A DNA stretch of 64,000 bases from positions 64,001 through 128,000 of the forward strand of contig CAWFQB010000005.1 of the NCBI GenBank assembly GCA_963817895.1, read 5' to 3'. The position numbers and the translations under genes were made by a program. Under the pieces are notes generated by a model. That model was given only the letters and a program-made list of their open reading frames with translations, did not search any database and had not been told where the DNA came from. The first letter of the stretch is position 1. Each line of letters starts with the position of its first letter. This stretch comes from an uncultured Chthonomonadaceae bacterium. Its GTDB lineage: Bacteria; Armatimonadota; Chthonomonadetes; Chthonomonadales; Chthonomonadaceae. Of the stretch, positions 1-64,000 are shown one piece after another.

Positions 1-261
1 AAATGAACTGTTGGCGCAGGGGTTGTCCAATCAGGCAGCAGGGCGCGAGACTGGCGCGGGCATACGGCCCCCAGCCTTTGAGAGGAAGTTCGGCGAGGGA
101 GGAGGCCGCCACAACAGACTGCGTTTTCGACTGCGCCCCCGCCGGTCTGCCGTTCGACAACAGGATGCCCATTGCGGCGAGGAGAGAGAAAACAGCCGCG
201 AATGAACGCGAATGAACGCGAATGGGATGCAGATTTCTTGCAGAGGTTTCAAATTTGGCAT
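1..261 (-). CDS. 5' part of a probable secreted protein running off the left edge (start uncertain)
   Basis: One minus frame is open to position 1 and reads ...SFAAVFSLLAAMGILLSNGRPAGAQSKTQ..., which is signal-peptide-like. The ATG at 261 is in another frame, so an indel or a start at 172 is needed. Confidence 0.35.
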
Positions 262-348
262 AACGATATTTCTCTATTGTAAGTCAAGGCATCAAACGGG
301 AAGTACCTGCCGGATCATATTCGCGTTCATTCGCGTTCATTCGCGGCT
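194..348. repeat. Inverted tandem-repeat element, 10-bp unit AATGAACGCG
   Basis: The 30-bp arm at 194-223 is the exact reverse complement of 319-348. Confidence 0.9.
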
Positions 349-386
349 AAATTGAAATTAAAACATGATATGACGGCGCAACGTGT

Positions 387-1284
387 CTATGCCCCAAATG
401 TCGAAGCCGAGTTGCCGGTACACCCGTTCGCCCGCGCTTTCGCGCTCCGTATACAGATACGTGAGGGCATTACCCAACTGTCGAGATCTTGAACGGCCTG
501 CGCGACAAGCTGAGAAGCGATGCCGCGCCGCCGGAACTGCGGATGCGTGATAACGCTGTCAATCAGCCCCCATCCGGCATGGGAAAACAACTGGCAGGCC
601 CCAACCGGCAGATTGTCCACGCGCGCCAGATACAGGCGGCAATCGGGCGAACGCGCTTCCCGCATGGCAACCCGCCGCCAAAGCGCCGCGTCTTCTTCGG
701 TGTCCTCGTCACAGCCGGCAAGGTCTATCCACGCCCGCATTTCTGCCGTCAAGTTCTCCTCTGTGTTGACGCTCGCACCCGCCTCGTTGTTACCGGTGTT
801 TGCAGGCCAAACCAATGTGTCGCTGTTACTGATGCCGATGTTGGAGGAATTCAGGAGATTTTTGGGGCGAGAAACAAGGGAAATGGCGCAGGCAGAATCT
901 ATGCTTTTCAGGGAGGTTGGAACAGGCGTTGTCCCGGCATGGCGCATCAGCAGCATACTGCCGATAACAGGCGTTACCCCGCGCATCCGCAACGCCGCGC
1001 CCGAACCCCAATGCTTCGGCAGCCGGATCCACATCCACCACAACGGGCAGGCCGCGTTCTCGATAATGCCTGATGATTTCGGCGACTACAGGTTCCGGGC
1101 CGCGTTCCCGTTGCGCCTCATTTGCATAGCGCAGACATAGGGCGCGGTTGGCGCTATGGTAATCCGGCATGTCAGGGCTGTCCAGAAACCAAATCTGTTC
1201 CGTTCGCGTGACCCGCGACCATATCTCAAAGTAACGCGCCTCATGCGCGATTAGAAGTTCCAGTTCATCCGGGGTTGGCTGCAT
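387..1284 (-). CDS. GNAT family acetyltransferase, frameshifted
   Basis: ORF 826..1284 gives the N-terminus. ORF 387..1043 carries GNAT motif A (VITHPQFRRRGIAS). Frames switch near 1000 and probably again near 485. Confidence 0.75.
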
Positions 1285-1469
1285 CCTGTTTTTCCACGAA
1301 ATGCCACTGCAACAGACTCTGCAATGTATTAGAAACGCTTCTAATTGGCTTTAGAAATTATCACGCCCGCTGTGGCTGTTTTGCCCTTTCAGGCGCGCTT
1401 GCCAATGGTATCATAAAAGAGAAAATAAACCACGCTGTTTAGAAGCGGTTTCGTTTGTGGAGGTGTTTT

Positions 1470-2360
1470 ATGGCTACCTATTCCGCGCCGCAGAATATCA
1501 GGCGGCGCGTTCCCGCAGCCCTGCCGGAACTGACGCGCAGGGACAACTGGCGGGCTGCGCCAGTTGCGACGGTCGTTACGTTTCTGGTTTTTATCGCGTA
1601 CTCGACGGTACGGGCGTTCGCGGGCAATAACTTTTCAACGTTCGAGCATCCAGGGCAGGTTTTCGATTGGGTGCGCGGCAATCCCAATTTACGGGCGGTT
1701 CAGCCACACTACTGGTCGCCGTTTTACTCGCCGTACATTCCCCTGCATCTGAACTACCCGTTTGTGCAGCACAATGGGGCCGGGATTGCGATCTCCGCCG
1801 CGCTGTACGTGCTGATTATTCCCTTGAGTTTCCGCCTGTCCTGCTACTACTGCCGCAAAACGTACTATCGCGCGGTGTTCGGCGATCCGAGCGCGTGCGC
1901 GGTGAAAGAGCAGTTCGCGCGCTTAAACTATCGGGGTGAAACCCGGCTGCCGGCGAAAGCGTTCAATTTGCACCGCTTTGCCCTGTACCTTGTTCTTGTG
2001 CTGGTCGCCTTCCACTGGTATCACCTGTTCGATGCGTTTCACGCCACCACTGCGGACGGACGCCATCATCTTTATGTCGGCGTTGGCACGTTGATTTTGG
2101 GACTGGACACGCTGGCGCTGACGGCGTACACGTTCTCCTGCCACTCGTTTCGGCATTTGACGGGCGGCGTCCTTGATTTCTTCTCGCGCAGCGCGGGCGC
2201 GAAACAGCGGCACGGTCTATGGGCAAAAGTGAGCCGCTGGAACGAATATCACGGCCAGTTCTTCTGGGCCAGCTTGATTACGGTTGGCCTCGCCGATCTG
2301 TACGTGTGCCTTGTCGCGTCGGGCGCGATTCGCGATTTGGGAATGGTGATTGGTAGTTAG
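1470..2360 (+). CDS. Membrane protein resembling the actinobacterial Sdh1-type succinate dehydrogenase membrane anchor
   Basis: Several TM helices. Motifs FRLSCYYCRKTYYR, LHRF, SCHSFRH and YHGQFFWASL match the Rv0249c-like pattern as I recall it. GGAGG RBS. Confidence 0.7.
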   Translation: MATYSAPQNIRRRVPAALPELTRRDNWRAAPVATVVTFLVFIAYSTVRAFAGNNFSTFEHPGQVFDWVRGNPNLRAVQPHYWSPFYSPYIPLHLNYPFVQHNGAGIAISAALYVLIIPLSFRLSCYYCRKTYYRAVFGDPSACAVKEQFARLNYRGETRLPAKAFNLHRFALYLVLVLVAFHWYHLFDAFHATTADGRHHLYVGVGTLILGLDTLALTAYTFSCHSFRHLTGGVLDFFSRSAGAKQRHGLWAKVSRWNEYHGQFFWASLITVGLADLYVCLVASGAIRDLGMVIGS

Positions 2361-2386
2361 TACACTATTCAAGATAGAACGCTGTC

Positions 2387-2467
2387 GTAGGGGCGCTGCT
2401 TGCTGCGCCCTCGTTTGCGAAGGAGGCAACCCTCGTTTGCGAAGGGTTCAGCAAGCAGAACCCCTAC
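2387..2467. repeat. GTAG-type REP doublet nested in a TGGTGAT/ATCACCA inverted repeat (2344-2533)
   Basis: GTAGGGGCGCTGCTTGCTGCGCCC...GGGTTCAGCAAGCAGAACCCCTAC, with an inverted copy at 46088-46187. Confidence 0.8.
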
Positions 2468-2530
2468 AATGTATCCATGCTTTCTTTATAGTGTGCCAAC
2501 CACCAGTCACTAATCACCAATCACCAACCA

Positions 2531-2929
2531 CTACTTTTTCAAACTGCCCAGATAGGCAACCAGATTGGTCAAGTCTTTGCCTTTAACCTTGTCGGCGAAA
2601 GACATCATGGTCGAATGGTGCGCGGCGGGGTTCACCACCGCTTCTTCGAGCCACTTGGGAGTGTGCTTGGGGTCGGCGGCCACTTTGGTCAGTTCGGGGC
2701 CGTTCTTGCCGCCTTCGCCCGCAATCGCATGGCAGCCGTTGCAGCTCTGCGCTTCGTAGACTTTCTTGCCTGCCGCGATGGCAGCGGGATCGTCTTTTTT
2801 GGGCGCGGTTTTGGCGGGCGGTTTTTTGCCTTTGGGCGGCGCGGCGAAAGCCGCGCTGAACATCAGCGAACCGAATACGCTCAGGCCGAGCATCATTGTT
2901 GTCACGGCCCTGTTGTTAGAGATAGCCAA
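2531..2929 (-). CDS. Monoheme cytochrome c
   Basis: Signal peptide, CNGCH heme motif, GPELT, distal Met. Confidence 0.9.
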   Translation of the reverse strand: MAISNNRAVTTMMLGLSVFGSLMFSAAFAAPPKGKKPPAKTAPKKDDPAAIAAGKKVYEAQSCNGCHAIAGEGGKNGPELTKVAADPKHTPKWLEEAVVNPAAHHSTMMSFADKVKGKDLTNLVAYLGSLKK

Positions 2930-3355
2930 ATCAGGCTCCTTTCCTTGTTTGCCCGGTAAGCATCCGGGGGTATCGTGTCTGCGCCCACTGCCGCAGCCTT
3001 TTTGCGAATGTTATCGAAATTTGGCAGCAACGGGAGTTGGAACAGGCGCAATATTGTATAACGCGGGCGCGTTCGCAGTGTGCCACCGGAAAATGCGGAA
3101 CCGGCAGCAATTTCAGAAAGATATTCGCGCTGAAAGTTACAAACTCCTCCTTGTTCGACAATTTTCTCCTGTCTGCGCTCACTGTATAGTTCCCTGTAGT
3201 TGTCGGCGTTTACGCCTTTTGCAATATGTAGAAGCGCAGAAAAAAGAAGAAGCGTGAAAATAGCCCTTCCCTTTTGGCAGAATTGAGGTATAATAGTGCC
3301 GTCATACAAAAGTTCTCATAAAAGTCTGTTTTGGATGAAAGATTATGTTTGATAA

Positions 3356-3427
3356 CGGGGTGTAGTTCAGTGGTAGAATGCCCGTCTGGGGGGCGGGTGG
3401 TCGCTGGTTCAAATCCAGTCACCCCGA
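3356..3427 (+). tRNA. tRNA-Pro(GGG), CCA not encoded
   Basis: Acceptor stem CGGGGTG/CACCCCG, anticodon arm CCCGT-CTGGGGG-GCGGG, T-loop GTTCAAATC. Confidence 0.95.
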
Positions 3428-3502
3428 TACTTCGCGCTTTGTTAAAGCCTGATTCGCTTTACACGGCTCAGTTTAGTGATTTATTTTGAATAGTTTCGCA
3501 TA

Positions 3503-3540
3503 TTCCTTTCGGGTTAGCAATTGCCCGGAAGGTTTTTTAT
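3503..3540 (+). terminator. Intrinsic terminator after the tRNA
   Basis: CCTTTCGGG...CCCGGAAGG hairpin followed by a T run. Confidence 0.65.
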
Positions 3541-3750
3541 GCGTGGATTGGACTGTAAAAGTTACCAGTGTGTCAATCTTTGTCGCTGAAGCGACTACGC
3601 GGCTGCTGAAAAATAATTGAAAAATTTACGTAAATTTTATTTATCATGCAACGAATATGTTTATAGGCGCGTAAATGAAAATTAAGGCGCATTAGGTTAT
3701 GCTTTTGATGCCCCAATACCAACGAAGCGACGCGCAGCAAGGAAAATGTT

Positions 3751-4233
3751 TTGGAAACCACAATACAACAACGACGAAAATACGTCGGTCTAGGCAATGA
3801 TGAGGCGTCTATCGGCGTCCTCGAGGGTGAAATTCTGCGGCATCTGTGGGATGCCGGCGAAGCCCAGTCTTCCGTGCAGGTCTTTGAAACCATCTATTTT
3901 GCCCGCAAGGAAGCGAAGCACGAAATGGCATCGCCCTCGACGATTGCCGTAACTCTCAGCCGCATGGTTCAGAAGGGTTTGCTCACGATTACCACACAGG
4001 TCGGCCATAAGGGCAAAGGCCGAGGCAAGGGCTACTACACGCCGGCGAAATCCCGCGCGGAAATTACCCTGTCCGTACTGGATGATACCAGCCGCCGCCT
4101 GACCGGGCAGCCACTCGGCTACCTGCTGACATGTCTTGACAAAGAGAAAAGCGCCGACAAGGACGCGCCCGATGCAGGATTGTCTGATTTGATCGAAGTT
4201 CTCAAAGGGCTTCAGCACGCGGCCAAGTCATAA
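3751..4233 (+). CDS. BlaI/MecI/CopY family winged-helix regulator
   Basis: LEGEILRHLW...STIAVTLSRMVQKGLL...YYTP pattern. Confidence 0.8.
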   Translation: METTIQQRRKYVGLGNDEASIGVLEGEILRHLWDAGEAQSSVQVFETIYFARKEAKHEMASPSTIAVTLSRMVQKGLLTITTQVGHKGKGRGKGYYTPAKSRAEITLSVLDDTSRRLTGQPLGYLLTCLDKEKSADKDAPDAGLSDLIEVLKGLQHAAKS

Positions 4234-4270
4234 CCAGTCGCTTTCAAGCCACAAATCGTACAAGCGTAAA

Positions 4271-4308
4271 TAAGCAACCCCAAAGCCGAACGGTTTTGGG
4301 GTTGCTTG
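4271..4308. terminator. Hairpin between convergent genes
   Basis: AAGCAACCCCAAAGCCG-AA-CGGTTTTGGGGTTGCTT. Confidence 0.7.
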
Positions 4309-4335
4309 CTGGTATACACGCAAACGATTTGAGGC

Positions 4336-4662
4336 TCACACTCGTCCGGGCGGCGCGTGACGTGTCTGGTCGGCGGCTTCCTGTCCCTCTCGTGTCGGCA
4401 ACCCCTGCGCGTAAGCGTCATTCTCCGTCGTATAGTTGGTGGTGGCGGGCTTTGTTTCATTGGGATTGATGGGATCAGGAATCGTATTGCCGCCGGAAAC
4501 ATGGGGTGCGCCGGTCGTACCCTGCTGCGCGTCGCCGGAACCGTGTACAAGATTCTGGGCCGGAGACGCGCCCGGCTGGCTTTCCGAGGGCTTGTTGCCG
4601 GGGCTGTTGACTTCCTGCGGGTCCTGCGACATGAGCCGCGAGGGTTTCTCATCCGTTTGCAT
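4336..4662 (-). CDS. Small hydrophilic, probably disordered protein
   Basis: GAAGGAAGAG RBS before MQTDEKPS. Rich in P/S/T/Q/G. Confidence 0.55.
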   Translation of the reverse strand: MQTDEKPSRLMSQDPQEVNSPGNKPSESQPGASPAQNLVHGSGDAQQGTTGAPHVSGGNTIPDPINPNETKPATTNYTTENDAYAQGLPTREGQEAADQTRHAPPGRV

Positions 4663-4804
4663 AGTTTTCTCTTCCTTCAATGGACTATAATAGGTTGGGC
4701 AAAGAAGCCGCCAGATACGCGCTTCTTCCAGACATACAGACGTTGTCACCATCTGGCGCTGACCCTGCAAGAAGGACATAAGCGCCCGCATGGAAGTTCC
4801 CACA

Positions 4805-5593
4805 ATGCGTAATCCAAATATAGACCGCCTTGCGCCCACGCGGCGACCGAACGGGCGTATTGTGATGCGGCAGCAGTGGCGCGACCTGCTGTTTTTACAC
4901 TGGGAAGTCCCCGCTACGCTTCTGCAGTCTCTCATTCCTGACGAACTGACATTGGATACTTTTGAGGGCAAAGCGTATATCGGACTGGTTCCGTTCACGA
5001 TGCGCAATGTTCGCCCCATCTGGGCGCCCTCCGTTCCGCCCCTGTCCAACTTTCACGAAACCAATGTCCGTACCTACGTACACTACAAAGGCCGCGATCC
5101 CGGCGTGTGGTTTTTCAGCCTTGACGCCGCCAATCCCATCGCCGTGCAGATCGCCCGCCTCTGGTTCAAACTGCCGTACTACTATGCGCGGATGCGATTG
5201 GAGAAGAGGGAAGAAAAGGAGAAAAGGAGAAAAGGAGAAGAGGAGACGCAATCCACAGTCGAATACGCGACGGAGCGGCTTTGGCCTGCGCCTGTTCCGG
5301 CGGCGTGTCATGTTGACTGGACGCCGGAGGCAGGGGTACGACACGCGGAACCGGATACGCTGGAACACTTCCTGATTGAGAGATATATCCTGTATGCGTA
5401 TCGGAATGGGAGTTTATACAGCGGACAGGTGCATCATCCAACCTATCCGGTGCAGAACGCGACACTGAAGTATTTAGAAGAGAGCCTGATTGCGCAGGCC
5501 GGAATTATACGGCCTGACACGCCCCCGCCTTTGGTTCACTATTCCGCTGGCGTAGATGTGGATATATTCCCGCTTGGGCGCGTAAAAATATGA
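4805..5593 (+). CDS. YqjF/DUF2071 family protein
   Basis: MRQQWRDLLFLHW, FHETNVRTYV, PGVWFFSLDA, FLIERY. Confidence 0.9.
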   Translation: MRNPNIDRLAPTRRPNGRIVMRQQWRDLLFLHWEVPATLLQSLIPDELTLDTFEGKAYIGLVPFTMRNVRPIWAPSVPPLSNFHETNVRTYVHYKGRDPGVWFFSLDAANPIAVQIARLWFKLPYYYARMRLEKREEKEKRRKGEEETQSTVEYATERLWPAPVPAACHVDWTPEAGVRHAEPDTLEHFLIERYILYAYRNGSLYSGQVHHPTYPVQNATLKYLEESLIAQAGIIRPDTPPPLVHYSAGVDVDIFPLGRVKI

Positions 5594-5613
5594 AAACAGC
5601 GCTGAGAGTATAG

Positions 5614-6411
5614 ATGTTCCCCTTGATGGACACAAGAGGAACAGCTACGGAGGAATTATTACGGATGACTTTGGAACGCCTGCTGGATTTGACAGTCAAC
5701 CCGCCTGAGCCGGACGACCTGTACACGCATTTCGACTTTCCCGAACCGCCTGAAGATCGCCCTTATGTCATTATTAATATGGCTTCCACTGTGGACGGCA
5801 AAATCGTGATTGGCGAACCGGGCGGGCCGGCGAAAGGCGTGGGCGGTCCGACCGACCAGAAGTTGTTCCGGCAGCTGCAAAAAGTGGTGGATGCCGCATT
5901 GATAGGAAGTGGAACGCTGCGGGCGAGTCAGGTGATATATCCGCCGGAAATCGCGCGGTTCGTTGTCTCACAAAGCGGCAACGTGCCGCTGAACAACCGT
6001 TTTTTTACGGATGCGCCGGATCGCGCGACCGTGCTTGTGTCGGAAGATTTGCAGGAGGAGACTCTTGCCCGCCTGCGGAACAATACCCATGTGCTGGCAG
6101 TCGGAAAAGGAACCGTGAATTTCCCCGCTGCCCTGCGTCACATACGGCAACAGGGTACGCGCGTTTTGCTATGCGAGGGCGGGGCCATGCTCAACGACGC
6201 GCTGCTCCGACAGGGTCTGGTGGACGAACTGTTCCTGACCCTTGCGCCCAAACTTAAAGGCGGCGCGAACCTGCCGACGATTGTGTCCGGGCAGGGGTTT
6301 CCTCCCGGCGCGTATCTGCCGCTGCAGCTGCTTTCCCTGTACCGCGATGAGGATGAATTGTATCTCCGCTATCGGATTGAAAGCGAATCAAACGGAAGCA
6401 ACGCGAAATAA
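5614..6411 (+). CDS. RibD C-terminal (pyrimidine reductase/DHFR-like) protein
   Basis: RPYVIINMASTVDGKI, LLCEGG, LVDELFLTLAP. Confidence 0.85.
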   Translation: MFPLMDTRGTATEELLRMTLERLLDLTVNPPEPDDLYTHFDFPEPPEDRPYVIINMASTVDGKIVIGEPGGPAKGVGGPTDQKLFRQLQKVVDAALIGSGTLRASQVIYPPEIARFVVSQSGNVPLNNRFFTDAPDRATVLVSEDLQEETLARLRNNTHVLAVGKGTVNFPAALRHIRQQGTRVLLCEGGAMLNDALLRQGLVDELFLTLAPKLKGGANLPTIVSGQGFPPGAYLPLQLLSLYRDEDELYLRYRIESESNGSNAK

Positions 6412-6544
6412 AACGTAAAAACGCGCGTTTTTCGACAGATCAACCCGTCTTAAACTTGCGTTTCCACGCTGAATCTGTTATCATTGCGCCGTACCTGCGT
6501 ACATCCGGTAGTTATTCAATACACGATGGGAGCAGCAGCCCGCT

Positions 6545-8200
6545 ATGAAAGTGGTTACGGCCCAACAAATGCGCGACCTGGACCGGCGCGCGATGCAAGA
6601 ATTCGGAATGCCCGGCGCGGTTCTGATGGAAAACGCGGGGCGCGCGGTTGTGGATGTGATGCTGCGCGAGTTCGGCTCCCTCGAGGGCAAGCGCATCGCC
6701 GTGTTTTGCGGCAGCGGCAACAATGGCGGCGACGGCGCGGTGATTGCCCGCCTGCTATGGCTGCTTGGCGCGTTTCCTCAAGTGGCCCTTGTCGGTTCCT
6801 ACGACAGTCTGAAACCGGAAGCGCGAATCCATTTCGACATTCTGAATTCCCTCGAAATAGATATAAACGGCTTCGGCTATGACAGCCCTCCCCGTCCGCT
6901 CACGGAGGATTTCGGCTGGCGCGTGGACATGGTTGTGGACGCCCTGCTTGGCACGGGCAGTATGGGAGCGCCCCGCGACGGTTACGCGACGGCGATTGCA
7001 AGCGTCAACAAAACCGATTGCCCCGTGATTGCCGTTGACATCCCCTCCGGGGTGGACGCGGACACGGGCGCGGTGCCGGGGCAGGCCATTCGCGCAACGC
7101 ATACCGTGACGTTCGCGTATCCCAAAGTAGGGCTGTTTCTGTTTCCGGGCGCGGCCAATGTGGGCAAACTGCACGTTGCCGACATCGGCTTCGCATGGGA
7201 CAAACTGGACTGTAAAACCCCGTTTCGCGTGTTTACCCTGCCCGGAACATCGCGGGAGGATTTCGGGCATCGTCCGAGCAGTCTGGGCGCAGCCGCGCGA
7301 TTGTTGAAGAAACGCTACGCGGACGCCAATAAGGGAGATTACGGGCATGTCGGCATTGTCGCCGGTTCGCGGGGCATGTGCGGCGCGCCCGCTCTGGTTG
7401 CCCGCGCCGCCCAACATACGGGAGCCGGACTGGTCACAGTGCTGTGTCCCGAAAGCGCGCAGACGGTGATTGCGGGTAAACTCGATGAGCAGATGACGAT
7501 TTCCCTGCCTGAATCGGAGGGGGCCGTCAGCGCAGACGCCTTTGACGCCATTGCCGAATTTGCCGCCAAATCTACGCTGCTGTGCGTCGGGCCGGGATTG
7601 ACGACAAAACCGGGGGCAATGGCGCTTGTTCATCGCCTGATTGCCGAGATTGACAAACCGCTGGTTTTAGACGCGGACGGTTTGAACGCGCTGGCACTTC
7701 AGCCTGATATTATTCAACAGCGGGCGGATAATCCCCGTTCGCCGCTTGTGCTGACGCCGCATCCGGGCGAGGCCGCCCGCCTGCTGAACATCTCTATTGA
7801 AGCGGTGCAGGCTGACCGCATCGGCGCGGTTCGCGAACTCGCGCAACGTTACAAAGCGATTGTTCTGCTCAAAGGCCGCTATACGCTGATTGCCGACCGG
7901 GACGGCGATATTGTTATCAACACGACCGGCAATCCGGGTATGGCGACCGGAGGGGCGGGGGACACGCTGACCGGCATTGTGGGCGGACTGCTGGCGCAAT
8001 TTGTACATTTGCAGGCCAAACAGCATGGCGATGAGCATGACGAATGGGTAGCGGATGTAAAAACTGTCGCGCTTGCCGCCTACGCGCACGGCCTTGCCGC
8101 CGATCTCGCGGCGGAACATAGCAGTGAGGCCGGCCTTGTCGCCGGGGATATAATATCGCATCTGGGACGCGCTTTGCGGCTGTTGGAGGAGAAAAAGTGA
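6545..8200 (+). CDS. nnr: Bifunctional NAD(P)H-hydrate epimerase/dehydratase
   Basis: LMENAG, GNNGGDG, DIPSG, LDADGLN, LTPHPGE, GGAGDTL. Confidence 0.95.
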   Translation: MKVVTAQQMRDLDRRAMQEFGMPGAVLMENAGRAVVDVMLREFGSLEGKRIAVFCGSGNNGGDGAVIARLLWLLGAFPQVALVGSYDSLKPEARIHFDILNSLEIDINGFGYDSPPRPLTEDFGWRVDMVVDALLGTGSMGAPRDGYATAIASVNKTDCPVIAVDIPSGVDADTGAVPGQAIRATHTVTFAYPKVGLFLFPGAANVGKLHVADIGFAWDKLDCKTPFRVFTLPGTSREDFGHRPSSLGAAARLLKKRYADANKGDYGHVGIVAGSRGMCGAPALVARAAQHTGAGLVTVLCPESAQTVIAGKLDEQMTISLPESEGAVSADAFDAIAEFAAKSTLLCVGPGLTTKPGAMALVHRLIAEIDKPLVLDADGLNALALQPDIIQQRADNPRSPLVLTPHPGEAARLLNISIEAVQADRIGAVRELAQRYKAIVLLKGRYTLIADRDGDIVINTTGNPGMATGGAGDTLTGIVGGLLAQFVHLQAKQHGDEHDEWVADVKTVALAAYAHGLAADLAAEHSSEAGLVAGDIISHLGRALRLLEEKK

Positions 8201-9654
8201 AGGTTATGCTGTCAACGTTCCACAACAAAGGTTTGCTTGTTGCCGCATCCGGCATAGCGTTAGCTTGCGGTTCCCTGAGCGTACAGGCGCAGGACAAGGT
8301 CAAGCCGCCCTCTTCCGCAACTGCGCCCTCAACGGCGACAAACCCGGCTTCCTCCGGCAATTCTGCTACGACGCCGGGAACAACCACCCCAACAACAGCC
8401 GCTGCGACCATGCAGTTGCGCCGCGAGATTTCGGGCAATTTCCTGTGCCGCTTTGTCACCAATACGGACGAAACCGCCGCCCTTGTCGCCCTCCCCGCGC
8501 CCATTGGTGGCGACAATGTGGTTGCGATTCCGGTTCCGTCCACCATCAAGGCGAAAGAGGCCCTGCTGGAAGTGGTAGATACCGATCACAGCCGCGTGGC
8601 GCGTATCCCCGTAAACACGACGGGCGTGACCGCGCTCAACGACGGCGCATTCAAGTACGTGCAGACGGTTCTGGTTCCCGCGCAGGTGAAGGGCAAGGGC
8701 GGTCTGACCTCGGCAACCGTCACATTAGCAAGCGCGGACAAATCCTACAGCAAAAGCGTCACTCTGACGCCTGCCGATATGGGTACGGCCAAATTCGCCA
8801 ATGTTCCGCTTGGAAAGCCGATTACGGTAACGGTCACGGAGGGAGCCAATCCCCCTTACAGCGCCACGCAAACCCTCACGGTTCCCACCACGCCCGAAGG
8901 TTATAAATGGCCGATTGAAGTGTCGTGGGCGGACGCGCATACCGTACCGCTTCCCACAACAACCACTGCGCCTGCAACCGGCACAACTCCTTCCGGCATG
9001 TCGCCTGCAGTTCCTCCCGGTTCCGGCGTTCCCGCCACGCCCCTTCCCACCGCCGCGCCCACTGCAACCCCGGAGAATCCTCTCGGCGGCATTGTCAGCA
9101 CGGTTGTCAGCATCCTGTTTTTGGGCGGGGTGGGCTACGGTCTGTTTTGGGCGTACCAGAACGGACACGTCAAGGCCATGCTGGACAAATTGGGCATCCA
9201 AACGCAGCCCGCCACTTCGGTCGGCCCACAAATCAGCCCGTTCGACAAGCCGCAGAAAACGCCCATACAGCCGATTACGGACGGAACATCCGAACCGCTC
9301 GGCGGGGGCAACTACGCGGGCGGCGTGGCAATGGCCGCGCCCCCGACCGTCAGCGCAGGCCCGCGCCTTGTCGCCACGATGGGAACGTATGCGGGCAATA
9401 TCTTCCCGCTTTCCGGCGGCAGTCTGGATATCGGGCGCGACGCGGTGAACGCCGTTGCCCTGCCCAACGACACCAACGCTTCGCGCCGCCATGCCATTCT
9501 GCAAGTAACGGGCGGGCAAACAACCGTCACGGATAACGGCTCGTCCAACGGCACTTTTGTCAACGGCGTCCGCATCCCCGCGCAGTCCCCCCACCCGCTC
9601 AATACCGGCGACGAAGTTCAAATCGGCATGACGCGGTTTAGATATGAAGGATAG
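8197..9654 (+). CDS. Single-pass membrane protein with extracellular region and cytoplasmic FHA domain
   Basis: Signal peptide, P/T-rich linker, TM helix, FHA motifs IGR, ASRRHA, SSNGTFVNG. Confidence 0.85.
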   Translation: MKVMLSTFHNKGLLVAASGIALACGSLSVQAQDKVKPPSSATAPSTATNPASSGNSATTPGTTTPTTAAATMQLRREISGNFLCRFVTNTDETAALVALPAPIGGDNVVAIPVPSTIKAKEALLEVVDTDHSRVARIPVNTTGVTALNDGAFKYVQTVLVPAQVKGKGGLTSATVTLASADKSYSKSVTLTPADMGTAKFANVPLGKPITVTVTEGANPPYSATQTLTVPTTPEGYKWPIEVSWADAHTVPLPTTTTAPATGTTPSGMSPAVPPGSGVPATPLPTAAPTATPENPLGGIVSTVVSILFLGGVGYGLFWAYQNGHVKAMLDKLGIQTQPATSVGPQISPFDKPQKTPIQPITDGTSEPLGGGNYAGGVAMAAPPTVSAGPRLVATMGTYAGNIFPLSGGSLDIGRDAVNAVALPNDTNASRRHAILQVTGGQTTVTDNGSSNGTFVNGVRIPAQSPHPLNTGDEVQIGMTRFRYEG

Positions 9655-9760
9655 GTGTTCGGGTGTTCAGGAGTTGTGTTAATAGTCTTGATGCGCAAAA
9701 GTAAACGTGTTACTGCTGCATTGTCTTGAATACCCGAACGCCTGAACACCTGAACACCCT
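9652..9760. repeat. Inverted tandem-repeat element, 8-bp unit (A/G)GGTGTTC
   Basis: AGGTGTTCGGGTGTTCAGG...CCTGAACACCTGAACACC. Confidence 0.8.
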
Positions 9761-9778
9761 CCTCAGAAGGAGATTTCT

Positions 9779-11356
9779 GTGAGATCGCGCATACTCATCG
9801 GCCTGATTATGGGAACCATTGGCGGGTTCCTCGGATGGCTGTTACAGGAAAATCTAATACATGGTGCGGGCGGCTACCGCGTGGAGCAGGACTTGCTCAA
9901 CGGGAGCGTCCACGCCATTGAGTTTACGAGTCTGCATATCTGGCTTTTCTGCTGGTGCGTGGGCGGGCTGATCGGCATGTTTCTCGGCGCGGTCGAGGGC
10001 ATTGTGGAGGGCAACGCCCGCAAAATCATGCAGGGCATGATTATCGGCTTTTTCACAGGCGGCATCTTGGGCTTTGTCGGCTACAACTTCGGCGGGCTGC
10101 TGTTCAAGATGTTGGGCGGGTCGAATTACGTCGGGCGCGACGAGGGTATGGGCGCATTCGCCAAACAGGTGATCGCGCGCTCGTTCGGCTGGTGTCTGCT
10201 TGGATTGGGTATGGGCGTAGGCGCGGCCCTGCCAACCCGTTCCGCTGCCCGTATTCGCAATGGCGCAATCGGCGGATTTTTGGGCGGATTTTTGGGCGGT
10301 TTCGTGTTTGAAATGGTCGGCCCCCTGTCCAATCAGATTCAGGCGGGCGTGGGCGGGGCCGGGGCGCGGGAAGTGGGCGGGCCGGGGCGGGCTATCGGCA
10401 TTACGGCTATCGGTGGCCTGACCGGGTTCTTTATCGGGCTGGTCGAGGAGTGGCTGAAGCAGGCGTGGGTGAAAGTGCTGGCCGGACGCAATGAGGGCAA
10501 AGATTTTATTCTGTCCAAGCCGGTCAACATTCTGGGCCGGGACGAGCGTAGCGACGTGCCACTGTTCGGCGATAATACCGTTGGTATTCAACACGCGGCC
10601 ATTCGCACGGACGGCTACCGGCATCATCTTATGGACGCGGGCAGTCCGATGGGAACGCTCGTCAACGGGCAGCCCGTCGGTCAGGGCGGAGAACTGCTGC
10701 TGCGCGACGGCGACATGATTCAAATCGGCAACCATCGTATTCTGTTTCGGGAAAAGGCCACGCAAAACCGCGTCGCGCCCTCGCCGGTAGATGCGCCCCG
10801 CGCCCGCCCCGCCGGTCCGAGCGGTACGCCCATGCCTGCCCATTTATGCCCATTCTGCGGCGGCGCGAAAGACGCGGCAGGCAACTGTCTGTGTACTCCG
10901 GCAGGCGGCAATAATGGTCAGTGGTCAGGGGCCAGTGGTCAGAACCCCCAATACTCGACCCCCAATGCCCAATATCCTCCTATGGGCGGCTTCGAGAACA
11001 TGAACGGCCAACCGGTAGACTATATGGGAGCCGCAGTCTACCAGCCACCAGTCGCCAGTCACCAACTGCCAGCCGGTCGTCTAATCGGCATGGAGGGCGC
11101 GACGGCGGGGCAGGTATTTGCCATTGCAAGCCCGAATATGACGTTAGGGCGCGAAGTAGGGCGCGATATTGTGGTGCAGGGCGATACAACCGTGTCCCGT
11201 ACCCATGCGCGACTGGGCAACGAAAACGGCGTGTTCATGGTGTATGACAACAACTCCGCGAATGGCACATTCGTCAACGGCGTCCGTGTCCAGATGCAGG
11301 CGCTCGCGCCGGGAGATGTCGTTCAATTCGGCAACAGCAAATTCCGTTTCGAGTAG
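9779..11356 (+). CDS. Polytopic membrane protein with two FHA domains and a Cys4 motif
   Basis: Gly-rich TM helices. FHA1 (LGR..QHA..GTLVNG), CPFC..CLC, FHA2 (LGR..VSRTHA..SANGTFVNG). Confidence 0.85.
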   Translation: MRSRILIGLIMGTIGGFLGWLLQENLIHGAGGYRVEQDLLNGSVHAIEFTSLHIWLFCWCVGGLIGMFLGAVEGIVEGNARKIMQGMIIGFFTGGILGFVGYNFGGLLFKMLGGSNYVGRDEGMGAFAKQVIARSFGWCLLGLGMGVGAALPTRSAARIRNGAIGGFLGGFLGGFVFEMVGPLSNQIQAGVGGAGAREVGGPGRAIGITAIGGLTGFFIGLVEEWLKQAWVKVLAGRNEGKDFILSKPVNILGRDERSDVPLFGDNTVGIQHAAIRTDGYRHHLMDAGSPMGTLVNGQPVGQGGELLLRDGDMIQIGNHRILFREKATQNRVAPSPVDAPRARPAGPSGTPMPAHLCPFCGGAKDAAGNCLCTPAGGNNGQWSGASGQNPQYSTPNAQYPPMGGFENMNGQPVDYMGAAVYQPPVASHQLPAGRLIGMEGATAGQVFAIASPNMTLGREVGRDIVVQGDTTVSRTHARLGNENGVFMVYDNNSANGTFVNGVRVQMQALAPGDVVQFGNSKFRFE

Positions 11357-11365
11357 GAGGCAAGA

Positions 11366-11942
11366 GTGGAGCCGGAGCAGGAACCGTATAGAGAATTGGT
11401 TACAGCCCCGCAAACTGTTGTTGGGTATCATGGCTGTTCGCTAGAAGTAGCGCGACAAATATTAGAACAGCAAAGATTTATACCTTCAACAAAAGCCTAT
11501 GACTGGCTGGGCGAAGGCATCTACTTTTGGGAGTACGCGCCCTATCGCGCCTTACAGTGGGCGCAGGAAAGAAGTACGGTTTCAGATACTTCTGTGGCTG
11601 TAATAGGCGCAACTATTCAGCTTGGTCGTTGTTTGAACTTGCTGGAACGTTGAGTACATGACCTCTTTAGCAGCAGTATATGCGGCCTTCGCCGCATTGG
11701 GAGTAGCAACTCTGCCCCGAAATACCAATCGTGGAGCGCATTATCTGGACCGGTATATCATTGACGCGCATTGTCGAGAAATCGAAGAGGCAGGATTAGC
11801 GCCTGTGCAGACTGTGCGGGGCAGTTTCGCGGAAGGAAGCCCGGTATATGCCGGGTCCAAAATCCTTGACAAGTCACATGTGCAAATAGCGGTTCGAGAT
11901 GCGACGTGTCTCTCCGATTTACATATGGCAAGATGGTCGTAG
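11366..11942 (+). CDS. Conserved hypothetical protein with ADP-ribosyltransferase-like H-Y-Q pattern, one frameshift
   Basis: GYHGCS, YDWLGEGIYFWE, HVQIAVR. Removing one A at ~11647 joins the two ORFs as LNLLDVEYMTSL. Confidence 0.65.
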
Positions 11943-11989
11943 AGAATCAGGCGAGACAGTCAAATTAACGATAGCTAACGGAGAATATT

Positions 11990-12223
11990 ATGAGCCAAAA
12001 AACATGGAATCCGAACAGCCCGGAAGTGAAAGCCGCAATGGTGGAAAAAATACGGCAGATGACGCCGGAAGAAGCGCTGAACTTTTTAGAAGCTGGAGCA
12101 GAAGGGCTGGAGCAAACGGATATGACAGGCAAGTTCCCTGTCGGGCCAAATCGCCCGACCTTGTATAAAGAACATAAGCAGGAACTACAGCCACAACTGG
12201 TTAAAACAGAAGCCGCCGCTTGA
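11990..12223 (+). CDS. Small hypothetical protein, possible partner of the upstream gene
   Basis: GGAGA RBS, 77 aa. Confidence 0.55.
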   Translation: MSQKTWNPNSPEVKAAMVEKIRQMTPEEALNFLEAGAEGLEQTDMTGKFPVGPNRPTLYKEHKQELQPQLVKTEAAA

Positions 12224-12232
12224 TATGGTGTT

Positions 12233-12406
12233 ATGCGTGATCTTACCAATGCGCAGAAAACAGTCGTTGCAGGCGAGGTAAGTAGCCACGCCTGCGCGGA
12301 TGCGCATGAATTTGTATCGGAAGTGTTTGCCAGATTAATGGCGGGGCGAACGTTCAGCAAGGATGTGATACGTTGGTATCGTTCGCGGGAGGGAGTAAAA
12401 CCGTGA
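12233..12406 (+). pseudogene. 57-aa fragment resembling the C-terminus of a zincin-like toxin domain
   Basis: Translated by hand: ...EVSSHACADAHEFVSEVFARLMAG..., resembling S-x-YA-x4-E-F-x-A-E-x-F. No HExxH is present. Confidence 0.4.
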
Positions 12407-12680
12407 TTATTATGACGCAATGCGCTTTTTGCAAGCACTACCGAAGCAATCGGGGGCCAACGGTTCTCTGCGATGCGTTTCCTGAAGGTGTTCCTTTTGC
12501 CATCCTGAATAACGAGGTTGATCATCGCCTTCCTTATAAGGGTGATCATAACGTTCGTTGGGAACAATCCGAAGATACACTGGAGAGCCTCGGCGCGATT
12601 GATTTGTTTAGCGAAACGGGACGACCGGAACCCGCGCTGGCGAAAGCGTCCTGGACAGCAATTTGTTGGCCTGAAAATAT
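12403..12680 (+). CDS. Small Cys/His protein (CxxCxH...CxAFPxGxP...DH..P..GD); 3' end uncertain
   Basis: GTGA overlap with the previous ORF. The called ORF runs into the vWA gene, which suggests an indel. Confidence 0.55.
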
Positions 12681-12694
12681 GAGGAGAAAACAGC

Positions 12695-14113
12695 ATGTCA
12701 GACGACCGCACCCGTATCATCGGGCAGACGGGGATGCCCCTTCCGGGCGGAACCGGGCAAACGCAAATGGGCGCGAACCGTACTCAGATGATGGGAACGC
12801 CGCCGACCGGACGAACCCAAATGGGCGGGCCGGGGACGCCAGGGTTCGATCCGATGCGGACGCAGATGAACATGCCGTCCATGCAGACCGTCGAGTTGGA
12901 GTGCCTTGCCGGGAACCGCTACGCTTACGCGCCCGAAGTAACGCGGGACAACGCTCTTGTCGTCCTGAAAGTCAGCGGGCAGCAGTTGGGACGGCGCGCC
13001 CCCATCAACGTGTGCCTGTGCATTGACCGTTCGGGCAGCATGGAAGGACCGCCCCTCGAATACGTCAAACGCGCCTGCGATTACGTGGTGGACATGCTGG
13101 AGCCGAACGATATACTCAGTATCGTCACGTTCGAGGAGCAGGTAGACGTTCTCATGCCCGCCCGCCGCGTGGTCAACAAGGCGCTGGTCAAGGAGCACAT
13201 TCACCGGCTGGAAGTGGGCAATACGACAAACCTGTACGACGGTTTGATGGCGGGCTGTATGCAGATTGCCAGCGTACAGGCGCAGACGCCCGGTTATGTC
13301 AGCCGCGTTCTGCTGCTCACGGACGGCGAACCAACGGTCGGGCTGAAAGATTATACATCCATTGTGCAGCAAGTCGCGGAGCAGAAGCAAAAGGGAATTT
13401 CCATCACCGCGCTCGGCTTCGGGCAGGAGTACAACGAAGAACTGATGGCCGGTATCGCGCGGCGCAGCGGCGGCAACTACTACTACATTCAGCGTCCCGA
13501 CCTGCTGCCGGAAGTGTTTCGGCGCGAACTGGAAACCCTGATGACCATTGTGGCGAAAAACGTCCGCGTCCGGTTTCAGTTGTCGAAATGGGTGGGCTTG
13601 CGGCAGGTATATGGAGCGCAACCCTCGTTTGGGCCGCGCATGGTGGAAGTGGCGGTTCCCGATCTGGAGCGCGGCACAAGCCGAACCGTTCTGGCGGAAC
13701 TGGAATTCGAGCGGCATCCGCAGGGGACGTTCCGGGTCGCCAAAGTGGAAGCGTACTATGACGACGTAATCAACAACCGCTCGGAACGGATTGCCGCCGA
13801 TTGCGTGTTTGAATTCATACAGGATCGAGGCGCGGTTGCAAATGGCGTAAACCCGATTGTGCGCAGCGAACTGGAACTGGCGCAGGCGTCCTCGAACTTG
13901 CAGCGCACCATGATGGGGATGCGAACGCAGCAGATTACCTCGATGGGAGCCATGACAGAACTGCAAAAAACGCGCACGATTATGATGCAGGCCGGACAAA
14001 CGCAGCAGGTACAACAACTCGATCAGGCCATGCAATCGTTGCGGCAGGGCGGCGGCGATGTGGAAAAAACGCTTATGGGCACGATCATGGAAATAGATCA
14101 GGGCAAGCGTTGA
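12695..14113 (+). CDS. vWA domain protein with a Thr-motif N-terminal tail
   Basis: MIDAS DRSGSM, TNL, LLTDG, LGFG. AGGAG RBS. Confidence 0.9.
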   Translation: MSDDRTRIIGQTGMPLPGGTGQTQMGANRTQMMGTPPTGRTQMGGPGTPGFDPMRTQMNMPSMQTVELECLAGNRYAYAPEVTRDNALVVLKVSGQQLGRRAPINVCLCIDRSGSMEGPPLEYVKRACDYVVDMLEPNDILSIVTFEEQVDVLMPARRVVNKALVKEHIHRLEVGNTTNLYDGLMAGCMQIASVQAQTPGYVSRVLLLTDGEPTVGLKDYTSIVQQVAEQKQKGISITALGFGQEYNEELMAGIARRSGGNYYYIQRPDLLPEVFRRELETLMTIVAKNVRVRFQLSKWVGLRQVYGAQPSFGPRMVEVAVPDLERGTSRTVLAELEFERHPQGTFRVAKVEAYYDDVINNRSERIAADCVFEFIQDRGAVANGVNPIVRSELELAQASSNLQRTMMGMRTQQITSMGAMTELQKTRTIMMQAGQTQQVQQLDQAMQSLRQGGGDVEKTLMGTIMEIDQGKR

Positions 14114-14135
14114 GTAGGAGCAGGATTTCGGCGTA

Positions 14136-14378
14136 ATGAACGTTACTATTGAACTGCCTTCCGAACTGGAAACGCGCCTGCAAGACGCGGCGGACAGGCA
14201 CGGCCTGAATACAAGCGATCTTGCGCCACAGGCCGCGCTGGAATTGCTGATACATGCCGTCAACTGGTGGCCGGAAAATCTGCCGAATGTGGAAGCCCTG
14301 CTGGACGAGGTGGCGTTGAACCTCCGGGCGCAGAGTGAATCAGTGGATAACAAAGAACAAGGAGCGCGCGATGAGTGA
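14136..14378 (+). CDS. Small ribbon-helix-helix-like protein
   Basis: MNVTIELPSELETRLQDAADRHGL, a CopG/antitoxin-like pattern. Confidence 0.55.
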   Translation: MNVTIELPSELETRLQDAADRHGLNTSDLAPQAALELLIHAVNWWPENLPNVEALLDEVALNLRAQSESVDNKEQGARDE

Positions 14379-15684
14379 TGATGCAACCCGTATGATGCCG
14401 CCCGTAAGCCCCACAAGCGCGGGCGGGCAGACTGGAACCTTTGACCGCGCGATGGTTGCCGGAAACGCAACGCAAATGCCGGGAATGGGAGCCACGCAAC
14501 AGATGCCTGCGGGCGCGTCCGACCCGTTCCGAACGCAGATGGGCGGAACCACGACGTGCGCCGTGTGCAAATCCACCACGCCCTTGACCGAAGCGTACTG
14601 CGGAGAGTGCGGCTTTCTGCTCACGTCCGCTGTCGTTGCGGAAAACCTCGAAATTCCACAGGAGGAACCGGCGGCAGCCGAACTCGTGGCCGAGGCGGAC
14701 GGACAGCGGTACAAATTGCGGGCGGGCGTCAACACGCTGGGGCGGCAGGGAACCGATGTGCTGCTCAATGAGGGGACGATTTCGCGCGTTCACGCCCGCA
14801 TTACGGTTGAGGGCAACACGATTACGGTAGAGGATATGGGCAGCTCGAACGGCACGAAAGTGGGCGACCTGCGCATCGGAGCCAATCAGCCCACGCAGGC
14901 CACGCCCGGACAAACCCTGCGCTTCGGCAACTGGCGCGCGGTCCTACAGCTTGGCGGTATGCCCGTGCCTGCTTCTTCAGGAAGCGCGGCGGCAACGCTG
15001 ATGGGCGGCAACAAAACCGTTGCCATGCCTGCCCCCGGTGATAACCGTACCCTTGTCGACGTTCCCAATGCGGGTGTCCCGGCTTCGGGCGAGAATCCGA
15101 CGCAGGTTTATCAGCCGGGAGATTTGAACCCCGCCGATGCGCCGCTTGCCGATATGCGCAACGCGACCATTGTGGAGCCTGCGGTTGCGGACGGCAACAT
15201 TGTCGCGCATCTGACGCCCACGAGCGGGCCGGGAACCGCCATCACCGTAACGGAGGGTTCCCTGTCCATTGGCCGCCGCCCCGCCAACAGCATTGTCATC
15301 AGCAACGACGCCTACATTTCGGGACGCCACGCTTCGCTTGAAACCGACAACACCGGCACGTACCTGACGGATGTTGGCAGCACGAACGGAACCTCGGTCA
15401 ACGGTCAGAAACTGACGGCGGGCGAACGGCAACTGCTGCTAGAGGGCGATGAGGTTCAGCTGGGGCAGACAAAATACGTCTTCGCGCTGAATTACGAGGA
15501 TGCGCCCGCTGTGCCGATTGCCCCTCTCGCCGCTGAAGAACCGCATACGGGCCAGTGGAGCAACCCGGATGGTTCGCCGCCCGGTCAGGAATTTGGAGCG
15601 ATCAACGATCCCGTCTATCCGCCGACTGCGCCGCGTATTCAGGAAGTTTATCATGCGGTAGACAACGAGGTTCCTAATGAGTGA
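14371..15684 (+). CDS. Zinc-ribbon plus double-FHA domain protein
   Basis: CAVC..CGECG; two FHA domains (LGR/ISRVHA/SSNGT and IGR/ISGRHA/STNGT). Confidence 0.9.
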   Translation: MSDDATRMMPPVSPTSAGGQTGTFDRAMVAGNATQMPGMGATQQMPAGASDPFRTQMGGTTTCAVCKSTTPLTEAYCGECGFLLTSAVVAENLEIPQEEPAAAELVAEADGQRYKLRAGVNTLGRQGTDVLLNEGTISRVHARITVEGNTITVEDMGSSNGTKVGDLRIGANQPTQATPGQTLRFGNWRAVLQLGGMPVPASSGSAAATLMGGNKTVAMPAPGDNRTLVDVPNAGVPASGENPTQVYQPGDLNPADAPLADMRNATIVEPAVADGNIVAHLTPTSGPGTAITVTEGSLSIGRRPANSIVISNDAYISGRHASLETDNTGTYLTDVGSTNGTSVNGQKLTAGERQLLLEGDEVQLGQTKYVFALNYEDAPAVPIAPLAAEEPHTGQWSNPDGSPPGQEFGAINDPVYPPTAPRIQEVYHAVDNEVPNE

Positions 15685-16705
15685 TTACGGGCAAGCGACG
15701 AGCATAAATCCCGATCTCGACTCGACGGCGAAATTCGACCGAGCGGAACTGGTGCGGGGCTGGCGGGCTTACGAGGCGCGGCAGCCGCGCGTGATTCCCG
15801 TCGTCAAATTCGGAGCGCGTACCGACATGGGACAGGTGCGCGAAAACAACGAGGACAAGTTCGACTTTTACGAGCCGGAGTCCCCGGAATTGTTGGCGCA
15901 TCGGGGCTGTTTGTACGCGGTTGCGGACGGCATCGGCGGCGCGATGGCGGGGCAGATTGCCAGTGAAATGATGCTGAAAAACGTCATTTCCAACTACTAC
16001 GACAGTCCGGCCTCTGACCTGCAAACGGCGATGCATGACGCCATTGTGCAGACCAATGACCGCATTTTCCATCTGGCGCAGATGATCCCGGAGCGGTCGG
16101 GCATGGGCACGACGCTGGTAGGCGCGATTTTCATTGAGGATCGGGTTGTCATCGCGCAGGTGGGCGACAGCCGCGTGTACCTGATACGCGACGGGCAGAT
16201 TACGCAGGTGACGCATGACCATTCGTGGGTGGAGGAGCAGGTGCGGGCGGGCCTGATGCGCCGTGAAGATGCCGAAATGTCGCCGTTTCGCAACGTGATT
16301 ACGCGCTCAATTGGCGCCGCGGCAACGGTCGTGCCGGATTTTTACGAGGAGCGGGCGCAGGTCGGGGATATATGGGTATTATGTTCGGACGGCCTGACCG
16401 GGCATGTGCAGGAGGGAGAAATCCTGCAAATCGCCGGCAGCCAGTTCCCTTCGGAAGCCGTTCGCCAACTGGTGGAACTCGCCAATGCGCGGGGCGGGCG
16501 CGACAACATCACCGTTTTCGTCGTGTCCGTGCGCGAACTGCTCACGCCCGACGGCCATCTGTACAATTCTCATGCTGAAGATGCCGCTCAATCCCCGGAT
16601 GCTTACGCTTCTCATGGAATGAACGGGCAGAACGAACCACTTCAAGATACGCCTGACGCCGCAGACGCCAATCGGGGTGGCTGGCGGAAACTGTTTGGAC
16701 GTTGA
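15677..16705 (+). CDS. PP2C/Stp1-type Ser/Thr phosphatase
   Basis: RENNED, VADGIGG, GMGTT, VGDSR, CSDGL, GGRDNIT. Confidence 0.95.
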   Translation: MSDYGQATSINPDLDSTAKFDRAELVRGWRAYEARQPRVIPVVKFGARTDMGQVRENNEDKFDFYEPESPELLAHRGCLYAVADGIGGAMAGQIASEMMLKNVISNYYDSPASDLQTAMHDAIVQTNDRIFHLAQMIPERSGMGTTLVGAIFIEDRVVIAQVGDSRVYLIRDGQITQVTHDHSWVEEQVRAGLMRREDAEMSPFRNVITRSIGAAATVVPDFYEERAQVGDIWVLCSDGLTGHVQEGEILQIAGSQFPSEAVRQLVELANARGGRDNITVFVVSVRELLTPDGHLYNSHAEDAAQSPDAYASHGMNGQNEPLQDTPDAADANRGGWRKLFGR

Positions 16706-16772
16706 AAGAGCGGGTTTGGGTGCAGATGCAGTGGCGTATGCCGTATAATGAGAATAAGGGATTTTAGGCGTA

Positions 16773-18932
16773 GTGTTTCAGACGGAGAACCAACCCGGCG
16801 TGAATGGCACGATCATCAAAGGCAAATACCGCATCATGCGGGAAATAGCTCGCAGCAACGACATCGTTTTTGAAGCGATGGATGTTGCGCTGAATCGTCG
16901 TATCGCCCTGAAAGAACTCAATATCGCGCCGGGTATGACGGGACAGGCGAAACGGGAGCGTATCGAGCGGTTCAAGCGTGAGGCGACGGCTGCCGGACGG
17001 CTCAGTCACCCCAACATTGTTACCGTTTACGACCATTGGGAGGAGAATGACCGGCACTTCATCGCGATGGAGTATCTGGACGGTCAAACCCTGCGCGACG
17101 TGATGCAGGTTCGGGGCAAAATTCCTCTCAAAGAAGCGATTGATATTGCCTCACAGATGCTTGCCGCGCTTTCCCACGCCCACGCCAACAAAGTCATTCA
17201 CCGCGACATCAAGCCCGACAACATTTTCATCCTCCCCGGCGGACACGTCAAACTAACGGATTTCGGCATTGCCCGCCTGTCGGAAGAACCCGCATTGACC
17301 AGCAACGGGCAGGTTTTCGGGACACCGAGTTATATGTCGCCCGAACAGATCGAGGGCAAGCACATCGACTCGCGCTCGGACCTGTTTTCGCTTGGCGTCC
17401 TGTTGTACGAGATGCTGGCGGGGCGCAAGCCGTTTACGGGCGACAGCGTTATCAGCATCACGTATGCGATTATGAACGCGCAGCCGCCCGCCCTTGTCGG
17501 CGTTCCGCAGGGCGTGGAGCAGGTAATTCAACGCGCCCTGCAAAAGCGTCCTGACCAGCGCCAGATTTCCGCCGACCAGATGCGGCAGGATTTGCTGTAC
17601 GCCGAGCAGACGCCGCAAGTCTTTCTGTCGAATAGCAACGGTAATTCTTACAATCAGACCGGCATGAACATGCGGCAAACGGGCATGAACAATCCGTATG
17701 GCGCGAACATGCCGGGAGGCGGGGCGGGCTATGCGAACCAGAACATGCCGCCCATGAACCCGATGCAGGGCATGTCGTCTCAGGCTAATTACGGCGGGCA
17801 GAATAGCGGATACGGCCAGAATAACGGGTACGGCAATGCGGGCGGCATGGCGAACGGGGCTTATCCCAACCAGAACATGCCGGGTATGAGCCAGATGCCG
17901 GGTATGACGAACGGCGTTCCGCAGATGCCTGACCCGCAAGCCGGAGCGCAGCCCTGGGCGTGGAACAACGCGGGCGCAAGCCTCACGCGGTCACAAATCA
18001 AGGCTATGAAACGGGCGGCGCAAACGGCTGCCGCGCAGGGCATGAACCCGCAGCAGATCGCCGCCATGTACGGGCAAAACGGGTACGGACAAAGCGGCTA
18101 TGCGCAGAACGGACAGATGCCGCCGCAGAACGCGCCCAACGCCCCCGGCATGTCGCCCTACGCCTCGCCGCCGTTTCCCACCCGCCCCCGCGAACCGCTG
18201 ATTGTCCTGTCCGATGCGGCCCGTTCCAACATTTATGCGGCACTGGTCGCGGTTGTCATTGGATGCGTCCTTGCTTTCGGGGTAGTCTTGTTTATGAACA
18301 ACTACCAGTCTTACAAAGGCACAGTGAGTTCGCAAAAGGTGCATGGATTGATGGAGCAGGGCAGCGCGGCGTACAACAAACAGGATTATGCGGGCGCGGC
18401 GCAGTTCTTTGAGCAGGCATTGGCGGCAAAACCCGGCGCTGCCGACCTGACGAACCTGAACTTGAGTTTAGGCTATGCGTATGTGCAGCTTGCGCGACAG
18501 GCGCATAGCCGGGGCAATGTGTCGGAAGCCATTGACGACTATAACAAGGCCATCGCCTATGCCCCCAACTATCAGGTAGCCCACACCGAACTCGGCATTC
18601 TGAAGGAGGGGGCGCAGGACGCGCCCGGAGCGCGGGCGGAACACGACGCGGCTTCGACCAGCACGGCAACCGAACAGCCGCCCGCCTCGCTGCAAGCCCC
18701 GCCGCCGACCATCAGCAACGACCCGACGCCTCGCGCCGCCGGTATTGACCCTGACCATCTGCTGAAAGACAAGGCCGCGCAAGCGCAGCAGTTTCTAAAT
18801 GAGGGCGATCAATATTTCAAGAATGGCGACTTGAACAACGCTTTGAAGAAATGGCGCGAAGCGAGAGATGCGGCTCCCGGTTTAGATGAGGGTAGTCAGG
18901 CGATACAACGCATCCAGAGATATGAACAATAA
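16773..18932 (+). CDS. Hanks-type Ser/Thr kinase with G/M/N/Q-rich linker, TM helix and C-terminal TPRs
   Basis: ALKE, HRDIKPDN, DFG, GTPSYMSPEQ; TM at ALVAVVIGCVLAFGVVLF; TPR-like helices. Confidence 0.95.
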   Translation: MFQTENQPGVNGTIIKGKYRIMREIARSNDIVFEAMDVALNRRIALKELNIAPGMTGQAKRERIERFKREATAAGRLSHPNIVTVYDHWEENDRHFIAMEYLDGQTLRDVMQVRGKIPLKEAIDIASQMLAALSHAHANKVIHRDIKPDNIFILPGGHVKLTDFGIARLSEEPALTSNGQVFGTPSYMSPEQIEGKHIDSRSDLFSLGVLLYEMLAGRKPFTGDSVISITYAIMNAQPPALVGVPQGVEQVIQRALQKRPDQRQISADQMRQDLLYAEQTPQVFLSNSNGNSYNQTGMNMRQTGMNNPYGANMPGGGAGYANQNMPPMNPMQGMSSQANYGGQNSGYGQNNGYGNAGGMANGAYPNQNMPGMSQMPGMTNGVPQMPDPQAGAQPWAWNNAGASLTRSQIKAMKRAAQTAAAQGMNPQQIAAMYGQNGYGQSGYAQNGQMPPQNAPNAPGMSPYASPPFPTRPREPLIVLSDAARSNIYAALVAVVIGCVLAFGVVLFMNNYQSYKGTVSSQKVHGLMEQGSAAYNKQDYAGAAQFFEQALAAKPGAADLTNLNLSLGYAYVQLARQAHSRGNVSEAIDDYNKAIAYAPNYQVAHTELGILKEGAQDAPGARAEHDAASTSTATEQPPASLQAPPPTISNDPTPRAAGIDPDHLLKDKAAQAQQFLNEGDQYFKNGDLNNALKKWREARDAAPGLDEGSQAIQRIQRYEQ

Positions 18933-18947
18933 CGAGGCAGTCAGCGC

Positions 18948-19972
18948 ATGAATCAAACGAATACTGACTCCGCCGCAATCGAGACGCTGTTGGCGGAAGG
19001 CACGACGGATGCCGCCGCCCGACTGCGCGACATGGCGGAAACCACGCCGGAAAAAGACACGCGCAAGGCCGCCCGCCGCGCCCTGTACCTGCTGTCGCAA
19101 AAAGGCGTCACGCCGCCTGATGCGCCCGCGAAACAATCTCCTTCTGCCTCCGTAGCAAAATCGCCGCCTGTTTTAACCGCCTGGGCCAGCGCGTATGATG
19201 GCGCCGGGAATCGCCTGCTGTTTCTGGCATGGCTGAACTCGGACGGCGGTTCGCCCACGTTCCTGCAAGCCCTCCTCAACGATGCCGAGGGCGTTCGCGA
19301 CATGGAAACGCGCCGCCTGCCCCGCCGCGAACTGGACGAGCGGCTGCAGGGATTCACGTCGCAATTGGAGGGCGGCATCGCGCTTGCCGAAATCGCGCCG
19401 GATTACGGGCGGTTTCTGCTGCATCAGGCGCAAACGCGCGCCCGAGAGCAGCGCCGCATGACGCCCGCCGGGTTTATAGACCTGCTGAATGTAATCGGCG
19501 AACCGGAACAGGACTACACCGTTTCGCCCGTATGGGAGCATATTCCGCGAGGAGGATGTACTGCGCGGATACGGAAACTTATTCTGCCGCTGACCTGTTC
19601 AAACTGCCCTGGTTTGAAGCGTGGTTTTTGGATGTCAACGACGTGGTTCCCTGGCTGTCCGACGTGTACGATGTCATCGGGGACGAGAACGCTTCCGAAG
19701 AAGCGCAAAAGCAGGGCTTGGAAGCGGTTGCCGCAACAGCGGCTGCGGAACTGTTCCACGATGAATTGATGGATATATACGTTCGCCGTCTGGAAGAGAC
19801 TGCCGACGTGCTGTTGCGGCGCGAACGCGAACCGGAAGCGCGGCAGGCTCTTTATCACGCTCTGCGCCTGCGCGACGCGGCTTCCGCCGCCGACTCCGAA
19901 TTCGCCGTCGTTCTGGTACAGCGCACCATGCAGGCGGCGGTGGAGATGATGCGCCAGAGAGTTGATAGTTGA
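18948..19972 (+). CDS. Hypothetical protein, frameshift near 19550
   Basis: Two overlapping ORFs join into one plausible helical protein. Confidence 0.6.
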
Positions 19973-20074
19973 GAGTTGATAGTCCTCTTGTGGTACGGTT
20001 GCCATTCTTTAACATGACCCCAAATAAGCGCAACCAAAGTTTACACAATGGCATTGTCTATCAATTATCAACTC
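19957..20074. repeat. Inverted tandem-repeat element, 7-bp unit AGTTGA(G/T)
   Basis: GAGAGTTGATAGTTGAGAGTTGATAG...CTATCAATTATCAACTC. Confidence 0.75.
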
Positions 20075-20098
20075 CCCACAAGGAGAATTGGCTTTACT

Positions 20099-20878
20099 GT
20101 GAGTGATCCCCTGATTGCTATTGATACCGGGCAGAAAAACCCGTACCTGCTGCAAGTGACGCGGCAGGAGGTTCCCATGCGCGGCCTGCCTGCCACGTTG
20201 CACGGCACTACAGTTGTCCATCTCAGCGATTTGCACGGCGGGTTCGGCAACACGCGGGCGGTGCATGAGGAGGCTGTTCGGCAGGTGCATAGCATCAAGC
20301 CGGACCTGATTCTGCTGACCGGCGATTACATTGACAGCAAGACGCTGACCAAAGATTATCCCATTCAGGAGATGTTGTGCCAGTTGCGCGCCCCGCTCGG
20401 CGTGTTCGGTTCGCTCGGCAACCATGACCATCGGCGTGGCCCGGTCGGTACGCGCCGCCGCTTGGAACAATCCGGCGTGACCCTGCTGGTAAACGAAAAC
20501 ACGACGGTTGCGGGTGGGCTGCACATCGCGGGCATTGACGACCTGTTCGAGGGCAAGCCCAACATCCCGGCTACGATGCGCGGCCTCCCCCCGACGCCAC
20601 CAGTATCGTGATGTCGCACAACCCGCGCCTAATTGAAAAAGTGGGCAAGTACGACGTGCTGGTATTGTCCGGCCACACGCACGGCGGCCAGATCGCCTTA
20701 CCCCTCCCGAATCCCAAAATGGTATGTCTTGCTGCATCTGCGCTGTCCACAGGTCGCCGGCTGGTACAAAAAGGGCAAAGCGCGGCTGTACGTCAATCGC
20801 GGCCTCGGCGTCACCGGCAAGCCCTACCGCTACCGCTGCCCCGCTGAGATCAGCGTCTTCCGCCTTATACCGGGGTGA
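20099..20878 (+). CDS. Calcineurin-like metallophosphoesterase (YkuE-like), two frameshifts
   Basis: [31 protein letters not shown] spread over three frames. Confidence 0.85.
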
Positions 20879-20992
20879 GGAAGAAAAGGAGAAGAGGAGA
20901 AAAGGAGAGGGAACCGCTAAATACGCAAAACACACGAAAAAGAACGTTGTTTCTCCCCTTCTCCTTTTCTCCTTTTCTCCTTTTCTTTTCCA
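20878..20992. repeat. Inverted tandem-repeat element, 8-bp unit GAAAAGGA
   Basis: GAAAAGGAGAAGAGGAGAAAAGGAG...CTCCTTTTCTCCTTTTCTCCTTTTC. Confidence 0.85.
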
Positions 20993-21005
20993 GAAGAGGT
21001 GCTGA

Positions 21006-21683
21006 ATGGATATAGCAATGATGCGGGCGCAGTTGGAAGCGAAGTATCCTCTGGTGACGGTGGGCGTGGAGGTCGGGGAGCGAGTCTGGAACGTGACCTG
21101 CGTACAGGATCAGGACACGCTGCTCGATTCGGCGGAGGAGTTGGAGTTTTTCCCCTACGGCTTTTTGCTGTGGGAAGCGTCCATTGCCCTTGCGCGAAAA
21201 CTGGCGGCGAATCCGGCACTGGTGGCAGGCAAGAGCGTACTGGAATTGGGCGCGGGCGTGGGATTGCCGGGGATTGTGGCGCGTTCACTGGGCGCAACTG
21301 TTTGCCAGACGGATCATCAGGCCCACGCGCTCTGGCTGGCGCAGGTGAACGCTTCAGACAACGGCATATCCGGCATCACAACCTTCGCGGCGGACTGGCA
21401 ATCGTGGTCACATGCCAACGCTTACGACGTGGTTTTGGGCGCGGACATACTGTACGAGCGGAACATGCACTTCTACCTGTCGGATGTATTCCGGCGAACG
21501 AAGGCGAAGAACGGGCAATTGCTGCTGTCCGACCCCGGCAGACCGCAGGCGATGGAGTTCATGGCGCAACTGGAAAAACGGGGCTGGCAAATGACGCTGG
21601 AAACGCAGGTTGTAGAATTAGAAGAACCGGGACAAATCAGCAAGCCCGTTGAAGTGGCCCTGTACACGCTGACTATGGCGTAG
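21006..21683 (+). CDS. Class I SAM methyltransferase (Methyltransf_16/METTL21-like)
   Basis: LLWEASIALA, VLELGAGVGLPG, GADILY. Confidence 0.85.
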   Translation: MDIAMMRAQLEAKYPLVTVGVEVGERVWNVTCVQDQDTLLDSAEELEFFPYGFLLWEASIALARKLAANPALVAGKSVLELGAGVGLPGIVARSLGATVCQTDHQAHALWLAQVNASDNGISGITTFAADWQSWSHANAYDVVLGADILYERNMHFYLSDVFRRTKAKNGQLLLSDPGRPQAMEFMAQLEKRGWQMTLETQVVELEEPGQISKPVEVALYTLTMA

Positions 21684-21687
21684 TTTA

Positions 21688-21734
21688 CCTCACCCCAACC
21701 CCTCTCCTTGCCGCGCAACGCGCTAGGAGAGGGG
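21688..21734 (+). repeat. CCTCACCCC-type REP-like palindrome
   Basis: CCTCACCCCAACCCCTCTCC...GGAGAGGGG. Related copies at 35975-36017, 36765-36811 and 38125-38170 (inverted). Confidence 0.75.
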
Positions 21735-21785
21735 CTTTTATGGTTCTAACGTGTGCGTAGCGCATAAGACTTGATGCCCTGGCAA

Positions 21786-22908
21786 TTAAGGATGTGTGTC
21801 TTGTACAGGCACAACGTACAGCGCGTTTTTGTACTCGAAACTTAATTCTTTGCCGCCGGGCAGCCACTTTAACTCCTCAATTTTAGGTTCATCGGGAGCA
21901 AGTTTGTTCGAGGTGTTCAACGCTGACAAAATACGTCCAATTTCATGCTTGTTGCTGCCGTCTATATTGCTGACCCATACTGTTGTTATGTTGTAAAGGA
22001 TGGGCTTCACGAAGGGAAAGTAACGATGCAGCCATGCCTGCAAAGGCGATTCGGTACGCGCATGAACGAGCTAGGCGACGCGAGTCGCTGTTGGTGAAAC
22101 CCTGAACTCGTAGTGCTCTAGAGTCGAACGGCACGGCAAGCGCGCAGCGGTTTAGCGGCTTGCCATCGGATTGCAAGGACATCAGGAGAATTGTTACTGT
22201 TTTTGTGGGCGATGAATTGGCTTTCATGATGGGTTTGCCCATATCGTTCATCACCTCATCAGGCCATTGGATAAGAACCGCTTTATCGGGTGAGGCTGTC
22301 ATGTCTATATTCGCAAGTGTTGAATTCGCGTTGCGCGAAAGTTTGACGGACGCTTTCAGATTTTGCGTGTCGTGCATCACCATGTTCAGGTTAGCATCAT
22401 ACCCATAGCGTTCCAGCCAGTGCCGGCTGTCGGGCAGCCATAAAATTTCGCGGTGGTGATCACCCTCGCCCGTGTAAGGATAAAGAAAATGGCGTGTGCC
22501 ATTCACCTCTGCCAGCAGACATTCGTTCCATCGCGCCGAACACGTATACCATTTGCCATCGGGAGAGACACACTCCGAATCTACAACCTCTTCACCTAAC
22601 GTTCGGCGGTGTGCGGTCAATCCGGGCAGTTTTGTCTCTTGTCCTGTTGCAATGTCGCGCTTGTAAATCACGCGCTGATCATGCTGCGCCCCTTCGAAGC
22701 GATCAAAGAGAACTTCGTGGTCGGAGAGCCAGTGATTGCGAATACTTTCGTTGAAGCGTTTGCCGCCTAGTCCCCATTGCGTCGTGTCGGCGACGTGGCG
22801 GGCGTGTTCGAGCAGCAAACGGTCGCGTGGAACGAGCCGCCACGCGATTAAACAAGCGCCGAGCACAACCATTAGAAAAATCAGCACGAGTCGAAACCGC
22901 CTGCGCAT
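21786..22908 (-). CDS. Membrane-anchored TolB/WD40-like protein, frameshift near 22070; paralog of the next gene
   Basis: N-terminal TM, VSPDGKW, WLPDSRHW; C-terminus WLPGGKELSFEYK. Confidence 0.65.
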
Positions 22909-22922
22909 GGCGACAATACTCC

Positions 22923-24065
22923 TCAATTGACCGCTGCGGAATAGTACGCGCTCTTGTATTTGAACCACGCGGTTTTACAGTCCGGCATCCATCCTGACTG
23001 TAACAAACTATCCGCATCTCCCTCATCCGCGTCGTCGCCGTTGCCGTCAATCGGAAGAACGATATGCCCGGCTTCGCGCCAATCGCCGCCATCCAGCCGA
23101 GAAGTCCACAGTCCGACCCAGGTTTGCTTGCGTGGCGGCGGGTGCGGGAGTTTGCTTTGAAGCCAGTGCTGTAAGGGCGATTCCGGTACGCCCTCCACCT
23201 GCCACAGAACATGGCTGCCATCGGGAGAAACGGCATGACGGATATAACGCAAACCTATCGGCAACGTAACGCGATACGATTTCAGGCGAACAACCTTGCC
23301 CCACTCCGGCTGCAAAGCGAATTCCAGAAAGGCCACATCAGAACTCTGGCCCGATGCAGCATTGATGTCCTCAAAATTACAGGTGATCAGGTGGTCATGC
23401 GTGGTCAGAACGCAATTGTCATACTCGTCATACATGCTTAGATGTCCGCTTTGCAGCGGCGGCAACGTCATTCGGATGTTGCTTCTAGGGTCCTGAATGT
23501 CGTGTAGAGTAACAAAGTCCTGATGAAGAGTGACATATTCCAGCCAGTGGCGATTGTCGGCAAGCCAGTGGTTCTCGAAGTGCCGGTAATCGCCCTCCTC
23601 GACCTTCCAGCGCAATTGTTGGCCTGCGACAGTGTTCCAGACGTGGACAGTTTCTCCGTCCAGTCTGGTATGCCACATCAGCCATTGCCCATTCGGGGAA
23701 AGCGCCGGATCAGCATAACGCTCTTCCAGTTGGTTTCCGAATGGGATAGTCTTGATGGTGGTGGCCCCGGTGTGTAAATCGTGACGCGCAATACTGTAAA
23801 GGGTAGGATGGTGATAGTCGTTAAGGTGAAGTTCGGCAACTTCGCCGTTCGGCATCCATTGTCTATCCCATGAAAAACTATCATGGCTTTCGTCAGAATT
23901 TTCCTTTACAATTGAATTGGCCGGCTTATCTTTTACATCTTGCAAGCGTAATTTGACGGCGCGTTGCAGCAGCAGGCGCTCACCGCCGTAGAATACGCGG
24001 ACGCCGACGGCAAGCAACATAAAGCAAAACAACAACGCCAGAATTTTGAACCATCTGCGCTTCAT
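22923..24065 (-). CDS. Membrane-anchored TolB/WD40-like protein
   Basis: N-terminal TM, LSPNGQWL, WLADNRHW, VSPDGSHV, WMPDCKTAWFKYK. Confidence 0.7.
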   Translation of the reverse strand: MKRRWFKILALLFCFMLLAVGVRVFYGGERLLLQRAVKLRLQDVKDKPANSIVKENSDESHDSFSWDRQWMPNGEVAELHLNDYHHPTLYSIARHDLHTGATTIKTIPFGNQLEERYADPALSPNGQWLMWHTRLDGETVHVWNTVAGQQLRWKVEEGDYRHFENHWLADNRHWLEYVTLHQDFVTLHDIQDPRSNIRMTLPPLQSGHLSMYDEYDNCVLTTHDHLITCNFEDINAASGQSSDVAFLEFALQPEWGKVVRLKSYRVTLPIGLRYIRHAVSPDGSHVLWQVEGVPESPLQHWLQSKLPHPPPRKQTWVGLWTSRLDGGDWREAGHIVLPIDGNGDDADEGDADSLLQSGWMPDCKTAWFKYKSAYYSAAVN

Positions 24066-24120
24066 AAGCAATTTTCGGTCAGGAATGGCACACAAAAGAC
24101 ATGAGGGGGGGTTGATGTTT

Positions 24121-24480
24121 TCACAGATTAAGGAGAATTCGTAACTTGTCTTCGACCTCAACCATCGTCGCGGCTGAAATATTTCCCATTCGCCGATGAA
24201 GCCGTTCTTTAGCGACAGAACGTATATCTTCGCATTTGATGTAACTAATTACGCTCAACCCACCTTCAGGCGGCTGAACTGCCACATGGGAACGCACTCC
24301 TTTGGAACGGCTGGTGATGGGCAATAAGATCACCAACTCGGCGGGACCAGCATTGAAGACGTTTACGGAAAGGATGAGCGCGGGACGGGTTCCCGCCTGC
24401 TCATGCCCACGAGTGGGATCGAAGTTCAGCATCCAGACTTCCCCTCGCAACGGCGAAAGTGAAGAGGGAACAGGACTCAT
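24121..24480 (-). CDS. MazF/PemK family endoribonuclease toxin
   Basis: RGEVW..FDPTRGHEQAGTRPALILS, LPITS. Confidence 0.92.
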   Translation of the reverse strand: MSPVPSSLSPLRGEVWMLNFDPTRGHEQAGTRPALILSVNVFNAGPAELVILLPITSRSKGVRSHVAVQPPEGGLSVISYIKCEDIRSVAKERLHRRMGNISAATMVEVEDKLRILLNL

Positions 24481-24737
24481 ATCGGCTCCAATCCATCCGC
24501 CAGAGTCTGTTCCCAGAGTTTGCGCTCCTCCATCTCCTCCGCCCACTCCTCCGGCTGCGCCCGCAATGCGGCAAAGTCGGCATTGAGGGCTTCAAGGAAA
24601 GAATGGCGACGATAGGCTTCAACGGCGCGATCAAGAATAGTCTGCATGGGCAGGCCGTTCTCTTTAGAAAGCGCGGTCAATTGTTGATGCGTTTGCTTTG
24701 TGACGCGGACGTTCACGCTTCCCATTTGTATCGTCAT
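24477..24737 (-). CDS. Cognate antitoxin (RHH-like)
   Basis: AAGGAG RBS, ATGA overlap with the toxin, acidic C-terminus WEQTLADGLE. Confidence 0.85.
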   Translation of the reverse strand: MTIQMGSVNVRVTKQTHQQLTALSKENGLPMQTILDRAVEAYRRHSFLEALNADFAALRAQPEEWAEEMEERKLWEQTLADGLEPI

Positions 24738-24843
24738 CGGTATACTCCTTTTTGTTAGTAGCGCTGTTAGTATACTAAATGGCGGCTGATATTGCAAAGC
24801 GCAAAGCAGAATACCAACGCCAAAACTTTGAACACTCTGCGCT

Positions 24844-26083
24844 TCATCGCAATATTCCTTGAAGATTTGGAAGCATGGGAAGACAGCCGGATTTACCACG
24901 CGGGTTGCTCGGCGTTGCCAATGAGTTTGCGGCTGGTTTTGCCGTCAAGGGATGTGAGCCGGATGCCCCGGTTATCGTCCTCATTCGCGTAGCCGATGTG
25001 CGAATAGGCAATCCATTTACCGTCAGGAGTAAAACAGGGATCGGTTCCATTGATCGCTTATTTCGCGCGTTGCGCCCGCGCTTATATAGCCGTCCTCGTT
25101 CTTGATATCGAGAACATTGATGACAGCATAGCCGGAACCTGTAGGCGGTGCAGCGCATACGCCAGATGCTTCTCATCCGGCGACCATGCAAGTCCTGTCA
25201 CCCCCACGTTCTGGCGGCTGCCGTGATAATTGGGATCGTCGTAGTCGGCAGTGGATTTCAGGCGCGTCACGTCCCACTCCCAGGCATGCCAATCTTCCAG
25301 ATTAGCGGAGAGGTTTCGACGCTCGCCCCGTTGCGCAAGCCAGATGTCGCCGTTTCGCGCAAAGGCCAGATATTTGCCCGAACGGGAAAACGCGGGTTGT
25401 TCCTGATGCGAAAAACCGAAGTGGGTTCCCTGCTCGGTCACATCCAACAGCGCAACCGGCGCGCGATTCACTCCCGCCTGCGCGGAAACGGCAAACAGGC
25501 TGTCGGCATCTATGGTTCTACCGTCTTGAACATCGCTGCGCGGCCCAATGGCTGAGTCCGCGCGTTTCAGCGTCAGCGTTTCATCGTGGCTGAACAGCAC
25601 GGTGTCGGTAAGCGGGTCCCATGTCAGCCCCTCAATGCCATAGCCCGCATAGCCGTCATGATCGGGTTCCGGCTTCCATTGCGTGGTGAGCGAACGTTCG
25701 CCGGTTCCATCCGTCTTAATTGTCCAGATATTGTTATCACGGGCGAAGGCGAGTTGTTTGTGATCCCATGACCAGCGGGGCGAATTCGCGTTGTATATCA
25801 GCAGACGGGGATTTGCGCCATCACGGTCTGCTGTCCACACGTCATTGCCGCGCACAAACGCCAGTTTACAGGCGCGTAATGGCAAGGGGGCAAGCGCGGG
25901 ATGCGGCATTTGCGTCGGTGTCGGGAGGTCTTTCGAACAGGCAGTACAAGGCGCAGCGGCAGCGGGCGCAGGGGCCGGAACCACAGGAGGCGGGACATGA
26001 CGACGATGCCCCTGCGCCCACACCAGCGCCCACGCGCCGGTTTCGACCCAAAGCAAGAGCAACAAATGCGAACGGGACAGCAT
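24844..26083 (-). CDS. Secreted TolB/PD40 beta-propeller protein, frameshift near 25140
   Basis: PRWSWDHKQLAF, PAFSRSGKYLAF, LAWSPDEKHLAY; GAGGAGG RBS. Confidence 0.75.
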
Positions 26084-26340
26084 ACGGCCTCCTCTGCGCG
26101 ATAACAACAATAGTTCGATACCGACACATCTGCAAACGATGAAATTAGAAAGACACGGGGAATGAGAGTAGTATAACAGAAACAAAGAAGAAGAACAAGA
26201 GCAAATCAGGGTGAATTTTGGTTACTTTCCGGTTTTACGCGCCCTTTAGCACAACACGCGCTGTTTTGCGATACAATAGAGGGAAGATACGAGATACAAG
26301 CCGAACACCTAACACCAAATGCCGATGTGGATACATTACT

Positions 26341-28385
<2,045 letters not shown>

Positions 28386-28387
28386 GT

Positions 28388-29431
28388 ATGGTTCTCATCT
28401 CGTGCGACCCGGAATTTGAAGCGCAGGCTTTGCAGGAGTTGCGGGAACTATGGCCCGCCATGCCGTCCCCGGAATGGGTAGGGGATGGCGTGGCGCGGTG
28501 CGTACCCGGAGTTGAATTCGGGGCGTTTGCCGCGCTTGTGACGAAACATGCGCCCATTTTCATCCGGCATATCGCGCCCGTGCAGCGCGAAGTGGAATTG
28601 AGCGGCGGAACGGCTGATCTGGAATTGTTCGCAAACGCCGCGTTGAGCCTTGCGTCCCTGCTGAACCCGAACGAAACCTTTGCCGTTCAGACGCGCTTTC
28701 TGCACGAAGAAGCGCGTCCGTATCGCAAGTTCACCCTGAACGAAACGCTTTCCACGCGGCTGCAAGCCGAAACAGGCGCGGCAATGGAGTGCAAGACGCC
28801 CGCGCAGGTGGTTTCCGTCGCCTGTACGCAGACGCGGGGCTATGTCGGCATTTCGCGTACTGCGCAGAACCGCAGCGCGTGGCCGGGTGGGGAACACCGT
28901 TTCAAGCGCGAGGAGGGGCAAATCAGCCGCGCCGAGTTCAAACTGCTGGAAGCCTTAGACGTATTCGGCCTGACGCTTCCTGTCGGCGGCAAGGCGCTGG
29001 ACATGGGCGCGGCTCCCGGCGGCTGGACGCGCGTATTGCGGCAGCAGGGCTTGCGCGTTGTGGCGGTTGACCCTGCCGACATGGACGTTCGCTTTCGGCG
29101 CGACCCGAACGTAACCCATGTTGCCAAAACAATCGAGGCGTTTTTGCCCACGCTGAAAACGCGCTTTGATGTTGTGGTCAATGATATGCGGATGGATGCC
29201 GACGCCTCGGTAGAAATGATGCTGAAAGCCAGCCGCAGCCTTGTGCCGGACGGCCTCGCGATTATGACGCTGAAATTGACAAAGGCAGTGGAAACGCGGC
29301 GCAGCGTTCTGGACGAAGTTCGGCAGGCATTGGAACGGTTACGGCGCGAGTACGATGTTGTCGGGGCGCGGCAACTGTACCACAATCGCAGCGAAGTAAC
29401 GGCAGCTTTGCGACGCAAAAGTGAGGGCTGA
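28388..29431 (+). CDS. FtsJ/RlmM-like RNA 2'-O-methyltransferase
   Basis: ISRAEFKLLEA, ALDMGAAPGGWT, VNDM, TLK, EVT. Confidence 0.85.
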   Translation: MVLISCDPEFEAQALQELRELWPAMPSPEWVGDGVARCVPGVEFGAFAALVTKHAPIFIRHIAPVQREVELSGGTADLELFANAALSLASLLNPNETFAVQTRFLHEEARPYRKFTLNETLSTRLQAETGAAMECKTPAQVVSVACTQTRGYVGISRTAQNRSAWPGGEHRFKREEGQISRAEFKLLEALDVFGLTLPVGGKALDMGAAPGGWTRVLRQQGLRVVAVDPADMDVRFRRDPNVTHVAKTIEAFLPTLKTRFDVVVNDMRMDADASVEMMLKASRSLVPDGLAIMTLKLTKAVETRRSVLDEVRQALERLRREYDVVGARQLYHNRSEVTAALRRKSEG

Positions 29432-29482
29432 AACCCCCGAAAACTTCGCGGCTGAAATTTCATAAAAATTGTGAAAATAGTG

Positions 29483-29516
29483 GGAACAACTGCCGCCACG
29501 GCTCCGTCTCTATAAT
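29483..29516 (+). promoter_or_regulatory. Putative promoter (ECF-like GGAAC-N17-CGTC, followed by TATAAT)
   Basis: GGAAC 29483-87, CGTC 29505-08, TATAAT 29511-16. Confidence 0.5.
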
Positions 29517-29519
29517 CGT

Positions 29520-30068
29520 AATCCACACAGTTGGATACCTACAAAGAAATAGAGTTGAACAACTGAATACCGCGAATAACCAAATACCGGCAAACGAGAT
29601 AGCCAACTGAATAGCGCGTCAAAACTAAATACTGTCACAAAACAAATAGCGACCCTAAAATGAATATCGTTTCCCGCATCGGCAATGTTTGTTGATGTGT
29701 GGTTCAGGCCTTGAGCGTCTGTGCAATGTCTTGTGGACATTCTGCGCAGGCGTTCTTTTACTATATTTTGCTCTAACTTCATAGCGTTGGACAACTACAT
29801 AGTGGTCGAAACAACTTAATAGCGCGAAAAACCTCATAACGGCTCAACCTGACAACTGAATACACAATTGAATAGTCAACTGAATACGCGGCAATCGGAT
29901 TTCCCGACCAGACAACGACATAACGGTACAATCGAATACAGCGTACTGCAGCTCAAAATTGAATAGCGTCCACAATCGAATAGCGTTCCAATCAAACAGA
30001 GTTAAAGTTGTGAAATATACAAATTATTGTAGCGTCCTTTGTGCCTGAAGCGCAAAGGACGCTATTTT
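29520..30068 (+). ncRNA. Candidate ~550-nt multi-motif non-coding RNA
   Basis: About 20 same-strand copies of a CAACTGAATAG-like motif, central G:U-containing hairpins, upstream promoter-like sequence, downstream terminator, no credible ORF. Confidence 0.65.
30030..30068 (+). terminator. Intrinsic terminator
   Basis: TAGCGTCCTTTGTGC-CTGAA-GCGCAAAGGACGCTA then TTTT. Confidence 0.8.
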
Positions 30069-30220
30069 CATGCCTGCTAAATAAAACTTCGTGGGGACAT
30101 AACATGTGTCCCCACGTTTCTTATTTGAATGATGGTATATATGAAAATACCTGTAAAAATACCCGCCGCCCACGTTTATATATGTGGCGGCGGGAGATGG
30201 TTTGACTGGAAACGAGTTGC

Positions 30221-30886
30221 TTACGCGGCGTTGCCGGCGTTAGCGGCGCGGCGGCCGGGAGTGGGATGCGCGGCGATGTATTTGGCAATCGCATCCTTCT
30301 GCGGGGCGGTGAGCAGGGCTTCCACCTGCATTTTGAAATCAGCGTTCACTTCACGGTTTTTCGCCTGACGATCCGCCTGCGCCACGCCTTTCAGCTTGGC
30401 GCTTTCCGTTTCGGTGATGGCGCTGATTTTGTCCATCTGGTCTTTGGTCAGCTTCACATCCGGCAGCGCGCCGACGGGAATGGTCTGGCTGGCGTTGAGC
30501 ATGCTGATCATGGGCATCGCCTTTTCAACGGCGTTGGCCTGATCGGTGGTCAGGACGGCCTTGACATCCGCAACCGCTTTGGTGTTCACGTCGCGGCGGG
30601 CGGTGGCGTCGGCAGCGGCAGCCGCGTCGGTTTTGGCTTTGTCCTGCAAACCGGTTATTTTGGTCTTCTGCTCGTCTTTAAGCGGGCTGACCATATCCAG
30701 AACGGCGACTGGAAGCGTCGCCAGCGTAAGGCGGGCGCCGCCTCCGCGACGTCCCTGACGGGCGGGCGCGGCGCCGGCTGCGGGCGCTTGTCCGGCGGGT
30801 GCCGGGGGCGCGTCCTGCGCAAAGACAGGAATCGTGACAGCGAAAAGGGCGGCGGCAACCATCGTGTTGCGAATGAGATTGTACAT
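30221..30886 (-). CDS. Secreted Spy/CpxP-like LTxxQ protein
   Basis: Signal peptide; LKDEQK, LTTDQ, LTKDQ, LTAPQK. Confidence 0.7.
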   Translation of the reverse strand: MYNLIRNTMVAAALFAVTIPVFAQDAPPAPAGQAPAAGAAPARQGRRGGGARLTLATLPVAVLDMVSPLKDEQKTKITGLQDKAKTDAAAAADATARRDVNTKAVADVKAVLTTDQANAVEKAMPMISMLNASQTIPVGALPDVKLTKDQMDKISAITETESAKLKGVAQADRQAKNREVNADFKMQVEALLTAPQKDAIAKYIAAHPTPGRRAANAGNAA

Positions 30887-31686
30887 GGAAACATCCTCCG
30901 AGAACGAGTGAAGTAAACGATCGAAGCGAGCAATCAGATGAAACAGTGAAAATTTTGCGGGCGGCAATGTCCGCGCAAGTGGTTTGAAATGGCAGTTGGC
31001 GCAATCCGCGCCTAAACAAATTGGTAGACGCCAAAAACTGCCCATAGTTCATTTTACCAGCAAATTTGTTTGCTTTCCAAATTTTCCACAAAAATAAAGG
31101 GTGTTTGGGTTGAGGAGGGATGCGAGATGAATTCTCTCCTGCTTGTATCTTGTATCTTGTATCTCGTATCTCTCCTCTTCTCCTTTTCTTCCCTTCTGCC
31201 CTGCTTGACACAAAACTGCAACCTTGCTATACTATATTTCGTAGCAGAACATAATGCTGCCTGCGTTCGGGTTTGTAACTTTCGCTCTACCCGGTGCAAC
31301 CTTTCTGCCGCCTGTCGCTGTCTATATGTGTGGCAACCATGAAACTACACAATCTACACAACTGCATCACGGACTGTCATTGCGAAGCCCATAGCGCGCC
31401 TGCCGCTCACGAGCGGTTGGCATGGCCTTGCGCCGACCAAAGCGGAAGACAGGGGAGCGTCGTAAGACAGGGAATCCTACGGCATACCCAACATCGGCAC
31501 ACGCCTGCGCCTGTGTCGGCGTCGCCTCCTCCCGCTCCATGCCCCGGCATCGGGCGGGTTTTGCGTTTGGGAAGATTGGTGGTTGGTGGTTGGTGGTTGG
31601 TGGCTGGTTAAATCAGGCGGTAATGAGTTGCTGTCCATAATCTACTGTCTACTGTCTACTTTCAACGAAAGGGGAGTCGAACCACG

Positions 31687-32214
31687 ATGAATCAAGAAGT
31701 GCTGGTTCTTAACAGCGATTACGAGCCGCTCAACGTGTGTAATGTGCGGCGGGCGATTGTGCTGGTTTATCTGGGCAAAGCGGATATTCTGCACACGAAC
31801 GACGACGGGATGGCGGCGACAGTGGACGGCGAGTTTATGACGCCCTCCGTTGTCAAACTGCGCGGTCATGTCAAGCGTCCGCTGCCGGAACTGAAGCTGT
31901 CGCGCCGCACCATCTTTGCGCGCGATAACTACATCTGCCAGTATTGCGGCTCTACGACCAAAGACCTGACGATTGACCACGTTATTCCGAAGCGCGCGGG
32001 CGGTGGCGCATCGTGGGATAACCTTGTCACCTGCTGCCGCCGCTGCAACATGAAGAAAAGCGACAAACTGGCGCACCAGATCGGCATGAAACTGGCCCGC
32101 GCCCCGCGTCGTCCCAAATACACGCCGTACATCAGCCTGACCAAGTACCTGATGGGTCGCAAAAACGAAGTGTGGCGCGATTACCTGCCCACCTTCGCCG
32201 ACCTGCCGGAGTAG
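31687..32214 (+). CDS. HNH endonuclease (McrA-like, VLVLNxxYEPL type)
   Basis: RDNYICQYCG, TIDHVIP, NLVTCCRRCN. Confidence 0.92.
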   Translation: MNQEVLVLNSDYEPLNVCNVRRAIVLVYLGKADILHTNDDGMAATVDGEFMTPSVVKLRGHVKRPLPELKLSRRTIFARDNYICQYCGSTTKDLTIDHVIPKRAGGGASWDNLVTCCRRCNMKKSDKLAHQIGMKLARAPRRPKYTPYISLTKYLMGRKNEVWRDYLPTFADLPE

Positions 32215-32248
32215 CCCTCACTGTCCGGCTGCGCGGCGTTTGAATACA

Positions 32249-32317
32249 GGGAGTAGGGGTTAGGGAGTAGGGAGTAGCAATAATGTCCTACTCCCTACCA
32301 CCTACTCCCCACTCCCT
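32249..32317. repeat. Inverted tandem-repeat element, 7-bp unit GGGAGTA
   Basis: GGGAGTAGGGAGTAG...CTACTCCCTAC...CTACTCCCCACTCCC. Confidence 0.8.
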
Positions 32318-32625
32318 GTTACTGCAACTTCTCCCCGCATCTTCCTGTCTGTATTCTTTACCGGACAACCATTTTCAGGCGTGGCATTAGACGTTTCCTG
32401 AAGAGGCTGTCTGATGCCCAACATCTAACACCTATTTCCGGGTATTGAAAATACCCGTCTGAGTGGCGTTCCGCCAGCCGTCCTTCGGACGCAGAACTCT
32501 GTAAACAAAGGATGGCGTCCGTAGGAGGCATAACAAGTTATGTCCCTACGCCGCAGGCCATACAGACAGGGTTTTCAACCCCTGGCAAAGTGTGTCCGGT
32601 AGTGAAATAGACAGGAGAAACCGTC

Positions 32626-33255
32626 ATGCTCGAAACTTCCTCCGCTCCAATTGTTGAAGAAACTACCAAAGAACCGCCTGCCATTTTGCGCGACGTACCC
32701 GAAGAACTTTGGGGCGAACGGGTGTTGCTGCGCCCGTTCCGCGTGGAGGATGCTGAAAGCGTCCATGAGGCTGTGGCGGAATCGGTAGAGTATTTGCAGC
32801 CCTGGCTGCCCTGGGCGACGCCCGCGTATGATCTGGTCGAAGCGCAGTCGTTTGTTCGTCGCGCCCTTGCGAAATGGATACTGCGGGAGGATCTGGCGAT
32901 TGGAATCTGGAGGCGCGAGGATGGGCGTTTTCTTGGTGGAACAGGTTTGCACCGTATTCACTGGGACATTCCCGCGTTTGAAATTGGCTACTGGCTGCGG
33001 AAATCTGAAGAGGGCCGGGGATACATGTCCGAAGCGATTACACTCCTGACGCGCGCCTGCTTTGAAACGCTGAAGGCGAACCGGCTGGAAATTCGTTGCG
33101 ATTCCCGTAACCTCCGCAGCGCGAATGTGCCGCGCCGATTAGGATTTGTTCACGAGGCCACTCTGCGTAATGACAGCCGCGCCACTACAGGCGAACTGCG
33201 CGACACTTTTGTGTTCGCGCTCACGCCCGAAGATTACAAGCGCGTTTTTGTATAA
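32626..33255 (+). CDS. RimJ/RimL family GNAT acetyltransferase
   Basis: EIGYWL, EGRGYMSEA, NLRSANVPRRLGF. Confidence 0.9.
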   Translation: MLETSSAPIVEETTKEPPAILRDVPEELWGERVLLRPFRVEDAESVHEAVAESVEYLQPWLPWATPAYDLVEAQSFVRRALAKWILREDLAIGIWRREDGRFLGGTGLHRIHWDIPAFEIGYWLRKSEEGRGYMSEAITLLTRACFETLKANRLEIRCDSRNLRSANVPRRLGFVHEATLRNDSRATTGELRDTFVFALTPEDYKRVFV

Positions 33256-33380
33256 ATTTGCCCTGCAACTCTAACGTTGCTGATACGCTGCTGTTTTCGT
33301 CTCGTCTATGCCATAACAGGTTTGCCTGATTGTCGTTTCCGCCCAAGTGTTTGCCGTAGTCACTATATGGAGTAGCCGCC

Positions 33381-34094
33381 ATGAAACGTTTGCTGTCCGC
33401 GCCCCTTTTGCTTGTCGCCATCACAAGCGCCACTCTGTTGATTGGAATTTGCGCATTAACCGCCCATGCTGAAGAACCGCCCGTACCGCAGACGGAATAC
33501 GCTCCGGTTAATCAACCGCCGGTCACAAATTCCAAACCTGCGCCGCCGCTGACGCTGAAGAACACCCCGCAGATATGGGAGAATACGCTTACAACCCTCC
33601 GCAATGATCCTGCGCTCACGATCCAACTGAACAATGACCCCCAACTGACGCGGGCATTGTCGGCTGTCATTTTACAGGAAAACGCGGCGGATTTGAAACG
33701 CCTGCATGACGCTCAGGCCGCTATTCAGAAGTCCCGCAGCCAACTGGAAACCGCGATGCGGAAACTGAATGCCGCCAAAGCCTTGTCGCCTGTGGAACGC
33801 GCCACACAGGACGAGCAGGTAAGCAAACTTCGGCGGGAATTGTCTCAAGGTATGAGCAGGCTGAAAACGCGACAAACGGCGCAGGCCGCGCTTCAAACTA
33901 AACTCAAACAACTGCAATCCACCGGGCTTTCGTGGAGTACCGCGCTGATTACGCCAACTGCGCCAACCCTGACACTGCCGCAAAGCCGCAATCTACTTTA
34001 CACGCCCGCCGATGCCTCCACGCTCATCAAGCGTAATCTGCTGCTGACCCCGGAAGACCGCGCTGCCACAAAAACCATCCCGCTGCACAAGTAA
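33381..34094 (+). CDS. Secreted coiled-coil hypothetical protein
   Basis: Signal peptide (AHA-E), GGAG RBS. Confidence 0.65.
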   Translation: MKRLLSAPLLLVAITSATLLIGICALTAHAEEPPVPQTEYAPVNQPPVTNSKPAPPLTLKNTPQIWENTLTTLRNDPALTIQLNNDPQLTRALSAVILQENAADLKRLHDAQAAIQKSRSQLETAMRKLNAAKALSPVERATQDEQVSKLRRELSQGMSRLKTRQTAQAALQTKLKQLQSTGLSWSTALITPTAPTLTLPQSRNLLYTPADASTLIKRNLLLTPEDRAATKTIPLHK

Positions 34095-34119
34095 TCTGAA
34101 CCGCAAAGGACGCAAAGAA

Positions 34120-35028
34120 TCAGTAGCGGACGCGCTGCGGTTCGTCGTGGTGGGACCAGCCGGATACCACAGTGTCGTGCAGCCAGAACAGTTTGCTTGA
34201 TCCCTTCTGGCTCTCTTCGGCGTCTTTTTCCAGCAGGGGGCGCACCTCTTCGATCAAACGGGCCTCCTCTTCCTCAGCAAGCGGCTTGAAATCTGCGGCG
34301 ATTTGCGCGATCTGCTGAATTTGTATGGGTACGTCCATGCCCACGATTGCCAGTGATACGCCGGGCAGCCCAAGCGAGTAGCGCAGCGCGAGGTCTACGT
34401 TTTTCACTTCGCCGTGTCCAAGCGTTTTCATGGCAATCACGCCCACGTTCTTTTCGCGGGCGCGGGGCAGCAGAAACGTTTCCGGGCTGGTAATCAGTTT
34501 ATCCACCATGCCGCAGGCGACCAGAACCGTATCAAAGGCGTACTGCGTCAGCGCGTGACTGAGCAGTTCCGGGCGGGCGTGTCCCGTGATGCCGATGAAC
34601 CGTACCAATCCCTCCGCCTTCGCCTGTTCCAATCCGGCAACCGCGCCGTCCGGGGCAAGCGCCTCCTCTAAATCCGCCCACGCGCTCACGGAATGAACCT
34701 GTATCAAATCTACGTGATCGGTTTGCAGTTTCTTCAGTGACTCCTTTATCTCGTCCAACACGCCCTGCTTGCTTCGCCGGTTTACTTTGGTCGCAAGGAA
34801 CACCTCGTCGCGCCGCGTTTTCATCACTTCCCCGACGTGGGGTTCGCTGCCGTAATCGGGCGACGTGTCCAGATACGTGATGCCCAGATCAATCGCCAGA
34901 TTCAGGCAGCGTTGCGCGTGTTCCGACGTAATGCTATCCTCTCCAAGCGGGGCCGTGCCGTAGCCGACAAGCGGGACGGTCACGCCGGTTGCGCCGAGTG
35001 GACGCTCAGGTTTCAGTATCGCAGGCAT
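34120..35028 (-). CDS. Aldo/keto reductase
   Basis: LDTSPDYG, LATKV, DLIQVH, IAMK. Confidence 0.9.
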   Translation of the reverse strand: MPAILKPERPLGATGVTVPLVGYGTAPLGEDSITSEHAQRCLNLAIDLGITYLDTSPDYGSEPHVGEVMKTRRDEVFLATKVNRRSKQGVLDEIKESLKKLQTDHVDLIQVHSVSAWADLEEALAPDGAVAGLEQAKAEGLVRFIGITGHARPELLSHALTQYAFDTVLVACGMVDKLITSPETFLLPRAREKNVGVIAMKTLGHGEVKNVDLALRYSLGLPGVSLAIVGMDVPIQIQQIAQIAADFKPLAEEEEARLIEEVRPLLEKDAEESQKGSSKLFWLHDTVVSGWSHHDEPQRVRY

Positions 35029-35371
35029 AGAAATGTGTCTCCTTCACAAGAATATTGAGCGGTCAATAGATTGTGCAAAAGACGCGGACAACTGATTTCT
35101 TGTTCCGAACGCAAGAGGTACTAATTCCCCTGTAGGTAGTTGTACTCTCCTGCCTATCTTTTCGCCTGTTCTATGCCTGAAGCTCTTGTAGAGGGTTGAA
35201 GCAGGAAACTCTTGCCGCGTCGCTGCGGTAAGAGAGTGTCACGCGGGTCAACTTTTCTGCTCTGTGTTGTATCGCGCTTGCCGCTGATGTTCCCTTAAAT
35301 CACTTGCCGCCTACTTATGCCTGTAAACGGGCGTTCTGACAATCAAAGGGAACAACGAAAGGATAAACCTG

Positions 35372-35971
35372 ATGAACTTTGTCGGCGCGCCCTTTGCAAA
35401 CAGGAACGGTTCAGATAAGAATGGGACTCACGCGCCCCTTGCCGAAGTGATGGATCGCAACATCGCCACGCTGGTTGCCATGCGTCAAAAAGTGGAGCGC
35501 GAGAAAGGCGTTCAGGAGCGGGCGGCGGATAGTATTACCGGTTTTACGGGCAGCATGGTGTTTGTCTATGTGCATCTCATCTGGTTCGGCGGCTGGATCG
35601 TTTACAATCTGATTTGTCAACGCCTGCTGCACTGGACGCCGTTCGATCCCTATCCGTTCGGCCTGCTCACGATGATTGGCTCACTGGAAGCGATATTTCT
35701 GTCAACGTTCGTGCTTATCAGTCAGAATCGCATGGCGGCGGCTTCTGACAGGCGGGCGGAACTGGATTTACAGATCAATTTGCTGGCCGAGCATGAGATT
35801 ACGCAGGTGCTGACACTGGTAGACGCGATGGCGGAACAGATGGGTATTCACCGGCAATTCGACCCTGACATTGAGGAATCAAAACTGGATGTAAATCCCG
35901 CTGTTGTCATTGAGGAGATCGAACGCCGGGAAAAAGACCCGAACGCCGCCAACATAAACGAATTGCCTTGA
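35372..35971 (+). CDS. DUF1003 membrane protein
   Basis: FDPYPFGLL, EAIFLSTFVLISQNR, INLLAE. Confidence 0.9.
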   Translation: MNFVGAPFANRNGSDKNGTHAPLAEVMDRNIATLVAMRQKVEREKGVQERAADSITGFTGSMVFVYVHLIWFGGWIVYNLICQRLLHWTPFDPYPFGLLTMIGSLEAIFLSTFVLISQNRMAAASDRRAELDLQINLLAEHEITQVLTLVDAMAEQMGIHRQFDPDIEESKLDVNPAVVIEEIERREKDPNAANINELP

Positions 35972-36045
35972 TTGCCCTCACCCCCAACCCCTCTCCCAAA
36001 AGCGTGGGAGAGGGGAGGAAGGTAAGTTACGAAAGGAATAAATAA

Positions 36046-36753
36046 ATGCCATTACAAAATACCCGCGACCTGCTGGAATATGATCTCAGCGTGATGCTGG
36101 CTGCCGAGCGGCAGATAATGGAAATGCTGCCCCTGCTGGCGAAAGAGAGCGACGACACGCGCCTGCGTAACGGCTTTGCGCACCATCTGACGCAGACACA
36201 GCAGCAGATTGAGAATCTGGAACGCTGCTGCAATCTGTTGAATTTTCAGCCCCTGCAAACCGTCTGTCACACCACTGAAGGCATCAAGCAGGACCATGAC
36301 ACGTTCGCGCGGCAAAACCCGTCTGCCGCCATTCAGGTGTTGTTCGACATGGGAGCCGCGTTGAAAACCGAGCATTTTGAGATCGCCTGCTATCGCGGCC
36401 TGATTACCAAAACGTCCCTGATGGGCAAGCCGGAAGTGGTCACGCTGCTGGAACAGAATCTGGCGCAGGAGGTAGATATGGCAGCGCAACTGGAAGAACT
36501 CGCGCCACTGGAAACGCGCAGGGCAATGGCAAGCGCGGGCAACAATTCGGCGGATGCGGACGACACAGAGGACGTAGCTGAAAACGACGGTCACACCCCA
36601 CGCGCGGGCGGCATGAGAAATCGGCGAGGGCAATCAAACCGATTTCAACCTTGCCACTCCCACCACGCTTCGCCACCCGACCGAGCAGCGACTGGAAGAG
36701 GCGGGCGTTTCCCACAGCGCGGCGGCATTGCAGCGCGAAGAAGCGGGGGATGA
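36046..36753 (+). CDS. DUF892/YciE-YciF ferritin-like protein (3' end uncertain)
   Basis: AERQI, HLTQTQQQIENL, KTEHFEIACY, NLAQE. Confidence 0.85.
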   Translation: MPLQNTRDLLEYDLSVMLAAERQIMEMLPLLAKESDDTRLRNGFAHHLTQTQQQIENLERCCNLLNFQPLQTVCHTTEGIKQDHDTFARQNPSAAIQVLFDMGAALKTEHFEIACYRGLITKTSLMGKPEVVTLLEQNLAQEVDMAAQLEELAPLETRRAMASAGNNSADADDTEDVAENDGHTPRAGGMRNRRGQSNRFQPCHSHHASPPDRAATGRGGRFPQRGGIAARRSGG

Positions 36754-36822
36754 ACGCTGAATAGCCCCCAACCCCCGGCCCCTTCTCCCAAAAAAGCCTG
36801 GGAGAAGGGGAGTATTTTGTAA

Positions 36823-37964
36823 CTCACCTTACGCAGGCGCACTCATGCCTTTGAGCAGTTGTAGTTCGCGGTAGGCGCTGGCAAGGGCCGCTTTGTAGAG
36901 CCTGCCTTTCATCGCAAAATGGTTCAAGCGCGTCTGCAAACGCAGACTTTCCAACTTCACATACGCCCATAAACAGGCGAAGATATGGTTGCTCTGGGTC
37001 CGAATAGTTTTGGTCGGCGACTTGGCGAAACTCGCATTGCTCTTGACCGATTTGTGATACTCTTCCACTTTCCACCGTTTTTGGTAGATCGTCTGGATGT
37101 CGCAACCGCTTAACGTCGTGTCACTCGTCACGAGATAGAGAACGCCCTGGCTGCCGTCCTTGTTTGTAAAGACCTGCTTACACAGCAGAAGGGGGAAGTT
37201 TACCCCCTCCAGCCAGATGTTCAATACGGCGTCCGCTTCGCAGCAAAGCGAGGATACGGGCATATAGCGGCCTGCCAACTTGTCTTCCTGGGACAAAGCC
37301 ACCTTGCGGTTGGCCTTAATCGGGAAGATAAAGTCGGTTTTGCCTTCGTTTTTGAGGTGCATCATCGTTTCTGCCGCGCTGAACCAAGCGTCGGCCAGGA
37401 CATAGCGAAAAGGCAATTGGTTCTTCTGACATTGCGCCACCATCTCGCGCAGGTATTCGTTCTTGGTCTTGGGACACACTCGCTTGGGTTTGCCCGTCTT
37501 CTTATGCGTTTCCCAAGCCGACTTTTGGATCAACTCGAAGGCAACGGGCAGAGCGGCAGTGGGCGCGCGATACAAACAGGTCAGAATGTTGATGCCCTTC
37601 ACGTTGCGGTTGAAGCAATGATCCCAATGCCAGCAAATGAGTTCGCTTTCATCCGTATAGAGTTTTTCTTCGATGCTGTCATCGAAGACCAGAACTGCGT
37701 CTTCACATTGTACCTGCCGTACCAAGGGTTTGACCAGATGCCACAGGTCCGAAGAAGTGAAGTCACGTCCTGACAAGAACCGCGTGATCTTGTCGTGGCT
37801 AATCGCGCCGTCGAGCAGGGTGGAAAGGCCCGTCGCGGTAGTCAGGCCGAACGAACAAAGGAGATAGTCTGAGTAAAGGTCCAGAAGTTGTTTGTCCATG
37901 ACACTATTCTACCGTCAACAACAGCAAATCTGTGACTACAAACTGCTCGCCTGCGTAAGGTGAG
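36823..37964 (-). mobile_element. IS element, IS701-like DDE type
   Basis: Terminal inverted repeats CTCACCTTACGCAGGCG/CGCCTGCGTAAGGTGAG. Direct repeat TTTGTAA at 36816-22 and 37965-71 (or TTGTA if the element is 1 bp longer at each end). Confidence 0.9.
36829..37899 (-). CDS. DDE transposase
   Basis: VFDDS, LADAWF, YQKRWKVEEYHKSVK. Confidence 0.92.
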   Translation of the reverse strand: MDKQLLDLYSDYLLCSFGLTTATGLSTLLDGAISHDKITRFLSGRDFTSSDLWHLVKPLVRQVQCEDAVLVFDDSIEEKLYTDESELICWHWDHCFNRNVKGINILTCLYRAPTAALPVAFELIQKSAWETHKKTGKPKRVCPKTKNEYLREMVAQCQKNQLPFRYVLADAWFSAAETMMHLKNEGKTDFIFPIKANRKVALSQEDKLAGRYMPVSSLCCEADAVLNIWLEGVNFPLLLCKQVFTNKDGSQGVLYLVTSDTTLSGCDIQTIYQKRWKVEEYHKSVKSNASFAKSPTKTIRTQSNHIFACLWAYVKLESLRLQTRLNHFAMKGRLYKAALASAYRELQLLKGMSAPA

Positions 37965-38000
37965 TTTGTAATTAGACTCCCATGAACTCCGTTCGCCTAA

Positions 38001-38102
38001 GAGCCTATCCCAACAGGCGATTGCATTTGCGTCCGAAGGACGCTTGGCCGTAGGCCACTCAGACGGGTACGTTCTCTGTACCCGGCCTATTGGGATAGGC
38101 TC
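38001..38102. mobile_element. 102-bp MITE with IS5-like ends
   Basis: GAGCCTATCCCAACAGGC...GCCTATTGGGATAGGCTC flanked by TAA on both sides. Confidence 0.75.
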
Positions 38103-38181
38103 TAAGAGCATGAAAACAAGCGACTCCCCTTCTCCCAAGCTTTTTGGGAGAAGGGGCTGGGGGTTGAGGGCGCATTGTAAA

Positions 38182-38685
38182 CTACTCGATACCTGCAATG
38201 CGCGCGAGATCGGCGAGTTGTGCCGACGTAACGCGAATTAGGTCAGCGGGCGCGAGGATGATTTCCAAACCCCGAAGCCCGCCGCTGATGCCTACCCGGT
38301 CCCATAATTCTACGGTTTCGTCTATGAAGACCGGGTAGGCTTTTTTCGCGCCGAGTACCGTGACCGCGCCGCGAATATAGCCCGTGACGGCCTGCACATC
38401 GCGCAATGGCAACACTTCCACGCGCTTGTTGCCGGACGCTTTCGCCAGCAGGCGCGGGTCGAGTTCCGTGCCTGCCGGCATCAGCGCGAAAAGATAGCCG
38501 GTCACATCCCCCTGCGTGATGATGGTCTTGAACACGGTTTCGGGAGGCATGTTCAGTTTTGCCGCCGCCCGTTCCGCGCTCAGGTCGCTCTCATCCACTT
38601 TGTACTGCCGCAGTTCAAACGCGATTCCCGCCTGTTCCAGCAACCGAACCGCATTGGTGTTCATGTCTGTGTCCTGTTTCGCCAT
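38182..38685 (-). CDS. ybaK: Cys-tRNA(Pro) deacylase
   Basis: TNAVRLL, VFKT, TGYIRGAVTVLG, ISGGLRG. Confidence 0.9.
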   Translation of the reverse strand: MAKQDTDMNTNAVRLLEQAGIAFELRQYKVDESDLSAERAAAKLNMPPETVFKTIITQGDVTGYLFALMPAGTELDPRLLAKASGNKRVEVLPLRDVQAVTGYIRGAVTVLGAKKAYPVFIDETVELWDRVGISGGLRGLEIILAPADLIRVTSAQLADLARIAGIE

Positions 38686-38806
38686 GTTTGTACCCCCTGT
38701 CTTCTAACTCTACGACTTCAAAGAGCCGTCTTACATGCAAGTTAATAGCAGTAATCAGGTTCCTCATTCAAAAGGAAATTGTGTCCTGCGCGTGGAATAA
38801 GCGGGC

Positions 38807-40672
38807 ATGAAACATACATATACGCTTTTACAAGTTCTTTTTGTCCTGCTGTCGCTTTTTCTCGCCTCTCCGCTGACACTGGCGCAATCGGCGGCAAAGT
38901 TTGAAGACCGCTACGCCAAACACGAATACCTGATTCCCATGCGTGACGGAACTCGCCTTTATACCGCCGTCTATGTGCCAAAAAACATACCGGGTAAACA
39001 CCCCATCCTGCTGGAACGCACACCCTATGGAGCCGGACCGTATGGCCCTCAACTCCCGCCGGGGCAGCGCGGTTCGCGCCAATTTCAGGAAAACGGCTAC
39101 ATTTTCGCGAAACAGGACGTGCGCGGTTTGGGACACTCGGAGGGAATATTCGTCAATGACCGCCCCGAACTCATCAATCCTCTGAAACCGAATGACGTTG
39201 ACGAAAGCACAGACACCTACGACACCATTGAGTATCTTATTCACAACGCGCCGGATAACAACGGGCGCGTCGGATTGTGGGGTATCTCCTATCCCGGCTT
39301 CTATGCGGGCGTGGGCGCGATCAATTCCCATCCCGCGCTGAAAGCCGTTTCGCCGCAGGCGCCTGTCTCGGACTGGTTTATCGGGGACGACTTCCACCAC
39401 AACGGCGCGCTTTTTCTGATGGACGCCGTTAGTTTCGCCCGATTCGGGCAGACACGGGGGATACAGGGTAATGCCCCCAATGTCAACACGGGCGGCGATC
39501 CCGCGACTTTCTACCGCGAGCATGGCGCGTTGGGCGAACTCACCGAAACCTATTTCAAGGAGACGGATGGCATCTGGAAAGACCTGATGGCGCATGGAAC
39601 CTACGACGAATACTGGCAGTCGCGCTCTCTGCCCCTGCACATGAAAAATGTGCATTGCGCGGTTCTGGTAGTCGGCGGATGGTTCGATGCCGAGGACTGC
39701 TGGGGCGCGCTTCACACCTATCAGGGTACAAAAGCCAACAATCGCGGCACTGCCACATCCCTCGTCATGGGACCCTGGTTTCATGGAATGTGGGCGGGGC
39801 CGAAGGGAGATAAATTCGGCGATTTGGACTTCGGCCAGCCAACCTCCACCTATTTTCAGGAGCAGATAGAGTTTCCCTTTTTCGACACCTACCTGCAAGG
39901 CTCTGGGCGAAGGCAACCCGATGCGCAGGTGTTTGATACGGGGACGTACCAGTGGCGCGCCTTCCCGCAATGGCCCCCGCGTAATATGCGCCAGAGCGCT
40001 TTCTATCTGCTTTCCGATCATGGGATCGGCAGCGAAGCGCCAAAGGACGAGGCCGCGTCCGGCTATGACGAGTATGTGAGCGACCCAGGCGATCCCGTCC
40101 CCTATCAGGGCGGCAAGATCAGTGGGCGCACCAGAGAATATATGATTGACGATCAGCGATTCGCCACGTCGCGCCGCGATGTTCTGACCTATCGAACGCC
40201 GCCGATGACGCAAGACCTCACACTGGCAGGGCCTGTAGAAGCCGACCTGTCCGTCTCGACAAGCGGAACCGACGCTGACTTTGTGGTAAAGCTCATTGAT
40301 GTGTTTCCAGACGATGCGCCGGGTAAGTTGGCGGGCTATCAGATGCTTGTGCGCGCTGAAGTGATGCGGGCTAAATTCCGCGACAGTTACTCCAACCCGT
40401 CACCGATGACGCCGAACAAGATTGAGCGGGTGCATTACGCCCTGCCGGATGTCTTTCACACCTTGCGGCGCGGGCATCGGCTGATGGTGCAGGTGCAGTC
40501 ATCGTGGTTCCCTCTGGTAGATCGCAATCCCCAGCAGTTCATGAATATCTATCAGGCGAAGGCAGCCGACTTTCAGAAGGCGACAATTCATCTCTATCAT
40601 GCAGGCGCGGCAGCGTCCAGCATCCGAGTGGGCGTACTGCCTGCTCGGTCTGTTGAACAAGGAACCCGATGA
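38807..40672 (+). CDS. CocE/NonD family hydrolase (alpha-amino acid ester hydrolase-like), secreted
   Basis: PMRDG, RTPY, QDVRG, GISYPG, GWFDAED, GPWFHG. Confidence 0.92.
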   Translation: MKHTYTLLQVLFVLLSLFLASPLTLAQSAAKFEDRYAKHEYLIPMRDGTRLYTAVYVPKNIPGKHPILLERTPYGAGPYGPQLPPGQRGSRQFQENGYIFAKQDVRGLGHSEGIFVNDRPELINPLKPNDVDESTDTYDTIEYLIHNAPDNNGRVGLWGISYPGFYAGVGAINSHPALKAVSPQAPVSDWFIGDDFHHNGALFLMDAVSFARFGQTRGIQGNAPNVNTGGDPATFYREHGALGELTETYFKETDGIWKDLMAHGTYDEYWQSRSLPLHMKNVHCAVLVVGGWFDAEDCWGALHTYQGTKANNRGTATSLVMGPWFHGMWAGPKGDKFGDLDFGQPTSTYFQEQIEFPFFDTYLQGSGRRQPDAQVFDTGTYQWRAFPQWPPRNMRQSAFYLLSDHGIGSEAPKDEAASGYDEYVSDPGDPVPYQGGKISGRTREYMIDDQRFATSRRDVLTYRTPPMTQDLTLAGPVEADLSVSTSGTDADFVVKLIDVFPDDAPGKLAGYQMLVRAEVMRAKFRDSYSNPSPMTPNKIERVHYALPDVFHTLRRGHRLMVQVQSSWFPLVDRNPQQFMNIYQAKAADFQKATIHLYHAGAAASSIRVGVLPARSVEQGTR

Positions 40673-41859
40673 AAATTACCGATGTGAAAGTGGTCCTCAC
40701 ATGTCCGGGGCGCAACTACGTTTTCCTGAAGATTATGACCGATGTGCCGGGATTGTACGGGGTGGGTGAGGGGACGCTGAACGGCAGCGAACCCATTGTG
40801 GCGGAAGCCCTGCGGCACATCGCGCCCCTGCTCATCGGGCGCGACCCGCAACGCATAGAAGATTTGTGGCATCTCGTGTATCGGCATAGCTACTGGCGCG
40901 GCGGGCCGATTTTCATGGCGGCATTGGCGGCGATAGACTTTGCGCTTTGGGACATCAAAGGCAAGCAGGCCAATCTGCCCGTGTATCAACTGCTCGGCGG
41001 CAAAGCGCGTGACGGCGTGATGTGCTACACCCATGCGTTCGGGCGGGACGCGCTGGAAACCGAAGATAGCGCGCGGCAGATCATGGAACGGGGTTTCAAA
41101 GTGGTTCGCTGTCAGGTGGGGGTGTATGGCGGCGCGGGCGTGTTGGGACTGAATCCGCCCGTTTCGCCGGGTACGCCACCGGAACAGATTTACGAGCCGA
41201 CGCCCTACCTGCTCTCCGTTCCCAAACTGTTCGCCCATTTGCGCGACAAACTGGGCATGGAAATCGAACTGTTCCACGATGTTCACGAGCAACTCAGCCC
41301 GATCGAGGCAGCGCGGCTGGCAAAGGAACTGGAACCGTATCGCCTGTTCTTTCTGGAAGACCCGCTGATGCCGGAACATCGCGAATCGTGGCCGGTCCTT
41401 CGCGCCGCTTCCACGACTCCGCTTGCGATCGGCGAAATTATTACGTCGCGATGGGACTGCCTGCCCCTGTTCGTCAACAAATGGATAGATTTTATCCGTA
41501 TCAAGCCCCTGCACGTCGGCGGCCTGACCGAAGCCCGCAAAATCATGATTATGGCCGAACCCTACAACGTGCGCAGCGCGTTTCATGGCGCAGCCGACAT
41601 CGGGCCAATCGCGCAGTCGGCAAGCGTGTCCCTGCAAGCCGTAATTCCCAACTTCGGCGTTCAGGAGTGGACCAAGTACAAAGACCCGGTGTACGAAGTG
41701 GTTTCCGGCGTTCCCGAAATGCGCGACGGCTTTCTCTATCCCAACGAGCGCCCCGGCTTAGGCATAGACATTGACGAGGCCAAAGCCGCGCAGTTCCCCT
41801 ACGAGCGTTCCTATATGCCGCTCGTCCGCCGTCAGGACGGTTCCATGCACGTTTATTAG
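40669..41859 (+). CDS. Enolase-superfamily dehydratase (RspA/ManD-like)
   Basis: CPGRNY, YWRGG, ALWDIKGK, HDVH, FLEDP, GE, DGSMH. Confidence 0.9.
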   Translation: MKITDVKVVLTCPGRNYVFLKIMTDVPGLYGVGEGTLNGSEPIVAEALRHIAPLLIGRDPQRIEDLWHLVYRHSYWRGGPIFMAALAAIDFALWDIKGKQANLPVYQLLGGKARDGVMCYTHAFGRDALETEDSARQIMERGFKVVRCQVGVYGGAGVLGLNPPVSPGTPPEQIYEPTPYLLSVPKLFAHLRDKLGMEIELFHDVHEQLSPIEAARLAKELEPYRLFFLEDPLMPEHRESWPVLRAASTTPLAIGEIITSRWDCLPLFVNKWIDFIRIKPLHVGGLTEARKIMIMAEPYNVRSAFHGAADIGPIAQSASVSLQAVIPNFGVQEWTKYKDPVYEVVSGVPEMRDGFLYPNERPGLGIDIDEAKAAQFPYERSYMPLVRRQDGSMHVY

Positions 41860-41865
41860 GAGAAT

Positions 41866-41960
41866 TGGTGTTCGGCGTTCGGTTAATACAAAACGCAGAT
41901 ATTTGTTTGAATGCAGCAAGCCTGTAAGCCGAACACCGAACACTAAACACCGAACACCGT
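41866..41960. repeat. Inverted tandem-repeat element, 7-bp unit CGGTGTT
   Basis: GGTGTTCGGCGTTCGG...CCGAACACCGAACACTAAACACCGAACACCG. Confidence 0.8.
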
Positions 41961-41962
41961 TT

Positions 41963-43921
41963 TCACTCTACCGTCACACTCTTCGCCAGATTGCGCGGCT
42001 GGTCTATTTCGCAGCCCCGGACACGGGCGACGTGGTAGGCGAGTAATTGCATCGAAACCATGGTGACAATCGGCATCAGGGCGTCGTGGGTGTTGGGAAC
42101 CGTGATGATCTGGTCGGCGCAATCGGGGGCTTCCTGCCCTTCGCGTATTACCGTAATAATAGTTCCTTCCCGCGCTTTTACCTCTTTGAGGTTGCTGACC
42201 ATTTTTTCATGCGTCGCCGTTTGGGTGCAGAAACCGACAACCGCCACGCCCGGTTCCACAAGGGCGAGTGGCCCATGCTTCATCTCTCCCGCCGGGTACG
42301 CTTCCGCGTGAAGGTAGGAAATCTCTTTCAGTTTGAGCGCGGCCTCCAATGCGGCGGCGAAATCGTACCCGCGTCCCAGATAAAAGTAGCTGTGATGCTG
42401 CGATAGCGACTCGGCCATAGACGCGATGTATGAGTCCTGCGTCAGACACTGCTCAATCAAGTTCGGCAGTTCGCGCAGGGCGGAAATAAGTTCAGCGTTC
42501 AGCATGGAGGAGTGAGCGTTGAGCGCAGAAGTTGTTTCTCCTTGTCTCCCTATCTCCCTGTCTCCCTGTCTCTCCTCTTCCCTCAACTGCGCCAGATACA
42601 GGCCGAGCAGCGTCAATGCCGTCAATTGGGCGAGATAGGCTTTGGTGCTGGCGACGCCGATTTCCGGGCCGGCCTGCGTGAGCAGAATCGCGTCGGCGTC
42701 ACGGGCGAGTGTGCTGCCCACGACATTAACGACGGCAAGGGTTGTCGCGCCTTTGGCTTTGGCTTCGCGCATCGCCGCGAGGGTATCCGCCGTTTCGCCG
42801 GATTGTGAAATCAGGATAACAAGCGTTTCCGCATCCACAAGCGGGTCGCTGTAACGGAACTCGCTCGCAACGCTGGCTTCTACCGGGCGGCGCAATAGCT
42901 GCTCAAACAGGCGCTTGCCGACTACGCCCGCATGATAGGCAGTGCCGCAGCCCACAATCGCGATCCGCCGGAACTTCTCCCAATCGGCAGACGTGAAGGC
43001 AATGCCGGGTAAGGAGATGCTGCCCGTATCGTTCAAGCGTCCGCGCAATGTGTCTCGAACTGTGCGCGGCCCCTCGTAAATCTCTTTCAGCATGAAGTGG
43101 GCAAAACCGCCCTTTTCCGCAGCCGCATCGTCCCACGTCACCTCCAGCGGAACGCGATTTACAGGTTCGCCAATCGCGTTTGTCACTTCAACCGTATCCG
43201 GCGTCAGAATCGCGAAATCGCCGTCCTGAAGCAGAATCACGCGGCGGGTATAGCGCATCACGGCGGGAATATCGGACGCCAGAAAATTCTCGCCCTCGCC
43301 CAATCCAATCACGAGCGGCGAATCTTTGCGAGCAACGAAAACCGTGTCCGGCGCATCCTGCGAAATCACCGCAATCGCATACGACCCGGTCACGCGCATC
43401 AGGGCGCGTCGGATGGCAGAAGGGATGAGGGATGAGGGATGAGGGATGAGGGATGAATCCTTTTCTTCACTCTCCTCTTCTCCTTTTCTCCTTTTCTCCT
43501 TTTCTTCTTCAAGCGTAGCGCCGATAAGGTGCGCCAGAACTTCCGTATCGGTTTCGGACGTGAAGACGATGCCCTGCGCGATCAGTTCGCGGCGCAGTTC
43601 GGCGTAGTTTTCGATGATGCCGTTATGCACGACGGCGAGGCGCCCCGTGCTGTCGCGGTGCGGGTGCGCGTTGGCTTCGCTCGGGCGGCCATGCGTGGCC
43701 CATCGGGTGTGGGCAATGGCGACATGGGACTCGTGGGGTGTTGATTCCAGAGCGCGTTCCAGATTAACGATTTTACCCACCGCGCGCACGATCTGAATTT
43801 TGGAGCAGTTAGGGTACGCGATACCCGACGAGTCGTAGCCGCGATATTCCAGCCGCTTCAAATTCGTCAGCGCGGTTTCCACCGCCGCGCCATGCCCCAC
43901 ATAACCGGTAATTCCACACAT
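41963..43921 (-). CDS. glmS: Glutamine-fructose-6-phosphate aminotransferase
   Basis: MCGI, LEYRGYDS, HTRWATHG, SQSGET, PRNLAKSVTVE; two low-complexity insertions. Confidence 0.97.
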   Translation of the reverse strand: MCGITGYVGHGAAVETALTNLKRLEYRGYDSSGIAYPNCSKIQIVRAVGKIVNLERALESTPHESHVAIAHTRWATHGRPSEANAHPHRDSTGRLAVVHNGIIENYAELRRELIAQGIVFTSETDTEVLAHLIGATLEEEKEKRRKGEEESEEKDSSLIPHPSSLIPSAIRRALMRVTGSYAIAVISQDAPDTVFVARKDSPLVIGLGEGENFLASDIPAVMRYTRRVILLQDGDFAILTPDTVEVTNAIGEPVNRVPLEVTWDDAAAEKGGFAHFMLKEIYEGPRTVRDTLRGRLNDTGSISLPGIAFTSADWEKFRRIAIVGCGTAYHAGVVGKRLFEQLLRRPVEASVASEFRYSDPLVDAETLVILISQSGETADTLAAMREAKAKGATTLAVVNVVGSTLARDADAILLTQAGPEIGVASTKAYLAQLTALTLLGLYLAQLREEERQGDREIGRQGETTSALNAHSSMLNAELISALRELPNLIEQCLTQDSYIASMAESLSQHHSYFYLGRGYDFAAALEAALKLKEISYLHAEAYPAGEMKHGPLALVEPGVAVVGFCTQTATHEKMVSNLKEVKAREGTIITVIREGQEAPDCADQIITVPNTHDALMPIVTMVSMQLLAYHVARVRGCEIDQPRNLAKSVTVE

Positions 43922-43937
43922 AGTACGGTTTCCTTAT

Positions 43938-44064
43938 AGTTGAGGTTGTTAGGTTGCTAGGTTGTTAGGTTGTTAGTTGAATAGGTCATAGCCTTGTTGC
44001 GTAAAAGCGCATAGAATGTTCTTGCGTTATCCTAAACACCTAACAACCTAACAACTAACAACCT
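43938..44064. repeat. Inverted tandem-repeat element, 8-bp unit AGGTTGTT
   Basis: AGGTTGTTAGGTTGCTAGGTTGTTAGG...CCTAACAACCTAACAACTAACAACCT. Confidence 0.9.
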
Positions 44065-44068
44065 GTAT

Positions 44069-44944
44069 TCATGACGTTTTCCCTGCCGTGTTGTGACGGT
44101 TTAAGGCGGCTTCAAAGACAAAGGTGGTTCCCCGGCGTTTCAGGCGTTCGGCCAGCGTCGCCAACTCCTCGCGCTGCGCGTCCGTGAGCGTGTCCGTGAC
44201 CAGTCGCACGGTTTTGCCGTCGAGGGTTGCGCCGCCGAAACTCCACGGATGCCGCTTGCCCAATTTCGTGCTGTCGGCGGCGATAACCACTTCCGGCACG
44301 TTGACGAGCAGTTGTTTGAGGAACGCGGCTTCTTCGGCGCGGTGCGAATACAGGTCGAGCATCCCCTGCGTCGCACTGCTGAACAGAACGCCGCTCGCGC
44401 CGCAGATCGCTACTCCGGGCTGAAACGCGCTGTGGAATTCCGGGGTGTGAAAGGCGCAATCATCGGCAACGTAGATTTCGCCCAACACGCCCGCCGACAG
44501 CCCGCCCGCCACCAATTCCAGCAGGGAGGGAACGCTGTTGGTAAAGACAATCAGGTTGTGGGGCGGTTCGCCCTCGACATGGGAGCGACGCATCTCCTGC
44601 GCAACCGCATACGTGGTGCTGCCCGCCGTGAGCGCGACCGCCATATCATCCGGCAGCGAGCAGACAATCGCGCAGGCAATCGCCTGTTTGCTGTTGGCAT
44701 TGCGTCCAAGCTGATCGGTGAAGTAGCCGGGACTGTAGCCGGAACGCGCCACCATCACCCGACTCCGCCGCACTTCCAGCCCATTGACGCGCTGTAGCAA
44801 TTTCTGAAGATGATCCAGATCGCGGCGAATGGTGCGGGCGTCACAATGCAGGGCAGCGGCAAGCGCGTCCAGTTCCTGCGCTTCGTCGGTTTCGGACAGC
44901 AGTTCCATCAGGCGCATACGGCGCGAGTCAGCCTGTTCTGCCAT
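44069..44944 (-). CDS. DeoR/GlpR family regulator
   Basis: TIRRDL HTH, AGSTT, FTNS, ADSTK. Confidence 0.85.
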   Translation of the reverse strand: MAEQADSRRMRLMELLSETDEAQELDALAAALHCDARTIRRDLDHLQKLLQRVNGLEVRRSRVMVARSGYSPGYFTDQLGRNANSKQAIACAIVCSLPDDMAVALTAGSTTYAVAQEMRRSHVEGEPPHNLIVFTNSVPSLLELVAGGLSAGVLGEIYVADDCAFHTPEFHSAFQPGVAICGASGVLFSSATQGMLDLYSHRAEEAAFLKQLLVNVPEVVIAADSTKLGKRHPWSFGGATLDGKTVRLVTDTLTDAQREELATLAERLKRRGTTFVFEAALNRHNTAGKTS

Positions 44945-45235
44945 TGGGTTTTCCTCCATTGGGATAAGCAACGATGCAAATGGAAACGATTGGAGTGGTT
45001 CCTGTGGGGCGGATACGCGACAAACCTATAGTTCATTATGGCAGTTGAAGGACACAATATCAAGAGCAATGGACACTATTTCCGCAAAATATGACAGAAA
45101 TGTTCAAGCTAAGGGTAGATTGGTGACGAGAAAAATTGCTCTTGACAGTTGGCGCAGAATTCTCTACAATGCAATGGGTAGTCACAATGAAGATGTGGCG
45201 CGGGCATCGGAGCCGAAGGCGCGAACAACGCGGGA

Positions 45236-46003
45236 ATGAGGCGGAACGTGAGCGGTGAAGGGACTCGTAAGCGGAAACGGGGAGGGCGGCTGCGACGCAG
45301 ACGCCTGTTATTGCTGCTGTCCGGGGCAAGCTGCGGGCTGCTGCTAATTTTAGGCATTGGCAGACGCCTGCTGCATCACGAGCCGCCCGCGCCCCCTCCA
45401 CTGCCGCCCGCGCCCCCTCCACTGCCGCCGGTTGTCGCCCTGCCCGAACCGCTCGGCCCGCCCGGAATTGTGATTCACCATTCCGAATCTCCCGCTGTGT
45501 ATCACGGCGTCAAAATGAACGCCGCTCGACTGGAAGCGATTCACCACGAGGAACACCCGGACTGGAAAACGGAGTATCAGGGCAAAACCTACTACATCGG
45601 GTACCACTATGTTATTTTGCCGGACGGCACTGTCGAAACGGGCCGGCCCGAAGGGTGTGTTGGTTCCCATGCCCGTTCGCATAACGATTGGCTCGGTATT
45701 TGTCTGATTGGCGGCTTTCAAACCGATAATCACTGGTTCCCCGAAACCCCGACCAAGCCGCAGATGAAAGCGCTTGTCGCTCTATGCGAACATCTCATGT
45801 CGAAGTACCACATTCCGCCCGAACTGGTGAAGCGGCATCGCGACATCAACGATACATGGTGTCCCGGTGACCGCTTCCCCTACAACAAATTAATCAGGGA
45901 ACTGCAAACCTACGCTGCCGCGCACCCGGAAACCAGGCCAATTCCCGGCAGAATAGTCTCTCTGGAACATCCCCCGCCCCCCGGAAGAAAGAAAAAAGGC
46001 TGA
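45236..46003 (+). CDS. Membrane-anchored N-acetylmuramoyl-L-alanine amidase (Amidase_2)
   Basis: IVIHHS, IGYHYVI, GSHA, GICLIG, HRD, CPG. Confidence 0.9.
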   Translation: MRRNVSGEGTRKRKRGGRLRRRRLLLLLSGASCGLLLILGIGRRLLHHEPPAPPPLPPAPPPLPPVVALPEPLGPPGIVIHHSESPAVYHGVKMNAARLEAIHHEEHPDWKTEYQGKTYYIGYHYVILPDGTVETGRPEGCVGSHARSHNDWLGICLIGGFQTDNHWFPETPTKPQMKALVALCEHLMSKYHIPPELVKRHRDINDTWCPGDRFPYNKLIRELQTYAAAHPETRPIPGRIVSLEHPPPPGRKKKG

Positions 46004-46087
46004 AAGTTGATTGTTGGCGTGAACCTTGCTTACCGATTGCGTCACTAAAGCCTATTACATCATCAAGGGTGAAGGGTAGGGTGCGTT

Positions 46088-46187
46088 GTAGGGGTTCTGC
46101 TTGCTGAACCCTCCTCAACAAGCGGAACTCTCCTCAAACAAAGGCGCAGTAAGTAGCTATATTGGGCGCAGCAAGCAACGCCCCTAC
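46088..46187. repeat. GTAG-type REP doublet
   Basis: Ends are an inverted copy of 2387-2467. Confidence 0.8.
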
Positions 46188-47048
46188 CTGTGTAACTTGT
46201 AGGCGCAGCAGGAACAGGATGGGGCAACTATGAAAATCGCGGCAGCCGTTTGCGCAGTGGTGGCAGGAATGACCTGTATGGCATTGTGGGTTTTACAGAG
46301 TCGCGGCATTCGCAGTTTTGCTCTGGTCCGGCAGGCTTTTCCACGAACGCGCCGCGCTTCGCCTGCTCCTTCCCCGGCGCCCATTCACTCACAAACCGTT
46401 CCGTTTCAGCCGCAATCTGTTCGCTTGCCGGACAACACGCGCGTTGAACTGCAAGCCATCACATGGGGCAACCGGCACCGCTTTCAAACAACGGAATACG
46501 ACCCGCAGCCCGTCCTTCCGAATGATCCGCAGCCCACAAATATAGATGCGCTCGGATTGTGGATCAAAGTAACGCGCGATCCGCAGGGCGCGAACCCGCG
46601 TGCCGGCCTGTACCCACGCGCAATACGCATTTACGATGATAGGGGACAAGAGGCGATGGTATGTGAACCAATGACAACGGTTCAGCCCCTGCCTGATGCC
46701 TCGCATTTGATATGTTTGAGGGCGTATCCGCGCCGGTCGAGAGAAATCGTCGTGGAAGCGGATTATGATAGCCGCGCGCCCACGCGATTTCACATTCCCA
46801 ATCCTCAGATAGCCTCGTCACCGAAGCAGACTCCAAAATCCTTGCCATGCGCAAAACAAGACGGAGAACTGGAAGTCACTCTGGATGGTCTGCATCCTGT
46901 ACCTTCTCTCATGGCGTGGTCGGGGCCACAGGAGCGGCTGGATACGATCCTGCGAATGAAGAAGCTGGACACGCTGGCCGCGTTTCACTATCGCTATCAG
47001 GGACAGGTGGACACGAAGTGGACGCCTGCCGCCGCGCTTAACCTGATT

Positions 47049-48112
47049 AGATACTCCGACAAATAAGTTTGGATTTATTCTTGGCGCGGGTAGAATAGAC
47101 GTATGAACCTTCACGAACTTGGCCGCTATCCCGAAAACAAAGTCCGTTCGCTCTTCGGACTACCCCACGCCGCCTTAGCTGAACTCTTCCTGGCAGCGCT
47201 TCCCGAAATCGAGCGCCGTCGCCAACAAGAACAGGCCAACAAGCCCACGCGCCGCCGCAAGGTGGGAGGCGGCCGCAAACGCCTGCTCAAGCCCTACCAG
47301 GAAGTGTTGCTGACGCTGCTGTACCTGCGCCACAACGTCGCCTTCTCTGTGGTGGGCATGCTGTTTGGCGTCAGCGCCGATGTGGCGGAGAACACCTTCC
47401 ATGAGATTGTCGGCGTCCTCAAAGACGTGTGTCCGGCCAACCGCTGGGAAGCGGAGAAACGCTGGACCAAGAAAGAACCCTCCTGGAAGCCCGAGGAGGT
47501 GGATCAGGTGATTGTGGATAGTTTCGAGACGCCGGTTCCGCGTCCCTCGATTGAACCCAAGCAACGCGCCTTCTACTCGGGCAAGAAGAAAGACCACACG
47601 CTCAAGACCGAGGTCATCACCAACCGCAATGGCGACATTCTTGATGTGGATGCGGGCTATCGCGGCCCGAAGTCGGACAAGAAAGTGCATGAGCAGAGTA
47701 CGGTTGCCAAGCAGTTTCCCCATGCGACGGTCAAAGGCGATCTGGCCTATCAAGGCTTACCCCACAGCGAAGTGCCGCACAAGAAGCCACGCGGAGGCGC
47801 GTTGAGCGCTGTGCAGAAAGAAGAGAACCGCGCCTTTTCCTCAGGGCGTGTGCGTGTCGAACATAGTATCCGGCGCGTCAAAGCGTTTCGGATGGTGCGT
47901 GATGAATATCGTCTGGCGACGGGATTGTTCCGTCGCACTTGCTTCTGTGTGGTGGGTCTGGTGCAATTGATCGCGCTGACACGCGAGCCGCAAGGCGCGT
48001 AAGCCGGGAAAAGTAAACGCGGAAAAAGGGTTTTCGACGGGTGGAGTGTGTCTGCTCCACCTGAGCGCTAGCCTGCCTCAAAACAGCCTATATACTATTT
48101 GTCGGAGTATCT
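47049..48112 (+). mobile_element. IS5-superfamily (ISL2/DDE_Tnp_4-like) element
   Basis: TIR AGATACTCCGACAAATA / TATTTGTCGGAGTATCT; flanks ATT and AAT. Confidence 0.9.
47103..48002 (+). CDS. Transposase (HTH_Tnp_4 + DDE_Tnp_4-like)
   Basis: GGGRK, YLRH, IVDSFE, YSGKKKDH, GDLAYQG, RVRVEH. Confidence 0.92.
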   Translation: MNLHELGRYPENKVRSLFGLPHAALAELFLAALPEIERRRQQEQANKPTRRRKVGGGRKRLLKPYQEVLLTLLYLRHNVAFSVVGMLFGVSADVAENTFHEIVGVLKDVCPANRWEAEKRWTKKEPSWKPEEVDQVIVDSFETPVPRPSIEPKQRAFYSGKKKDHTLKTEVITNRNGDILDVDAGYRGPKSDKKVHEQSTVAKQFPHATVKGDLAYQGLPHSEVPHKKPRGGALSAVQKEENRAFSSGRVRVEHSIRRVKAFRMVRDEYRLATGLFRRTCFCVVGLVQLIALTREPQGA

Positions 48113-48804
48113 AATACATACATGGCAAGTGAGCGGGCGCTGTATCCCAACAATCAGGATGATGGCACGGGAAGAGGCGTTTACAAAGGCGTACAATACT
48201 ATCAGGCGGATGATGGCGAACCGCTGACATTGGGCGTCTGGTTTTACCGCGTTGCCGAAGCCGACTTCGCGCCCGAAGAGCAGGCCACAATTGCTAATGT
48301 ACACTACGCGCCGCAGGCGCGCGTTGATTACGGGGCGGCGAAGGCGCGATGGCACGGCACAAACCTACAGGTGCAGGAGATACGCGAATGTGAATGTGTG
48401 GGAACGCGAACATGTCTGGAAGTTCATGCGGCAGGACTGCCGCCGCACACCCAATTGCTGCTGCAGGCTCGTGACGAACATGGCGCAATGGCTCAGGGCG
48501 TTGTCGGACTGACGCCCCATAGCAAATGGATACCCGGCAACGCGCTCCGTGACCCTGAAATTATAAATGGTCGCCCTGTGACAAATTCTTCCTACCAGCG
48601 TATCCAATTCCTGATGGATTTACCACCCGGCGCGTCAACTTTGACGCTGACATTTGCCATCAATCAGGCGCATTATCTGGAATTCACGCCGCCGTCAACG
48701 ATCAAAGCGACAGGGCGGGCAATTGTATCGCGTTGATAGAACATAGATCGTCTTAGCGCGCCGCGCCTGCCTGTTTGAACATGATAATGTGTTTCCATGC
48801 TGAG

Positions 48805-49422
48805 TTAATATCTGGCTCCCTGTTTCGCCAGATAATTAGCAATCTCACCGTGTCCCATCACGCTTGCGTTTACGAATGGAGTTGCATTGCAGGCGTCAGG
48901 CGCGTTGATATCCGCGCCGTGTTCAACGAGGAACTGCACGTTTTCCAGCGCGCCGCTCCGGCAGGCTAATGTGAGCGCGGTTTCTCCCCGACGGTTGCGC
49001 AGATTGACGTTGGCATGATGCTCGACAAGGGCGTGAATAATGGCGACAAAGTTGCCGCTGTTGCCGCGTGACGGATCGTTGGTAAAGCGGGCGGCGAACA
49101 TCACCGGCGTATCCCCTTCGGGCGTGGCAAGGTCGGGATTTGCGCCGTACTTCAGCAGCAAGCGCGTGGTTTCCACGGAACCGACTGCCGACGCGGTACA
49201 AAGCGCGGGAAATCCTTCCGCTCCCCTGACATTGGGACTACAGCCCATTTGCAGCGCCTGCTCGACGCGGGGCGAATTGGCGCAGTCAATCCACATCCAC
49301 ACCTCGCGGCCATGCCAGCGACAATACAGACTGTAACAAAAGAGCATCAGGAAAAACGCGCATACGCCGCCCGCGCAGGCGAGCGCTTTGCGTATGGGAG
49401 CCGATAATCTTCGCAGGCGCAT
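48805..49422 (-). CDS. Ankyrin repeat protein with N-terminal TM
   Basis: GDTPVMFAA, GETALTLAC, LVEHGADIN. Confidence 0.88.
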   Translation of the reverse strand: MRLRRLSAPIRKALACAGGVCAFFLMLFCYSLYCRWHGREVWMWIDCANSPRVEQALQMGCSPNVRGAEGFPALCTASAVGSVETTRLLLKYGANPDLATPEGDTPVMFAARFTNDPSRGNSGNFVAIIHALVEHHANVNLRNRRGETALTLACRSGALENVQFLVEHGADINAPDACNATPFVNASVMGHGEIANYLAKQGARY

Positions 49423-49434
49423 AAATAATCTCCT

Positions 49435-50296
49435 TTACGAACTCCGCAGCCGGGATAAAAACTGCTCGAAATTGTGCTGGGGTTCGTAGCCCAGCGCTTC
49501 GGTGGCTTTGGTAATGTCGTATCGCGTGTGGAGGTGGGGAACGCGCAGGTTGTGGTGGGCCAGCAGTTCGGTTGCGCCCGGATAATAGCGTTCGACGACG
49601 CTCATTGGGTCGTTCGCCAGTTCGGGCCAGTCCTCATCCACAAAGGGCTTGGCGCTCTCAATGAGAAACGTTTCGCATTTGAACTCTTCCGCTACGATTG
49701 CGCCCAGCGCCAGTTCGTTGGCCTGCGCCACGTCCTCGCGGTCCAGCCAGTTATCCAACCGCCCCATGCCCGCCGCTTTCCAATCGGCGGGCATAAACAT
49801 GCCGTAGCGCAGAATGGCGATGCGAAATCCGTGCGCGCGGGCATAATAGCGGCACATCTCCTCGCTCATATGCTTGGTCAGCGGGTAGATGTGCGTGGGA
49901 ACGCAGGCGACGTTCTCATCCATCACGCGAATTCCCCGCATCCCTTCCCCATACACCTGATCCGTTGACGAATACACCAGATTTGGAATTTGATGCAGCA
50001 GCATGGCGCGTAAAATGTTGTGCGTTCCCGTGACATTGACGCTGTAGTAATCGTCCATGTTACGCGAATCCGCCGACGCGGAATGGAACGCGACGGCATG
50101 AATGCACGGCGTCGCAGCCCTGCATGGCGTGGGTGACGGCAGCCGCGTCGCGTATGTCGGCCTGAATGCTGACGCTGCCTTCCGGGGCAAACATCGGTTC
50201 CAGATCGAACAGCACCAGTTGATGCCCCGAACTCAGCAGACGCGGAATTAGCGCAAGTGGAAAGTTGCCCCGCGCCCCCGTAATCAGTATTTTCAT
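49435..50296 (-). CDS. NAD-dependent epimerase/dehydratase, frameshift near 50100
   Basis: ILITGARG, NVTGT, YSST, YPLTK. Confidence 0.85.
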
Positions 50297-50572
50297 AACT
50301 TTTCCTTCCGAACACCCAACGCCCGACGCTCACCGCCGAATATACCTTTAATCCTACCTGTCATTGTAGTACGTATCGCGTTTCAGGTCAAGCGTTTTCA
50401 TGAAAATAGTCTGTATCGCGTAGAAAGCCCCACACGAGCGACACGAATTTAATGTAAGCGCGTATGATATAGCGGCGCGGGCAACTACAGAAAGACGCGA
50501 TCAGAAAAAGATCGAAGCGTAGCGACTGCCTGATGCTCTTCAATAATATAATCTGCCAATTACGAAAAAATC

Positions 50573-51505
50573 GTGGATAATAACATTGTGAAACCAGATG
50601 AATCATTTCCAAGTCGTCCCCCCCTCGCTTCCGGTTTGGACGCGCTTAATTCCGTCTCGCATGACGCCGCTTTAGATGCGCTGGCGCAGGCCATTGCCGG
50701 GGAGGAAGCGGCGATTGATATTGCGCTGTCAGCCCTGCTCATAGCTGTAGACCACTATCCCCGGCTGGATGTTGCCGCCTACCAACGGCAGTTGGACATT
50801 CTGGCGTGCGAAGCCGGACAACGAATCGGTAAAACGCGCCGCCCCGAACAGATTATCGAAACCCTGAACGCCTATCTTTTTGAAGAGCAGGGCTTTTCAG
50901 GCAATGCTGAAGACTACTACAATCCCGCCAACAGTTTTCTTCACGAGGTTCTGGATACGCGCCGGGGACTGCCGATTACTCTGAGCATCGTGTACATGGC
51001 GGTGGCGCTGCGATTGGGCCTTTCGGTCAGCGGGGTCGGTTTACCGCTGCATTTCATCGCGCGCTACGATCCCCCTCCGCAATCCGGCAACGCGGCCCCA
51101 ATTCTCATTGACCCATTTCACGGCGGCGAAATCCTCACGCCCGAAGGCTGCCGGGAACGCATCGAGAGTGTTCTGGGACACGCGATTGTGTTTGACCCCG
51201 CGTATTTGCAGCCCACTCCCAAACGCCTTATTTTGTACCGCTTGCTGAACAATCTGAAACAGGTTTACGTGCAGCGCGAAGAGCCGGCAAAAGCGGGGCG
51301 CGTTGTGGAACAGATGCTTGTCGTCGCGCCCGACAGCGTGGAGGACATTCGTGACCGGGGGCTGCTGTTTTTACAGGACCGCGCCTATGCCCGCGCCATA
51401 AACTGGCTGACGCGCTATCTGGAACGCCTGCCCGACGCTGAAGACGCCACCCCGGTACAGCGCGCCATTCAGCAGGCGTATATTTTGCGGGCGCAGTTGA
51501 ATTAG
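50573..51505 (+). CDS. SirB1/transglutaminase-like protein with TPR
   Basis: DYYNPANSFL, RGLPITLS, PLHF, IDPF, RLLNNLK, RDRG. Confidence 0.88.
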   Translation: MDNNIVKPDESFPSRPPLASGLDALNSVSHDAALDALAQAIAGEEAAIDIALSALLIAVDHYPRLDVAAYQRQLDILACEAGQRIGKTRRPEQIIETLNAYLFEEQGFSGNAEDYYNPANSFLHEVLDTRRGLPITLSIVYMAVALRLGLSVSGVGLPLHFIARYDPPPQSGNAAPILIDPFHGGEILTPEGCRERIESVLGHAIVFDPAYLQPTPKRLILYRLLNNLKQVYVQREEPAKAGRVVEQMLVVAPDSVEDIRDRGLLFLQDRAYARAINWLTRYLERLPDAEDATPVQRAIQQAYILRAQLN

Positions 51506-51614
51506 GTTGTTAGGTTGTTAGGTTGTTAGTTGTTAGGCCGTCAAGTTCTATGTTCTGGTTGAACGAATTTAATGAATCCTAACTAACAACTTAACAACTA
51601 ACAACCTAACAACT
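51503..51614. repeat. Inverted tandem-repeat element, 8-bp unit AGGTTGTT
   Basis: Same unit as 43938-44064, different spacer. Confidence 0.9.
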
Positions 51615-51633
51615 CGGAAGCGGGGTATCCCAA

Positions 51634-55097
<3,464 letters not shown>

Positions 55098-55103
<6 letters not shown>

Positions 55104-55239
55104 ACCATGATTAGGCATGATTTAAATGATTGCCATGATCCCTGATGGAAGATAAACCGCGTGATTAAAGGACGGCTGTAAGAAACGCGCCTCCTCAATC
55201 ATGTTAATCATCTAAATCATGCCTAATCATGGTTCAAGA
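55098..55239. repeat. Inverted tandem-repeat element, ~9-10-bp ATGATT-containing unit
   Basis: TCTTGAACCATGATTAGGCATGATTTA...TAAATCATGCCTAATCATGGTTCAAGA. Confidence 0.9.
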
Positions 55240-55258
55240 CAAAGATACAGGGTGACGT

Positions 55259-56848
55259 ATGAAAATTCTGATTGCCGAAGACGATCCGATTCCGCGCCGT
55301 TTGCTGCAAGCGTCGCTGACGAAAAGCGGCTATGAGGTGGTGACGGCGCGGGATGGAACTGAGGCGTGGGACGCGCTTCAGGCCGAAGACGCGCCAAAAC
55401 TGGCAATTCTCGACTGGCTGATGCCCGGTATGGACGGCGTGGACGTGTGCCGCCGCGTCCGGCAGCGTTCCAACGCGCCTTACGTGTACATTCTGCTGCT
55501 GACCTCCAAAGACAGGAAAGAGGATGTTGTTACAGGTATGGACGCGGGCGCGGACGACTATTTGACCAAGCCGTTCGACCCCCACGAGTTGCAGGTGCGG
55601 CTTCACGCGGGGCAACGGATTCTGGAACTGGAAGCCGCGCTTGTTCGCTCGTTTGCGGAACTGGAACAGGCGCACCGGCGCGAGGGCGAAACCGGAGCCA
55701 AAATCCAGCAAACGCTGCTGCTGGAATCGCCGCCGCGCGAGTTCGCCGGGATGCAGGTCGCCGCGCTTACGATTCCCTCGCAGCAGATTGACGGCGATTT
55801 TTACGACTTTTTCACGCACCCGAACCCGTATCTGGATGTGGTTGTGGGCGATGTGATGGGTAAGGGGATTGCCGCCGCGCTGCTCGGCGCGGCGATAAAA
55901 AGCCAGTTTTTACGCGCCCTGAGTCACCTGCTGGCGGCAGAGCAGGGACGCTTGCCCGAACCGGAAGTGATCGTTTCTCGCGTCCATGAAGCGGTGACGG
56001 GGCAGTTCATCGGGCTGGAATTTTTTGCCACGTTATGCTACGCCCGCTTTGATCCGGCGCAAAAGCAGGTCACGTTCGTAGACTGCGGGCATACCAAAAC
56101 AATTCGCTTCCGGCCCGCTTCCGGCGCGTGTGAAACGCTGGAAGGTGACAACATGCCGCTTGGCGTCAGCGAAAAAGAGGTGTACCGGGAGTCTGTAATC
56201 GCGTGTGAGGCGGGCGACGTATTCTGTTTTTACTCGGATGGCGTGACCGAAGCCCACAATCCACAGGGCGAACAGTTCGGCGCGGACCGCCTGACCGCTA
56301 TCATTCAGCAGAGTGGGCGGGACGGGGCGCAGGAGTTGATAGACGCCATTCATCGCGCCGTCGTCGCGTTTTCGCAATCGGCAAAGTTCGCGGACGACCT
56401 GACCTGTGTTGTCGTGAAAGTGGGCATGGACAATGCGGACTGTGCCACATTAGAAATAGTAAGCGATCTGGCGCAACTGGCGACTGTCCGCGCGTTCGTG
56501 CGAAATTTCTGCATTGAAAGGTCGCAGGGCAGCCCGGATGAGGAGGGCATTGCGCAACTGGAAATAGCCGTCAACGAGGCGTTGAGCAACATCATCCGCC
56601 ACGCCTACACTGGACAGGCCAATCAGCGCATACAAGCGGAGGCTTCCATAACAAATGAGGGCATCGTCATTGAACTGCATCATTACGGCCTGCCTTTCAG
56701 CCCGGACGCCGCGCCCCCGCCGAGTTTCGACGGTTCCCGCGACGGCGGTTTCGGCGTGTACATGATTGCGCAAAGCGTGGATGCCGTATCCTACTCTCAG
56801 GACGCGGACGGACGGAATACGATTCGGCTGGTGAAGGGGATGAGATAG
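55259..56848 (+). CDS. REC + SpoIIE/PP2C phosphatase + RsbW-like HATPase fusion
   Basis: AEDD/LDW REC; DGDFYDF, GDVMGKG, YSDGVTE, DDLT; EALSNIIRHAY, GGFG. Confidence 0.9.
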   Translation: MKILIAEDDPIPRRLLQASLTKSGYEVVTARDGTEAWDALQAEDAPKLAILDWLMPGMDGVDVCRRVRQRSNAPYVYILLLTSKDRKEDVVTGMDAGADDYLTKPFDPHELQVRLHAGQRILELEAALVRSFAELEQAHRREGETGAKIQQTLLLESPPREFAGMQVAALTIPSQQIDGDFYDFFTHPNPYLDVVVGDVMGKGIAAALLGAAIKSQFLRALSHLLAAEQGRLPEPEVIVSRVHEAVTGQFIGLEFFATLCYARFDPAQKQVTFVDCGHTKTIRFRPASGACETLEGDNMPLGVSEKEVYRESVIACEAGDVFCFYSDGVTEAHNPQGEQFGADRLTAIIQQSGRDGAQELIDAIHRAVVAFSQSAKFADDLTCVVVKVGMDNADCATLEIVSDLAQLATVRAFVRNFCIERSQGSPDEEGIAQLEIAVNEALSNIIRHAYTGQANQRIQAEASITNEGIVIELHHYGLPFSPDAAPPPSFDGSRDGGFGVYMIAQSVDAVSYSQDADGRNTIRLVKGMR

Positions 56849-56958
56849 GTCGGTATTCGGTGTTCGGTGTTGGGTGTTCGGTAAATACACAATTCAAAGA
56901 CTTACATCGTATGGTATAGGCATTAGCCGAATACCCAACACCGAACACCGAATACCGA
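56849..56958. repeat. Inverted tandem-repeat element, 7-bp unit CGGTGTT
   Basis: TCGGTATTCGGTGTTCGGTGTTGGG...CCCAACACCGAACACCGAATACCGA. Confidence 0.9.
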
Positions 56959-56974
56959 TGAAAGGACTAAAAAT

Positions 56975-57313
56975 ATGGAACTGGCAAAAGAGCAAGAGGG
57001 CGAAGTCGTGATTGTCACGCCGCAGGGGGAGTTTCTGGACGCGAGCAATGCGGAGCAATTCAAGCGGGACAGCGCGGCGTTGCTGGCAGGCAGTGCGCGC
57101 GTCGTGTTCGACATGAGCCGACTGCAATTTGTAGACAGCGCGGGGTTGGGCGCGTTGCTGTCGTGTATGCGCAAACTCAGCGGCGCGGGCGGCGACTTGA
57201 AACTGATCGGGCTTACCAAACCGGTACGCGCCACCTTTGAAGTCTCGCGGATGCACCGTATTTTCGACATTTACACGTCAAAAGAAGAAGCTGTCAAAGC
57301 GTTTGAAGCCTAA
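56975..57313 (+). CDS. STAS domain anti-sigma-factor antagonist
   Basis: LDASN, FVDSAGLGAL phospho-Ser motif. Confidence 0.92.
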   Translation: MELAKEQEGEVVIVTPQGEFLDASNAEQFKRDSAALLAGSARVVFDMSRLQFVDSAGLGALLSCMRKLSGAGGDLKLIGLTKPVRATFEVSRMHRIFDIYTSKEEAVKAFEA

Positions 57314-57352
57314 TATTATCAAGTTAATTTGTATCGCGAGAGGAAAAACACA

Positions 57353-58981
57353 ATGGCATCGGACGCTGAAACCCCTCACTCTTTTTCTGACGCTGACATG
57401 TCGCCTGCTGACAGCATATTGGAGGGAATGGACGCGCTGACGCCGCTTATGGAGCGACCGGAACAGCCCTGCGCGTTCATCATTTTCGGCGCGAGCGGGG
57501 ATTTGACGAGCCGTAAACTGATTCCCGCGCTGTACAATCTTTCCTGTCAGGATTTGCTGCCGCCCGGTTTCGCCATTGTCGGGTTCGCGATTACCGCGTG
57601 GGATGATGAGAGTTTTCGCAGTCAGATGCGGCAATGGGTGAAGGACTCGCCCGAAGTGCTGGCGTTTCGGCCCAAATTGTGGGAGGAGTTCGCGCCCCTG
57701 CTGCATTATGTTTCGGGCAATTTCGAGAGTCCTGAAGGCTACGAAAAGCTGAACGCGCGACTGAATGAACTGGATCAGGAACACGGCTGCGGCGGCAATC
57801 GCGTGTTTTATCTCGCCACATCGCCCACCTTCTACGCGCCTATTGTCGCCAATCTGGACAGGCACAAACTTTCCGGCAGGGAAACGGCAAGCGGCTGGAC
57901 GCGCGTTGTCGTGGAAAAACCGTTCGGGCGCGATCTGCTGTCCGCGCAGGAGTTGAATATTCGCCTGCACGACGTTTTTAGAGAAGAGCAGATTTACCGC
58001 ATTGACCACTATTTAGGCAAGGAAACGGTTCAGAACATCCTCGCGTTTCGCTTCGCCAATTCTATCATCGAACCCATCTGGAACCACCGCTATATTGACC
58101 ACGTTCAGATAACGGCTGCGGAAACGCTGGGCGTGGAGCATCGGGGCGGGTACTATGACCAGTCCGGCTGTCTGCGCGACATGTTTCAAAACCACTTGTT
58201 TCAATTGATGTCCCTCGTTGCTATGGAACCGCCCGTGCGCTATGCGGGGCAGTCCGTGCGCGACCGCAAGGCCGATGTGCTGCGCGCGGTTGTTCCCGTC
58301 AATCCTGAAAGGCTCGCGTTATCCGCTGTGCGCGGGCAGTATGGGCCGGGGAGAGTGGACGGCATAGCCGTACCCGGCTATCGCGAAGAACCGGACATCG
58401 CGCCCAATTCCCGAACGGAAACCTACGCCGCCCTGAAACTGCGCATTGACAACTGGCGGTGGGCGGACGTGCCGTTCTACATCCGTTCCGGTAAGCGGAT
58501 GCCTAAAAAATTGACGCTGATCGCCATCGAATTCAAGCGCGTGCCGCACATGTTCTTTCCGAGCAAACAGCAGGGCAATCTGGAGCCGAACGTGCTGATG
58601 ATTAAAATTCAGCCGGACGAGGGCATTTCGCTGAAACTGGGAGCCAAAATGCCGGGTTCCAAAATGTTCGTGCGGCAGATGCAGATGGAATTTTCCTATG
58701 GCGCGTCGTTCGGCGAATTTCCCGCGACGGCGTATGAAACCCTGCTGTTAGACGCGATGGAGGGCGACCCGACCCTGTTCAATCGCAGCGATGCGGTAGA
58801 ACTGGCGTGGGATATTCTCTCGCCCATTCAGGAAACGTGGCAGGCGACTCGCGCGACCACGCTTCCTAACTATGCGGCGGGAACCTGGGGGCCAGATACT
58901 TCTACCGCCCTGCTTGCCGAAGCCGGACACGTCTGGAAAAACAACTCGGCATTGCCGCGTTTCCAGATGACCGGCGGGTAG
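57353..58981 (+). CDS. zwf: Glucose-6-phosphate 1-dehydrogenase
   Basis: GASGDL, EKPFG, RIDHYLGKE, RDMFQNHL. Confidence 0.97.
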   Translation: MASDAETPHSFSDADMSPADSILEGMDALTPLMERPEQPCAFIIFGASGDLTSRKLIPALYNLSCQDLLPPGFAIVGFAITAWDDESFRSQMRQWVKDSPEVLAFRPKLWEEFAPLLHYVSGNFESPEGYEKLNARLNELDQEHGCGGNRVFYLATSPTFYAPIVANLDRHKLSGRETASGWTRVVVEKPFGRDLLSAQELNIRLHDVFREEQIYRIDHYLGKETVQNILAFRFANSIIEPIWNHRYIDHVQITAAETLGVEHRGGYYDQSGCLRDMFQNHLFQLMSLVAMEPPVRYAGQSVRDRKADVLRAVVPVNPERLALSAVRGQYGPGRVDGIAVPGYREEPDIAPNSRTETYAALKLRIDNWRWADVPFYIRSGKRMPKKLTLIAIEFKRVPHMFFPSKQQGNLEPNVLMIKIQPDEGISLKLGAKMPGSKMFVRQMQMEFSYGASFGEFPATAYETLLLDAMEGDPTLFNRSDAVELAWDILSPIQETWQATRATTLPNYAAGTWGPDTSTALLAEAGHVWKNNSALPRFQMTGG

Positions 58982-58986
58982 GAGAG

Positions 58987-59598
58987 TTACGGCTTGCTGC
59001 TGTTGCTGCTTGCCTTTGTCGGCGAAGGCATTATGGCGGAAACCGTTCCGTTTTTATCGAAATCCTTGCCAAATGCAATCTGCGCTGTACCTGTCGCGCC
59101 GGAAACGCCCGGTACGGCAATCGTCGGGGGAGAACTGTAACCGGAGCCGCCAGCGGTAACTACGTATTTCGTAACTACGCCATCCTTGATTACGGCATAA
59201 GCGGTTGCGGGTTTTATGGGCCAGATTTCATTGCGGCTGCGAACGTAACGATAATAGTTGGATACCGTATCCAACCGCTCATTGGTAACGCCGTACCGGC
59301 GAAGCGCGTTCATCAGCGCGGCCTTGTTGTCGCGGGCCTGCTGCGGGTCCGGCTGCGTTCCCGCCGGGGCCGGATGAACATGGCTGAACGCCTCTCGGAA
59401 CACCTCTGAAGGGACGCCAAGCGCGGCGGCAATCAGAATCACGGGCCGGCCCCGATCTTTCCCCTCTGTCTCATGCCCCCCTGAAAAGACGACCGGTGTT
59501 TGTGTCGTGGCGGGGCTTTTTTCGGTTTGCCCTTTGGCGGTTCCCACAGCAAGCAAGGCGAGGAGAACAAAGAGTAATCGCGCTCGAAACGGTTTCAT
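58987..59598 (-). CDS. Secreted hypothetical protein
   Basis: Signal peptide; GGSGYSSPPTI beta motif; AAGGA RBS. Confidence 0.7.
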   Translation of the reverse strand: MKPFRARLLFVLLALLAVGTAKGQTEKSPATTQTPVVFSGGHETEGKDRGRPVILIAAALGVPSEVFREAFSHVHPAPAGTQPDPQQARDNKAALMNALRRYGVTNERLDTVSNYYRYVRSRNEIWPIKPATAYAVIKDGVVTKYVVTAGGSGYSSPPTIAVPGVSGATGTAQIAFGKDFDKNGTVSAIMPSPTKASSNSSKP

Positions 59599-59734
59599 AC
59601 AGGTATCCTTTCATATCGTGGAAGGCGCGTTCGGGTTATGGACGCAGAGAAAGTGTTCAGATCGTTCCTGAATGTCATAGTAACACGACGAGATGAAAAT
59701 AGGATGAAAGAAGGGGATATTTTTGTCGCAAAAC

Positions 59735-59769
59735 GAACCGGCTTCTCATAGAGCATGAGAAGCCGGTTC
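59735..59769. terminator. Perfect 15-bp hairpin
   Basis: GAACCGGCTTCTCAT-AGAGC-ATGAGAAGCCGGTTC. Confidence 0.6.
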
Positions 59770-59832
59770 GGGAATGAAAAAATAAGAGCGGGAACGTAGA
59801 TACAGCAGGAACAGAACAGGAACAGAAACGCA

Positions 59833-60243
59833 TCAGGAGTGTGTCACCGCAAGGCGAGATTGAATCGGAAACAGGAGCGATCTTGACATGTTCGCGGAGG
59901 AAGATTCTTCCGGTGAAGAATAAGAAACCTCCTGCAAAGCGGCTTGTTCGCACAGCGCGTGATAGTGCGATGTCAGCGCGGGACGCCGTTTGCGCAATTC
60001 CGCAAGATGCTTTTCACACAGGTATTCTTCCACATCGGGTACGTTGAGGAAGACGGGAGAGAGTTGCCAGCAGGCGTGAGCAGAACAGCCGATCACGCCA
60101 CAGGGTTGGTGGTGCGTCAAATGGGTAGTGCCTTTCGAGTTCACGAGAAAACAGTGGTTCGTGACGCTACAGGACGACAGGGTTCGGGCAGGCGAAAGCG
60201 GCTTCAAAACCGTCCGGGTACTTCGTGGTAGGGGAGGATACAA
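59833..60243 (-). CDS. Possible small Cys/His protein (start uncertain)
   Basis: CGVIGC...LCEKH pattern; ends upstream of the hairpin. Confidence 0.3.
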   Translation of the reverse strand: MYPPLPRSTRTVLKPLSPARTLSSCSVTNHCFLVNSKGTTHLTHHQPCGVIGCSAHACWQLSPVFLNVPDVEEYLCEKHLAELRKRRPALTSHYHALCEQAALQEVSYSSPEESSSANMSRSLLFPIQSRLAVTHS

Positions 60244-60375
60244 ACATTATAACACGAAAATCTGGAACTCTTGATACTATTTTCGGAAACCCCGCAATCC
60301 AAAATCAGGGAAATATGGAAATCAGTGAAGAGCTGCAACGCGCGGCGGAAGGAATTAATGTATTCAGGAGAAACA

Positions 60376-61419
60376 ATGCGTGATTTAACGACAGACTTCC
60401 CCGGCTATGAAGGGTTTCTGCGTGACTTGAAACAGCGTATTCAGGCCGCGCAGATCAAGGCGGCAGTGGCCGTCAACAGCGAACTGGTTCTGCTGTACTC
60501 CTGCATTGGGCGTGATATTCTGGCGCGGCAAGCCGAGCAGGGATGGGGAGCCAAAGTAATCAACCGGCTTTCTGCCGACCTTCAGCGAGAGTTTCCAGAG
60601 ATGAAAGGCTTCTCGCCGCGCAACCTCGTTTATATGCAAACGCTGGCAGGCGCTTACTCCGAAGCATTTACGCAACAGGCTGTTGCGCGAATTCCCTGGG
60701 GCCATAACTGTACTATTTTGGACAAAGTCACGGGACCGGCAGAACGGGAATGGTACGTCCGCGCGGTGATGGAGTACGGCTGGAGCCGCAACGTTCTGGC
60801 GCATCAGATTGAGACAAAACTGCGCGAACGGCAGGGAAAAGCGATCACCAACTTCGAGCGCACACTGCCCGCCCCGCAGTCTAATTTGGCGCAACAGGTA
60901 TTAAAAGACCCATTCAATTTCGATTTTCTGACGCTCCATAAGGACGCCCGCGAACGGGAATTGCAGGACGGCCTTGTAAACCATGTTCGGCAGTTTTTGC
61001 TGGAGTTGGGAAAGGGTTTTGCGTTTGTCGGCAGTCCGTATCGCCTGACGGTGGGCGGCGACGAGTTTGAAATTGATCTGCTGTTTTATCACCTGCATCT
61101 GCGCTGTTACGTCGTCATTGACCTGAAAATTGGGAAGTTCTCGCCGGAGGACGCCGGACAGATGAACTTCTATTTGTCGGCGGCGGATGATCTGCTTCGG
61201 CACGGGGACGACGCGCCCAGTATCGGCCTCATTTTGTGCAAATCGAAAAACGAAGTAGTCGCGGAGTACGCGCTGCGGGACGTGAACAAGCCGATAGGGA
61301 TAGCCACCCATCTGACGCGCGAGATTGAGGCGTCGCTGCCGCAGGAATTTCAATATAGCCTGCCAACCGTCGAAGAGATTGAGGCGGAACTGGCGACAAA
61401 TGAAATGAAAGCGGGGTGA
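60376..61419 (+). CDS. YhcG/DUF1016 PD-(D/E)xK nuclease family protein
   Basis: GFSPRNL, KDPFNFDFL, LELGKGFAF, IDLLFY, IDLK, GQMNFY. Confidence 0.92.
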   Translation: MRDLTTDFPGYEGFLRDLKQRIQAAQIKAAVAVNSELVLLYSCIGRDILARQAEQGWGAKVINRLSADLQREFPEMKGFSPRNLVYMQTLAGAYSEAFTQQAVARIPWGHNCTILDKVTGPAEREWYVRAVMEYGWSRNVLAHQIETKLRERQGKAITNFERTLPAPQSNLAQQVLKDPFNFDFLTLHKDARERELQDGLVNHVRQFLLELGKGFAFVGSPYRLTVGGDEFEIDLLFYHLHLRCYVVIDLKIGKFSPEDAGQMNFYLSAADDLLRHGDDAPSIGLILCKSKNEVVAEYALRDVNKPIGIATHLTREIEASLPQEFQYSLPTVEEIEAELATNEMKAG

Positions 61420-61684
61420 ACACGCCTGCGAAGGAAAAGAATTGCGCATCACCATCGCAATTTGTGGGTTAAATATTATTTGAAATTTACTGCAAAAGCA
61501 GGAATATGGTGTTCGAGGGCGAATAATCCCTCTGTCATTGCGGTATTTTCCGCATACATGACTACTTGTGCCGCAAAGAATCCTGCTTCTGAGGCAGAAT
61601 TCTAAGTTGTGCTAATGCGCGTAACTTTATGCCGGGGCCAGTAGTTTGCGCTATGATTTTTCTTAAATCGGACGATACTTTCAC

Positions 61685-62185
61685 ATGAACATTCCTATTC
61701 CTGTATGGGTCGCAATTGTAGGGGCTGCTTCTGCTATAGTTGTGGCTCTTATTCAACGGGGTAAAAATAAGGATGCCCCGGCTTCTGCTCAGGCTCAGGT
61801 TCAAATCCATCGGGTTCAGGGGAAGATTGAGGAGCCAAAGCCGGATGAGGTTGTAACAAGAAGAATCGAATGCTCTGGCTCTGCATCTGACCTCTCTTCG
61901 GGGCTGCATCTATGGTTGGTCGTAGAAGTGAACGGTTTAATTTGGCCTAAAGAGGGCGAAGTTACTGTGGACGGTAATGGTCAATGGTCAAAGACCATTT
62001 TTGAAGATGGGGCCATTGATAAGTTTTCAATATCCTTGCTTGTGGCTAATAAGGATGCTCACAAAGCTGTTGAGCAATGGTTTCAGCAGGGACAACGAAC
62101 CGGACAATATGAGAGACTTGCAAAAATATTCGGAACACAGCGTATAGACCGAGTAGATGGTCTCTGTCTGAGAAACAGGTGTTGA
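61685..62185 (+). CDS. Cassette-borne hypothetical protein, N-terminal TM plus beta-rich domain
   Basis: 166-aa ORF, visibly lower GC than its flanks. Confidence 0.7.
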   Translation: MNIPIPVWVAIVGAASAIVVALIQRGKNKDAPASAQAQVQIHRVQGKIEEPKPDEVVTRRIECSGSASDLSSGLHLWLVVEVNGLIWPKEGEVTVDGNGQWSKTIFEDGAIDKFSISLLVANKDAHKAVEQWFQQGQRTGQYERLAKIFGTQRIDRVDGLCLRNRC

Positions 62186-62204
62186 TTAAGGCAGATTAAC
62201 AGCG

Positions 62205-62297
62205 GCACAACAAGGCGCTACACCTGACCGCCTACAGCCCTGCGCTCGTTCCTCGCTGCGTGTCGCTCCGGCTTCCGGCGGCAGGTGAGCTTGCTTG
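62205..62297 (+). other. attC-like recombination site
   Basis: R'' GCACAAC, L'' GCTACAC, stem CACCTG-A-CCGCC/GGCGG-CAGGTG, L' GGTGAGC. R' lacks the TT after G. Confidence 0.75.
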
Positions 62298-62557
62298 GCC
62301 GGGCTCATGTTGATGGGTATGATTGCCGCTGTTGGCTCCGGTGGTTGATGAGGGAACGCGCGCGATTCGCGTTTCCTTTTCTATTTAGCGCTTGCAGAGG
62401 ACAATTCCGCAGCGACAAGGCGCGTTTACGCCTGTAACCTCCACATTACGGCAATTGACTGCGTTTTGCAGTCATCAAGACGCAGCAACTATACGCGGCG
62501 GTTCCGGTATATAACTCACCACATTGCTGTATAATGAGGGCAGGAGGCAAGACGACA

Positions 62558-62870
62558 ATGACCATTACTTTAATACTGGAAACAGAAACGCGGCTGCGTC
62601 AGAAGGCCGAACGGGAAGGGCAGGACATCAACGCTGTTGCTGACACCTTATTATTGATGTGGAAACCGGGGATTACGACATTGAAGATTTAGGGTTGGAA
62701 GCGTCACATCACCTCCACGCCAAACACCTGGATGCCGCGCTTTATGGCATCCGCATTGGCTATAATGTGGCTACAACGTTTGGCGGCTTGATGGAGCGCG
62801 TCACCCGATGATGACAGGAACCGTCTATAATCGGCAGTTGCTTGTTGCGGTTACGCTTCGCCGCCCCGGT
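62558..62870 (+). pseudogene. Degenerate small-gene pair: RHH-like start and DVETGDY..RIGY fragment, then a truncated second gene
   Basis: AGGAGG RBS, frame break near 62655, ATGA coupling at 62808 to MMTGTVYNRQLLVAVTL, which resembles the start of small aspartyl-protease-like partners. Confidence 0.5.
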
Positions 62871-62972
62871 AAGAAAATTAAAGCGGCGAGGAAAGGGCAA
62901 TCTTGCAAATGCCTTTCCCCGCCGCTTTTGACTGCTATCCTGTTGGTATCCGCGTTACAGATCGCTTTGCGC

Positions 62973-63954
62973 TTAACTGCGGGCGGGGGATGTGTCTACC
63001 TGCGTGATTGTCCAGCGGTCATTGACGCGCTCCAGCACGACGCACAGGTATACGGTACGACTCACCCCGCTCTGGTCCTGATAGGAGTGTTTGGCGAATA
63101 CCTGATACACGCCATTCCCTCGCGGGTGGACGCGATACGCGCTGAAATTCGTCGTATGCGCGCTGCGCAGGAAGTCGCGGGTCATGTCCAGATAATCGTT
63201 GGGATTGAGCGAATACTCGTAACGCCCCTTTGCGAAGACCGAGATATTGGCGGCGGGATCGGTCAGCGGAGCCAATAGCGCGATGTCATCGTTGCGGAAC
63301 GCATCCTCCATGTCGTAGACCGCGCGCTTCAAATCCGGGTCGTCGCGCCAGCGTTCGTCTTCGCGGTGGTTCAGATAGTAGTCGTCCCGGCCCTCGCCAT
63401 ACGTCCGGTACTCGCCCCGCGTGTAGATGGGAACATCAATGAACACGCGGCGGGGCGCGGCAATGATGACCGCGCTGCGCTCGATGTAGGGCGGGAAAAT
63501 GCCCACGTAGAAGCTAAACGGCGAAATCACTGTGCGGCCAAAGTCCCGGCCCACCGCGTAGTGCGGGTAGGAGTAGTAGTGATGCGGGAAATAGGCGTCG
63601 AAACGATGGTCGGTATAGGTCGCCCCCCGGCGCAGCGTCACGCCGTTATCGAAGCGGCGGCCCTCATCAGAGTGCGTAAACCGGACATGGCTTTCGTCGC
63701 GCGTTCGGCGGACTTCATCGCGGGTAACATCGTGACGGTCACGAGTAAGCGTTGCCCCGGTCATTGCTTCTATCATTTCCCCTGTCGCCACCTCTGTCGC
63801 GGGTATCATCCCGTCTGTCCCCGCCTCTATCGCGGCCTCTGTCCTGCGCGTGAACGATGGACGGCGCGGCCAGAGAGACGCCAGTTATGCAGGCAAGCGC
63901 AAGGGGCAGCAAAGCCCCGGTTCCGGCGCGGAAGTTTATAGTTTTGTGTCGCAT
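62973..63954 (-). CDS. Secreted protein with R/D/G-rich repeats, frameshift near 63750
   Basis: Signal peptide (VHA-Q) in ORF 63739..63975 continues into ORF 62973..63809. Confidence 0.7.
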
Positions 63955-64000
63955 TGAATTCACCTCTTGATACAAGTTTGGCAGTATGCGCGTCAGGGCG

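What the first reader, a model, noticed from the sequence alone, without database searches (positions are those of the whole stretch)
29483..30068. Candidate protein-sponge ncRNA carrying ~20 copies of a CAACUGAAUAG-like motif
Seen: this A-rich intergenic stretch has same-strand copies of (C/A)AA(C/T)NNNATA(G/C) at 29560, 29577, 29592, 29604, 29622, 29774, 29792, 29812, 29853, 29865, 29877, 29929, 29956 and 29973, with looser copies at 29528, 29542, 29639, 29657, 29829, 29892, 29913 and 29989. CAACTGAATA occurs four times exactly. The copies form two blocks separated by hairpins (29676-29698, 29713-29755) whose mismatches are G:U pairs only on the + strand. A promoter-like GGAAC-N17-CGTC/TATAAT precedes it and a strong terminator ends it. 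Spacing is irregular (12-27 nt), so it fits neither CRISPR nor helically phased iterons. Established: CsrB/RsmZ and CrcZ use this layout of many short single-stranded motifs to titrate an RNA-binding protein, but with GGA or AANAANAA motifs. Inference: a sponge or decoy RNA for an unidentified protein or endoribonuclease. I cannot assign it to a family I know.
Basis: partly seen in the sequence, partly recalled or inferred. Interest (0 to 1): 0.85.

Follow-up and report, generated by a model that had tools for sequence, protein, structure and literature searches.

The report
Stress RNA that may sponge NusA
This is a conserved, apparently undescribed bacterial RNA carrying about 19 copies of the short signal that follows boxA in ribosomal RNA operons, so it probably soaks up the transcription factor NusA during stress and changes where RNA polymerase stops; this is inferred from sequence and has not been tested.

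Summary
In detail: 16 core (19 loose) AAYNNNATA copies on +, none on -; shuffles give 0.8. No Rfam match. The RNA belongs to an Armatimonadota family: three-copy clusters in 31 of 401 genomes versus 1 control, usually between a stress-type promoter and a terminator.

The repeat is the half-site just 3' of rrn boxA. It follows boxA before this genome's 23S gene, and a matrix built only from the repeats scores 10 of 11 related spacer sites above the 99th null percentile. Papers place NusA's KH domains there, AUA being critical.

The central hairpins form a covarying attenuator-like switch that also precedes an ECF sigma gene; 16 of 19 such leaders carry the motif versus 8% of genes.

Best model (0.55): a stress-induced NusA sponge feeding back on a NusA-sensing attenuator. 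Binding is untested; SuhB or another protein is possible; half of the new orthologues lack a large array. The scan had not reported this on other DNA.

The parts
29483..29508 (+). ECF-type promoter GGAAC-N17-CGTC
   Evidence: Sequence. Found upstream of 11 of 23 family loci by script, 0 on the reverse strand; this locus was missed by a clustering artefact. In this genome the same consensus precedes proteins that look like general-stress proteins: GlsB/YeaQ-type, and Dps-, KGG- and YciF-like by my reading of their sequences.
29518..30068 (+). Predicted ~550-nt non-coding RNA (5' end inferred from the promoter)
   Evidence: No stop-free stretch over 54 codons on +. The 94-codon antisense ORF has a stop in the congener. 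Orthologues. RNA-library contigs from 4 studies lie at 29547-29997, with none on the upstream gene (weak, contigs only).
29543..29666 (+). 5' repeat block: 8 loose copies of the post-boxA (putative NusA KH1-KH2) site
29670..29702 (+). Hairpin P1 with conserved GGC/GUC top and a G-U pair
   Evidence: 9 of 10 pairs show two-sided changes in 26 homologues; G-U kept in 24 of 26
29705..29721 (+). Short alternative hairpin (candidate antiterminator) overlapping the 5' strand of P2
   Evidence: Forms first in folds of truncated transcripts. Pair 60-70 of alignment A2 is AU 11, GC 9, GU 5, unpaired 1 of 26; outermost pair broken in 13 of 26. Weak, about -3 to -5 kcal/mol.
29713..29765 (+). Hairpin P2 plus interrupted U tract: internal terminator-like element
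   Evidence: 9 of 18 pairs with two-sided changes in 8 homologues. The U tract and trailing ACAUA are conserved.
29775..29982 (+). 3' repeat block: 11 loose copies, made only on read-through of P2
   Evidence: RNA-library contigs X1 record 2 and X5 record 12 bridge P2.
30029..30068 (+). Final terminator hairpin with short U tail
   Evidence: a hairpin at the same position in orthologues
30090..30116 (.). Second hairpin, terminator-like on both strands; probably serves the convergent gene
28388..29431 (+). Upstream neighbour: FtsJ/RlmM-like rRNA methyltransferase; next to the RNA only in this genus (ABC-F is the wider synteny marker)
30221..30886 (-). Convergent downstream ORF, no Pfam or NCBIfam match; no sense gene follows the RNA

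Best explanation
A general-stress-induced RNA that titrates NusA. SHOWN (sequence level): an ECF-type promoter precedes a non-coding RNA with 19 single-stranded copies of ACAAYYRMAUA(G/C)NG. This is the sequence lying immediately 3' of boxA in rRNA operons, without the 5' boxA core that NusB-NusE read. A conserved module (site(s) - P1 - alternative hairpin - terminator) sits between the two blocks and also in the leader of an ECF sigma gene. FROM LITERATURE: NusA KH1-KH2 binds this region of rrn RNA, and NusA enhances some intrinsic terminators. INFERRED: under stress the ECF sigma makes the RNA; it binds many NusA molecules in trans; free NusA falls; NusA-dependent terminators, including the module before the sigma gene and inside this RNA, leak. 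That gives more sigma and more binding sites (positive feedback), while rRNA antitermination loses NusA. The sign of the feedback is the least certain step.
For: Motif follows boxA before this genome's 23S gene and at a second 23S leader. A repeat-only matrix scores post-boxA 12-mers above the null 99th percentile in 10 of 11 spacer sites (10 Armatimonadota, 1 Chloroflexia), and above the 95th in 36 of 36 Mycobacteriaceae sites. boxA+AACTGAATA lies next to 16S/23S genes in 69 of 122 returned loci from many phyla. Only 8 of 159 repeats have a boxA-like YTT upstream. PMC2724277 (passages): the two KH domains of M. tuberculosis NusA bind extended boxC-derived oligos and AUA is critical; AUA is the fixed end of the repeat. 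PMC8632103 (passages): the boxA-boxC linker contacts NusA and SuhB. This genome's NusA KH region aligns to the RNA-bound structure 2ASB at E 7e-45, better than to E. coli NusA at 4e-37. ECF-orthologue leaders carry the motif in 16 of 19 cases, 0 antisense, versus 462 of 5796 genes here; only 6 genes here have two copies within 40 nt, and one is that sigma gene. Most of those leaders start at a GGAAC-N17-CGTC promoter. In another family the short form follows a sigB-like promoter in 7 of 20 other-family loci, 0 reverse. Three copies precede the nusA start in 5 Phycisphaerae loci.
Against: No binding or expression experiment exists. PMC6614801 (passages) assigns the boxA-boxC linker to SuhB and boxC to NusA in E. 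coli, and this genome has an inositol monophosphatase-family gene. The family's 16S-leader boxA sites mostly lack the motif (1 of 6 above the 99th percentile). nusA leaders are not generally marked: 2 of 30 in an unbiased Phycisphaerae sample against a background of 8 of 344 windows, and 4 of 30 within about 120 nt in this family. 5 of 10 newly found orthologues of the module have 0-1 downstream copies, so the array is not universal. The boxA patterns were partly tuned after seeing hits, loci without a hit were not counted, and the pattern contains the motif by design. Genome-wide 5'-UTR enrichment is slight. Relatives are not independent samples. NusA is abundant (recalled), so titration needs a very abundant RNA; contigs cannot show level or strand. 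This NusA has a ~70-residue acidic tail of unknown effect on RNA binding.
Confidence: 0.55

Rival explanations
1. A sponge for another protein that reads the same rrn linker or similar A-rich strands: SuhB, S4, NusE, a KhpA/B-type KH protein, S1, a cold-shock protein or Hfq.
For: PMC6614801 puts SuhB on the linker. Hfq, CsrA and an IMPase-family gene are present. Clusters directly before phage capsid and other phage genes, eS1 and nusA starts could also be translation-enhancer sites.
Against: The RNA has 5 GGA, 1 ANGGA and 0 AANAANAA. The AUA end matches the reported NusA determinant. Placement just upstream of terminators fits NusA's known role (PMC12691694 passages).
Confidence: 0.2
2. The sites bind NusA but act only in cis and co-transcriptionally: they load NusA on the nascent RNA to set the internal attenuator or to hold RNA polymerase, with no global titration.
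For: The module with 1-2 sites works as a leader before ECF sigma and GlsB-type genes. Across phyla, 3-5 copies often sit between a stop codon and a terminator hairpin. Half of the new orthologues lack a big array.
Against: Here 11 sites lie after the attenuator with no sense gene behind them. Stand-alone promoter-array-terminator RNAs of 4-9 sites recur in several families.
Confidence: 0.17
3. A decoy or antitoxin RNA for a sequence-specific endoribonuclease (type III toxin-antitoxin-like or MazF-like).
For: The motif is mildly depleted in coding sense strands, 440 versus 495 +/- 17. A MazF/PemK-like ORF lies about 5 kb upstream (my reading of the sequence).
Against: No toxin gene follows the terminator. 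The repeats are short and irregular, not the long pseudoknot units of type III antitoxins (recalled). The motif is conserved at rRNA antitermination sites and in a sigma leader, where a cut site would be costly.
Confidence: 0.04
4. A DNA protein-binding array (origin, operator or titration locus).
For: All copies lie on one strand. dnaA was not found in this 81%-complete assembly, so oriC could not be located.
Against: Strand-specific G-U pairs and covariation. No DnaA box within about 300 nt and no GC-skew switch. Several paralogues per genome at unrelated positions, each with promoter and terminator.
Confidence: 0.03

Closest known systems
CsrB/CsrC/RsmZ and CrcZ protein-sequestering sRNAs (PMC8058203 passages)
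   Same: Stand-alone RNA with many short single-stranded sites, several paralogues per genome, terminator at the end, transcription from a regulated promoter.
   Different: The motif is neither GGA nor AANAANAA. The proposed target is a transcription elongation factor, not a translational regulator. There is an internal attenuator-like switch.
rrn antitermination site boxA / boxA-boxC linker / boxC (NusB-NusE, NusA, SuhB, S4; PMC8632103, PMC6614801, PMC2724277 passages)
   Same: The repeat equals the last bases of boxA plus the linker found before 16S/23S genes in many phyla, including this genome's 23S.
   Different: The 5' boxA core is missing, the site is repeated 19 times, and no rRNA or gene follows.
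NusA-dependent leader terminators and their antagonist LoaP (PMC12691694 passages)
   Same: A leader terminator acts as a NusA-dependent checkpoint that is relieved by antagonising NusA.
   Different: LoaP is a protein acting in cis on one operon; here the proposed antagonist is an RNA acting in trans, and the target is a sigma gene.
6S RNA / Ms1 (recalled, not tested)
   Same: An abundant stress or stationary-phase RNA that sequesters transcription machinery.
   Different: Those bind RNA polymerase through one structure; this RNA offers many linear sites. No Rfam match to 6S.

Membership tests
CsrB/RsmZ | Many GGA/ANGGA motifs, mostly in hairpin loops | tested here: not met
   5 GGA and 1 ANGGA in 551 nt, although csrA is present
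CsrB/RsmZ | Rfam model match | tested here: not met
CrcZ | AANAANAA motifs binding Hfq/Crc | tested here: not met
   0 copies; hfq is present
Protein-sponge sRNA (functional class) | Many single-stranded copies of one motif in a stand-alone RNA | tested here: met
Protein-sponge sRNA (functional class) | Same motif at the protein's natural RNA targets | tested here: met
   rrn spacer sites and ECF sigma leader
Protein-sponge sRNA (functional class) | Discrete, abundant transcript | tested here: inconclusive
   Contigs of relatives in 4 RNA libraries lie within the predicted bounds, but runs were chosen with this stretch and contigs show no strand, ends or level
Protein-sponge sRNA (functional class) | Binds and titrates the protein in vivo | not testable with these tools
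   No protein-RNA prediction or experiment available
rrn antitermination (nut-like) site | Complete boxA for NusB-NusE | tested here: not met
   No full boxA in the RNA; 8 of 159 repeats have an upstream YTT
rrn antitermination (nut-like) site | Post-boxA linker sequence | tested here: met
Transcription attenuator | Mutually exclusive antiterminator and terminator hairpins, both conserved | tested here: met
   the antiterminator is weak and has one strongly covarying pair
Transcription attenuator | Regulated read-through | not testable with these tools
   Needs in vitro transcription or 3'-end mapping
Type III toxin-antitoxin | Toxin gene directly after the repeat array and terminator | tested here: not met
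   The downstream gene is convergent and has no family match
Replication origin / iterons | DnaA boxes, skew switch, adjacent rep or dnaA | tested here: not met
   dnaA not found in this incomplete assembly

The most novel reading that the evidence does not exclude
A first RNA antagonist of NusA. A stress sigma factor makes an RNA of tandem rrn-derived NusA half-sites; it strips NusA from RNA polymerase and rRNA operons, opens a NusA-sensing attenuator in front of the sigma gene and inside the RNA itself, and so forms a feedback switch into a general stress state. Similar arrays under different stress sigma factors in other Armatimonadota families, and short arrays in other phyla and phages, would be a broad, overlooked use of a sequence-specific NusA code.
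Probability: 0.4. Interest if true: 0.92.

Novelty: new variant of a known kind. Interest (0 to 1): 0.8.

Why it matters
Known sponge RNAs target translational regulators (CsrA, Hfq, RapZ). An RNA that titrates NusA would control transcription termination and rRNA synthesis at once, without a dedicated regulator. The family also gives a natural alignment of more than 150 candidate NusA sites, making it directly testable whether NusA outside E. coli is a sequence-specific RNA-binding protein at sites other than rrn. It would also explain how an ECF sigma factor in a barely studied phylum could be controlled by attenuation.

Tried and rejected
Rfam: nothing at gathering score in the window except one tRNA; only sub-threshold miRNA/snoRNA hits at E up to 5 on 5 loci, none on the RNA. 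CsrA and Hfq motifs absent. Coding: rejected. Origin: rejected. General autoregulation of nusA by the motif: weak. 16S-leader boxA sites in this family mostly lack the motif. Genome-wide start-codon profile: sense 18 and 21 versus antisense 9 and 8 at -60 to -20, not tested against a composition control, so not used. An exact 20-nt scan for this genome's spacer site found 0 in genome contigs. A 23S family search across the phylum returned no answer twice. My antiterminator pattern was too strict and scored 0; I read those leaders by eye. False clusters (L019, L020, L021, L034, AT-rich or coding) and L013 were left out of the matrix. Several cross-phylum hits are plain tandem repeats; the reversed-pattern control gave 9 versus 41. 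Of 7 runs listed, 4 were laid; all have small word shares, so no habitat is claimed. The primary structure paper (Beuth 2005) is not held; that its RNA equals the stretch seen in L203 is my recollection. bioRxiv supplements are closed and were not seen; they could hold RNA-motif catalogues listing this family.

Full report
1. Observation. The cluster is real: 12 strict, 16 core and 19 loose copies on +, none on -, against shuffle means of 0.18, 0.79 and 1.66 (2000 shuffles), and it is the densest in the genome. The two central hairpins fold much better on +. GGAAC-N17-CGTC lies at 29483-29508 and a 15-bp hairpin with a short U tail ends the region. Rfam has nothing here. No sense ORF exists, and the antisense ORF is broken in the congener.

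2. It is a family. BLAST found homologues in 4 of 40 relatives. A three-copy pattern hit 17 of 42 family genomes, some falsely. A stricter one hit 31 of 401 phylum genomes, in this family and seven others, with 1 control hit. Record titles place family loci in Chthonomonadaceae, Armatimonadota. Two forms occur: long, with two blocks around a structured module, and short, with 4-9 copies and a terminator; this genome has a short one at C3:508372-508472 behind a GlsB-type gene. A covariance model of the module hit 18 of 42 family genomes and 4 of 24 in a sister family. Of 10 family orthologues not used for training, 9 of 9 with enough upstream DNA have the ECF-type promoter and 8 of 10 lie beside the same ABC-F gene. 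Only 5 of 10 have four or more downstream copies. In RNA libraries from 4 studies, contigs of relatives (mostly under 95% identity) fall at 29547-29997; one 429-nt contig spans both blocks with loose ends of 10 and 18 nt, and none covers the upstream gene. The runs were picked with this stretch and contigs show no strand, so this is a hint only.

3. The promoter is a stress promoter. In this genome intergenic GGAAC-N17-CGTC precedes a GlsB-type gene and proteins that look like Dps, KGG-repeat and YciF stress proteins (labels from my reading, GlsB-type). In another family the short RNA follows a GTTTAAG...GGGCAT promoter resembling sigB/sigF consensus (recalled) in 7 of 20 other-family loci, 0 on the reverse strand.

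4. What the repeat is. A genome-collection scan gave 41 three-copy clusters against 9 for the reversed control, across many phyla; five lie just before nusA. That led me to rRNA operons. In this genome boxA before the 23S gene is followed at once by the motif. A matrix built only from 159 repeats scores the 12-mer after boxA above the 99th percentile of 11,096 null 12-mers in 10 of 11 spacer sites but only 3 of 8 leader sites. For Mycobacteriaceae, 36 of 36 sites exceed the 95th and 21 the 99th (boxA patterns partly tuned after inspection; 57 loci examined, those without a pattern hit not counted). The repeats lack the 5' boxA core (8 of 159). PMC2724277 (passages) reports that M. tuberculosis NusA KH domains bind extended boxC-derived oligos with AUA critical. 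PMC8632103 (passages) places NusA and SuhB on the boxA-boxC linker. PMC6614801 (passages) favours SuhB on the linker in E. coli. This genome's NusA KH region is closer to the RNA-bound 2ASB chain than to E. coli NusA. Against a general rule, unbiased nusA leaders are rarely marked (2 of 30; 4 of 30).

5. The central module is a switch with a target. P1 and the long hairpin P2 with its interrupted U tract covary (13 of 26 pairs with two-sided changes in 8 sequences; slid controls 5-8). A short hairpin AGRC-N7-GYCU overlaps P2's 5' strand, forms first in truncated folds and keeps its pairs in 26 homologues; it is weak. The same module lies in leaders before GlsB-type genes and before an ECF sigma gene. 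In this genome that sigma gene (C3:482105-482761, minus) has two motifs at the start of its leader, then a diverged module. Among 19 close orthologues with enough upstream DNA (of 20), 16 have at least one motif, 10 have two or more, and none has one on the antisense strand; most begin at a GGAAC-N17-CGTC promoter, as expected for autoregulation, though in this genus the promoter is sigma70-like. Background is 462 of 5796 genes. 17 of the 18 module-positive family genomes hold the close orthologue, and 17 of the 20 with the orthologue hold the module; these are kin, so this is not a statistical test.

6. Mechanism. Shown: the anatomy, conservation, identity of the repeat with the post-boxA sequence, and its placement before a conserved terminator switch. 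From papers: NusA binds this rrn region and can be required for a leader terminator (PMC12691694 passages). Inferred: the RNA binds NusA in trans, lowers free NusA, lets the module leak, and raises sigma and sponge together while starving rrn antitermination (NusB and Rho are present). If the sites instead promote read-through, the loop is negative. Confidence 0.55. Rivals: another linker-binding protein 0.2, cis-only NusA loading 0.17, nuclease decoy 0.04, DNA array 0.03.

7. Known systems and novelty. It works like CsrB/CrcZ (PMC8058203 passages) but fails their motif tests. It is not a nut-like site, since boxA is incomplete. Ten searches of the held library (listings and abstract starts) showed no RNA sponge for NusA and no description of this family. 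I also read passages of PMC6614797 and PMC3553938, with nothing on this; PMC6829880 was seen as a listing only. Subscription journals and bioRxiv supplements were not searched. Earlier scan notes held no look-alike. Verdict: new variant of a known kind, interest 0.8.

Noticed in passing
G000, 46 copies, e.g. L206 (C4:136100-136520) and L207: A dispersed ~190-nt element: strong SD, an 8-9-codon ORF mostly ending R-x-P-stop (such as MPVHTRSP), two hairpins, a nearly invariant core (43 of 46) and a U tract. 11 of 46 carry one post-boxA motif upstream. No Rfam match for 2 copies tested. At least 40 and 11 matches in the two congeners, none in 3 other family genomes. Possibly an arrest-peptide RNA or mobile repeat.
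   Followed up: partly
L066, L242, L243, L245, L246, L042, L065: Three motif copies sit directly before phage or prophage genes: an HK97 major capsid (L066) and others that look like capsid or tail genes by my reading. 5 viral hits in all.
   Followed up: partly
L046, L057, L061, L072, L077; L049: Three copies about 10 nt before nusA in Phycisphaerae loci, and four before an eS1 (S3ae)-like gene in a Micrarchaeota locus.
   Followed up: partly
G000:C2:87885 (-); L237: Motif copies at the 5' end of leaders that look like a TPP riboswitch and a c-di-AMP riboswitch (recognised by eye, not run against Rfam).
   Followed up: no
L253, L257, L261, L266, L276, L284, L285, L308, L320, L321, L326, L349: A near-identical boxA plus two motif copies with no rRNA within the fetched flanks in Streptococcus, Veillonella and Peptoniphilus records; possibly on a shared mobile element.
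   Followed up: no
ECF sigma leaders L402-L421: A second, highly conserved P1-plus-short-hairpin copy lies 60-100 nt before the sigma start codon, often with its own upstream motif.
   Followed up: partly
Alignment A2, P2 loop: The terminator-like hairpin keeps a CAUGG-like loop in many of 26 homologues, which a plain terminator would not need; unexplained.
   Followed up: no
window 26218-28385 (+): The ABC-F gene appears as three ORFs in different frames; probably assembly frameshifts, not checked.
   Followed up: no
G000:C4:153267-154970: One of two 16S genes is not followed by a 23S gene within 900 nt, and a separate 23S lies on C14: unlinked rRNA genes.
   Followed up: no
window 24121-24899 (-): A MazF/PemK-like ORF with a small upstream partner, 5 kb from the RNA; label from my reading only.
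   Followed up: no
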